NCBI RefSeq assembly: GCF_036971445.1
Contig: NC_091478.1
Location: 79,608,001-79,672,000 of the forward strand
DNA length: 64,000 bases
Direction: 5' to 3'
Origin: Narcine bancroftii
Taxonomy: Eukaryota
Positions 1 through 64,000 of this stretch are shown here, piece by piece. Both the position numbers and the translations under genes were made by a program. The stretch's first letter is position 1. Every line of letters begins with the position of its first letter. The notes below the pieces were generated by a model, which was not told the DNA's origin, made no database searches, and saw only the letters and a program-made list of their open reading frames with translations.

Positions 1-183
1 AATTATGGTGAATACTGGTAGCAGTAAAACTACCTGCTTTTGTTTTTTTTCCCTCTGTACAATTAGCTATGGCCCTCTGCTGTTTATTCTTTGAACTTGA
101 TAACTTTATCTTTCAGTCAACAATTCTGCAGAAATGGCTCCTTTTAAACTTTAAGCTAATAAAAATTGTAATGAAAACTATTT

Positions 184-1200
184 AACATAATATAACATAA
201 CAATTACAGCACGGAAACAGGCCATTAGGCCCTTCTAGTCCGCACCGAACCAAACACCCCTTTCTAGTCCCACCTCCCTGCACAATGCCCATAACCCTCC
301 ATCTTCTTCTCATCCATATACCTGCCCAACCTTTTCTTAAATAATACAATTGACTCCGCCGCCACTATTTCTCCTGGAAGATCATTCCACACGGCTACCA
401 CTCTCTGAGTAAAGAAGTTCCCCCTCATGTTACCTCTAAACCTCTGCCCCTTAATTCTTAACTCATGTCCTCTTGTTTTAATCTTTCCTCCTCTTAACGG
501 AAATAGTCTATCCACATCCACTCTGTCTATCCCTTTCATAATCTTAAATACCTCAATCAAATCCCCTCTCAACCTTCTACGCTCCAAAGAATAAAGACCT
601 AATCTGTCCAATCTCTCCCTATACTCTAGATGCTTAAACCCAGGTAACATTCTGGTAAACCTTCTCTGCACTCTCTCCACTCTGTTTATATCCTTCCTAT
701 AATTAGGCATCGAGTCCACGCTGCTGAAGATCCAGCTGCGCTGGGTGGGTCACGTCTCCAGAATGGAGGACCATCGCCTTCCCAAGATCGTGTTATATGG
801 CGAGCTCTCCACTGGCCACCGTGACAGAGGTGCACCAAAGAAAAGGTACAAGGACTGCCTAAAGAAATCACTTGGTCCCTGCCACATTGACCACCGCCAG
901 TCGGCTGATATCGCCTCAAACCGTGCATCTTGGCGCCTCACAGTTTGGCGGGCAGAAACCTCCTTTGAAGAAGACCGCAGAGCCCACCTCACTGACAAAA
1001 GGCAAAGGAGGAAAAACCCAACACCCAACCCCAACCAACCAATTTTCCCCTGCAGCCGCTGCAACCATGTCTGCCTATCCCGCATCGGACTTGTCAGCCA
1101 CAAACGAGCCTGCAGCTGACGTGGACTTTTACCCCCTCCATAAATCTTCGTCCACGAAGCCAAGCCAAAGAAGAAGAATTAGGCGACCAGAACTGCACAC
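184..1200 (-). mobile_element. CR1-clade LINE 3' fragment, interrupted at 709-1176 by a young RTE insertion
   Basis: ORF 264..719 encodes the CR1 ORF2 C-terminus (ERVQRRFTRMLPG...LERRRLRGDLIEVFK...FFTQRVV). Short-repeat tail at ~184-200. The reading frame resumes after 1184 (VQFWSPNY). Confidence 0.9.
709..1176 (+). mobile_element. RTE-clade LINE, 5'-truncated copy 1
   Basis: Encodes GHVSRMEDHRLPKIVLYGEL...FPCSRCNHVCLSRIGLVSHKRAC. (GAA)n tail. TSD AATTAGGC at 701-708 and 1177-1184. Confidence 0.93.
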
Positions 1201-1479
1201 TTACTTAAAGTTACTTAAAATTGGTAACCGTTACTCCAGTGGAAAAGGCAATTCTTTCATGAAATTAGTTATTGGAAAATGGATAATTCAAAGTATTAAA
1301 GTGATCAAATCACAATGCATTTATTTGTGTACTGAGTTCATACAAATGCAAGAGTTAAATCTTAAATCAAATATACACATCATCCATAAGTGGGAATAGT
1401 ACCACCATCGCACAGCTGCACAAAATAAAAGATTTAGAATAAAACCACAGTTTATTCCTGATGGAGGATTGGCATTGCT

Positions 1480-3230
1480 GATCAGATATACTAGCATGGC
1501 TGCAGAAAAGAGGAAAGTAGTGGAGGGATTGTCTACCAAGTCAGTGTGGGTGGAAGTAACCCTACTGTGTATATTATAGAACCCTTCAATAGTTACAGAA
1601 ATACCGAGGAGCAGATTCTAGAAAGATGCAAAAATAAGGTTGTTGTTTAACTTTCCTAATGTTGATTTGCATCATGTCAGAGTGAAGGGTTTCAAGGGAG
1701 TGAAATTTGTTTGGTGTGCTCAGGAAGGTTTCATGACACAATGTGTAGAAAGTTCAACTGAAGGAGATGCTACACCTGTCCTTGTATAGGTAAATTAACC
1801 AGGTTGGATGTCAGGTCTCTCAGTGGGCAAACATTTCAGATAAAATGATCACATCTACCATAGTAATGGAGTAGACAATTTGGCAACATTTAATTGGAGT
1901 AAGGGAAAATATAAGGCCATTAAGAAGGAACTTGGGAGAAATGTGGCAAATTTTCAGGGGACATTTGGATGGCACTCTGCATATGTTCCATTGAGGCAAG
2001 GATAGGTTGGCAAGTTAAAAGAACCATGGTATGCAAGGGATGTAGAAATCTAGTTAAGCAAAGCTGGGAAGAGGTTGAAGAAAAATAGGAACTGAGAGAG
2101 CTCTAATGAATTATAAGATTGCCATAAAAGAGCTTCGGGTTTAAGAGAGCAGGAAGGGGCCATGAGAAGATCTCAGCTGGGAAGATTAGGAAAACTGCAA
2201 GGCATTTGACAAGTATATGAAGAACAAGAGGATGAATCATCTGAGGATAGGACCAATCAGGGGTGATATTGGAATCATGTGCATGGAGTCGGAGGGGGTG
2301 ACACAAGTCCTTAATTAATACTTTGCTTCAGTATTCCCCAGAGGAAAGGACCTTGGCCACTGTGAGGAAGACTTAAAGCAGACTGAAATGCCTGAGAAAA
2401 ATGAAGTTAGACAAGTCACCAGAACTAGACAAGATTTACCCAAGGCTATTGTGGAAAATGAGGGAGGAGAATGCCAAGCCATTAGTGATTATCATTAAGG
2501 AGGGGAGAAGTACTGGAGGATTACAAATGTTGTTTCCCTGCAAGAAAGGGAGTAGGACATTATTGCAGTGGTGAGTTGGCTGTTGGAGAAGATCCTTATA
2601 CAGGATTATAAGCATTTAGAAAGGCATAATCTGATTAGTGATGCTCAGCATGGGTTCGTCAGGAGGGTTGGGTCTCACAAGCCTGACTGAATGCATTGAG
2701 GACATAACAAAGGACATTGATGAAGGTAAAGAAGTGAATGTAGTGTATATAAACTTCTGTAAAGCATTTGATAAGGTTTCCCATGCAAAGTTCATTGAGA
2801 AAGTATATAATCCAAGGAGGCCTTGCTTTGTGGATACAGAATTGGCTTGCCCACTGAAAGTCAATTAAGTCAAAGAGGGTGGTTGTAGATGGTTCATATT
2901 CTGCATGGAGGTCAAGTTTCACACGGATCTGTTCTGGAACCCCTCCTCTTTGAGAGTTTTACAAATAACCTGGATGAGGAAGTGGAAAAGTGGGCTATTA
3001 AGTTTGTGTATGACACGAAGATTGATGACATTGTGAATAATCCGAAGGGTGGCCAGATGTTGCAGCAGGACATTAATAGGATGCAGAGCTGGGCTAAGAA
3101 ATGGCAGATGGAATTTAACCCAGAAAAGAGTGAAATAATTCATTTTGGTTGGTCAAATTTGTAGGCAGAATATGTTAATGGGAGGACTCTGAGCAGTGTG
3201 GACAAAGAGATCTTGGGATCCATGTCCACA
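1480..3230 (+). mobile_element. Decayed CR1-clade LINE ORF2 (endonuclease end through RT)
   Basis: Fragmentary RT motifs VYINFCKAFDKVSH, GSVLEPLLF, KFVYDTKI, WQMEFNPEKSEIIHFG; many stops and frameshifts. Confidence 0.85.
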
Positions 3231-4751
3231 GGAAATTATAAACTGCTGAAGGGCTCAAGCCCTATACCTTTACCTTTGCTATATAAAGTACACAGTTCAC
3301 TTGCTGAGTTTCTCCAGCATTGTTTTTAATTCATTTACAGAGTCTACAGACTTTTCTTGTTTAATCTATGTGAATAAATTGTTTTCAACACTCAATACGT
3401 AGCCTTCCCTACCATGGTATTTCAATTGTTCATTCAAATTCAAATGAAGTGAGAGCCTCTTCAGAATTAGAATCAGAATTTATTGTCATGAACAAGTCAC
3501 AAAATTTGTTGTTTTGTGGCAGCATCACAGGGCAAACATTCATACAATTGATGCCCTTTTGAAGCAGGTGGGAACTTCCAAAAGAAACATGTTCCAGATT
3601 TCACCTCTGGATGAAAACCTCTTTCTCTCATGCCCTCTAAGACTCCTAACCTTTGCCCTGCCCTCAGGTCAAATATATTTCTGCTGAGAAAGTTCTATCC
3701 ATCTATTATGCCCTTCAAACTTCACCACACCTCCCTAGGAGAGAAAAGTATTTATCTAGCTTCTCATCATAGCTGAAATCCTCTATTCCAGAATCCTAGG
3801 CAATATCTGCAGATTCAATTTTGCACTTTCACTGGAGATGCACACAGAACTCCAGATATGGCCTTACTTATATTTTATGGAATTGTTCTATAACTTGCCT
3901 GCTCTTATATTTCTAGAGTTGGAGTAAAATAGCATCTGCCAGATATTTGCCCCCTGACATCACTTATCAAAATCATTTTGGCAATGTTTCTTAATCACCT
4001 TTCAAATTTTAGCAAGTATAGTATAACTCCAATTCTCCAAAATGGTCAGGGCCAGGCCTGATAACTGGTCATTTTTAAAAACAAAACTGCCCAGTAGCAA
4101 CAGCAAATCTCATGTAACAGTGTTTCAACAACAAGGGAAGGCTTTTTAAGTATGAAATAATGTTTAATTTTCACCAAAAAAAATCTGAACAAAATAAGAT
4201 AAACCCAACATCAAAAAAAAAATCAAAATTTTACTGAGATTTTTCCAAAATTCCAAAACTTTTTCAACCTGTGACATCAGTTTAGCTCTGAAAATATTTT
4301 GGATAACTGAAGGTTTCTGAGGCGAAATGGTCTCATGGGGGGAGATGGGGGATGATGAGGTGAGTGAGTGAGTGAGTGAATGAGAGACTAAAAAAGTGGT
4401 ATCAGGGCAACAGCTATCCATCAATGCTAGCTCACTATTGTTGGACACTTACACAAGAGGCATCAGATGCTGAGTACAAATGAAAATCAGTGGCAAAACA
4501 TTTTTTGGTCAGTTGAACTAACTCAAAGTGTCAACATCATTATGCAATTAAAAATGCTAAGTTCAATAAAAGTTGATGTTTCTCCAACTTCATACATGAT
4601 ACAGCAAATCTAAAATTATCTTTGCATTGAGCTTGAAGATCCCTCTTGTAATGCCCAGTTATAGGTGACTGGACACACAAGATCATTCAAAGATTGAATG
4701 CTGCATTTAATTTCTCCAGTGAAGGTGACACGAACACAAATGATCACACAG

Positions 4752-4970
4752 TATGCTGATTAGCACGCTACTACAGCGCCGGCGAGCATATGTTCAAATC
4801 CAGCACTGACTGTAAGAAGCTTGTACGTTTGCCCCATGTCTGTATTAGTTAGTTTCAGGTGCACCAGTTTCTTCCCACCCTTCCAAATGTATGGGGGTTG
4901 TAAATGAATTGGACACTATAGGCTTGTGAGTCGGAAGGGCCAGTTACTGTGCTCTATGTCCAAATTAAAA
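4752..4970 (+). mobile_element. V-SINE (HE1-like) copy, diverged
   Basis: tRNA-like head, V-domain-like GTTTCAGGTGCACCAGTTTCTTCCCA and CR1-like tail; homologous to five other copies in the window. Confidence 0.65.
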
Positions 4971-5099
4971 TATCCAATAACAATTGTTTTACTAACAGAA
5001 AAACACAGCAAGTTTGGCAGCATCTATGGAAAGAGAAACAGACTGTGTTTCTGATTGAAAACCAGACACATTGTTTTACCGGCAATGATGATGGAATGG

Positions 5100-7865
5100 A
5101 GAGGGAAAAGCCTTGCCATCTTAATACTGTAGATTTTCTGAGAGGTCAATAGTGAACACCTTCTCTTCAATACTAACTGAACAATCAAGCCCTGCGTAAG
5201 ACTGTTGATATGTTCTCCAGACTTGTAGAGGAGTTTCTCAAAATTACAACTCTGCAGTTTTCAACCCCCATCGCGAAACATGAAGTAACTCACCATATTT
5301 AACCAAGGGTCCTCCCATTCATGCTAAGGCACGTCGCTTGCCTCCAGAGAAACTGCAATTAGCTAAACAAGAATTCCACAAAATATAAGAGCTGGGGATA
5401 TGCAGATCCGACAGCCCATGGGCGTCTCCGTTATATTTAGTTCAAAAATGCACCGGAAGGTGGAGACCTTGTGGAGATTATAGATGGCTCAATGACGCCA
5501 CTATACACCAGATTGCTACCCTGTTCCCCATATTCAAAATTTTTCAGTGAATCTACATGGGGCAAAATCTTTTCAAAAGTGGATTTGGTGCGTGGATATC
5601 AGCAGGTGCCAATGGAACCAGACAACATCCTTAGAACAGTAACAATTACCTCTTTCAGATTGTTTGAATTTTTACATATACCCTTTGGGTTAAAAAATGC
5701 AGCTCAGACCTTTCAGCGAGTTATGGATGCAACAGAGTGTGGCATGGCCAACATCTTCATTTATCTAGACGACATATTAGTCACCAGCAAAACTATAGAA
5801 GGGCACATGGAACATCTGTGTACACTCTTTAGACATCTGCGACAATTTGGACTGACCATCAACCCAAATAAATGTGTTTTTGGACAACAGTCCATAGAAT
5901 TCCTGGGGCATACAATCACCGACAAGGGCGTGGTTCCGCTGCCTTTTGAGATCGATACCATTACTGAATATTCCAGATCAACCACTGTCAAAGGTCTGCA
6001 AGAGTTCTTGGGCATGGTTATGAAGCCTCTGTTCAATCTGCTGTCTGGTCAGGCCAAATCTATTCAGTGGACAGATGCAAATTGAAATGCTATCATAAAG
6101 ACAAAGGAACTAATAGCTCAAGCAACCACACTCAGTTATCCAGTCCTAAACGCAGTCACCACCCTTTCGATAGACGCACCTGCTACAGTAAGTTGATGGA
6201 TAATGGAAGCCATTGGCATTCTTTAGCCACTACCTCTGTGAGGCTGTGAACAAAATACAGCATCTTTGATAATGAGCTCCTAGCAATATATTTCTTCATC
6301 TGTCACTTCGTTACTTTTTGGAAGGCAGACATTTCACCACGTTCAAAGGCCATAAACCCTTGACATTCATATTTTTGAAGGTGTCAGAGCCCTGGTGAGC
6401 TCGACAACAGTGGCAGTTATCCTTCATTTTGGAATTCTCTACCAGAATAATGCACATTTCTGGAAAAGGCAATGTAGTGGCTGAAGCATTTTCCAACTCA
6501 GTTACTCTCCAGGTATCAGCTATGGACCACAGTATTGACTATGCGGCTCTCACTGCTGCCCAAGCACAAGACGGTGAGATGGATGTGCAAAAAAGCTGCT
6601 CTTTTGCAACATGTCAACATGACATCCACGGCCAGTGGGTCCAGCTTTGTGGAGTCGTCGCGTTTTTGATTCTGTCCATGGTCTTTCTCATCCATCCATT
6701 AGATCGACCATTTGTCTGATTTCAGACAGATGTGTTTGCACCGTCTGAAAAATTACGAAGCAAATGGCTAAATCTTGTGTAGCTTGTCAAAATCCATCGG
6801 CATACAAAAACACCACTACAACCCTTCTCACTGGTAACTTGCCGCTTCATCAATGTCCATGTGGACATTGTGGGACCAATTCCAGTTTCACGAGGCTACT
6901 TCACTGTGATCGATAGGTTTACGAGATGGCCTGAGGCTGTCCTCACCGCAGATGGACTCTTGTGCACAGGCATTCCTTAATTCCTGGTGGCTTGCTTCGG
7001 CCTAGCGGCACACATCACTTCTGACAGAGGACCTCAATTTACATCTTTGTTATGGATGGCCTTATCTCGGCTGCATCACCTGCAGTCCAACGGGATGGTT
7101 GAATGATTCCATTGTCACCTTAAATCAGCCTTAATGGCCCATTTGGACGGTCCTTACTGGGCAGACCATGGGTGTTTCTTGGCATTAGGACAACTCCAAA
7201 AGAGGATCTTCACACTTCGCCTGTGGAGCTTGTATACGGCACGCCTTTGGTGATCTCAAGGGAATTCGTTCCACACGGATCCAGTAAAGATGAAGATCAC
7301 AAAGAGCTGCTGAGCAGATTAAGGGATACCTTACGCAAATTATCCCCATACCACCATCATCACATGACAAACGTGTTTCTTTTGTACCACACGAACTGAT
7401 GGACTGTGAATACATGTTTGTATGTAGAGGAATTATGGACAGTCCTTGCAAGTACCATTTGAGGGACCAATCAGGATGTTAAGACAAACGAGGTCAACCT
7501 GCATCTTGGACATTGCTAGGCAGCCTCTATCATTCACGATTGACAGGCTCAAATCTGCCCATGTTGACAAAACTGCTCCTATTCAACAGCCAGCAGTCCG
7601 ACACAGGGGTCAACCTCCCAAAAAACTACCAGGTGATAGTGTCGGTTCTGGGGTGGCGGGGCGGTGGGGGGAGTGGGGGCAGGGTTGGGTAGTGGCACTA
7701 TAGATAGACTACAACTCCCAGAAGTCTAGCGAACCAGCATAGGACATCATAACATGGCACGCACGGTTCAGTGTTTTAAAAAAAGAAAATGTGTGTGACT
7801 CGAGTAAACGAGTTTGAATTTACCTGCAACTGGATGTGTCGTTATTTCACGTTCATCAGCCACCA
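5100..7865 (+). mobile_element. Ty3/Gypsy LTR retrotransposon, 5'-truncated and decayed (RT-RNaseH-integrase, PPT, 3' LTR ~7688-7865)
   Basis: RT motifs FSKVDLVRGYQQVP, PFGLKNAAQTFQR, YLDDILV; RNaseH end HISGKGNVVAEAFS; integrase remnants (VHVDIVGP, ITSDRGPQF, LGIRTTPKEDL); G-rich tract followed by an LTR-like block. Confidence 0.9.
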
Positions 7866-8971
7866 TTGGGTTTTCAGTGGATCTAATACTTAGATGGAAT
7901 TATTGTTAATGAACAGACGGATTAATAGTCTTGTGACAGAATTTCTTCCTCTATGAAGTTGCCAACCTCCAGAACAAAATGGATATTGATTCCAGATCTT
8001 CACCACATTTAAAAAGTCTTGCAATTCCCTAGTACCCGAAAGAACCTCAGGATATCTTAAAACATTCAAAGCCAGTCAAATGCTTGAAGGAGAGTCCCTC
8101 TAGTCATGCAAGAAATAAATTCATTTTGTAATATGCCCTAGGTTTTGTTTTAAAAGAATATCCCCTCCTACTCTGAAGTGAAACAGAACTCTGAAACATA
8201 TGATAGAAGTTTGTGAGAAGCCAAGAATAGGCTACAATTTCAACTTTTGAACCTCCATGCCTTTTCAGAAAGCACTTCAATTTAACAGGTGTAATAAATT
8301 GGAGTAACAATTGATAGCATTCAATCTACAATCCAGCACAAAAGGGAAAGGGAGTCTAGCCATTCCTATACACAGAAAGATGTCACAGACCACACTAAAC
8401 AAAAGGGGGAATTTGTCAATCTGTCACTGTGGAAATAGAGGGAGATACAAATTTATTTTCACTAAATTTGATCATTTCAGGCCAATAATTTAAAAAAAAT
8501 GTGAATGTTAACCTCTTCTCCACAATAAACACAAGAAAAATCAAGGTTGATAGACAACTCTTCCCTACCCTGACTTACATTATTTTGTGCAATTTTCCAT
8601 CTGTGCAAGAACCTGAATATTTTGTCTAAACTATTGCACATAATTTAATGTTCACACTATCTTCTTCCTTTGGGTCCTTCCTTCAAATATCTTGTTTAAA
8701 CATTCTTCAAGCAAGGCATGAATTAAAAGTACAATAAATTATTTCAATAGCTTGATTTTGAAAAAATGTAAACACATTGAGAGATTTCTGAAGTGCAAAT
8801 AAACACAACAACAAATGAAGGTGGCCATTGCCTCTGAGCAGAGAATGCACAGAATTAATCTTACATTTCTAGATTACAAAGTTATAAATAAATATAAATG
8901 AATAAAATTCAGCAAGATCACAATATGATCTAAGCAAACATTAGGTAATTTACAACATTCTAAAGTCCAAA

Positions 8972-10039
8972 GTACCGCACGGATGGCAGTCTCTTCAATC
9001 TGAGGCGCCTGCAAGCTCACACCAAGACACAAGAGAAACTTGTCCGTGAACTACTCTTTGCAGATGATGCCGCTTTAGTTGCCCATTCAGAGCCAGCTCT
9101 TCAGCGCTTGACGTCCTGCTTTGCGGAAACTGCCAAAATGTTTGGCCTGGAAGTCAGCCTGAAGAAAACTGAGGTCCTCCATCAGCCAGCTCCCCACCAT
9201 GACTACCAGCCCCCCCACATCTCCATCGGGCACACAAAACGGTCAACCAGTTTACCTATCTCGGCTGCACCATTTCATCAGATGCAAGGATCGACAATGA
9301 GATAGACAACAGACTCGCCAAGGCAAATAGCGCCTTTGGAAGACTACACAAAAGAGTCTGGAAAAACAACCAACTGAAAAACCTCACAAAGATAAGCGTA
9401 TACAGAGCCGTTGTCATACCCACACTCCTGTTCGGCTCCGAATCATGGGTCCTCTACCGGCACCACCTACGGCTCCTAGAACGCTTCCACCAGCGTTGTC
9501 TCCGCTCCATCCTCAACATCCATTGGAGCGCTTACACCCCTAACGTCGAAGTACTCGAGATGGCAGAGGTCGACAGCATCGAGTCCACGCTGCTGAAGAT
9601 CCAGCTGCGCTGGATGGGTCACGTCTCCAGAATGGAGGACCATCGCCTTCCCAAGATCGTGTTATATGGCGAGCTCTCCACTGGCCACCGTGACAGAGGT
9701 GCACCAAAGAAAAGGTACAAGGACTGCCTAAAGAAATCTCTTGGTGCCTGCCACATTGACCACCGCCAGTGGGCTGATAACGCCTCAAACCGTGCATCTT
9801 GGCGCCTCACAGTTTGGCGGGCAGCAACCTCCTTTGAAAAAGACCGCAGAGCCCACCTCACTGACAAAAGGCAAAGGAGGAAAAACCCAACACCCAACCC
9901 CAACCAACCAATTTTCCCTTGCAACCGCTGCAATCGTGTCTGCCTGTCCCGCATCGGACTGTCAGCCACAAACGAGCCTGCAGCTGACGTGGACTTTTTA
10001 CCCCCTCCATAAATCTTCGTCCGCGAAGCCAAGCCAAAG
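8972..10039 (+). mobile_element. RTE-clade LINE, 5'-truncated copy 2
   Basis: RT (LLFADDAAL) through the C-terminal Cys/His motif. TSD AAAGTCCAAA at 8962-8971 and 10040-10049. 7-bp deletion near 9240 and 1-bp deletion near 9960 relative to copy 4. Confidence 0.95.
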
Positions 10040-11499
10040 AAAGTCCAAAATGTAATAACAAATACAAGTTACAATTGCTTCGGCCCATTTCATTTTAACG
10101 TACTGGACTGCTTTACTCTGCATTCATTTTCCTTGAGAACAACTGACAACAAGACAGACAAAGCAGAACAAACTCAGGATAATATCCATCACAAATGGCT
10201 AGAAGGGGCAAACTTATCGCACAAATGTGATCCTTGTAGAAGTTCGAGATGAAAAAAAAACTGAAGTTGCAACGCCCTTCACAATCTTAGTACGCCCAAA
10301 ATGAATAACATTTAAGTGCAGTCATTTATGTTATGTAGAGAAACACACAGGACAGAGTGAATACAGTCAGCACCTAGAAACAAGGAATCAGGCTAGATTT
10401 ACTTACAGGGTCATTTGTTGATACAAATATTAAGCCAGACTTTCTGCAGAGGCTTCATGGAAAGCACAGCATCTTCAGAAATTCTGAGTCCTGCACAAAC
10501 ATTGCCAGCAACTTTGCATTGCATTGAACAAATCAGATCAAAGAATCATTAACAACAGTAACTTTGAATCAGGCAAAGCCAGCTAAAGAGAGAAAGAAAG
10601 ATTGAAAGAAGAGAAAGACAAAGAACATTTTAAAATGTTAAACATCTCTCACAACAATAAGACACTGAAACATTAAATTACCAACGCAGAGCTTTTTGGC
10701 AGTGGTAACATTAATACAAGTATAAGAAAACAAATTACTGGAGGAACTCAGTAAGTCAGGTAGCACTGTGGAAATGGAGTCTTGATATAATATCAGCTTT
10801 CCATTTCATTCCACAGAAGCAACCTGACCTCCAGCAACTTACTTTTTTATGGTTCACAATTCCAGCATCACCATTGTCTCATGTCTTCAATTACATTTAA
10901 CCCAGCAATAAATTTGAATGGTAAAAGGCAAGATGCCATTTTTAAGACACTTAACTAGAAAACTGCATTTCAGTCTCTAGCCTCCCAAATTCATTGTTAA
11001 ACTGCACATAAGGTGGGCAGAATTTGGTCTGTTTTTGCACCTTCAATAACAGTCGGCACTGTTGACCAATTATGCATTGAAACTGGCTATTATAATAAGC
11101 AACGTGGACAGGGGGGAGTAAAAATATCCAGGCCATCCATTCTCCTCGAGAGCAACACAATGAAAACTTTAAACTTTATTTGAGATGCTTCCAAGAATGT
11201 GACAGTGAACACAAAGACACCTGGAATGCGATTCTGAGCCCACGACTTGCTGGCGGCCTCAATGGCAAGGTTGGCACCAAAGCCAGAAGCCAGGGTGCCC
11301 ACGGCTGACTGATTTGTGGAGATAATTGTGCCTGGAACAGCCCACCTGGTCCACTGGAGATGACTGCTCTGACAGGAGTGGAGGTCTCAGCTCTCTCAGT
11401 GCCTTCTCCAATGCTACAGGAGTCCTGTTTCTTTTCCACGTGGCCCTCCCCTTCCTTCCCTCTTCTGCTCCTCCCTCTGATGAAGGTCATTGCGAACCT

Positions 11500-11885
11500 G
11501 CCCCCCGACATTCCGCCTCTAGATCCAGAGCTGACACGAATCCAGCCTCTGGACCCCCCAAAAGCAATCTTCACCTTCCTCCATGATCGCCGTTATTCCC
11601 GCCCCCTCCCTGCCGACGTCAATTGGTGTCGACCCCCCCCCCCCCCCCCCGTTACTATTAGTAACGAGGTAAGAGTCCGAAAATCCGACTGCCACCGTCA
11701 CCTGCGACTACCTGCCGGGGAGGCGCCTGTGCGGCTCCCGAAAGGGATTCTGGGAATCGTAGTCCCAGCGGAGCCTTGGCGGCGCTGGTTCGACGATCCC
11801 GACTACGATCCCCAGAAGGCAACACCTCGCCGCTGGGCTGAGCGCGATTGGCTGCGCAGCCCCAGGAGGGGAATTTAAACATGGT
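11500..11885. promoter_or_regulatory. CpG-island promoter, probably bidirectional
   Basis: CpG-rich and apparently non-repetitive. GC box 11598-11606; GACGTCA 11615-11621; ATTGG at 11622 and 11847; X-box palindrome GTTACTATTAGTAAC 11651-11665; two divergent ZNF143/SBS-like motifs at 11748-11763 (-) and 11802-11817 (+). Confidence 0.75.
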
Positions 11886-12180
11886 CCCTTGGCATGTTTA
11901 TTTCTGTCCTTGTCGCAACAGACTTTGATAAATCTTCCTAAATGTATTAACAATCCATCTTAGTACAAAATAATTCATTTTTAGGACACTGGAAAATAAA
12001 CTTCTGATTTTTAAACCTTCACAAAAATATAAATTATTGACAAGACATCCTGGCATCTGCTTCTTCCCTCTGAAATGAATGGAATGTATGAAATGACATC
12101 ACATCAGAAAAACTGCAGAAGGTTAACTGGAATCCATGAGGAATTCCAGGAATGCTAACAACTCCGTGGCCAGGTATATT

Positions 12181-12775
12181 TCCTCTACCGGCACCACCTA
12201 CGGCTCCTAGAACGCTTCCAACAGCGTTGTCTCCGCTCCATCCTCAACATCCATTGGAGCGCTCACACCCCTAACGTCGAGGTACTCGAGATGGCAGAGG
12301 TCGACAGCATCGAGTCCACGCTGCTGAAGATCCAGCTGCGCTGGATGGGTCACGTCTCCAGAATGGAGGACCATCGCCTTCCCAAGATCGTATTATATGG
12401 CGAGCTCTCCACTGGCCACCGTGACAGAGGTGCACCAAAGAAAAGGTACAAGGACTGCCTAAAGAAATCTCTTGGTGCCTGCCACATTGACCACCGCCAA
12501 TGGGCTGATAACGCCTCAAACCGTGCATCTTGGCGCCTCACAGTTTGGCGGGCAGCAGCCTCCTTTGAAGAAGACCGCAGAGCCCACCTCACTGACAAAA
12601 GGCAAAGGAGGAAAAACCCAACACCCAACCCCAACCAACCAATTTTCCCTTGCAACCGCTGCAATCGTGTCTGCCTGTCCCGCATCGGACTGGTCAGCCA
12701 CAAACGAGCCTGCAGCTGACGTGGACTTTTTACCCCCTCCATAAATCTTCGTCCGCGAAGCCAAGCCAAAGAAGA
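12181..12775 (+). mobile_element. RTE-clade LINE, 5'-truncated copy 3
   Basis: ORF 12291..12719 matches the C-terminus of copy 4. (GAA)n tail abuts a CR1 3' end. No TSD seen. Confidence 0.93.
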
Positions 12776-13316
12776 ACCACTTACAGCACAGAACAGGCCA
12801 GTTCGGCCCTACTAGTCCATGCCGTAACAAATCCCTACCCTCCTAGTCCCACTGACCAGCACCCGGTCCATACCCCTATTCATACTCCTATTCATGTAAC
12901 TATCCAGTCTTTCCTTAAATGATCCCGCCTCGACCACGTCTGTCGGAAGCTCGTTCCACATCCCTACCACCCTTTGCGTAAAGAAATTTCCTCTCATGTT
13001 CCCCTTATAATTTTCCCCCTTCAATCTTAAACCATGTCCTCTAGTTTGAATCTCCCCCACTCTTAATTGAAAAAGCCTATCCACATTTACTCTGTCTGTC
13101 CCTTTTAAAATCTTAAACACCTCTATCAAGTCCCCTCTCAATCTTCTACACTCCAGAGAAAAAAGCCCCAGTCTGCACAACCTTTCCCTGTAACTCAAAC
13201 CTTGAAATCCTGTCAACATTCTCGTGAACCTTCTCTGCACTCTCTCTATTTTATTTATATCTTTCCTATAATTTGGTGACCAAAACTGTACACAGTACTC
13301 CAAATTTGGCCTCACG
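12776..13316 (-). mobile_element. CR1-clade LINE 3' fragment
   Basis: ORF 12812..13315: RPNLEYCVQFWSPNYRKDINKIERVQRRFTRML... Confidence 0.9.
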
Positions 13317-13596
13317 TTTGCAAATTTTCTAATTGAATTATGTCAATATTATAAAGGCCTCAGTTACCCTCTGTAAATTTTTTGTCACAACTTCCTAATT
13401 GGCACCGGACCTCCAATGGTAAACTGTTGCTTGAATTCAAAGTTCAAAAACTATGATTTCATCCCATCTATTTTATATCCCAATGTAGTTAATGAGATAA
13501 AAACAGCAACTGCTGGCATGAAGAGTCAGTCAATGACTATAAGTAGAAAAGACAGGTTATAAAATCATCATCAAAAATCCTACTTTGCCAATATTT

Positions 13597-13870
13597 TAGA
13601 ACCTTAGAACATTACAGCACAGAAACAGGCCCCTTAGGGCACTTCTTTTCTGTGGCAAATCATTTTTCTGCCTCGTCCCACTGACCTACACCCAGTCCAT
13701 AGCCATCTTTACCTCTCCCATCCATGTACCTGTCCAAATTCTTCTTAAATGTTAAAATTGAGCCCACTTTCACCACTTCAGCTGGAAGCTCGTTCCACAC
13801 TTTCTCTGTGGAAAAAGTTCCCCCATTGTTTCCTCTAAAGTTTTCCCCTTTCACCCTTAACTCATATTCA
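13597..13870 (-). mobile_element. CR1-clade LINE 3' fragment
   Basis: VWNELPAEVVKVGSILTFKKNLDRYMD plus the CR1-type 3'UTR. Confidence 0.8.
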
Positions 13871-15818
13871 TTAATCATTGCATAATGACCAAGATTAATC
13901 GTAGTACTGTCATGTCAGACATTTTCAATCCTAATTGCATGAACTATTCCCTGAATTCCCTATCCCTAGCCTGCAGACTACTTGCCTTCCTAATTGGATG
14001 CTGCATCAGCAAGTAAGCTTTCAACGATTTGTGCTCAAGAAGATGTCTTGCCTTTTACATACCAATATTTTTCAATTTTGCAGCATATTTAAAAACACTC
14101 TGCTTTTCTATTTTTCTCTCACTTGACATTTATCCACATGGTATTGTATCTGCCATGATCTTGCCAACATAGATTGTTTATATTCCTTCCTATTCAAAAT
14201 CGTACTTAGTTTTGTATCATCAACAGACTTGGAAATATAACATTTGGTCATCTCCCATAGCCTCCAATTTATTCCCACTCTTTTTCCATGGCTTTCCCTC
14301 TAGCATAGTTGTCTTTGTCCCATCCATCCCTTCTCTGGGCTCTCTCCAGTTTTAACCAAACTTGTTTTCTCTCTTTTGCAGTCAGACTTGCAATACTAAT
14401 GCTATTTATTTCCCATTTCTACAGAGGCTGCCAAACCTGTTGAGCGCTTTTCATTCAGATTTCCAGCATCTGAATTTGATTCAAGTTGCCCGTGGAGATA
14501 GGATTGGCTGAATGTTTTTTTTTCCTGGATGATTTTACCTTTCTGAAGGCGGCAAATGTATTGCTCATCTCAACTTGCTCGAGAGCCAAAACATAATTAG
14601 GTCATAAACATGTCACCAATCTGGCCCCATTTGATTGTTTCTCCTCAGATTAGGTGTGAGAGTGGGGGAGACATTAAGATAGGTTTTGTGGTGATGCCTC
14701 AGACATCACAAGAGTGAGGGAGGTCAGTTCGCTACTTTCAATAGTCATTTTCATACATTTTTTAACCACAGTAAAGAATTACAATTTTCTACAGTGGATG
14801 TTTTCTGTTTCCTTATAAATACTGGTGAAGTGATTTTAGATAATATTGATGAACATTTAAATGAGAATAAGAATGAAGATGTCTGATTTTGTTCTATGAA
14901 TAATCTTGGCTGTTGGCTATTCACTAATGAATATGACATGAAAAATACTGATATATTGGAATTTTTATAACCTGTTTATTCCACTTATTGACTGATCCCT
15001 TTTTATATTCAGTATCTGGTGTTTACATCTCAGAAATTCTATTGGGATATAAAAAGATGATAAAAAAAATAGAATTAAATTTTAAACTATGAATTAAATT
15101 GCTAGTTACTGATCTGAGGTTTCTAATCATGTTGGAAGTTGTGGTAAAAGTTGCTTTCATAACGTTGATGTCATTTACTTAAAATATTCACTGATATATC
15201 CAGCCACAAAATTCCTGGAATAGGTCCAACTGCCTGAGAAAAGTAGCTTGTAATGCTGTTAGAAAGTTATGGTTTGGTATCTGTTTTACAGAGCATGAAC
15301 TAGTGTAGCTTTTATTTAAAACATGTTGGGAAGTACTGACAATATTGGAATAATTTAGTTAAACTCTGATTTAATCCATATGTGTCTCAGCGATTTGGAA
15401 TAGTGGGTTGAAGAGAAGGTCAGGAGTATAATTCCTTGCACTCTGTACTCCTGACCTTAACCAAACCATAAAGCAAAGCAAAGCATTTTCACTTGCGCAG
15501 AGCAAATCCTAAGTGTTCACACTTTCCTCAGTGATCGTTCTGAAGAAGCACCATATGTGATTCCGAATGAAATGACCTCAGTAGTTTAATTTAGTTGAAG
15601 GATTGTGAATCACAAGACATGGTTTCAAAATAAGGCAGGGGACTAAACATTGATCATTGAGAGAATTTAGCAAATTATTTATTCTTGTCACTCTGCTCGA
15701 GGAAAGTCTAATTGTAAGCATTATAATAATAGAATTTCTTAGTTTTAAATCACACCATTGCAGTGGTATTTATGAGTTTAATTAAACTACTTCAATGAAT
15801 TCTTTGAAAGTAGGTGCA

Positions 15819-15837
15819 TGGCCACTTGGGGGCACTA
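15819..15837 (+). promoter_or_regulatory. CTCF-like site
   Basis: TGGCCACTTGGGGGCACTA has one core mismatch to the consensus TGGCCACYAGRKGGCRCTA. Confidence 0.45.
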
Positions 15838-16439
15838 TGTACTAATCTTCCATTGTTAAAAAATAATTTGGGTTGGAACCAATTTAAGTACTTTCATAAC
15901 CCTGGATATGAACATATATATAGGTCAACAGTTACCTTCACCACTTCCTCTTGTTGCAGGCTCTCGTCACTATATCATTTTCCTTGATATCCTTCATTTA
16001 TGCACAGAATATGACCTAGACCCGATGATTAACACCACTTGGAACAATGTCCTTAAGTATTCAGTCCTTTCATTTAGTCTTTCTGCTCCCTTTCTTTTTA
16101 AAAAAAACTGCATTATCAGTGTGATGTTCTGTCTAGCTGTGTAGGCTCTTCTATTGTTTTGTTTTCCGAATGAGATGCATCTTTGGGCTGATAGGTGGAA
16201 CCTGGTGTAGTTCGGGGCAGCTGGAACCAGGTAGAGTTGGGGGAGGAGGGGAGGGAGGTGAAGGCTGAAAGATGATAACCAGATGATGGTCAGAAGGGAG
16301 AGGAGGTAGCAAGGGTAGGAGAAGAAAGAAGAAGTGGAACATGAGGTGTTGTTCTTCTCGTTTAGGTTTGGCCTTGCTGTGTCAGTGGAGAAGGCCGAGG
16401 ATAGACAGGCTGGAATGGGAGTATAGAGGTGAACTGAAG

Positions 16440-16750
16440 TGACAATATAAGTGTCAGGTAACCCATACTCTGGTTTCATCTGCCCATCATTTCTCCTCTA
16501 TCTGATTCCACCTATCACCTTCCTGTCCCTGTCTCTACCTTCTCCTTCCTCTCCCTCTCAGCTCCATCCACCATATTCCTCTCTTTCCTTGTCCAGTGTC
16601 CACCTGACCCCTACCAGCTTTTGTCTCATCTCTCCGTTGGATCTCTTCATGGTGACTTTCTTCCCTCTACAATCTTGGTGCTGATACAGGGCCCTGACCT
16701 GAAACGTCCACCACTCCTTTGCCCCTCCAGATGCTGCTTGACCCGCCATG
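16440..16750 (+). mobile_element. Penelope-like element terminal fragment with degenerate minimal hammerhead core
   Basis: Pyrimidine-rich tract, then CTGATAC-AGGGCCCTGACCT-GAAACGTC and CAGATGCTGCTTGACCCGC, the typical end of this repeat. Confidence 0.55.
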
Positions 16751-18289
16751 CGTATACTTAACTTGTTGAATTAACGTTTAATTAAATTCTGCAGCCAGTA
16801 AGAGTTTTAGTGCAGCAGTACATTGTGCTTACCGATACGACAAGTCCTCACATGTAGATGGTGAGTTGGCAGTTGCAAAGTTAAATTTCCAAAGCAATCA
16901 TTGACGTAAACTGTGATCATTAATATCCATTTTCAAGGGTTACAAATAGCTTCAGAACCCTAGTTTATGCTTGGGTTCATTTTGAAATATGAAGATTGAA
17001 AATTTCTGCTCATACTGCACTTGGCGAAGAAGCAACACTCTATTTGTATGGTAGAGGGGTACAGTTCCTGCTTGTGTCTTATCTTGTGTTGACAATGCTG
17101 TCCTTCATTTTTAATAAATGAAATATTCAAATAAATATAATTGCAATATTGTCTGTTATTCTTTATGTTGAGTAAAAGCTGCAATCACTGCTTCTCAATT
17201 CCATTCACATGCACTTAAGTGACATTTTATGAGAGTACACACCATGATACCAATACAATGGCAAACTGAAGCTTTGAAGAAACCATTTGTATGTCACTGA
17301 ACTTCATTCATTTCAGATTCAATAACTATTTTTCTTTAAAGGCTATTAATTGCTTCAGAGGAATTTGTACAAAGACATTGCTAGTCAAGTGTGTCAATGA
17401 GAATAAATTCAGACAACTCTGGGAGAAAAGTATTGTGTCCACTCTTGATATTAAAACTAAAATAATGGCTGTAGAAGAAAGCTTAGCAAAGGGACATGTA
17501 ATCACTCATTGCTTTTTTGCCAATAAATAATTAAGTAATTATTTAAAAAAAAATCAGCCAATAAGGACAGAAATAAATTCAGGAAGAGATAGTGCAAATT
17601 ATACAGTGATGGTTATAAATGTATCCATTTGAAAGTTTGGTTTTGATGCTTTAAAGGCTCATAAGAGATCAAACATTACCAAGCTAATCAATTTACCAAC
17701 TTTCTCCAACTAAGAACATATTTGGAGATTTGACACCACCCCACCCCCCCCCCACCCATATCATTCCTGGAAATCTGTAGTCTCCTTATCAATTTCACTT
17801 GCAGTTTTTGGGCTTAAACAAGAAAGTCTGCTCAGGCTGAGTACAATACACAAAAGGGCTGGAGAAACTCAGCTTCAGGAAGATGCTACGTGACCTGCTG
17901 CATGAGTTTCTCCAACTCGTTTGTGTATTGCCCTTTTGGGCAGTCTCCATCGATAAACAGCGCATGTGCATGTCCAGGTTCTACCAGCAACACAGCAGAA
18001 AGTCTTTCCTTACTCTGGGGTGAGAATTACAATTAGATGCTGTAGCAGCAGAATGAATATCGGTGGGGAACAAATTTAATCTGCGACGAACAAATTTCAA
18101 AACAACTGGATTTTGCGATTTTAAATTTAAAAAAAAAGCACAAATACTTACTGATAACTAAAAATAGAATGTTTACTGGATAGAAGTATTTGCTTTGAGT
18201 TTATTTGCAGATTTAATGTCACCTCCAGTATATATTTTTATTGTTTTCTTCATGTCACCTCATTAATGTCATAGATTATGGATATACTC

Positions 18290-18750
18290 AACAGGCAGGA
18301 TTTGTGCCCCTGTATTATAGTTGAATTTAATTCTGCGACAGAGACGTCATCATGTGTTCCATACTTACCCTGCTGTGATATGTGGAAGGGTGTGCCATGT
18401 TAATAGAGATGTGTTTTTTTTTTCCAGACTGTAGTTAAACTTAATTTTAATTTAATTTAATGCATATGTTTATATTTGTCCTGTTTCTCTTTGCACGTAT
18501 GCTTGGTGACAGGTTGTGGCTCTCAGATAGATTGAAAATCTATTTATCTGGATGAGAATTGTACAAGTGTCCCTGATTATTTTGTCATTTATTTCTGTGG
18601 GACTTTGTTGTGTTCAGAGGTGCTGTGACAACTTTCATCAACTCTGAAGTGCTTTGGAACATTCTGAGAGTGCGAGTGATGCCTCGTCTTCGTTTTATTT
18701 CACTTTACATTTTTCTAAGATGTTTAGTTGGCAAATGCAAGTTAGACTGC
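18290..18750 (+). mobile_element. Old Deu-SINE (SacSINE/AmnSINE-like) relic
   Basis: Degenerate Deu-domain and tail words (GATTATTTTGTCATT, GTGGGACTTTGTTGTG, GAAGTGCTTTGGAACATTCTGAG, AAATGCAAG). Similar relics at ~21130-21480 (-), ~22115-22220 (-) and ~62070-62160 (-). Confidence 0.45.
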
Positions 18751-19503
18751 ATTTATAAAGAGAGAAACAGGACAAATATAAATATTTGCATTTAATTAAC
18801 AAACTGGTCTTCTGCTATCACTCGACCTGATGACTTGTGGAAATAAAGACATTTTGTTGTATTTTGTATTTGTTCTGCTAAAGGGAACAAATGGCATATA
18901 ATAAAACTGGGGATGTTGAGAGCCTCCAAGTGATAAATCGAATCATTTTTCTCATTTGAAGTAGAGAAGGCCAGTCTTCATTTTAAACAACAAACACCTT
19001 TCTCCTGGCTGAAAGCAGGATTCAGACAAGACATGGTCTATTTTCCTCTTTTAAAAGACTGTATAACCATAACCATATAACCATTTACGGAGCGGAAACA
19101 GGCCGCACCGGTTCACTAGAACAACTCCACTAGCTCAAACACAGGTAATAAATTCATTTTTCATCTTCATAGGAGAGTGACATTTTCTCAGCAGCAATCA
19201 ACAATTCCAAACACTTTAATGTCATCATCTATTAATTATCAAGCAGTAAAAAGGTGGTTAACTCAGTATAATTATTGAACTGTTGGTTTTTGGAGTGGCA
19301 AAGAGATGAAATGTTTATGCAGAATATCACTATGTCAATTCAAACAAAGTAATTGCATGGTCTGGTTTGTCCATTGCTATCGTGTGATTGTACATAGGAC
19401 ATGCTGCAAGGTTCACTAAACCAAATAATTGATCAAATTGTGTTATAGGCATTCAGATAAATGGTTTTTGATGGTGTAAATCTCCCAACAGACATTAATA
19501 ACT

Positions 19504-19517
19504 CCACCAGGTGGCAG
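19504..19517 (+). promoter_or_regulatory. CTCF consensus site
   Basis: CCACCAGGTGGCAG is a canonical CTCF core, in apparently unique sequence. Confidence 0.55.
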
Positions 19518-19649
19518 CATTTAGCACCACAGTTGTCCCAAGTGTGCTAGGTGTGACTTTTCCACCAATAAATCAATGTTTCTAAAGAAATGTTACAATG
19601 AAGACATAATAATTTAAACTTTAATGGATAGCTGACATTAGATTAAAGT

Positions 19650-19960
19650 AGAAATACAATGTCGGAGAAACTCAGCTGGTCAAATAGTGTACTTTATATG
19701 ACAAAGGTAAAGATACATAACCAACAATTTGGCTTGAGCCCTTCTTCAAGGTACAATTAAAACGTAGACAGGGACACCAACAAAATTGTGCGGGAGTGGT
19801 AATAGGTGGATAAGGGAGAGAGGGCACACAAGCAAACAAGGGGTCTGTGGATGGCTCGGTGAATGGAGAGGGAATGGGCTGGAGAGCTTGAGCAAGGAAG
19901 ATAGAGAGAAAGCGAAGGGAGGGGGAATGGGGATGAGACTATCAGAAACCAGAGAAGTCC
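19650..19960 (-). mobile_element. Penelope-like terminal fragment
   Basis: GGAGAAACTCAGCTGGTCAA...TTGAGCCCTTCTTCAAGG followed by a purine-rich tract; similar to pieces at 3240-3360 and 63160-63510. Confidence 0.5.
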
Positions 19961-22324
19961 TTGTTTGTACTTCTCCCAAAAAAAGTGGCAATAACATAAA
20001 GATAAGGATTATTACTAAGCAGGGGTAAGGAGACACGTTGAGGGTTACCCCAAGGGCGACCAGCATTAACCAGCTCTTCATTTATCCTGGTTGACGCCAT
20101 TTTATTCAAACACAACTTTATTCAAACAGCTGCTCTGAGCAAAGCAAGACCAAGGCACTCCGTTGGCTCAATATTTGCTCCCATCTTCACCAGAGATTTA
20201 TGTGTTACTTCAGAGATCATTTTGTTTTCTTGCTGGTTGCTTGAAGTTGGCAGTTGCTTGAATTCCAGATAATGGGGATTTTACTGTTCAACCAATCAGC
20301 TCCATATTGCTTGAATTTTACTTGCTTCCATGCCATAATCTACTTGAAAAATATTTTTCAGATAAAATATCCACTTGTTCAAGTTTGTCTGAGATACATT
20401 CCATCCATTTGTGATCACAGAATGTTCTGAGCTGCAGACTTATCTGTCGATACAATGATTCAGAACTGATTGCAGGAAATGTGGGTGGTGAGGTATGCAG
20501 ATCTGTTTATCTTTATATCCACATTATAATGGATGATGTTCCTGAGATTTGGCTGCTAATGTTGAAAATGGTTCAAAAATAAGTTCAAAGGATGCTGATT
20601 CCATGTCATCCACTAACTTACCATGTCATCCGCTGACTTACCATGTGCAGAACCACGTATGTACAAGATCAAGGTCAGGAACATCAACATGCAGGAGTGT
20701 TACTAGGTTTGCAGCCAGCTCCCAAGTCCAGAGTGTTGTCTGGGAGTGCACTGGAGCTGGGGTCTGGAATAAGATTGGGGTCTGTGGACTGACTTGGAGC
20801 AGGTCTGAATTGGGAAGAGCAAGGGTCAAGAACATGGGTAGGTTTTCATACAAACTGAAATGGAAGCTTATCAGATGTAACTTACATGAAACTTATTATA
20901 TCCATGGAAGAGTTGCCCCCTAATGAAATGTCAGTGAAACCTTAACGTCATTGCAAGTGGCCGTAGTAATATTTGTAGGTTTTGCCTTTGTGGGGAGTCC
21001 TTGCTGTTATTCCTCAGAAATAATGAGGACTTAATGTACGTATAGATGCAATGCTCTGCCCTCTTTTGTCAGGACACCATCAGATGAAAGTCTTGCATCA
21101 CAAAATGATCCAATTCTCTTCCAAGGAATGAAAGAGTGGCATTTTTTATAATCTCCAGATTTCACAAACACTACACTTGACACCTTGAGATCTGTAGAAC
21201 TCTTAACATGGCAGTAAATTCACATAATATTACAGAAAGTAATGGGAAGTGCCAGATAATCTTATTTTCATTGATGTTGGTCAAGATAAACATATCATCC
21301 AGGATAGCAGGAGGAATTCCTTCAATCTTCTTTAAAATGATTCGAGGAGAGCTTTCATTCCATATAATTTCTTCCTCTGAGAGATAGCAAATCGGCAAAT
21401 CGTTTGATCCGATTTATGGATGGAGATCCCCATTGAAAGAGGGTGTGTCTAGATGTAATTCTCAAACTGAGCAATGGCTAAATAAGAGAAGAGAGCAGAA
21501 TCACTGGCTGCAGAACTGCATTCCCCCAACTCATCTAATGTAGATTTTACACTCAATCATAGATTTTGGTAAAATATCCAGGAGCACAGAATGGGGAACA
21601 GATTTCCTTCTCAGTTCATTCTTCGACAAGGCCCTCCTATGAAAACATTGGACACAAATGTTGCAAAAACAATCTTTAACATGCTTAGCCAAAAAGAAAA
21701 ATAAAACTGAATAAGTCGTGAAGATAAACACAAAGTAAACCTTGCCTCAATTAGGACTTAATGAAATAATAAAAGAGTCTAGTTTCATGATAGCGTCCAT
21801 TTTGTATAACTGAGCATCCAGCAGTTTGTGATATTGGGCCTATTTTACAAGTCACTTTTGCACCTGCAGCCATAATCCTCTCTCCATAACCCTCAGGCAC
21901 AACATATTTCAAAAAGTGTTTATCTTACTCAAACAGAACACTGCACTGTGACCAGATGCTGTGAGAAACCAAGTTGCTCTAAAAAGAAGATGGTATATTT
22001 ACAAACCTAAAATTGCTATGGTCTCAGCAGAATCACTATTAAAATCTTATTGTAATAAGCTCCCTTATGCACATTAAATTGAATAGTTTTTGACTGTTCT
22101 CGATTTAAAAGAAAGTAAGACCTGCCTCTATATAGTCCCTTTCATTCCTCTTTACAGCCTTTGAAGTACTATAGCAAGAGGGAACATTCCTGTGTTTACA
22201 ATAGTGAAAGCCTTGTAACTGGGATCCCAAATGGTTACCACACTACATCTTCAGCATTTCTCACCTACAGCCTTTCCTCCCACTTTGTGTTCTTTTTTCC
22301 TTTCTTGTCTTAATTAAAAAAATT

Positions 22325-22546
22325 TTTTTGGCATACAGCACGGTACAGGCCTTTTCAGCCCACAAGCCCGTGCCACCTAATTATACCCAATTGACCTACA
22401 ACCCTGGTTTGTTTTAAAAGGTGGGAGGAAACTGAAGTACCCAGAGGAAACCTATGCAGACATACAAACTTCTTATAGACAGCGCCAGATTTGAGCCCCG
22501 GTCGCCTGCGCTGTGACAGCGTTGCACTAACCGCTACGCCAACCGT
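22325..22546 (-). mobile_element. V-SINE (HE1-like)
   Basis: tRNA-like head (CACGGTTGGCGTAGCGGTTAGTGCAAC on -), V-domain GGTTTCCTCTGGGTACTTCAGTTTCCTCCCA and CR1-like tail. Confidence 0.75.
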
Positions 22547-24057
22547 GCTGTCTTCTTTTTCTATACTTTTCTCTAACCTGCGACATTGTTTCAGAATTAT
22601 AAAAGCTGCCGAGCTGCGCTTGAACTCCTGAGTAGGGGCAACTCCAAACGGCACATAGGCCGAAGGTTACAGCCCATCCTGTAGAACTAGACAATCACAT
22701 CTTTTGTCTTCACAATCCATCCCGATTTTTTTTTTGCCAAATATTGTAAGTCACTTTTACGTACCTGAGGAAATAGTGATTCTGTCATCTCCTACGCTAA
22801 TCCACAATTCCAACTGTAGAAGGAAGCATATTCCTTGAATTGAATTCTCCAGCTAAATATTAATATATTAATTAAATCCAGAATTTCTTTAAATCGATAG
22901 AACTGCTTGTTTCCTTTAGTCCTAGGGCTTTATCAAGACTGTCTAAATAATCATTGCCGAATGGCAGGCAGAGGGTCTCTTGCACTATTTATCATCCTTC
23001 TAACACACATCCAAGTTTGGCCCACTTTCTAAAACTACAGCAATGGAATAATTCCCACAATTTGATGAACATTCATCTCTAAACCCTGGCACCAAAGTGA
23101 GGATTACCATTAATGCTTGTTCTGCCACCCAGTGATAAAACCCATTGACAATGCTTTTCTTTCTCTTGATGGATACTGCCATGGAATGTTTCTGTCATAC
23201 GTGTAAAATTTAAAAAAAATTAAAAGACAGTTTACTTTACCTGATTATATCTTCCTTTATCATTAGTTGAGTCTTTCAAAGTTATTTTTTTGAAATCATT
23301 GGGGTGAAAATTGAGTTCTACCAGGGGAAGGCAACCTGCTCTATGGTCCTGAGATGTGATGACTGAGATTAGTCATTGCATAGCTGTAATGACTTATTGT
23401 TAGTCCTTTTGTCTAAGAATAGGCATTACAGCTTTCCAAAAATGATAAATCTCCATTTTGCATTTAATATTAGCACAGTCCATTTTTTTATAAGCCACAA
23501 CTAACTTAACGTTAGTATGCAAACATGGCATTGCCTCTGTACTATATCTGGATTTCAATTATAATTTTGTCTGAGTTCTCATATTCTGTAAAAAGCCAAT
23601 GTAACAGGACACTTGAGCCGATGAAAATAGACCTATTCATATGAATTGCTAAGTCATTAGCCTCAAACAATCATGATTAAGAAATAAATCTTATAATCCC
23701 TCTCGACATATTTCATAATGTTAGCTTAATTATATGTTATAGTTGGCAGACTTCTTGTGTTGCCATTCCAAGTTCTGCTTCTGCGTGATCCCTTGCTTCA
23801 CGCTTGATGGAATACCTTCAATAATTGCAGAGGTGGGAGATGAAGTGATGTGTGTGGGAAATGATGTTTTAGTTGAAACTAAAAATAATAGCACACAAAG
23901 CAAATAAAAAAAAATACTCAGCAGATTTATCCTTTAGTTTGAATTGTGTGGAGGTATCTAAAGGACAAAACTGTAGGTGGAAAGAGTTACCTCTGGAGTT
24001 TAGATTTGTTTGGAAGCATTGCAACACTATACTTCCCCTGAGAACTCTTTTTTCTTT

Positions 24058-24303
24058 AGATTTAGACATGCCATACGGTCACAGGCCCTTGAGGCCCATG
24101 AACCCATGCCGCCCAAATGCACCCAATTGACCTACAACCCCTGGTACGTTTTTGAATGGTGGGAAGAACCCGGAGCAAGTGGAGGAAATCCACACAGATA
24201 CAATGAGAACATACAAACTCCTATAGACAGCACAGAATTCGAATCCCGGTCCCAGTCGTTGGTGCTGTAATGGCATTGTGCTAACCGCTATGCCAACCAT
24301 GCC
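24058..24303 (-). mobile_element. V-SINE (HE1-like)
   Basis: Same head, V-domain and tail; B-box-like GGATTCGAATTC. Confidence 0.75.
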
Positions 24304-26022
24304 GAGTAACTAAAAATTACTTAAAAATATCAACATAAAGTAAAATAACTCAAGCCCAGAAATCCAAAACCTGGCATAAAGGTCAACTCCAAGTCCCATC
24401 TCCACCAATCCCATCCCCTTCAATTATCTTTTCATCCACATCATCCAGCTGGTCTACCAATCAACATGTCTTTGGTATGTGAGAAAACACTAGAACACAT
24501 GGGGAAAAGACATGCAATCACAGGGACTACATATAGATTATGAGCTCTCTATAATGATCTAATTTGCATTGAATCTTCACCCCTGGAGCTATGATGCAGC
24601 TACCCTAGTTGTTGGCATCCCAATAGTTCAATAGTGAGCTCCATGTCCCAAGCCAAATTCAGATCACTGGCATCATTTGATCTCCTTAATATTTCTGCTT
24701 TCTGTGCTTCAACACGTGTGGAGCTGATGGTCCTCTACAGAACAGCTAGCTACAGTTTAATATTCCTTGATCATGAACTTATCCAGTTCTTCCTGCACTT
24801 AGTCTTCACATCTTTAGTTGAAAATGTGGAACAATAACAGTTACTTTTTAAAAATATTTTATTTTTCATTTTACATATATATATTCACACAATCTTTCAA
24901 CTTTTATACACAAGTATATTAAATATTTACAAAATTTCCCCCCACTCCCACAAATAAAAAAATACCACCAGTGCCCTCATTTTCATAATTCTTTTTTGGG
25001 GTTATCACATCGTTACATACATTGAAGGGTCAAATTTATAATTGGACCCCTACATAATCCAATGAATGTATCATATTTATTATTTGAAAGAAACAAGACA
25101 TCTGGCATATGAGTGCAAAAAAGCAATAGTTTACCTTTGACCAGTCTTTAAATAACTTGTACATGAAATTCCTTATGACTTCATGGCCTGCTTATTTCAT
25201 GCATTATGCAAAATTCTGAGGTTGATAGATTTGGTACTGGTTCTTATTGCCTTTTTAGTACAGGTCATTTCCATTAAACATGGACAAGGTATGAACCACT
25301 AGCATTTTGAAATAATATCTGTTTTGACTTGGCACTCAAAATGAAAATGCAAAAGTCATATAGAGATATTTTTGCATCCATACTGAACAACTGCAAAGTT
25401 AATCTTTTAATAATTTACATGAGAATATTTTAGTCTATGCTAAAATACTATCAAACCAGTAATTTCTCTAGTGCCAGTTGAGGTGAAGACGGATTTGATT
25501 TAAGTTGAGTGTGGCCTTATTTCTTCTTGGGCATAACTTTTTTTTCTGCTGTTCGTTCACTGCATGTTCCTTATGAAAGATGATGTATCACAGACTTAAA
25601 GTTGACGACCAACTTTCATCATTACATTGTCCTGGGTGTAAAGGTAAGTCAAAAAGAGGCACTTTCATGTTTAGTTCTGTTTCTGAAATTTGGTTCCATT
25701 CTCTTTAATCAAGCAAAGTAAATTTATACCCCAGGATAGGTAGTCAAGTTCTACCTGTTTATCTTTGGAGAACCTTCCTCCTTTGCTCACCTACAAAGCC
25801 ACAAGTAATACAGGTAAATTACCCCTTATCCGAATACCAGAAATCCAAAATGATCCAAACTCTGAAACTTTTTTTGTCCGTGTTTCTATAACGTAATACG
25901 TAAGACAATTCAGAAATTCCGATCAGAGAACGGGATGTAGTGGATGTAAGTAGTACATTATTGAATGTAGATTTTTCAATATATGCTTACTTCAGTTAAT
26001 TTGTGGATATGTAAATATTTGT

Positions 26023-28290
26023 CTTCTTTGGCTTGGCTTCGCGGACGAAGATTTATGGAGGGGGTAAAAAGTCCACGTCAGCTGCAGGCTCGTTTGTGGC
26101 TGACCAGTCCGATGCGGGACAGGCAGACACGATTGCAGCGGTTGCAAGGGAAAATTGGTTGGTTGGGGTTGGGTGTTGGGTTTTTCCTCCTTTGCCTTTT
26201 GTCAGTGAGGTGGGCTCTGCGGTCTTCTTCAAAGGAGGCTGCTGCCCGCCAAACTGTGAGGCGCCAAGATGCACGGTTTGAGGCGTTATCAGCCCACTGG
26301 CGGTGGTCAATGTGGCAGGCACCAAGAGATTTCTTTAGGCAGTCCTTGTACCTTTTCTTTGGTGCACCTCTGTCACGGTGGCCAGTGGAGAGCTCGCCAT
26401 ATAATACGATCTTGGGAAGGCGATGGTCCTCCATTCTGGAGACGTGACCCATCCAGCGCAGCTGGATCTTCAGCAGCGTGGACTCGATGCTGTCGACCTC
26501 TGCCATCTCGAGTACCTCGACGTTAGGGGTGTGAGCGCTCCAATGGATGTTGAGGATGGAGCGGAGACAACGCTGGTGGAAGCGTTCTAGGAGCCGTAGG
26601 TGGTGCCGGTAGAGGACCCATGATTCGGAGCCGAACAGGAGTGTGGGTATGACAACGGCTCTGTATACGCTTATCTTTGTGAGGTTTTTCAGTTGGTTGT
26701 TTTTCCAGACTCTTTTGTGTAGTCTTCCAAAGGCGCTATTTGCCTTGGCGAGTCTGTTGTCTATCTCATTGTCGATCCTTGCATCTGATGAAATGGTGCA
26801 GCCGAGATAGGTAAACTGGTTGACCGTTTTGAGTTTTGTGTGCCCGATGGAGATGTGGGGGGGCTGGTAGTCATGGTGGGGAGCTGGCTGATGGAGGACC
26901 TCAGTTTTCTTCAGGCTGACTTCCAGGCCAAACATTTTGGCAGTTTCCGCAAAGCAGGACGTCAAGCGCTGAAGAGCTGGCTCTGAATGGGCAACTAAAG
27001 CGGCATCATCTGCAAAGAGTAGTTCACGGACAAGTTTCTCTTGTGTCTTGGTGTGAGCTTGCAGGCGCCTCAGATTGAAGAGACTGCCATCCGTGCGGTA
27101 CCGGATGTAAACAGTGTCTTCATTGTTGGGGTCTTTCATGGCTTGGTTCAGCATCATGCTGAAGAAGATTGAAAAGAGGGTTGGTGCGAGAACACAGCCT
27201 TGCTTCACGCCATTGTTAATGGAGAAGGGTTCAGAGAGCTCATTGCTGTATCTGACCCGACCTTCGTCCGGGCGAAGGGTAGACGGCGGCGGCCCCGATA
27301 CGGGCAGGAGCAAGGGGGAGGCGGCGGCCCCAGTCCGGGCACAGGGAGAGCAGCGGCGGCCCCGGCCCCGGTCCGGGCGAAGGGTAGACGGCGGCGGCCC
27401 CGATACGGGCAGGAGCAAGGGGGAGGCGGCGGCCCCAGTCCGGGCACAGGGAGAGCAGCGGCGGCCCCGGCCCCGGTCCGGGCGAAGGGTAGACGGCGGC
27501 GGCCCCGATACGGGCAGGAGCAAGGGGGAGGCGGCGGCCCCAGTCCGGGCACAGGGAGAGCAGCGGCGGCCCCGGCCCCGGTCCGGGCGAAGGGTAGACG
27601 GCGGCGGCCCCGATACGGGCAGGAGCAAGGGGGAGGCTGTGGCCCCAGTCCGGGCACAGGGAGAGCAGCGGCGGCCCCGGCCCCGGTCCGGGCGAAGGGT
27701 AGACGGCGGCGGCCCCGATCCGGGCAGGAGCAAGGGGGAGGCGGCGGCCCCAGTCCGGGCACAGGGAGAGCAGCGGCGGCCCCGGCCCCGGTCCGGGCGA
27801 AGGGTAGACGGCGGCGGCCCCGATACGGGCAGGAGCAAGGGGGAGACGGCGGCCCCGGCCTCGGTCGAGTGAGGCAGACGGAGGCCCCGGTCCGGACAGG
27901 GAGTGGGAGGCGGCGGCCCCAGTCCGGGCACAGGGAGAGCAGCAGCGGCCCCGGCCCCGGTCCGGGCGAAGGGTAGACGGCGGCGGCCCCGATCCGGGCA
28001 GGAGCAAGGGGGAGACGGCGGCCCCAGTCCGGGCACAGGGAGAGCAGCAGCGGCCCCGGCCCCGGTCCGGGCGAAGGGTAGACGGCGGCGGCCCCGATAT
28101 GGGCAGGAGCAAGGGGGAGACGGCGGCCCCGGCCTCGGTCGAGTGAGGCAGACGGAGGCCCCGGTCCGGGCAGTATGGACCGACCTAGGAGGGGAGGCAG
28201 GCCCCTCCAGCCCGGGTAAGAAACCTGCATAGGAGAAGGCCACTCCGATATAAAACCTACGACCCAAGGACCTCGCTGCCACGTCCCAGC
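26023..28290 (-). mobile_element. RTE-clade LINE copy 4: RT 3' half and tail on - (26023-27264) plus a 5' segment that is probably inverted (27266-28290)
   Basis: Uninterrupted RT half (GVKQGCVLAPTLF, LLFADDAAL, FTYLG) to the C-terminal Cys/His motif. The whole composite is bounded by the 11-bp TSD TAAATATTTGT at 26012-26022 and 28291-28301. Confidence 0.93.
27266..28171 (+). repeat. GC-rich 105-bp tandem array (~8.5 units) built from related ~32-39-bp subunits
   Basis: Unit starts GTCCGGGCGAAGG at 27266, 27371, 27476, 27581, 27686, 27791, 27960 and 28065. An extra subunit GGCCTCGGTCGAGTGAGGCAGACGGAGGCC occurs at ~27857 and ~28131. Confidence 0.95.
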
Positions 28291-30242
28291 TAAATATTTG
28301 TATTGTAATGTGAATTCACGTATCTTTAAGTCTGAGTGCATTTTTTAAATGATGTTCCAAAATCCAGAAAAATCCAAAATCTGAAACACTTCTGGTCTTA
28401 TGGATTTCTGATAAGGGGTGATCGCCCTGTATTGTTTAACATGGAGGGCAGCAACAGTCCTTTCAAAGTTGGCACTCACTTCATTCCTTTTCTCCTTTCA
28501 TTCATTTCCTGTGAAAACCACATGGAGTATATACTGTTCTTGTCAAATTATTGGTATCAGACCTCATGAGCAAAAATGTTATGTAGCAATGACCTTGGCC
28601 CGATTTTTAGTACAATTATGAAGTCAACCTTGCAGTGAGCACAATCTGTTTTAGTCTTTGTGAACTTAAGCTGGAAGATAAATGAGCTGTGCTGGGGAAT
28701 AAATTTATCCAAGCTAGTTACTTTTAGCCTACATGAATCAAGGTCAGCTTTTAGCTTTTTTATAGAAAATATTATGTCCTTGAATTGAAGAGTCAGTTGG
28801 ATAAAATGAAAATGTGTTTATGAAAAGAAATTAAAGCAAATTTCTGAAAATATAAGTTCATTATTACCCACACTTACCTATAACTTAAAGACTGGTGACA
28901 ACATTCATATGAACAGCTTTATACTGGCTATGTCAGCTCCAGCTGACAAGAAGTGATTTTGACCTTCCTGTTCAGCAATTTATGGAAGACCTTGGCCGGT
29001 TCAGGAGTGAAGCAAAATATCAGATGCATCTGCAACTCCCAGCTGTCCACGAGCAGATACCAGACCTATGCAGCTGCTACCAGTACAACACATTTGTTTC
29101 AGCAAGAAAGGACAACATTGACTGTTCTTCTAGCCAGCCTCTATAAATTAAACCATGAGATCTAACCAAACAAGTTCAAGTAAATCTAAAAGATTCTTTC
29201 TGAAAACCTTCACTCATGTAAAAATCAAATTTTTTCAGACGATTTTTTTAATGTTAAATTTATCGGGTCAACTATTACATGGATACAACTTCTGAGGGGC
29301 CAAATTTACATAAGGTATATGAAAAATTCTAGATTTTTTTGGCCAAAAATAGTGTTGGCTTTTACATGAGATTGACTTTTACACAAGTATAATTGTTTTT
29401 AAATTTAAGTAGAAACCTAACTAAAACCATAGAATTAAAAGCTCCATTAATAATGTCAGTTATGAACGTGTTTTTGTCACACTCACACACAAAGCATACT
29501 AATGATAATAGAATTCAGTCATTTGGTTCACTTTTTCATTGACATGAATCATCTATTTTGTTGTCTTTTCATCTCAGACATCATGCAGGAAACTACAGGA
29601 ACTATTTTACTCCTAGTGCATCCCAGGAGGGAAAGATGAAATGAAGACAGTTTCCTTTGCAGGGATGACCAAAACTATGAATCATGACTCCAAAATTGTT
29701 ACAAATAGATCCAATTGTAAATTTAGCACAACCTCTTTTATCCTGAGAAGGGCTAGAAAGTGGAAAGTTGCTCAGGGGAACTGGGATGAATAGTGTGAAT
29801 ACATGTCTTGGAAAGCGAGATAAACTCATGAGGAAGAAATAAGTAGGCTGTGTTGATCTAGTTGGATGAGAAAAATCTAGCATGTACTAATGGAGCTATG
29901 TAATTCTGTACAATAATCATAACATTTCAGAGATTCACGTTCAAAACAGTTCATCAAAAATTCCCAAAATTTAATTTAAAAGTCATCTTCATTTATATAT
30001 TTTTCTTAAATCTCAATCTGCCAAAGGCTACACATTGGATAAATTATAGCAGCCATTAAGTAAGTTAAATAATGTTTTATTAGCAGCAATGAGTCTACAG
30101 TTTATTCAATAAAGCAGCTTCTGGCAACGCATTCACTTCCATAGTTTTAACTCATTATCGACGAGAGTATGAGTTTGGTTGCTGTGAGTAACCAAACAAT
30201 TAATATTTCCATTTAATTTTAACTGAAATTCATTGTAAATAT

Positions 30243-30410
30243 NNNNNNNNNNNNNNNNNNNNNNNNNNNNNNNNNNNNNNNNNNNNNNNNNNNNNNNNNN
30301 NNNNNNNNNNNNNNNNNNNNNNNNNNNNNNNNNNNNNNNNNNNNNNNNNNNNNNNNNNNNNNNNNNNNNNNNNNNNNNNNNNNNNNNNNNNNNNNNNNNN
30401 NNNNNNNNNN
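30243..30410. other. Assembly gap (N run)
   Basis: Run of n. Confidence 1.
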
Positions 30411-31267
30411 TTAGTTGAAAGTTTTCCTCAAAAGCAAAATATATTATCGGTGAAAATCATAAAATAAGCAATTTTTTAATCTATTGCAGTTGTATAAAAT
30501 TGTATGGTTTTTTGTCTTTTTTTAGAAGTAAGTTACACTGCCTTTGTGAAACAAGTGCTGTTATGTCACAGACAGTGAGTAAAGTAACAGTGACAGTATC
30601 TTTACAATCTCACTGTATCAAATATATTCCCTTTGTCCCGTCCATCCTTCTTCCATTCTCTCTGTAACGTAAAACTAACTTCTTTTCCCTGTTTCCCAGC
30701 GACAGGAGGTATTTCATCTGAAATGCTGATTGTTTTTCTTTTTTGCTGCACTGCTTTCAGTATTTTTTGTTTTAATCCACAGTTAACATTGGTCTTTAAA
30801 GAGTCAAGTGATTAAATCATAGAAATACTTCAGCATGATTTTTGTCATTTCTGTGTAGGATCAATCTAACTGATCCCAATACCCCATCATCTCCCTGTTC
30901 TGAATATACCAGTACTTTCCCAGAGCTGTCTGAACCAGAGAGAACAACCTTGATCCAAGTATCTGTTCCCCACATAGAAACAAGTCTTCTGTTGCAGTAA
31001 GTACAAGATAAAGTGGGGATATTCAGCATGCCATGTAGCATCTGTAGAGAGAGTAACACGTTTTGTCCACTAGGTCAATTATCCTTGATCAGCACTATTC
31101 CATTGCTGATGTCCTTGATGGGCTAGTTTTGAATGTTAAAAATGCAGAACTGTTTCAATTGGTGATTCATTTTCTGTGACCTCCATCACTTTTATTGCCC
31201 ACAGCCAAACCTCAAGTTCAAGGAAAGAACAAAATCCTATTGCATTCTTCAATTATTTATTTGTTAT

Positions 31268-33642
31268 TGTAGTTATAAAATGGCAATGATCCTCCTGACC
31301 ACTTGAGGGAGTCATAGACTAGTTTGTTGCACCTTGGGTTGGATACAAGATGGATGTCACTACATGGCTGTGTGTGTACTTTAGCTAATAAATTTCTTTA
31401 TTACAATAAAAGGAATATCACATGGTACCAGGAGTAAGAATTAATTGATAGCAGCAGAAAACAGGGAAAATATAAAGGTTCATGATGCTGAAAATTGGAC
31501 TGGAAGTGTCGACCACAAGTAGGGGCTATTCAAACAAAGATTCATGCTGTACCTGCAAGCCATTGGTCACAATAGCAAACCTGATGCATGGAAGATTGCA
31601 CTGCTACTTACCATGGTGGGACCTCAAGCACTAAAGGTCTTCAACACATTTGTTTTTGTCGAGACAGAAGACCAGGGAAAGTTTGACAAGGTTATCAAGA
31701 TGTTTGATGAACACTGTTCACCAAAGAAAAAGAAAAATGTTCAAGAAGTCTGTGTTTTGATCGCACACACATCGGCAGGGAGAGAGCTTTGATACTTTTT
31801 TAACAGACTTGAAATTAAAAGCAAGAGCATGCAATTTTCGATTGGTGCAAGATTCAATGATCTGTGATCATATTAATAGCCATGATCAAGAAAAATCTCA
31901 ATGAGATGTCACTGTGAATCCAAAGACTGATGATGAAGTTACAGCGTTATGACTTTGAATTGGCGTACACACCAATGAAACTTAAAGTGCTGGCTGATGC
32001 ATTGTCTGAGGCAATGACACAGAGTGAAGCACACAATGAGAGTTCAACAGAGACAGATGTGAATCTCCAAGTAAACGTGATCACTGAATTTCTTCCTGTA
32101 CCTGACATGAAATCCAAGCAGATCACAGCTGAAACAGAAAAGGACAAGGTCCTTCAGAAAGTCATCAAGAATCTGAATGAAGGATGGACCAGAGGTGAAT
32201 ATCAGCCATACTACAACATCAGAGCTGAACTGAGTGTGTCAATGGGCTTCTACTCAGATTGAGCAGAATCATCATTCCTTGATCACTGTGATAAGAGATG
32301 GTGAAAAGGGTGCACGAGGGCCACCTTGGAATGGAAAAACGCAAGAGGAGGCCCAGAACTGCTGTTTATTGGGCAGGGATAAATGCTGACATTGACAGGA
32401 TGGCTTCAAGTTGTGAGACTTGTTTGAAGCATCATGCAAAGCAGGCAAAGGAACCCATAATAATAACTGATTTACCAGCAGAACCATGGCAGAAAGTTGG
32501 GACTGATCTGTTCCACGTGGATGGAAAGAATTACTTGCCTATCTATTGAACTATCAAGATATTATGCTGCTTTCTAACATGTCTGCTGCTTGTGTGATCA
32601 AATATATGAAATCAATCTTTGCAAGACATGGAATTCCTTAAATTGTCTCCAGTGACAATGGACTATGCTACAGTTGTAGAGAATTCCAGAACTTTGCAGA
32701 AGATCATGATATTTGACATGTGATTTCAAGTCCTCTGTATCCCCAGTCAAACAGTAAAACAGAGAAAGGAGTCACATAGTTAAACAGTTGCTCAAGAAAG
32801 CACTAGATAGTGGCTCAGATCCTTATCTAGGTCAGTTGAGTAACAGAGCTTCACCACTTGAACATGGTAGGTCACCTGGTAAACTTCTGATGGGACATAG
32901 ACTATGCACCACACTTCCCTACCCTGCAGACCCAAACAAGAACAGAGATGTCAAAGCTGTCAAACGGAAACAAAAGTGTCTGCAACGGAGACAAAAAAAA
33001 CCCCCCAAACTATGACAAGTCAGCAAAAAGCTTAGGACCACTGGCACAACATGTCACAGTGAGGCTCGGAGATTCCAACACTTGGGGCAAAATGGCTACT
33101 GTTCTGGAGGGAGTCAATCTAAGATCTGACACTGTCAGAACAGAGGACATTCAAATACTGAGGAGGAATCGAAAGTGCCTGCTGAAAACACTGTAGGAAG
33201 AGTCAAATGTAGGACAGCAGCAGAGGAAACACCATCTGTGCTAGAAGTAGTGGACCAGCAAACCCGACGCAAACACCTGTGTTAAGAAGATCTACATGTG
33301 TTATCAAAGCACTCGTCAGGCTGTATCTTGAAAAGAAAAGAACTGCACACTTAAAAAGTTTGTGCTGCTGATGTTTGTGTTGAACTTTAAATTGAAATGG
33401 ATACTGTATTAGTGTGTCATGTTGTTAAACATCTCAAGGAAGGGGGATATAGTGATAGAAAGCTAGTAATCCTCCTGACCACTAGGGGGAGTTAGAAATT
33501 AGTTTGTGGCAGCTTTTGTTGGATTCATGATGGATGTCTCCACATGGTCGTGTGTGTACTTTAGTTAATAAAATTTAGTTGTTTTAAAAGCACCCAAGTT
33601 TCTTAATTCCCAAGTTTATTTTACAATAAAATAAACATCACA
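31268..33642 (+). mobile_element. Ty3/Gypsy LTR element with both LTRs; protease, RT and most of RNaseH deleted
   Basis: 5' LTR 31268-31422; PBS TGGTACCAGGAGT 31423-31435 (tRNA-Leu type); gag N-terminus (KIALLLTMVGPQALKVFNTF); jump at ~31870 to KLQRYDFELAYTP; integrase HHCC (HEGHLGMEK...CETC); PPT AAGGAAGGGGGA; 3' LTR 33448-33642. Confidence 0.9.
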
Positions 33643-34577
33643 AGAAAAGAGAAGCTTCTTCTGGTGATTTCATAATATTGTTGAAAGGGGGACAATTATT
33701 GAAAGGGATCATTTTAAAAATACCATTCCAATATATTTATGATTAAACATAATAGATATGTCCAGTATAAATAAACTTGCTTTGAAAAAAAATCATATTA
33801 AGATGCAGTTTCCACTTCCAGATATTTGATTAATTCTTGTGCAATGTTAATTCAGTCATGGTAACAGATTAGATATTTGTCTAATGCTGAAATGCATTAG
33901 CCTTTTATTCTTAGTATCCTTTGTTCATTTGAAATGCTCGAATGCAGTTGGAAGAGCTACACAGCTAAATCTGGGCTTGCTGGGATTCGAGCTGACCAAT
34001 TCTTGCACCAGTGAAGATGACACCAGATTAAATTACAGCAGAGTTCTATCCAACCAGCCAATATATTATTTTCCCAGTAAACAACTTCCAAAATGTCAAA
34101 GTTAATAGTTGAAAAATATTTTTGTCGCTGTTCCATAATTTTTTCAAATTTTAAACAGAAAAGCAGACAGAAGAGCGATTCCCTTGCAGCTTAAACATAG
34201 GTTATTCACATTTCCCAAGATTTCAAGCATTGGGAAATTACACTGTGGGATTATTATTTTGTCTTCTTTTTAGTTGAGATATTAACTTGTCTATTTTGGA
34301 AAGATCTGAAAGCTTTGGTAAAACCGTCGAGAAAGAAATTTCAGAAAATATGTAGATTCATACACTTGATCACACCTGATTTTCTTTGTAGAGCCTGCAT
34401 GCATAAAGCACTATTTGTTTCAGGTGTGCCTTACTTCAGAGCTACAAAAACATGACAGTTCAATTCCCATTCTAGTGACTTCATCTCAAAAACCAAGGCT
34501 AATATTGAGATTATATTCTAGTGTTGGGAGTGCTATATTGAACTTCAGATGTTAAAACTAAGGGTTCATCTACTAGT

Positions 34578-34639
<62 letters not shown>

Positions 34640-34647
34640 TGTGTGTG
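34578..34647. repeat. (TG)n microsatellite
   Basis: Directly visible. Confidence 0.95.
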
Positions 34648-34988
34648 GATGGCCGGGACTGGGAGGCAAGTCCACAGTTGGGACATCAGGAGCTCAGATG
34701 GGCAGGTGGCCGGGGTGTCGGTATTTAGGATGGGTGGGCGACAGGGTTGAGGATCCATGGTGGGGAGCTCAGAGCTCCAGTGGGCAGGCAGCCGAGGCAT
34801 TGGGAGCTCCAGTAGGCAGACAGCCAGGGTGAAGATCTGCTGTTGGGGTGTCAGGAGCTCGAGTGGGTGGGTGGTCAGGGCCAAAAATGGAGGGGAGGGG
34901 AAATCAACTTTTACACGTATAGACGATTATATGAGTATATACAGTAACCAATTTAACTTTTGCTAATTATTTAACCTAATATAAAATT

Positions 34989-35210
34989 CAGTAAATCCCC
35001 TGGTTTCTGGCACCTATGGGGATTGGAAGATAAGTAGATTTTCCGGTTGCTTGATATAGTGTGTTGGGTGGATTGCAAACTGACCACTAGGGGCGCCAAT
35101 TATAAGACTTTGTTTTTTTTTAACCTATTTATTTTTTTGTGATTTTTTTTGCCTGTGTTTTGCTTGAGGCTGCCAGTTTCTTGAATTCTGGATAATGGGG
35201 ATTTTAATGT
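34989..35210. mobile_element. Tc1/mariner-like MITE relic
   Basis: CAGTAAATCCCC ... GGGGATTTTAATG imperfect terminal inverted repeats. Confidence 0.45.
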
Positions 35211-35444
35211 GATTAATAGATGTTCTGCTAAGATAATAATACATAAGAAAAGTCCACTCTGGAACCTCAGCAGGTAGACCACTGCAACAGTTTATCTTTT
35301 GTTTACAGGATGTGGGATTGCTTTTCGGTCCTGCCTTTATTGCTCATCCTTAATTGTAATCGTGACCCACCTTTTTGAACCATGGCAGCTAGAGTAGAGT
35401 ACTTTTAAGGAGAAATTTCCAAGATTGCAATCCAGCTGTGATGC

Positions 35445-36490
35445 TTGCCAAGGCAGGATGATTTGTGCCTTGGAGGGAAGTTTTAGACTTTGGTGTTCCT
35501 GTTTGCCAATGCAGGATGGTTTGTGCCTTGGAGGGAAGTTTTAGACTTTGGTGTTCCTGTTTGCCAATGCAGGATGGTTTGTGCCTTGGAGGGAAGTTTT
35601 AGACTTTGGTGTTCCTGTTTGCCAATGCAGGATGGTTTGTGCCTTGGAGGGAAGTTTTAGACTTTGGTGTTCCGGTTTGCCAATGCACGATGATTTGCGC
35701 CTTGGAGGGAAGTTTTAGACTTTGATGTTCCTGTTTGCCAAGGCAGGATGATTTGTGCCTTGGAGGGAAGTTTTAGACTTTGGTGTTCCTGTTTGCCAAT
35801 GCAGGATGGTTTGTGCCTTGGAGGGAAGTTTTAGACTTTGGTGTTCCTGTTTGCCAATGCAGGATGATTTGTGCCTTGGAGGGAAGTCTTAGACTTTGGT
35901 GTTCCTGTTTGCCAATGCAGGATGGTTTGTGCCTTGGAGGGAAGTTTTAGACTTTGGTGTTCCTGTTTGCCAATGCAGGATGGTTTGTGCCTTGGAGGGA
36001 AGTTTTAGACTTTGGTGTTCCTGTTTGCCAATGCAGGATGGTTTGTACTTTGGAGGGAAGTTTTAGACTTTGGTGTTCCTGTTTGCCAATGCAGGATGGT
36101 TTGTGCCTTGGAGGGAAGTTTTAGACTTTGGTGTTCCGGTTTGCCAATGCACGATGATTTGTGCCTTGGAGGGAAGTTTTAGACTTTGATGTTCCTGTTT
36201 GCCAAGGCAGGATGATTTGTGCCTTGGAGGGAAGTTTTAGACTTTGGTGTTCCTGTTTGCCAATTCAGGATGGTTTGTGCCTTGGAGGGAAGTTTTAGAC
36301 TTTGGTGTTCCTGTTTGCCAATTCAGGATGGTTTGTGCCTTGGAGGGAAGTTTTAGACTTTGGTGTTCCTGTTTGCCAATGCAGGATGGTTTGTACCTTG
36401 GAGGGAAGTTTTAGACTTTGGTGTTCCTGTTTGCCAATGCAGGATGGTTTGTACCTTGGAGGGAAGTTTTAGACTTTGGTGTTCCTGTTT
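35445..36490 (+). repeat. 58-bp minisatellite, 18 copies
   Basis: Unit TGCCAATGCAGGATGGTTTGTGCCTTGGAGGGAAGTTTTAGACTTTGGTGTTCCTGTT; period 58 (GGAGGGAAG at 35472, 35530, ...). Confidence 0.97.
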
Positions 36491-36639
36491 TCCTGTTGCC
36501 ATTGACCCAGTGTGGAGAGAGTAACAGGTCTGTGGAGAGAGTAACAGGTCTGGGCAAAATTACCTTCAAAACCTCTATTCAGTAGTCACTAACACCACCA
36601 TAGACCTTCGAAAGAGTGTTCAAGAAAGAAGCACCAAGC

Positions 36640-37105
36640 TAAGTCATCAAGTTTATTGTCATCTGATTGTACAAGTACAACCTGACAAATCAGTGCTCTC
36701 TATTACTTATAGTACTTATAAAGTAAAATAGCAAACTAATTAAATTAATTTAAAAGAAACAATAAATACATGATAGAAAATAAATATTCACAGAAATCTT
36801 CATGCAAAAAAAATGACTTGGAATAGTGTGGACAGTTCATGATTAGTGTACCAAGGAGAGGCTCAAGAGTCTGAAAGCTGTTGGGAAGAAATTGTCTTGA
36901 ACCTGATTTGCAGGCTTATGTCCCTTCCACCCAAAAGTAGCAGAGGGAAGAGGTTGTGACGAGAGGGATGGGGGGGGGGGGTGGTGGGGGGCTTTAGATG
37001 TTGCCTGCCTTCTTGATGCAGTACTTCAGATGGATGATTGCAGTGGAAGGGAGGTAAGATTCTATAATGGATTTGGCTATGCTTGCTTCTTTTCAGGTCC
37101 TTCCA
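36640..37105 (-). mobile_element. Rex1/Babar- or L2-like LINE 3' fragment
   Basis: Remnant HPSRHNLFPLLLLGGRD...RFKTISSQQLSD; AATAAA on - followed by a short-repeat tail. Confidence 0.55.
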
Positions 37106-37393
37106 CATTCCTGGCAGTGCAATGTGCCAGGTCTGGTCTTCTGGCTCCTCCTGGAAGTGGTTGCATCCAACTTCCTCACTGACACTTCAGTGTGGATTAA
37201 AAAAAAAGAAATACAATAAATACATTATTTTAAATGTTAAAAAAATGAGAATATTGTGATGATATATTCAACATGTAATTTATTTGAAACTATTTTCATA
37301 AATGGTGATATTTATGAAAGTAAACAATAGCAGATTATCAAAGAGCCCTTTGTGGCCATCTGGGGATTAATCCTTAACTCTTAAATGAACATA

Positions 37394-37738
37394 CCAGGTA
37401 GTCCTCAACTTACATTGGGGTTTCGTTGCAGCAAACCCATTGTAAGTTGAAAAGAATACCACACCTACCATTTTTTAGAATTAAGTTTTGAATACCTTTA
37501 TTCCACATTGAAAAAAAAAACATTAACATACACAACTGAAAGCACACTGGGCACAAAGAATGTTTGAAGCATTGAACTAAAATTAATTGTTGAATGGTGA
37601 GGATGGATGGGATGCTAAAGTGACAGGGTTGTCAATTCACTCTCATATACACATACTACAAGCACAGGAACAGATCGGAATTCGAAATTGAAAGTATGGA
37701 TTCGAACCATCATAACTTTGAAAAATCAGAGCACCTGT
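37394..37738. mobile_element. Tigger-like MITE relic
   Basis: Starts CAGGTAGTCCTCAACTTAC and ends GAGCACCTG; internal GTAAGTTGAAA word. Confidence 0.45.
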
Positions 37739-38496
37739 CTAATTAGTGAGTCTTAACCTTATCTTAAAGGAGCAAAAGTAATGTCACTGGATCTAAATGT
37801 TCAGTGTTTGTTTGACAGAGGAAGCCAGTTTGATAATTATGTCTGTTAAAGCCTTTCTGATTAACATCAGCCCCTTCATCTGATAGACATATTGCATCAA
37901 ATCTGAACCTCTTGAAATGGGCTTGTGGTTTAATATGAGCTCCTGTTTTATTTAGAGTGAGTATCACTTTAAGGGCTAGTACAGGCTGCAACCATTCACA
38001 GCTTTGGAGAGTCTGGGTGGCATCAGCTAGTACAGGCTGTACCCAAATTCGCTACATTTTAGAGAAAAGACATTGGGTGCACAGATGATGAGAGAGTCCT
38101 GTGTGTGGAACACTGAAGAAACAGCACTCTTTGACCAGTGGTCATCTCATTGAACACGGAGCAGGAACAACTCTGTGTGCTGATGGACAATTTGGCTGAT
38201 TCTCCCTGTCTGGAGAATTATTGAACCCCAACATGACCAAAGGACAAGTCACTTTTATTGACCTGTACCCGGGGTTTGGAAACATCGTGGAAGTCATGCG
38301 TTTCATTTCCCCTACTCAAGGAAAAGGGGAGTTTTGACAAATGTTTGTTTGAAAGGGTATTTCTCTGGAAGAAACTCGACAAGGATTTGTGAGTTTTTGG
38401 CAGTCCAGTCACTCAGTCCCTCCCACCTCCTTCATGATTCCTTCTGTGCATCAGTTTAAAAGTCTGCGTTTGTGAAACTAAACTTTGGAATTACTT

Positions 38497-38633
38497 NNNN
38501 NNNNNNNNNNNNNNNNNNNNNNNNNNNNNNNNNNNNNNNNNNNNNNNNNNNNNNNNNNNNNNNNNNNNNNNNNNNNNNNNNNNNNNNNNNNNNNNNNNNN
38601 NNNNNNNNNNNNNNNNNNNNNNNNNNNNNNNNN
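38497..38633. other. Assembly gap (N run)
   Basis: Run of n. Confidence 1.
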
Positions 38634-39555
38634 GTTTGATTTGACTGAAGTGTTATATATTAGTAGTTATTAATAAATATAGTGTTTCAAAAGAAAAACA
38701 ATTACACTGCCTTGGTGAATTTCCATTGCTGCTGGTCTGCGAAGCAACAGGCGTGATTTCTTTTATCTCTGAGTGATGAAGGGTACGGTCATCTGCATAA
38801 TTCAGCTGAGGCACAGCTGTTGGTGGCTTTGCTGCTGAAGGCTGCAATTTGGAGCAAAAGTCTATGAAGGCCTGTCAGCATGACAGTGAACATTTAAATT
38901 TTCTAGCTGAGTAAACCAGAAGATGATCCTAATGGAGATATGGCTGGCATACATGGCAATGATGCTAGTTACCTTAATGAGGAATGTAATTTTCAAATCT
39001 TATATATCAAGCACACATCGATTAGAAAATCTCACAAGGGAATCAGTGTTAATTTGGTATTTATTCAGCTCTCTCTATTTATACACTTTTCAGATATAAA
39101 TAGGCTTTGTATATCTTCTGTACATAAGAGATTGAGAAAAGTACAGGGGTATGTTCATTAAATAAGAAAGTGTGTTTAATTTTTACAAACACATAAATTG
39201 ACATTTAATTTACGATTCAATTTAAACACAAAATGAAAGTTGATGATACTTAAGATAACTAATGTGACTTGCCAATCTTGAAGAAAAAGGTACGTGTGCA
39301 GGTTTGCAACCGTACAATGATATTTCAGAGGTGCCTCACAGCAGGTGTCATCACTGGTAATAACAATGTTGTGTGAACAGCTTTTTCTCAACGATGTAAA
39401 ACATGACTTGATTTAAAGTCCACTGATATCTCTTGAAGGTTTTCTTTGCAAAGACAGACACAAAATTTTTTTTAACTTCTTTGCCATTTTATCATTCTCC
39501 TGCCAGGAAGGGAAAATGTTACTTTACTCAAATCTTTTCCTTAAATGTTAAAATT

Positions 39556-39785
39556 TTAAAATTTAGACATTCTGCACACCAACAGGCCATTTTGGCCCAC
39601 GAGCTCTTGCCATCCAATTGACCTACAAACTATGTATGTTTCAAAAGGGTGGGAGGAAACCGGAGACCCTAGGGAAAACCCACGCAGACCTTGGGGAGAA
39701 TGTGCAAACTCCCTAGAGACAGCGCGGGATTCGAACACTGGTCCCAATCGTTGGCACTGTAACAGCATTGCACGAACCACCCTTC
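39556..39785 (-). mobile_element. V-SINE (HE1-like)
   Basis: B-box GTTCGAATCCC on -, V-domain and CR1-like tail. Confidence 0.75.
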
Positions 39786-40946
39786 TTAACATACATCTGG
39801 CATCTCTCACAATCTCTTTACGTTTCTTGTTTGCTGGCTTTGTCTTCCACTTTCCTTTTCCTTAGATATGGATAGTCTGGATTTTTCCCTTCATATTTTT
39901 GACGTGCCCAAGTTTTCTTCAGGTTTCCATGAACCCAAATATAACTTCTTGTGACTACAAGTTATTTAAGAGCTAATCTATTTCAGAGCTCCAATGGATA
40001 TGAATCAGCAATTGTGCTTGTGTAGGTCCATGTATGTCCAAAGTATTCCATTTACTACATAATATTGGACAATTTTCCATTCAAAATTTCATGCACGCAG
40101 TGAAATTTAATCTAATTGCTGACATTTGCCTTATTATTCATAACTTGAATTGAGTTCTTTCTGCATTTCTCAACAATCAGGAGAAGCAAGAGAAACAATA
40201 CATCTACTCATTACTGTTTTTATATCAAGCTCACAACAGGGAAACTCAAATGTATTGAGAGAGGAAAAGGGGCAGCTTCTGCAGTCTGTTATATTTGAAA
40301 TTGGCTTTGCTGATCTTTACAAGGTTAACCTTCCTCTATTAGTATTCATGTGCTTTAATGCAATAAAATTATTTGGCATCTGTGCCAACGAGGAATTAGA
40401 TTTTCCAGAGTTTATGTAAGTGCTCCTTCTAACCGTGTGTGCATTCAGCTACATTGGGAATATACCATCACTCTCTGAACAGGCTTGGATTTCTTTGAAT
40501 GAAGGTGGTTCAGAAAGTAAGTGTTTCTAAGGACCTACGGTCAAGGAAAGAAAAGTATTTTGACAAATAGTGGAATTGAACAATTATTTTCTTGGTGCAG
40601 AAGAACACAAACAATAAATGTATGTTAGCACAAGACTGCATCTTTGAAGGCATGGAATTAACATCTGTTGTTTGCCTGCATCGGGTTGATTAAGCACAAT
40701 TAATCTTGTCATCAATACATGTTGAAAAGGTGACATAGAAACTACATTAATGACACCCTGGTATAGACTCCTGCCAGGTAAATAAAAGTGGCTTTCTTTT
40801 TATTTAATATTTTATTTTTGATTTAAAGCCACAATAAATTAATTAATTTTACAAATATATAATTCAAATCCCAATGCATGTGGTATAAAAAAGAGAAAAA
40901 GAAAAATGAGATAGAAATATAGATTAACCCAGACCCCCCCATATCC

Positions 40947-41143
40947 NNNNNNNNNNNNNNNNNNNNNNNNNNNNNNNNNNNNNNNNNNNNNNNNNNNNNN
41001 NNNNNNNNNNNNNNNNNNNNNNNNNNNNNNNNNNNNNNNNNNNNNNNNNNNNNNNNNNNNNNNNNNNNNNNNNNNNNNNNNNNNNNNNNNNNNNNNNNNN
41101 NNNNNNNNNNNNNNNNNNNNNNNNNNNNNNNNNNNNNNNNNNN
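40947..41143. other. Assembly gap (N run)
   Basis: Run of n. Confidence 1.
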
Positions 41144-41444
41144 ATTTCTATGCTATACTTGTGGTTGTCTTCATTCCATAGCCATCAAATATCAGTCTTG
41201 GGACCATAGGGGTCATGACATTTGATGTAGGATGAATATACATAACTTTCGGGGCTGAGTGCTGGACGATACTACAAATTTCTGAAAGTCAGCTAATTCC
41301 TCCATTACACACAATGGTGTTGGAGATGTCAATGTGTTTGTGGGGGAGGTTCAACTGCTTTGCTCAATCATCAAACTTTTATCATCATTACCAGTATTTT
41401 TAAAGCTTGCTGCCTTTTTTTTTCCTGGATTCTAATTCCTAGAT

Positions 41445-42155
41445 CATAGAAAATAGAATAGTACAGCACAGGAACAGGTCATTCAGCTCAAATCTGCTCC
41501 AAGCATGATGCTAAATTTTACTAAATCCCTTCCTCCTGCACATGAAGTACATCCCTCCATTCCTAGAACCCCCTAAGTCCTACTGTCATAGGTGCTTCCA
41601 TCTCTGCCCCTGGCAGCTTCTTCCAGGCACCTACCATTCTCTGGGTAAAAAAATGTGCCCTTCACATCTCTTTCAAACCTTCCCCTCTCACATTAAAAAA
41701 GTACATCACCTAATGAAAGACATAGATAGGGCATCAGAGTGAAAATGTCAAGTACTGAAGAGAGGAGGTATAAGGAAATTTGAGAAGTGGAAGGTGCCTG
41801 GAACCCTTTCACACCAAGTGGTAAAAATAGATTGCAATATTTAGAAGTATTTAGACACGCACATGAACAGATAGGAAATAGAAGGGTACAGATCATGTGC
41901 AGGCAGATGGGATTAGATCAGCACTACAAATTGTGCAGACATATTAGGGCCAAAGGGCCTACCTGTGCAGTACTAAATTATAAATTAAATTTTAAAATTT
42001 TAGACATACAGCACGGTATCAGGCCCTTTTGGCCCACGAGCCTGTGCCAAAAGAGAAAAAAACAGTACGATTTGAAGGGTGAGAGAAACTGGAGCCCCTG
42101 TGGAAAACACACTGATACGGGGAGAATGTTTGAACTCCTTACAAACTTTGCAGGA
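41445..42155. mobile_element. Cluster of CR1 3' fragments (- then +) and a partial V-SINE (-)
   Basis: CR1-type ends (TAGAATAGTACAGCACAGGAACAGG; GAAGGTGCCTGGAAC...GGGCCAAAGGGCCT) and a SINE tail at 41995-42155. Confidence 0.6.
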
Positions 42156-42610
42156 TAAGTCTTATTAAACAGGAAAGAATTTCTAGTGAAATACACAAAA
42201 ATGCTTGTCTGGGTGATCATGTGATCATAGAACTTGAGGGCAGCGGGGATTGTGAATGGAAGCTGTGCGAGACGCTCTCTGAGAACTCCCTTTGAAGAGA
42301 AGAGAAGAACGTTTGTGCATTGCACCATGTTAAGACTTTCCCTTTTGATTGAATTCAAGATCATGAATCCTGCTTGACTTGTGGTTGGCTTCCAAGCGCT
42401 TCGGATACACAATGGAAAGAAGGAAATGACTGTGGAGTCAGTGTCAAATGTTAAGAGATGAGGTCCAGGATTAAATTTTGGAAGTGAAATGAACTCATAC
42501 ACATGGTAAATGAATGAATCTTCAAGAGAAATATGGCAGCAATGCTGCAAAGGCATTGCTCAATTCAACCACCTCCATGCCTCACCTTCCAACAAGCCCT
42601 ATCAGGCTTA

Positions 42611-42963
42611 AGCCGCTTTCAGGTGGCCAGAATATCCCCAATGTAAAGCCACCTAAAATGCCCGAATGCGGCTGTTGGGAGGCCACCTGAAAGCGGAGAA
42701 CCCTGACTGAAGGAGTACTTAACCAACCCTCCTCGGGTAGATGTATCCTCCACTTCCGAGCGCTCCCCCTAGGCACCTGAAAGCGAGTGGGACTATGGCC
42801 ACAGTTGACAGGAGCCGACGTTTGCTCCACGGCGCCTATCCCCACTGCGGACTTTCAGGTGCCAGAACAGCGCCTTCAGAGCTGCCACTTGAATGTTGCT
42901 TTGCCCACACCTGCAGCTGGCTCCGGAGCTGCATTCTCCCAGCTATTCCACCTGAAAGTGGCT
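42611..42963. mobile_element. PIF/Harbinger-type MITE
   Basis: TIRs AGCCGCTTTCAGGTGG / CCACCTGAAAGTGGCT (15/16 match), TTA TSD at 42608-42610 and 42964-42966, internal copies of the CACCTGAAAG word. Confidence 0.8.
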
Positions 42964-43680
42964 TTAGACTCATATGTCTTAGCATGCACACATTGTTGGC
43001 TATTTATTTATACAAACGTATCAACAAACACTTTCATGACACTCACTAACACCCACTCATCCAGGAGATGTGAGACAGCACCAAGATTCAAGATTCCTTT
43101 CTTATCATGTTCTAAAACAAGTTTAATATTAAACAAAATTGGCTTTAGTCTTGCATGAGGCAAACAGATTTGCCATCAGCAGCAATTGCCAGACACCTAT
43201 TAGAGTCAGAGAATGAGAAGCAAAAGTGAGGCCCCCCCAGAGCCATTGAGTGTCCATGGATTTGCCTCCAGTGCTCACGCAGCCTGCACAACCAGACTTC
43301 AGTCCAAACCATCGGCAACCCCGAGCTCCAAATCCAAACCTCCAACATGATCAGGAAGGCTTTAGCATCCTCGACTCTCTCGGTTCCATCCTGATTCTGA
43401 TACCTGGTACCCCTTCAGCCAGTCTTGAGCCAGTCTCCAGTGGTCCTCAGCCTGGTATGAGTCGTTTTGACTGCAGTCTCCAGCAGCCTGTAGCCTCCGT
43501 GGGTTCCTCGCCTTGAGTCTCCAACTGCTCACCACTTGTGTGTTCTTCAGCTGCAAACGGGCCTACAGCTGAAGAATACACTTAGACCTTACGTTTAGTT
43601 GGAAGGGATTTGTGTGGTTGTGTTACCTTATTCTCCAAGAGGAGACTTAAATGATTAGAGTTCCTGAAGGCAAAAAAGTT

Positions 43681-44505
43681 TAAAGTTCAAAGTTCAAATT
43701 TATTGTCAGAATACATACACATCATATGCAACCCTGAGATTCTTTATTTCCTGTCAACTGTACTCAAGATAAAAGAGAGAAATGTAAACAAAGAAAGAAA
43801 TGTAAACAAAGAAAGAAATGTAAACAAATTGACTGTGCAATATGGAAAAAATACTCTGTAATAAATAATGTGCAAAGTAAAAGTTTTGAAATGAGTCTCT
43901 GATTGCATTTGTTTTGCAGGTGGCTGATGGTGCAGGGGTAATAATTGTTTCTGAACATGGTGGTTCAAGTCCTATGGCATCTATACCTCTTTCTGATGGC
44001 AGCAGCAAGAACAGAGAATGCCCTGGGTGGTGTGGATCCTTGATGATTTATGCTGCCCTCCAACGGCAGTGTTCCACGGAGGTTTTCTCACTGGCGGGGA
44101 GAGTCTTAACTGTGAAGTACTGCGCTGTGACTACTACTTTTGCAGGGCTTTCTTCTCAGAAGTATTAGTGCCTCTATCACAGGCCGTGATGCAGATAGTC
44201 ATCTCACTCTCCACAACACATCTGCAGAAGTTTCTCAATGTTTCCAACATCGTACCAAACCTATGTAAATTCCTAAGAAAGTAAAGGAGCTGATGTGCTT
44301 TCTTTATTGTGACATTGGTATGTTGGGTCCACGAAAGATCCTACAAGATGTTGACTCCGAGTAATTTAAATTTGCTCACTCTCTCCCCAATGATCAATTG
44401 ATTGTACATCTCTGGTTTCCCTTCTTGAAGTCAACAATCAATTCCTTGGTCTTGGAAACATTGAGTGAGAGGCTATTACTAATGCACCATTGAGCCAAGT
44501 TTTCA
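43681..44505 (-). mobile_element. Rex1/Babar- or L2-like LINE 3' fragment
   Basis: (AAGTTC)n tail with TTTATT, an 18-bp triplication at ~43778-43828, and a decayed RT end on -. Confidence 0.6.
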
Positions 44506-45046
44506 AAAGCTAATACCCAAAGAGGGAATCCAAAAACTTAGATCATCCCTCCACCCGTGAAGCAGTAGAAGGCCTTACGTTGAAAGCCAGCAGACATTTG
44601 GAACGCCATTGCAGCTGAGCTGACTCAGTAACACATTTTACAGCAAGTATTTCATTAGTAGCATTTCTTTGAATTATTGCATGAGCATGTTTGCTTCCTT
44701 GTGGAAGATCTTCTTTTCTATGGATGACTCCATTCTTATGTTGCTGCAGATCCAAATGTTGTATACTAAGTTGCATTAGGGCCATAGGCCCATCTTTCTT
44801 CTCGTGCTTCTGCACTAATTGCAGGGATTTGCTTGATGCAATGTATCAGTAAGCACTATCCATGGTGCAAGGTCCTGATCTTGTTTGGTGATTAATTTTA
44901 CACTCCAATTCATACCTGCAGAACGAGTGCTTCATCTTTGGATTTTTGGGTCACAGTGCCTTCTGGAACAGATTTATTGTTCAACATTACAATGGCATGT
45001 GATTTTTCATTAACTAGGAGGCTGAATTTCAAAAAAACTATTTATA

Positions 45047-45550
45047 ATCAGAATCAGAATTTATTGCTGTGAATATGTCATGAAATATGTTCATTTTTAG
45101 CAGTATCACAGGGCAATCATTTATATAAACGTTACAAAGTAAATAAAAATAGTTCCCACGGTTTATTGTTCATTCAGAAATTTGATGGCAGCAGGGAAGA
45201 AGCTGTCCTTGCGCCGTTGGATGTTCATCTTCAGGCTCCTGTACTTATTTCCTGATGGTTGCAGAGTGAAGAGGGCATGACCTAGGAAGTGGGGATTCTT
45301 GAGGATAAAGGCTTCTTTCTTAAGACAATGCCTTTTATACATGTCCTCAAAGGAGTGAAGACTGTTGCCCATGATTTCACAGGCCAAGTTAACAACTTTC
45401 TGGAATTTGTTCTTTTCTTGAGTGTTGCAACCAGTCAGGTTGCTCTCCACGCTACACCTGTAGTTTCTGAGAGTGTTCGGTGACATACCGAATCTCCAAA
45501 CTTCTCACAAAGTCTAGCCGCTGGTGAGCCTTCTTCGTGAATGCATCAAT
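45047..45550 (-). mobile_element. Rex1/Babar-like LINE 3' fragment (DUF1891-like region)
   Basis: ORF 45163..45486: YRCSVESNLTGC...HALFTLQPSGNKYRSL...DSFFPAAIKFLN; (ATCAGA)n tail. Confidence 0.75.
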
Positions 45551-47654
45551 ATGCCTGAAAATCCCTTATCTTTTTAACATTGAGAGCTCCTTGGCAAAGT
45601 CTAGTAAATCTGTAAATCTTCCAATCAAGGTACTTTCCTGGAATGAAAATAGTGACGTGCGCTAATTGATGCAGTGGACCCTGACTGACACCTCAACACT
45701 GCCTGACACCCTCGGTCATTATTTCATTTACCTTAGCAATATTTGACATCAACCCCTCTATAGAGCCAACCCAATGACAAAGGATAACCCAATAAAAACC
45801 AAGTGGATGAACAAATGGAATTGTCCAGGTTACTCAGCAGTTTGAGGTTTTTAACCAGGATTCATTGTGAGGCGCAAATATGGAGTATATTAAGTGACTA
45901 GGTACTTAAAGTGAGCCATTTAACTAAAGATCACATTTGTCTGATTGTTTATCCAGCCAAAGCCTAACTAAACTACGTAAATCAAGCGGGCAGGTTTCTT
46001 TTGTGACAAATTATAATGATGTTCCTGCATCTTCTACACGTCTGGAACATTGCTGAACATTGCCAATTATATGTATTTTATTGTATACTCATAGCCCCAT
46101 ATGAAGATTGTAAAAAGTATGTTAATGCTTGATGAGATTGGTGGTTTGATATACCAACTTAGTTTAGTTTATTGTCACGTACACTGAGATATATTTCAAA
46201 TTTCTAGCATTGCAAAAGGTCACCACCCTTTGGTGCAAAAATTTCACAGAAAACATGATAAGAGCAAAGTAACAAGATTAATGCAGACAAATGTCAAGTA
46301 ATTTACTGTATCTGGCAAATCAGATTAATTCATATCAGCTTCCTGCCTTTCCAGAGGCTGCTCGGTCTTCAGTGGATGGATGGGAATCTGTTACAGTCAC
46401 TCTATGCCCTCAGACATCGTATCTCTGTAGTTGAAGGTAAGGGCATCGGAATCAGAGAGCTTAAATTTGGGGATCACCAAAGGAGAACAGAAATCTCGGA
46501 CAATTGTAGAATTAGAGGTGATAAGAAAAGATAAGGAGAATTTACTCAATATGCCTGAAACAAAATGCTAATATTTTAAAAAGGGGTTAACTCAAAAAAG
46601 ATTTTAATTGGCGGCCTTGAGATATACTGAGGTCATTGGAAGGATTTCCATTATTACATATTTTTTCACTTTCTCTCAGCTACCTTTGTCTATGTGTTTC
46701 AGAACTTGATTTAGTTCAGAGCAGCATGGTCATGGTCCTATTTCACCTATCCCGTACCACAATTCAATCCTTTATTGCTCAAATACTGCTATATATTTCT
46801 AGATTATGGGAAGAAAGATTGCAATTTTAAACTCCAATAATAGTTCTGTTTTACGTGTCAAGAATTGTTTAGCAGGGGATTCAGCACATGACCTTCTGAA
46901 GGTTGGTTGGTTCTTAAATAACAATAGGTTTTAATAAATGGACATGATCAAATAGTTTCTATTTAACATTTCAAAACAGAAGTGACAGTTGAATTCCTCA
47001 GGCAAATGTGTAGATGCCACTGACCATTCCCACAAGATGAATTACTCATTACCATCTGTTTATCTGCTTATAAAAGGTCCCTGCTCCAAGCAATAGAAAC
47101 CTCTAATTTACAAAGATTGATCATTTTGCTTGCAGGCTGTTATTTACCAAGTTTCTTGGCTCATCATTTCCTTTTGTAATTTCATCTTCAGCTAATTTGG
47201 GGCATTTCTGCAATTAGACATCCATGTGATCCTCAGCCTGCCATTTTCCTTTTTGGTCAGATTATGCCATTAAGTGTTTTGTGTCAAATGTTGATTGAAA
47301 TGTGGCTCGTTTCTAAGAAAAGCAGACTGCACTGATAAGCAAATGACAAAAGAAATCACCTGCTGGACTGTGACAGATGAGAGAAAAGCCTCACTAACAA
47401 GATGACCCGAGACAGCACGTCAGGGACACAGCTGCATCTTCAGGACTCAAGCATGCATCCTTCAAGCTTTTACTTTGAAACTCTGCAACAAAGTCTGCCA
47501 GTGAATAAAACGCAGGAAACTTTGCAATCTTAGAAAACCAAAATATGTTTCAATCTGAAGACATCGTCACAAGTTGTTCTTTTAAACATTTAAACAGGAT
47601 CACAGGTCAAAATATTAATCTTGCCTTTTTTTTGTGTTGACACTTCTGTTTCCC

Positions 47655-50030
47655 ATTTCTCACTGATTGGAGTTGTGTGTTCCTCATTGATTAAAAATAT
47701 CCTAGGTTCGTGTTGACTAAGGATTCACAGTTCTCAATAAACTAGAGGTTCCCATTTCTCACTGATAGTAGGGGCCAGGTTCTTTCTAATTGTGGGTACC
47801 AGGCTGTTACTAACTGAACATTTCCATTTTTTTTCCTCCACAGAACTGATCAAACCTAGGATTCCAAAGGATTGGTAGTTTCCTTCTTTGAGTTATCTGT
47901 TTCTCACTGATTGAAACACTAAAATGGACGTACAGGGATTTCATCAATTGTTGGTACCTATTTCCCACAGACTTAAGGCATTGAATTCTCATTGAAAGAA
48001 ATACAGGTCTCATTGTCTTGAAGTATCATCTCCTTATTAATTGTAGTCACCCAGCTTTGCTAACTGAATATCTCCATTATTCATCGATGTGGATTTACCA
48101 GGGGTTCTCACAAAATTATGCTCCTGTTATCCATTGAGTGTAATCATCTGCTTCTCATGAATTGGTTATTTTGTCAGTGATTTGACATACTATTTTCACT
48201 GACTGATTATCCCCTCACAGGCAGATTATCATTTCACACTGAATAGAAATATAGTACTTTGTTTGAACTGATTGGAAGATTCCACTTCTCACTGATCTGT
48301 ATGTTCCTGTTTTGTTTTTCACTGACAAGAAATAATAGGTTCACATTGACTGCAGGTTTTAAGTTCATTTTGTGATGGTGCCTACTTCTGACTGACTTGG
48401 CTGCTTCTCTTTACTGAGCTAAAAGCAACTGCCTCCTGTTGGACTTTCTTAATGAACTGGAAAGACCAACTTCTCTCTGTCAATACCCTCAAATGAGTGG
48501 AGATTATTGCTTCTCACTAACTATCTGTGTCCACTTTTCATTGACCATGGATACCAGCTTCTCACTGTTTGGAAGGATATATTTTGTACTGACTTGAGGC
48601 AGCTGTCTTCTCATTGAACTGGAGTTAGTGGCTTCCCAAAGAAATGGAGTTTCTTTTTCTCACTGATTTGAGGTATCTTTATCAATGACTGCTTCATCTC
48701 GAACTGGAGCCTTTTATTTCCCACTGATTGCAGGTAAACATCCCTCTGTCGCAGCACACAAGAGGTTTAATTGAACCAGCTCAGGAGGTTCCAAGTGACA
48801 TCATGACCTACAATGTGATGACATTATTTGGAACATGCGGAGTTTAAATAAAGCTACAGGTGACTGTTTGAGTAAACAACTTTTACTGAACTTTGACTTG
48901 ACTACGTCTGATCATTTTCTCGTTCTTCATTTTGCACTGTGATACAGTTGCTACATTGGTGACCCCGATGGGCCCAAACAGATTTTGCACCCAACATGGA
49001 GAACGCAGTGGTTTTGCTCAAACTGCCTGTCTTTTGGACCACTCTACCTGAAATGTGGTGCGGGCAGTCTGAGGCGCAGTTCCACATTCACAAGATAGAA
49101 GTGGATCATGTGGTAAGTGCCCTTGACCAGTACATGGCGAGTTGAGTGGTGGATTTTCTTCAGGAGCCACCAGGTCTCGTCAAGTATGAAGCCCTAAAAG
49201 CCCTCCTTCTCTGGATTTACGGTCTCTCACAATGCAAGTGAGCTGCACAGCTCCTCCACATTGATGGCCTAGGGGACTGCGCCCCTTCAGTTAATGAATG
49301 ACATGTTGGCACTGGCAGATGGCCATAGGCCTTGCTTGCTCTTCGAGCAATTGTTTTTAGAGCATATGCCAGAAGACATCTGCCTCATGTTGGCTGACAA
49401 GAAAACTTTGATAACCCTTAAACAGTGGCCACCCATGCACACATTCTGTGACACGCAAAACAGCAAGGTGCAAGGCCCACAGAAATTAGTGCTACATCAC
49501 ATCCAAAAGCCCAGGCTCCACAAGTACTGGTGACAAGGGCACACTTTCCCCTGGAAATGCATGACTCCGTGACAATGGGTACAGCGGCTGGCCACCGTAA
49601 CAGCCTAGTCTACATCTAGGATGACCTCTCCCAGCACAAATTTCTTGTCGACTTGGGCGCGGAGGTTAGTGTCCTTCCTCCTTCGGGCTTTGACACCTGC
49701 ATGGGTCCAGTGCTCACTGTGTGAAACAGCAAAGTGCAAGGCCCACAGAAATTAGTGCTGCATCTCACCAAAGACCAATGAAGAGGCCTTCACATTTCTA
49801 GTTGATTTAGTCCCCCTGTTCTTCTTGAACTGGAGATGATGCCTCTCACTGAATTGGAGATTACCATAATCATACTGACTGGAAGGATTGGATTCTCACT
49901 GAACTTGAGATACTAGATTCATGTTAAATGGAGAGACCAGTTTCTGACCAAGCAGGAGTCTCCTGTTTTTCACTAAATGAAGGTTTTTCTTTCTGTCTGA
50001 CTGAATGTTTGTGTTTCTCTCAAAATTGAA
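47655..50030 (+). repeat. Highly degenerate ~24-bp tandem array (consensus ~TTCTCACTGATTGGAGATACCAGC), interrupted by a Gypsy fragment
   Basis: The CACTGA-like core recurs at 47661, 47685, 47711, 47735, 47760, 47784 and 47808, continues to ~48745 and resumes at ~49760-50030. Confidence 0.7.
48747..49722 (+). mobile_element. Ty3/Gypsy 5' fragment: LTR, tRNA-Trp PBS, gag and protease
   Basis: LTR TGT...ACA 48747-48955; PBS TGGTGACCCCGA 48957-48968; gag MENAVVLLKLPVFWTTLPEMWCGQSEAQFHI; protease FLVDLGAEVSVLP at ~49641. Confidence 0.88.
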
Positions 50031-50759
50031 CCCGTGATGATTTTGGCTCATCGATCCATTTTAGCTCATAAGACCTCAGTGATCTCTCCATTTTCTGCCT
50101 GGGGCAACAGCAAGCTTCACACATGCTGACTACCTTCTTCCTCTTGTCCCTGTGGTCCTTGCCAGGCTGACCACTGTCTTTTCTGCAGGAAGAAGATTGC
50201 TGACAATATCTCCCATTGCTCTCACAAATAAACAGATACAAATTTGGCCCATCCATACTAATCCTATTTGCCTGCAGTCAGACTATCTTTCTGTGCCTTC
50301 CCTATTTAAATACCTGTCTAATACCTCATAGGTATAATAATTGTGTCTGATATTACACTCTGTATAAAAAAAACTTACTTTGAATCTCACACCTCTTACC
50401 TTAGAACTAAACCACCTTGTTTTTGATATCCTTACCAAAGGAAAAAAAAGATTTTAACTCTCTTCTCATAACCTTAATATACTTCCATCAGGTCACCTCA
50501 ACCTCCATGGCTCCAGTGAAAAAAAGCCTAGCCTATCCAATCTCTTCCTATAATTAAAATGTTCTATTCCTATAAAATCCTTTGAAAGGCTCTGCTTGCC
50601 ACCACTGATTCTAAACAGGGTCTAGATTCAATGGGTGAATCTCGCAGCCAGGCCATCTACAATTACATCAACATCTTCTTACTATCATGTCTTCATTTGG
50701 CTCTCAGGATTTTGAGAGGGTACCTGAGGCAGATGTGAATAATGTTGGCTCCTTTCTAG

Positions 50760-52010
50760 TGTTTATCAGGCAAGTGAATATATCAGATAAATCAGTGTAT
50801 TGGAATAAAGGCAGGGATATCTTCTAAAGTCCCCTTGACCTAGAACAAATTAATATCCATTGCTCTGGATAATAAGATCCTGGACACCTGGTGCCAGAAG
50901 GGGATCAGGTGTATCAAGGATTGTTATGAGCAAGGGCAGCTTATGTCATTCAATCAGCTAAGGAATAAATATGTTTTGTCTAATAAAACTCCTGTTATTT
51001 TCAGCTAAGATTGTTCTTAAGGGATAATTTGGGACTGACTATGGCCCTGCTTGTTTGTAATGACATGGAGATTCAAAATTTGAAAGGGAAACATGTGTAA
51101 GTTCATCTCTATGATGTATCTCCTATTCCAAAATGAGGGCCTGAAGCCGGGCTTACACAAGTCAAGGGAAAGGTGGGAGATGGACTTGCGCACAACAATG
51201 TATGAGCGGTGCTGGTTGACTCGTGTCTGGGCAGCATGACAGCAGTTATTAATGCCAGGTACAAATTAGTGCAATACAATTTCCTGCATCAACTCTACCT
51301 CACACCATAAAAATTACATAAATCTAAATCAGACAATTCAGAAATGTGCTTTACATGTGGTGTGGAGATTGGAAACTTTATCCATTCAACCTGGCTCTGG
51401 GAGGATCTGGGGGACATTCTGAAAAAAATTACAAAGGTGGATATTCCCCAGGATCTGGAATTGTACCTTTTGGGAAATATTGTGGACATGAGTTTTAAAC
51501 TGTTCAGATACCAAATTCAGTTTGTGAAGTTCACCTTGTAGGTAGCCAGGAAGTGTATAGCGGTCACGTGGAAGTGCGATTCCCAACTAAATATTACACG
51601 ATGGAATGTGGAAATGCATTGTTGTATTCCCCGGAGAAAATTACTTACAACTTAAGGAGGGAATGTGATATATTTGTTGGGGTGTGGCAACCCTATCTGC
51701 CACACATTTGTACACAGACTTAATTATATCCCTTCTGAATAAAGGAAATACAACAATCTGTGCCAGTAGTGAAATGATTGAGATTAATGAAGTGGGTCGT
51801 GGCACAGATGATGTGCTCTAGTATTTTGTTCCTCATCTTTTTTTATTTTAGGTTTCTTTGGGTTTTTCTTAAGTTCTCTTAAGGGTTTGTGATTTTACTG
51901 ATAGTTGGTTCTTTTTATCTGTTTAATTTATATAATCTTTTCTTTGTTGTATTAGGTTTCGGAAGGAGGGGAGAAGGATAAGGGCAAAAATAGACTCTGT
52001 ATGTTATAGA
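50760..52010 (+). mobile_element. L1-clade LINE 3' fragment
   Basis: Remnant NARYKLVQYNFLHQLYLTP and zinc-knuckle-like CFTCGVEIGNFIHSTW, followed by a T-rich 3'UTR. Confidence 0.75.
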
Positions 52011-53269
52011 CTATTGTTGAAAGAGATTGTGTAGTTTGTGTGGTGCCTTTGGGGCAGAGCTACAAGCAAAATATCCAACTCAAGTTGCGGTGAGCAAAAA
52101 ACTGCTTTAATCGGTTTTACAGGCAACTTTAAATTCAGTTCCGGTTCGGTCGCCCTGAAACCAGAAGTGACATCACGATGCTCCTGACACATTCCCCAGT
52201 CTGCTGACTTCGTCCCATCTTAGTGCGGACCCCTGGAACATGTGGAATCACAGGGAAAATTCGAGCGTGAAGTCTCACCCCTTGACTGCCACTACAGTTT
52301 ATTTGGATTTGTATGAGTCTTTGAAAATCAAAAATAAGATGTTCAAAACAGAAGTGAATATAGCAGGAAAGCTCTGAAGCTTTTTGCATATTTTCCAAGT
52401 GTCTGACAGACAGGGGTGATTAAAACTGTGTCCCCGTGATATTTCCAAAAAGAAAACAAATGTTTATTTTTGTTCCATTGTAAGAGATGAATCTGGGTAT
52501 AATGATGTCAGGCAATGAATCATGACCATCAGATTGTCAAATGCAAAATTTTGCTGATGTTTCAAAGTGAATATAAAAACATTCAGGCCACAGCTGTGAA
52601 GAAATTACTGGAAAAATGTAAAGGCAGAACATTTTTAAGCATCTACAGGATGTCCAAGTTGGAAATTGGGGAAGGAAAACAAAACACAACGGAATGTTTA
52701 TGAGGATAGAATAATGGTGGAGGAGGATCATGGGAGGGAAGTGAAAAGGACCATAGTGATTGAGTTTCTTTGTTGCACAGAAACAGAATTTATCTGTTGG
52801 AATAGACACACATAATTCTCTGTGAAGCATTTGACACAAATCAAGGATGGCTTGCTCTATCTCCAGTTCTCTTGGTTCTGAGGTGGTTGATGAATCCAGT
52901 GTGGAATCTGCAGGTGTCACAGTTGGGATATGATGTGCTTGAAGAGGAGGAGGAGAGTGGGTATCTTGGGAGGTGAAGCATTTCTTTGACCGCTTACATG
53001 TTCTCCTGATGAATGAATTGGAGATTTTCCATGCCATCCTGTTTGCTTCTTCCCAATTTGAAGAGTTGGGTCAGAGTGAGGGTTTTTTATTTTATGAAAA
53101 AGCTTTTGAACTGTTTCCTATGTCTATCTCTCTACATTGCAGACCCAAAGCAGAGCATTTATTTCAGGAGTCTGCAGCTGGGTATACAAGTATTGTGATC
53201 TGCTTTCAGAGGTAATTGAGCATAATTAGGGTTTCAATATCCTGGCTAAATATCTATAGATATGAATGA

Positions 53270-56200
53270 ATGAATGGTTTATTGTCATCTTGATAAGTAC
53301 AATGTACAAATGTAATGCAAGTCTTACTTGCTGTAATTTTCCATGCATATAAAATATAATGCATAAGAGAGAAAAAGAGATAATATAAAAGGAATTAGAA
53401 AAAAAAAATTCAGTTGTTTTGTAGTACAACAAAAATTTGCTGAGTTATTCATGCCCATTGAAGCAGTGGAGGCTACCTTAGTGAATATATTTAAGACAAG
53501 GTTGGATAGATTTTTACAGAGTATGGGAATTAAGAGATATGGGGAAAAGGCAGGTAGGTGGAGATCAGCCTATCATCAGATCAGCCATGATCTCATTGAA
53601 TGGTGGAGCAGGCTCGACGGGCCGGATGGTCGACTCCTGCTCCTATTTCTTATGTTCTTATGTACATCAAGATCTATGGTGGTCTTGCAGTAATGGATAG
53701 GGCTAGAACAAGGATGGTTAAGGGCCTGATAACTGCTGGACTTCAGACTTCTGTATCTTCTTTCTGATGGAGCAACGAGAAGAGACCTTGGGCAGGGCGA
53801 TGTGATGTTGGCAGCTTACTTGATATAGCATGCCATGTAGATATCGCCCATCTGCAAAATGAAAAAGAAAAGATCAAAATTTAATGTGTTTCCCTCTCAG
53901 GTTGAGGCAAGAAATAATGAAATGACAGGGGAATTAATAAATATTTTGTATCTGGATTCATAGAAGAGCCATTCAGAGATTGTGGCCAACAATATATCTA
54001 GAACAAAAGAAATAAACATATGTTTAAAAAAATGATAGATCCGAAAGCTATTAAATCTACAGGACCTAATGAACTGAAACCTATGGTGTTGAAAGAGGTA
54101 AGGATGAAGATGATTGGTTGATATCTTCCAAAATTCCATGGATTCTCATTCAGCTCCCACATGGAATATTGAAATAGTAAGACTATAAGACATAGGAGCA
54201 GAAATAGCTATTAAGCCAATCGAGTCTGCCCTGGCATTCAATCATGAGCTGAACTATTTTTCCACTCAGTGCCACTGCCTGGCCTTTCCTCCATAACCTT
54301 TGATGCCTTGGCTAATCAAGAATTTTCAATTTCTCCCTTAAATACACCCACCAGCTTCACCTCCACCATCATTTCTGGCATCAAATTCCACAGATTCACT
54401 ACCCTCTGGCTAAAAATATTCCTCTTTTCTAAGCTTCAATTCTGAAGTTGTGCCCTCTTGTCCTGGACTCTCCAACCTTCCGACATCTACTCTGTCCACG
54501 TCTTTCAACATTCAAAACATTTCAATGGGCTCCCTCCTCATTCTCCTAATTTCCAACAAGTATAGGACAAGAACTGTCAAACGCTCCTCATATGATAACC
54601 CAGTCATTCCTGAAATCATCCTTGTGAAACTTTTCTGAACGCTCTCTAATGTCAGCACATTCTTTCAAAACTGCTCAACAATACTGCAAAACTCCATTAT
54701 CAAGGGAGACTCAGAAAATACTTTTAAGAATTTTTGAAAGAAATATCATGTTTAACAAATCTTTTTTTAAATCTCTTTGATGTATAACTAAAAGAACACA
54801 CTCAATCAAGTCTGTGAACATTGTGTATTTAAACTTTCAAGAGATCTTTGATGAGGTTCGGATCAAGACCTCACGGGTGGGATGGTTGGTGTAGCAGTTA
54901 GTGCAATGCCTTTACAGCGCCAGCAATTGGGAGTGGGGTTCGAATCCTGCGCTGTCTGTAAGGAGTTTGTACATTTTCCCTGTGTCTGTGTGGGTTTCCC
55001 TGGGTGCTCCAGTTTTCTCCTACTGTTCAAAAAGTACTGGGGGTGTAGGTTCATGGGGTGTAAATTGGGTGGAATGGACTCGTGGGCTGAAATAGCCTTT
55101 TACCATGCTGTATGTCTAAGTTTAGAAAAAAATTAATTAAAATTACAAGAGGTAATTAAACAAAGGGGATCAGGTGCAATAGATTTGTGGAGTTCAAAGA
55201 TTATACAGCATGGATAAAAGCCCTTCAGCAAACTCATCCATGCCAGCCAATTTAACTACCTGAGCTAGTCTTTCAGTCTGAAAAAGTCTTTTAAAGGCAA
55301 TTGTACCCTATTCTGCCTCTTCCTCTGGCAGATTATACCCAGCATCCCTTGTGTAATGTCAATTGGGGTTTAGCTAATAGACACAAAACAGAGAAAGAAT
55401 GAGTAATTTGGGGATTGGGAGCTTGTGACCAGTGGAATGCCTCAGAAATAGGTGCTGGGGCCTCAAATAGACATAACATCTGAGTGAGAAGACCATCTAT
55501 CATCCTTCAGGTTATCTGATGGCTAACAGCTAGGTGGCAGTGTGAGCTGTGAGGAGAATCCAGAGTTCAGGAAGAGGCGAATTGAACGAGGGAAATCATG
55601 GCAGATGCTGTCTGATGTGGCAACATATGAGATTGTTCACTTTCACAGAAAAGGAACAGAGGGCAGAATACTTTTTTTTAAAAATGGAAAGAGATTCAAA
55701 AATGTTGGCGTTTACAATGGTCAGTTTTCTGTTGTTGAAGGCCGTGCTGGTGCATTGATATATTTAATCATTGACGTTTGCTTTCATTGAGAGGAAGCTC
55801 CAAGAAAATAGAAGCTCGTCATCTCTTATCAGAGATTTTTTATTGCCAGAAGTTGGCCTTGCACTGTGATGTAGTTTGGTTCAGGACAATCATTCTGCAG
55901 ATATTCAGATGATTGTCAGATGTGGAGCTTGGACTTGGATCATGTATTGTCCAATGAGGAATGGTTAATTAGTAATCTTGCCAGATGGGGGCTATGAGGG
56001 AAGAGCCCGCATAACATTAAAAACTTTTCCATTGTAATGGAAAGTGAAATTGTTCACTCCAAATCCAGAATCATAAATCTAAACTGGGCGAGCAATGAGT
56101 GTAACAGACGAGAGAGTTTCATCAAAAGGCATGACAATGGATAACGCCCTAGGTGAAAGGTCGGTGCGTAAAGTGCCTGAAATTGAAAGTGATGTATTAG

Positions 56201-56995
56201 CATTGATTGAAAATTGTCTGATGGACATAAAATGGAATATAGGAATAAATTGTACTTTTGGGGTGGCAGGCAGTGAGAAGTGGGAAAGAGCCGAAATCAG
56301 ACTTTTGGCCTGAGTTTTCAATATGTGTTCAACAATTTGAATGAGGGAGTGGGATGTAATATTTTAATGTTTGCTGACAACACTAAACTGGGCAGCATTG
56401 TGAAATGCAAGGAGGTTGCAGAGAATCTTCAGGGTGACTAAGATTGAGTGAGGAGGCATAATCACGGCACATGCAGTATTACAAGGATTTAATGTGACCT
56501 TATCCTTATTGGCAGGGAAAGCAGAAAGAAGGTGAATTATTTAAATAGTTTTAGGTTGGGAAGTGGTGATGTGTAAACAGACATGAATGTACACTTCCAC
56601 CAGTCATGAAAAGGAAACATATAGATGCAGCAAGAAAGCAAATGGTATATTGGTCTTCTTTACAAATGGTGTTGTGTGGAAGAAGAAACATGCCTTATTA
56701 TAATTACACAGGACCACGGCTGCAATGTTGGGTGCAGGGTTGCTCTTCTCAACCAAGAAAGGAAATACTTCTCATAGCAGGGCTGAAGTAAAAGTTCACC
56801 AGCTTGCTCCTAGAACGGTAGAACTGTCATTTGATGAACCATCAGATATACAAAGTTTATTGTCAATGAAATGTATAAGGAAATGAGAGGACATTTAATT
56901 GAAGTTAGAAAATTCCTACAGGTCTTGACAAGCTGGATGCAGGGAGGATATTTGCCTTGGTTGGGGACTCTAGAATGAGTCAATATATGGGGTAA
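53270..56995. mobile_element. Nested old LINE fragments, mostly CR1 on both strands with some Rex/L2
   Basis: 53451-53660 CR1 3' end (+); 54175-54690 CR1 3' end (-); decayed CR1 RT pieces at ~53870-54160, ~54700-55700 and ~56330-56990 (+). Confidence 0.6.
54878..55122 (+). mobile_element. V-SINE (HE1-like)
   Basis: A-box-like TGGTGTAGCAGTTAG, B-box GGTTCGAATCC, V-domain GGGTTTCCCTGGGTGCTCCAGTTTTCTCC. Confidence 0.8.
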
Positions 56996-57054
56996 GGCAC
57001 ATTGATGCACAGCATCAAGAGGTGTGGGGACCAAGCATCATCTATGTACTATGT

Positions 57055-57545
57055 ATCTATGCATTGCAGCTCAATGACTGAAGGGCCTTTCGAGGTTCAG
57101 GAGTGAAGACAATGAAACTTGAACAGTTTCCTAGTTGTTTATTGACTAGATGGTGAGGCTCCTTGATGGTAAGCAACAACATTGTTACAAGAGAGATTGA
57201 GAGAAATGTTGGGTCAATGATGCAGCCTTGCTTGACACCAGCCTGCAATGAGTCTGGCTTTGTTGTCATCCTGCTGGTTCAAATTGTACTTGTGTGCCAC
57301 TGTGCAGATGAGATAGGATGAAGGCGATTTTCTGTGGCCAGCCAAAGTTGAGAAGGATATTCCACAGTGTCAGAGATCTGGTGTTCATGTTCAATGGGTC
57401 TTTAAATAGATTCCATGATTCAGGGAGCACCTCTGACCGAAAACAAGATACTGGTGATGACTTTCCCTGGGACAGACAGCAGAGAGGCCAATCTGTGAGT
57501 TGCCATAATTGGATCCATCTCTTTTCTTCAAGTGGTCACCATTAT
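57055..57545 (-). mobile_element. Old RTE-clade LINE RT fragment from a different, decayed family
   Basis: GVKQGCIIDPTFLSI motif; heavily mutated relative to the young copies. Confidence 0.65.
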
Positions 57546-59019
57546 AGTATCTCTGCTGTATCCTCCTCTTGCAAAACATTGAGAAGTTGTGGTCTGCTAA
57601 GTTCACAACTTCAACAGGAATCCCATCTTAGGCCTTCTTTAGCAGTAACACACACATATATAAAGAATGCTGCTGTGGAATCACATACAGTTAACTTTCA
57701 TTTAATTTAGATGGTAAAGTAATTTGCATTGTTTGTTGCTTTTACTTTTCAGGTGTTACAGATAGACGTCAATTGAATGTCTTTATTTTTGGATCAGTGC
57801 AAAATATTTTTTTTATTGAGGGTGGAAACTCATCTGATCAAGAACGCAGGTGGTCCATTTCCTGCTGTACAAGTCAATCAGCTTGCAAGGTGAGCTTGAA
57901 GTATTTCTGATTTCTCTGGCTATTTTGGGGGTTGGAGAATATTTGGCCAAGTTTGTGATCAATGAAATGCTCACAGACTAAATTATATAACATAAAAGTG
58001 GCAACTTATGACCTTTTCTCACTGGAAGAAGAAACAGACTGAACCTTCCAAACATTACTGCTAGTCTCTTCAAAGAAAGATATCGCTCATCATGTTGTTT
58101 CTCCTCACAACAAGCTATGTGCCTGCTTTAACAAATAAAAGGGTCTCTGTAAAATTCTTCAATGTTTATTTGAAGTCTGCTGAGTTACAAAAGTGGTGTG
58201 GAGATATGTTTGAAGTTTAGTCTGACATCCTAGATCTTTTTTTTACGATAAGAGAGAAGACTGTTTTATTTTTAAAAGTTATTACAAATCATGTGATTTT
58301 TTTTCCATCTGGAAATGTTCTTCCTCATTTTTGTGTATGCCTGATTTGTTAATTTTAGGGCATTTCCAGCCTAGATCTGAATGTCATATTATCTATTGCA
58401 GAGCCTATTATTTTCATTATAAATCTGTCTCATTCAATCCTCTGAAGTTCCTTTTAAACTTGACAATAAAGTTGATAAGGTTCAATGAAGATGATGAATT
58501 ATATTTATATTAGCCCCCTAACATATTGTAACAGCCCAAAATGTTTTTATTGGAGCATTATCAAACAATAAATATTAAAAAAAACTCCAACAAAAGCTAT
58601 GGAAAATTGGTTACATGTAACCTGATTGAAGGAGTATCTTTTAGGTTCTGACGGAGAACCTTAAAAGGAACAGGGAAAAGGACTGAAGTTTAGATGTGGG
58701 GTGAGTTAATGAGTTAGAGCCCAGCCAGCAGAAAATGCAATCACATTATTAGAGGGATTAAAATCACGAATACACAAACAAGCAGAAGGGGAGGTGTGCA
58801 GGATGCAGGACTGAAGGTATATGCCAAAACTGAGAGAAGGGGATGTTGGTGGGGGAAGTGATGCGCGGGACATTTCTGCTGACTGAAGCCATGAAGGAAC
58901 TTAAAAAATAAAGATATATAAGCTGATGTTAATGTTCTAGCAATTCAGTTGGAAGTCCATTTGTTGTTATTAAGAGGAATTTTGATTCATTCCAATTTAT
59001 AAGACACAGTATACTGAGC

Positions 59020-60369
59020 TGTTAGATACCCAAGTTAGTTTAACGCTACTGTTAAAGAGAATTAGCAAAGTTACCAATTAAATTGATGATATCTAAACTC
59101 AAGTAAAGAATTCTTATTGGCTGTGAATTTATGGTAGAAACAACCATGAGGACATTGGTGCCCCTGAGGCATTAAATACACAGCAACCTCTGAGGTGCAA
59201 TAGTAAATCAAGGAAGCTGGTGTCCACAGAGAATTGAGTGTTGCCTGAAGCTTCACTTTTACAGTCTCCGGCCCAGGGATTTGCCATAGAAACATATGGG
59301 TGTAAAATAGTGAGAAGCACATGATCAATATCCATGAAGCAGGTCAGAAAAAATTAAGTCTTTTATTCAAGGGTAAGTCAATCTCATGTGATACTTACTC
59401 AGACAGCAGCAAGAGAAATTAGCCAAGACAGTGTTATATTTAAAATAATATTTTTATTATTAATTGCCCATAATATAACACCTTATCTAAATTTTTCTAA
59501 CTTAACCTCCAACTATGTGCAAATATACGTGTGTGTGTGTGTGTGTCTTTATAGAAATACCCTAAACAATTAGAGATCAGGCTTAATTCTGGAATTAAGT
59601 TGAAAGTTTAGTCTCAGAAAATCCAATGTTGTCATGCAGGCTTTAAATTGATCAATCATGGGGTAGGTGGGAGAGACCGGGGTGACAGATTGTTGTAAAC
59701 TCATAAAATCCTTGTTGAGATGCTTCCAAAGAAATGTCCTCTTCAGATGAGTGGCAATCAAAACTCCCCTTTGTGTAGGGATATGAAGCGGGTGATTTTC
59801 ACAAAGCTTCCAGAACCCTTTCACGTGTCAGCCGAAATGATCCTCTCAATGGTCGCAATCCAAATGCAGTATTCCTCTCCTTCCAGAACCCTTTCACGCG
59901 TCAGCCATTCAAAGTGATCTTCTCTTTTGATCATGGTATGGTACCCTAATCCCCCTTCAAAAGTGACCATTCCTTTGGCCACAGTGGGGTATATTCATTC
60001 TCCTTACAGAGAGAAATCATACAAATTGTCTATTACATGAGGCCACTTCAGCACAGTATCCCTTCAAAGAGATGCTTCTCCAAGTGCTGCTTCCTTAAAA
60101 TGGCCCCAGATCAAACTGAGTACTGTTTCTTTAACATGTTGGTCACATGGTCTCTGCACCTGTGTTTTCCAGGGCCACTTCCTCTCTCTTAAGAAGTAGG
60201 AAATTTGAGTACACGCTGTCCTTAGCCTATCAACCCACAATCAACCTCCAAAGCTTGCAGGGTTTGCAACTTGATTTGTTCTCTTAAAGTGACAGACCCA
60301 AAATGAACTGGGAGCACGTAATACATGATTCAAAAAATCTTAAAATCTGGTGAAAAATATCCCCTCACA
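59020..60369 (-). mobile_element. Possible long solo LTR
   Basis: On - begins TGTGAGGGG and ends CTAACA; AATAAA signals, (TG)n, and a 26-bp internal direct repeat at 59808 and 59881. No TSD found. Confidence 0.3.
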
Positions 60370-60569
60370 GTAAGAATTAAAAAGGAATAAGTTTAATTAA
60401 GTTATCTGTTGGACATTAAAAAAAATAAGTTTATAACTACATGTGATTTGACATTGAATTAATAATTTCAGCTTACATTCAGCCAATATATAACCAAATT
60501 AGAATTTTTTGATTTGATTTGTTAAGGAGATTAAAAAGTTATTTGATCTTTGAAACCAAGTCACAGAGG

Positions 60570-60775
60570 TGCATGGAATGGGCCACGGGAGGAGGTAATT
60601 GAGGCAGGCACTATTGCAAAGTTAAAGAGAAAATTGGATGGATACATGGATAGGATAGGTTTAGAGGTCTATAGGCCAAATCAAAGCAGGTGGGACTAAT
60701 GTAGGTGGGACATTGTGGTCAGCATAGGTAAATTGGGTTGAAAGGCCTGCTTCCAAGCTGTACAACTCTATGAAT
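60570..60775 (+). mobile_element. CR1 3' fragment
   Basis: TGGAATG...GAGGCAGG...GGATGGATACATGGATAGG...GAAAGGCCTG...ACTCTATGA. Confidence 0.7.
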
Positions 60776-62222
60776 CTGTCACAGTGACATTGTTGAGAAT
60801 ACCACAATGATCTGGGATTCTAATTACTATAGATCCTAATGCAAAATCATGGAAATCCTATTGAAAAATCTGACTCAATATGAATGGCATCAGCAAAACT
60901 ATAGCAAAGAACTGTGTGAAGGTAATAGAGTTTTAATGACCAGCACTTGGAGCAAATGTGGACCAACCAAAATTGATCAACTAGTTAGAGACCAGGCTCA
61001 TCTGAACAAGCTCGATGTAAACATGAACAAAATATGTACAAATTGATTGATGGAGAATATTCTGGGACAATGGGATTGCTCTGTGGTTGGGCATAGATTA
61101 AATTGGCTGACATGGCCTCCTTATTTGTTCTTTGGGAAAAAGTGAAAATAGAATTCTCTTGGATCCATGGAAGATTGTGGTAGGATCAAAAAGAATGCAC
61201 AAACAACACAACTGTATGACAAATTATTATGCTGTGCTTGGATTCCATTACTTTGAATATCTAGAACATGCCCTCCCAGGCACTAAAGTATCCTGTAATA
61301 ACAGAGTAGGAAATAAGATCAGACAATCTGCCTTTAATTGCATACAAATACAGGTTAGTATACCTTGGGAAGGGGTGTGGAGAAAAGTGTGCAGTTTTCA
61401 TGCCTGCAGCTTTTAGCTCTGTGAAAATTACTTGTTATTACATATTCAGACCTCCCTCGTTAAGGAGGACAAAGTGAGGAGAAGCAGGTAACGTCCGTTT
61501 TCCAGAATTTCAGTAACCAGCAGACTCAAGCAGCCAATTCACTTCCATGGCTTCTATCAATCCCCATAGGTGGCAGATACTGGGAGTTTTATTGTATGTA
61601 AAAAGTGTTGGTCAGTTAAGGGACGTGGCTACTGAGTAGCAGTTAAAGAAAGAGCAGACAAGGCTGGATAAAGCATTTCCTCCTCCCATGAGAGTCTGAC
61701 ATGGGCATTGCAAGTTGTAGCCGAGTCCAACAACAGAAACTCTGTGTCAAAGACAGGGAGGCAGAGCCAGGACAGTTTAATGACCTCATTGGGAGAGAGA
61801 AGAAAACACCACAAAGGTTTATCCAGATGAAAAATTGTTTCTGTTCCCCTGTGGTTAAGTATTAGGATTTCCTGTTACTCACCACTCAGGAATATAATAT
61901 TTAGTAAGCATGACCCACTTTAGAATCAGGCTTTGGTAAGAATTTCTTGGTGTTTTAACAGATTACAGTAGAGAAGGAAGCCACTCATTCCAGGAAGAAC
62001 ACGCCTGTTCTCCAAAATCTTTCATAATTTTCTGAAAAGCAAGCATTGTTAAAGCCACCTACAGCCAACATTCAGCGCTCCTCCAACACTGCACTGGAAT
62101 GACAGCCTTTGTTTGGTGTATTAGCGCAGCAGGTTCCCAGAGACCTCCTTTGGTGTATGGATAGGAGGTCAATCACATGAGCTATGGCTGATGTTAACAT
62201 GGAAAGAAACTTAACAAGAAAC

Positions 62223-62422
62223 TGTGATAGTAAGGGATACTATCACCAATGTATATATTTGTATATATTTGCATATAGTACTAGTGATTGGCTGAGAGCC
62301 GTAGCCACACGTACTGGCAGGTCATAAAGGACTGGTCGACCTCGATATACTACACTTCAGTCTTTTGTTAATAAAAGCCTTGGTTTGAGTCAACAAGTCT
62401 TTGAGTCATTCGATGCGCTACA
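62223..62422 (+). mobile_element. Gypsy-type solo LTR
   Basis: TGT...ACA termini, ATTGG box, CATAAA TATA-like motif, AATAAA; flanks GAAAC / GGAAC (5-bp TSD with 1 mismatch). Confidence 0.6.
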
Positions 62423-63159
62423 GGAACCACTTCCATTGTCACTAGTACTCATGCACAACACAAAGAGGAAAGGACGCACGACTACTCTAATGATCATGAT
62501 AGGGAAATATTTCACTGTAAAATAAGAGAGCATTGAACCTGATGCAGGATGCAGTAGCTAGAGAAGACCAAGTCTCCTTGGATGTTTATGCTTCTAATTC
62601 TTAACTGCGTATAAACTATTTTGTTCTGGTCCAAAGTGATAATCTTAAACCGATCAATATTAGAATAATTTTGTCATGGTTTTACCCATTGACAATCTAT
62701 TTCTTTTTATAACAAGATTCTTCTCAACTGCTGTCACTGGCAGACTTGAAGTTGAGAGCTTATGTCCCATCTGTAATCATTCGATCGCCAATGCCGATTA
62801 TTTGAGCCCACCAGCTGCATTTGGCTAGTTCACCTGTTCATCATCTCAAGCCACCCCTCCCCTCTGATTAACCAATCTCCTGAGCAGATCAACAATGTGC
62901 ATCCATTTCTGGAGCTTTGACATCATATAGTAATGGTTGGCATCTAGGGTGGTGCGTTGTTCTATAATGCTATGCTTGCTTCGAGGATCAGTCAAATAAA
63001 CATCTGCATTTTGTAACCAAATGAGAAGAGAGTTCAGAGATGGTTAATCGTCTGACGTGGTGTGACAGGAAATTACAGTGGACAGTTTCTACAGTCACTA
63101 ATCATCAACTGAACAAGACACTCAGAAGGCGAGTTTCCAGAGCAGGTTTTTCTGGTTTG

Positions 63160-63960
63160 TTCTACACAACTTTCTTTTCTAGACAGCATCAATATTGATA
63201 TCATATTTCTGTTAACACCCCCCCCACTTCTCTCTCTTTCCCTCATATTCTGTTTCTCTTCCTCCAGCTCCCCAACCCCTTCCCTTCCCTTTCTTCTCCT
63301 CTCTGCCTTCTCTTCCCATCACTTCTAATCTTCCCCCTTTATCCACCTATTACATTTTACCTGGTAGCTTGTGTTCCACCCCCTTCACTTTCCTCCCCCA
63401 TGGTGTCTTTCGGCACTCCCGAAGAAGGGTTCAGGCCCGAAATGTTGACAACCTTTAACCTTCTGTGGATCTGTGTGACCTGCTGAGTTTCTCCAGTACT
63501 TCTGGGTGATGCAACTGCCGATCAGTGGGGACAAAAGTGTGAGTGGGCAGAGGATCAGGTTCAGAGGAGGCAGCTCTTTGGCCCACCACACCTTCATCCA
63601 CCCTGGGAACATATCTATAATCCCATGTGCCTACTTTAGATCTTGGTAACTTAGGCTTTTATCCAGATGCTTCCAAAATGTTGGAAACAAATCAGCAGGT
63701 CGAGCAGCATCTGTGGAGACAGCAACATTTCAGATTGATGACCTTTTACCTGCACTAGGATGAAGTAGAAGTCTAATGTGTTATGTTGCAGGGAATTGGA
63801 AAGGTAGAGTGGAGCAAACAAAGGGAATGTCTGTGGTACGGTGAAGCCTAAGAGAGATTGAATAACAAAACATAGGCCATAGATCACTGTTGATATGTCT
63901 GATGGGAATTTAAATTGAAGGTGATGAAAAATGGCAGAGAGAGAAAATGACTATCTGGGA
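63160..63960. mobile_element. Two Penelope-like terminal fragments (+ 63160-63510; - 63655-63960)
   Basis: CCGAAGA-AGGGTTCAGGCCC-GAAA degenerate hammerhead core followed by GACCTGCTGAGTTTCTCCAG; the second fragment is in the opposite orientation. Confidence 0.55.
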
Positions 63961-64000
63961 ACTGTAATTTGCAAGACATTTCCATTGCTGGAAGTATGAA

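What the first reader, a model, noticed from the sequence alone, without database searches (positions are those of the whole stretch)
27266..28171. 105-bp CpG-rich monomer array as a candidate tandem promoter head of an RTE element
Seen: near-identical 105-bp units, each made of three related subunits (CCGGGC...GCGGCGGCCCC). A hairpin-forming fourth subunit recurs 274 bp apart, giving higher-order structure. There is almost no CpG decay, and the array runs directly into the putative 5'UTR. Established: rodent L1 uses tandem 5' monomers as promoters. Inference: this RTE family may have acquired an analogous expandable monomer promoter, so such copies would deliver a portable CpG island. The array is also stop-free in several frames.
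Basis: partly seen in the sequence, partly recalled or inferred. Interest (0 to 1): 0.7.

Follow-up and report, generated by a model that had tools for sequence, protein, structure and literature searches.

The report
GC-rich VNTR head of RTE LINE
A young jumping gene of the RTE type carries a GC-rich tandem-repeat block joined to its front (5') end, rearranged differently in a second record from an electric ray, and this block likely serves as an expandable built-in promoter like that of mouse L1, though its activity is untested.

Summary
The array is real (906 bp, 79% GC, 116 CpG). It lies inside one RTE-clade LINE insertion (26012-28301, 11-bp target-site duplication). The minus strand holds the 3' half of the reverse transcriptase ORF. 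The plus strand holds the array followed by about 120 bp of RTE 5'UTR (86% identical over 63 bp to a full-length relative). The head is therefore inverted against the body, and about 2.5 kb are missing. A RefSeq 'formin-2-like' model from Narcine bancroftii is the antisense translation of the same UTR-array junction but with a 169-bp repeat. So the link is not private to this array, and 105 bp is not a fixed monomer: six related 26-41-bp subunits are reshuffled (105, 169, 274 = 105+169), as in the SVA VNTR. Three related RTEs share the UTR but not the array. Promoter activity is untested. Open frames, the hairpin and the intact CpGs are explained by composition and youth. Verdict: new variant of a known kind (exchangeable, tandemly repeated LINE heads); interest 0.42.

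The parts
26012..26022 (.). Left target-site duplication (11 bp)
   Evidence: Identical 11-mer at 26012 and 28291, the longest shared word between the two flanks
26023..26077 (-). RTE 3'UTR and short A/G-rich tail
   Evidence: Same 3' end in the three other copies of the family in the window and a similar one in relative L001
26078..27265 (-). 3' half of the RTE ORF (second half of the RT domain to the stop), open frame
   Evidence: Translation; Pfam RVT_1 E 1e-13; 74% identity to full-length endonuclease+RT proteins, starting at residue 658 of P0004
27266..27790 (+). Array, five 105-bp units (subunits A-B-C); begins at the inversion junction
   Evidence: units 1-3 identical, unit 4 two changes, unit 5 one change
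27791..27959 (+). Array, one 169-bp unit (A-B'-D-E-C), the unit that is repeated in the Narcine record P0122
27960..28064 (+). Array, a further 105-bp unit (A-B-C)
28065..28171 (+). Array, partial 169-type unit (A-B'-D) plus the first 8 bases of a further subunit; border with the UTR
   Evidence: the junction region 28157-28225 is matched exactly over 23 residues by P0122
28172..28229 (+). Non-repeated segment between the array and the conserved UTR (tether-like); weakly homologous to relative L001
   Evidence: Ungapped 19 of 40 and 24 of 58 identities to L001, shuffle p 0.006 and 0.007
28230..28290 (+). Conserved RTE 5'UTR segment, cut off at the target-site duplication
   Evidence: 86% over 63 bp to L001:393-455, E 4e-14, about 490 nt upstream of the endonuclease-start codons; also L009 (E 6e-5) and L080 (E 0.03)
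28291..28301 (.). Right target-site duplication (11 bp)

Best explanation
The array is a GC-rich variable tandem repeat joined to the 5'UTR of a young RTE-clade LINE, it sits here in a copy whose 5' part is inverted, and it likely acts as the family's expandable internal promoter. Shown: one insertion with an 11-bp target-site duplication; RT 3' half on the minus strand; array plus RTE 5'UTR on the plus strand; the same array-UTR junction with a different higher-order unit (169 bp) in a second record; related RTEs share the UTR but lack the array. Inferred: the family gained this head by 5' switching; slippage or recombination between the shared subunit ends reshuffles 26-41-bp subunits into copy-specific higher-order units; polymerase II starts within or at the array, so that repeats are carried in the RNA and a copy keeps a usable head even when its 5' end is shortened; this copy arose by twin priming, with a second cDNA primed in the UTR and extended into the array, the first cDNA stopping in mid-RT, and about 2.5 kb lost. 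This copy cannot encode the endonuclease, and its head points away from its own RT piece into the flank.
For: TSD and strand layout. UTR homology to L001, L009 and L080, 3 of 83 loci searched, extending weakly to the array border. P0122, the only hit among 8000 scored candidates (E 1e-54), matches 28225-28157 exactly over 23 residues. It then cycles C-E-D-B'-A with subunit C at residues 36, 93, 149 and 205, i.e. 169 residues = 507 nt = 3 x 169 bp, and it has C rather than D next to the UTR. Its residues 6-10 need only 3 changes in 15 nt from 28226-28240 (p 2e-4), which reaches into the segment shared with L001. It has two RefSeq accessions on two contigs. The array lies within the TSDs, so it was copied with the element; a self-cleaving ribozyme between array and ORF would have removed it, and none was found. 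Precedent: tandem CpG-rich monomers are the promoter of mouse L1 (PMC5381506, PMC11602158, passages); RTE 5'UTR switching in Nicotiana (10.1101/2022.11.04.512097, section 12); GC-rich heads with GGCCCCGG on bird RTE-mobilised SINEs (PMC4844689, Fig. 1 legend). All 18 GGCCCCGG matches of the window lie in the array, against 0.31 expected, though these are copies of three positions in the repeat.
Against: No transcription evidence of any kind was obtained. The array has no GC box, CCAAT, GCCAT (YY1 core) or ACTACnnnTCCC motif, whereas the host-like CpG island at 11550-11900 has four of the motifs scanned (motif labels recalled, except GCCAT). The left end of the array is the inversion junction, so the true 5' end is not seen. 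P0122 is a gene model without DNA context, shows no RTE ORF, and may be one or two loci. No full-length copy of this family was found (best protein 74%). A 2.5-kb loss (measured on L001) is larger than I recall for typical twin-priming events, and 5' inversions were nearly confined to human L1 in cell assays (PMC4245944, passages). Several RTEs use ribozymes and host promoters instead (PMC5786205, PMC8501958, passages). Three of seven unit differences are CpG transitions, so the array is not evidently protected from methylation.
Confidence: 0.5

Rival explanations
1. The array is a family feature but an internal VNTR of the 5'UTR, as in SVA/LAVA. The real promoter or a ribozyme lies further upstream and was lost in this inverted copy, and the repeat affects RNA handling or silencing or is merely slippage-prone.
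For: Subunits of 26-41 bp in copy-specific higher-order arrays resemble the 30-50-bp GC-rich, lineage-specifically organised SVA/LAVA VNTR (PMC4432496, abstract) more than long L1 monomers. No recognisable promoter motifs. The 5' terminus is not visible here.
Against: In P0122 the array ends after about 640 nt against unrelated sequence with no sign of an extra head in that frame, though a splice could hide one. In L001 the shared UTR seems to start near the position of the array border, which fits a terminal head.
Confidence: 0.27
2. The array is the head of a non-autonomous, RTE-mobilised SINE-like element (GC-rich head plus a piece of RTE 5'UTR), and this insertion is a two-template chimera of that RNA with an RTE RNA.
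For: Such elements exist for AviRTE, with GC-rich GGCCCCGG heads, and RTE 5'UTRs often end up in SINEs (PMC5786205, passages). Two templates would explain the 2.5-kb gap. P0122 shows array and UTR but no ORF.
Against: One template explains both pieces, which come from the same clade of RTE (L001 matches both the UTR and the RT). The head is about 0.65-0.9 kb, long for a SINE head.
Confidence: 0.14
3. A host minisatellite or CpG island, or an rRNA expansion segment, was captured at this locus only.
For: None of the three other copies in the window carries the array (all end within the RT region), and the array has no blastn hit in 83 related loci.
Against: The same junction appears with another repeat order in P0122. 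There is no Rfam match to rRNA or any other family in the array at E<=1. The array lies between the TSDs.
Confidence: 0.06
4. The inverted layout or the unit count is an assembly artefact.
For: The window has three N gaps, units 1-3 are identical, and no reads were laid, so the number of 105-bp units is unverified.
Against: A perfect 11-bp TSD brackets the whole structure, and the array-UTR junction is present in an independent public record.
Confidence: 0.03

Closest known systems
Mouse and rat L1 monomer promoters (A, Tf, Gf)
   Same: Tandem CpG-rich repeats of variable number at the 5' side of a LINE, joined to a non-repeated segment before the ORF (PMC5381506, PMC11602158, passages).
   Different: RTE clade, not L1. 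Units are 26-41-bp subunits reshuffled into 105- or 169-bp higher-order units rather than ~200-bp (mouse) or ~650-bp (rat) monomers. No YY1 core. Activity not shown.
SVA/LAVA VNTR
   Same: GC-rich 30-50-bp units in ordered, lineage-specific arrays inside a retrotransposon (PMC4432496, abstract).
   Different: The SVA VNTR is central in a non-autonomous L1-mobilised element of hominoids; this one is at the 5' side of an RTE UTR in a probable ray.
SolRTE 5'UTR switching (Nicotiana)
   Same: RTE body and proximal UTR conserved, distal 5' part exchanged between families (10.1101/2022.11.04.512097, abstract and section 12).
   Different: The words 'tandem', 'monomer' and 'minisatellite' do not occur in that paper's main text; the heads there are not described as repeats.
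BuceSINE and ManaSINE2 (AviRTE-mobilised SINEs)
   Same: GC-rich head with GGCCCCGG in front of a piece of RTE 5'UTR (PMC4844689, Fig. 1 legend).
   Different: Non-autonomous bird SINEs; no tandem array is mentioned ('tandem' 0 occurrences). Sequence homology to them was not tested.
Ribozyme-headed RTEs (HDV-like; twister in Perere-3)
   Same: Same clade; an alternative way to define the RNA 5' end (PMC5786205, PMC8501958, passages).
   Different: No Rfam ribozyme match here, and the array upstream of the UTR was copied with the element.
5'-inverted (twin-primed) L1 insertions
   Same: Inverted 5' piece joined to a sense 3' piece within a 10-20-bp TSD (PMC4245944, passages).
   Different: Occurs in an RTE, and about 2.5 kb between the two pieces are missing.

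Membership tests
RTE-clade non-LTR retrotransposon | RT related to single-ORF endonuclease+RT elements | tested here: met
   RVT_1; 74% to ~1055-aa proteins with PF03372/PF14529 + PF00078. The clade name RTE is my assignment from this architecture and recall; no tree with named references was built.
RTE-clade non-LTR retrotransposon | AP endonuclease domain in this copy | tested here: not met
   The ORF piece starts at residue 658 of P0004; no endonuclease match in the window. Explained by the internal loss, so this is a defective copy.
RTE-clade non-LTR retrotransposon | Target-site duplication and short-repeat 3' tail | tested here: met
   11-bp TSD; 3' end shared with three other copies
RTE-clade non-LTR retrotransposon | Conserved proximal 5'UTR | tested here: met
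   28230-28291 against L001, L009, L080
L1-type monomer promoter (works like) | Tandem CpG-rich repeats 5' of the UTR | tested here: met
L1-type monomer promoter (works like) | Present in other copies, variable in number or arrangement | tested here: met
   One protein sequence, two accessions; thin sample, no DNA context
L1-type monomer promoter (works like) | One conserved monomer unit across the family | tested here: not met
   105-bp unit here, 169-bp unit in P0122
L1-type monomer promoter (works like) | Array forms the extreme 5' end of full-length copies | tested here: inconclusive
   Left end is the inversion junction; no full-length copy found
L1-type monomer promoter (works like) | YY1 core in the monomer (Tf type) | tested here: not met
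   0 GCCAT/ATGGC on either strand; mouse Gf monomers also lack a functional one
L1-type monomer promoter (works like) | Transcription starts in the repeats; activity in reporters | not testable with these tools
   No start-site or reporter data
Ribozyme-headed RTE | HDV-like or twister ribozyme at the 5' end | tested here: inconclusive
   No ribozyme family among Rfam hits at E<=1 (27200-28400) or E<=10 (28130-28300). Rfam also found none in 20 of 83 related loci at gathering scores, so its sensitivity for this clade is unproven.
Twin-primed 5' inversion | Inverted 5' piece and sense 3' piece inside one TSD | tested here: met
Twin-primed 5' inversion | Microhomology at the second priming site and internal junction | tested here: inconclusive
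   Only one base is shared with the sequence that follows in L001 and L009; the family's own sequence there is unknown
rRNA- or tRNA-derived head | Homology to rRNA, tRNA or other structured RNA | tested here: not met
   Rfam, ARAGORN 0 genes

The most novel reading that the evidence does not exclude
An active animal RTE family has replaced the ribozyme or plain head of its relatives with a modular VNTR promoter. Its 26-41-bp subunits are reshuffled into new higher-order units (105, 169, 274 bp) from copy to copy. This would be a convergent, faster-turning counterpart of the rodent L1 monomer promoter, and twin-primed copies such as this one would plant outward-facing promoters in the ray genome.
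Probability: 0.4. Interest if true: 0.62.

Novelty: new variant of a known kind. Interest (0 to 1): 0.42.

Why it matters
Tandem promoter heads are a textbook feature of rodent L1. I found no report of one on an RTE-clade LINE in nine searches of the held library (subscription journals, Repbase and Dfam were not searchable). If the array drives transcription, it shows that the solution arose again in another LINE clade. It would also give a natural series (different units on one UTR) for testing how repeat number and order tune activity and escape from silencing. It further explains a false gene model: a RefSeq 'formin-2-like' protein is the antisense translation of this head. If the array is not a promoter, it remains a family-specific VNTR of modest interest.

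Tried and rejected
No whole genome is held for this window, so no genome-wide count was possible. No reads or contigs were laid, so copy number, the number of 105-bp units and expression stay open. The run search listed 14 rows from 7 studies: four DNA rows of one sample hold 0.80 of the words (possibly the source), six hold 0.27-0.35 and four hold under 0.2. No RNA holder is listed on record, and none was laid. Array, UTR, RT and flank words cannot be told apart in those shares (word counts), so they are not used as evidence. Exact DNA patterns found nothing: UTR in metagenome contigs, array in viral contigs and genome contigs. RT as a single query found no locus in viral or genome contigs, and the alignment found none in viral contigs. 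A plus-strand frame of the array gave 0 hits among 2718 longer candidates and 3 weak low-complexity hits (40-45% identity, unrelated repeats) among 1.84 billion representatives. The protein atlas gave no usable hit. Rejected ideas: coding function of the open frames; a special hairpin; rRNA, tRNA or ribozyme origin; origin of the subunits by amplification of the adjacent UTR, which looked plausible in an alignment but scored only p 0.03-0.47 in 12 comparisons; a twister-like fold that I suspected by eye in 28195-28240 and that Rfam did not support; a conserved TATA box at 28249, which is altered in L001 and L080. Three look-ups of earlier scan notes returned nothing. An earlier count said four other RTE copies; the right number is three.

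Full report
Observation. The array is present at 27266-28171. Tandem Repeats Finder gives period 105 (5.6 copies, 98% matches), period 274 (2.0 copies, 97%) and period 169 (1.9 copies, 94%). Splitting at the shared subunit start gives the order (A-B-C) x5, A-B'-D-E-C, A-B-C, A-B'-D and eight further bases, with subunits of 32, 35, 38, 41, 26 and 32 bp. The 274-bp period is therefore one 105-bp unit plus one 169-bp unit. All 15 subunit pairs are more alike than shuffles at p<=0.05. The array is 79% GC with 116 CpG and CpG observed/expected 0.85, against 0.36 and 0.24 in the rest of the window.

What is not special. Five of six frames are open in the unit, but 3447 of 5000 base shuffles have five or more open; the plus strand has under 5% T. 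The hairpin at B'/D is matched by 13% of 300 shuffles, and the last unit plus UTR has z -0.37. The CpGs are intact because the element is young. Three other copies of its 3' end lie in the window (707-1174, 8972-10041, 12181-12775) at 96.6, 98.8 and 99.7% identity, and 3 of the 7 distinct differences among units are CpG transitions (read). Array-free RTE pieces also pass CpG-island criteria: three of the five islands found in the window are such pieces.

The insertion. An 11-bp direct repeat at 26012 and 28291 brackets the whole structure. On the minus strand, 27265-26078 is an open frame encoding the second half of a reverse transcriptase and the C-terminus. It is 74% identical to ~1055-residue endonuclease+RT proteins and starts at residue 658 of one of them. 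I call these RTE-clade from their single-ORF architecture and from recall; no tree with named references was built. To identify the right end I fetched 83 loci of related elements. Window 28230-28291 on the plus strand matches L001:393-455 at 86% over 63 bp (E 4e-14), about 490 nt upstream of the first conserved endonuclease codons, and also L009 and L080; the other 80 loci gave no match. Weak ungapped similarity to L001 continues to the array border (19 of 40 and 24 of 58, p 0.006 and 0.007). So the array runs into genuine RTE 5'UTR, but array and UTR are inverted relative to the RT piece, and about 2.5 kb, measured on L001, are absent. This layout fits twin priming. In cell assays such inversions were nearly confined to human L1 and had 10-20-bp TSDs (PMC4245944, passages). 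Microhomology at the junctions could not be judged without the family's own sequence.

Is the array a family feature? A search with the antisense frame of UTR plus array returned one protein among 8000 scored candidates: P0122, named 'formin-2-like' from Narcine bancroftii, E 1e-54, two RefSeq accessions on two contigs. It has no Pfam match. It equals the antisense translation of 28225-28157 over 23 residues. It then cycles through C-E-D-B'-A, with C at residues 36, 93, 149 and 205, which is three periods of exactly 169 nt (best-scoring hits read, weaker cross-hits between related subunits ignored). The subunit next to the UTR is C there and D here. Its residues 6-10 need only 3 base changes in 15 from 28226-28240 (p 2e-4), suggesting that it continues into the conserved motif, although a splice-acceptor-like site on the minus strand at that point offers another reading. 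The junction thus exists with a different architecture in another record. The limits are that this is one protein sequence without DNA context and without RTE ORF. It also suggests that the window is from an electric ray or a close relative (inference). The three relatives that share the UTR have ordinary upstream sequence (GC 0.48-0.53, no GGCCCCGG). The array has no blastn hit in the 83 loci, and I saw no GC-rich tandem array next to an RTE UTR in the TRF list for them. The head is therefore lineage-specific.

How it most likely works. The array was copied inside the TSDs, so it was part of the template; a ribozyme cutting between array and ORF would have removed it, and Rfam finds none (sensitivity unproven, since 20 related loci gave none either). 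A lineage-specific, CpG-dense, variable repeat in front of a conserved UTR is where exchangeable LINE promoters sit. I therefore rate the promoter-head reading at 0.5, an internal VNTR without promoter role at 0.27, a SINE-like head captured from a second template at 0.14, a locus-private capture at 0.06 and an artefact at 0.03. Against the promoter reading: no start-site data; no GC box, CCAAT, YY1 core or ACTACnnnTCCC motif in the array, while a host-like island at 11550-11900 has four of the scanned motifs (labels recalled); and the 5' terminus is not visible.

Comparison with what is known. Mouse and rat L1 use tandem CpG-rich monomers of about 200 and 650 bp joined to ORF1 by a tether, and 70-100-bp tandem motifs occur in horse, elephant, opossum and hyrax L1 5'UTRs (PMC5381506, passages; PMC11602158, passages). 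RTE elements of Nicotiana exchange their 5'UTRs (10.1101/2022.11.04.512097, abstract, passages and section 12; supplements not seen). Bird SINEs mobilised by AviRTE have GC-rich heads with GGCCCCGG (PMC4844689, passages), a motif found 18 times in the array and nowhere else in the window. Several RTEs have 5' ribozymes (PMC5786205 and PMC8501958, passages; Ruminski 2011 seen only as cited there). The subunit organisation is closest to the SVA/LAVA VNTR (PMC4432496, abstract and outline only). Passages of PMC13295347 and 10.64898/2026.09.02.747768 added nothing on this head. Nine searches (listings seen) showed no report of a tandem GC-rich head on an RTE or of this family; repeat databases and subscription journals were not covered, so it may be catalogued.

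Verdict. The thing is a VNTR-type head on an RTE 5'UTR, in a 5'-inverted, internally deleted copy. It works, most likely, like an L1 monomer promoter, but it is not an L1 and has no fixed monomer. New variant of a known kind; interest 0.42.

Noticed in passing
window 707-1174, 8972-10041, 12181-12775 (+): Three more 5'-truncated copies of the same RTE, 96.6-99.7% identical; four copies in 64 kb point to a recent burst. Short TSD-like repeats flank the first two (8 and 10 bp); none was found for the third.
   Followed up: partly
window 11550-11900: Host-like CpG island (GC 0.62, CpG o/e 0.89) with CCAAT, a GC box and an ACTACnnnTCCC motif (label ZNF143-type recalled) and a splice-donor-like site near 11668; probably a gene promoter.
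   Followed up: partly
window about 25.8-28.4 kb: The RTE insertion sits inside a short element with terminal inverted repeats, probably a small DNA-transposon derivative.
   Followed up: no
window 31270-33575: Two 126-bp direct repeats at 80% identity enclose decayed coding-like sequence; probably an old LTR retrotransposon (type judged by eye).
   Followed up: no
window 35445-36490: A second tandem array, 58 bp x 18 copies, 96% matches.
   Followed up: no
window 5441-6085 (+): Reverse transcriptase fragment of another LINE family (RVT_1 E 5e-23), not matched by the RTE queries.
   Followed up: no
P0122 (XP_069759097.1, XP_069768499.1): A RefSeq 'formin-2-like' model that is mostly the antisense translation of this retrotransposon head, hence probably a misannotation.
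   Followed up: partly
L009 3875-4045, L029 4014-4200, L044 1248-1408: A different 5' head shared at about 70% by RTEs whose proteins are only distantly related (L009 79% and L044 43% identical to the query), suggesting head exchange; no Rfam family fits.
   Followed up: partly
L079-L083: RTE-like elements in genome contigs records titled as bacterial MAGs, probably host contamination.
   Followed up: no
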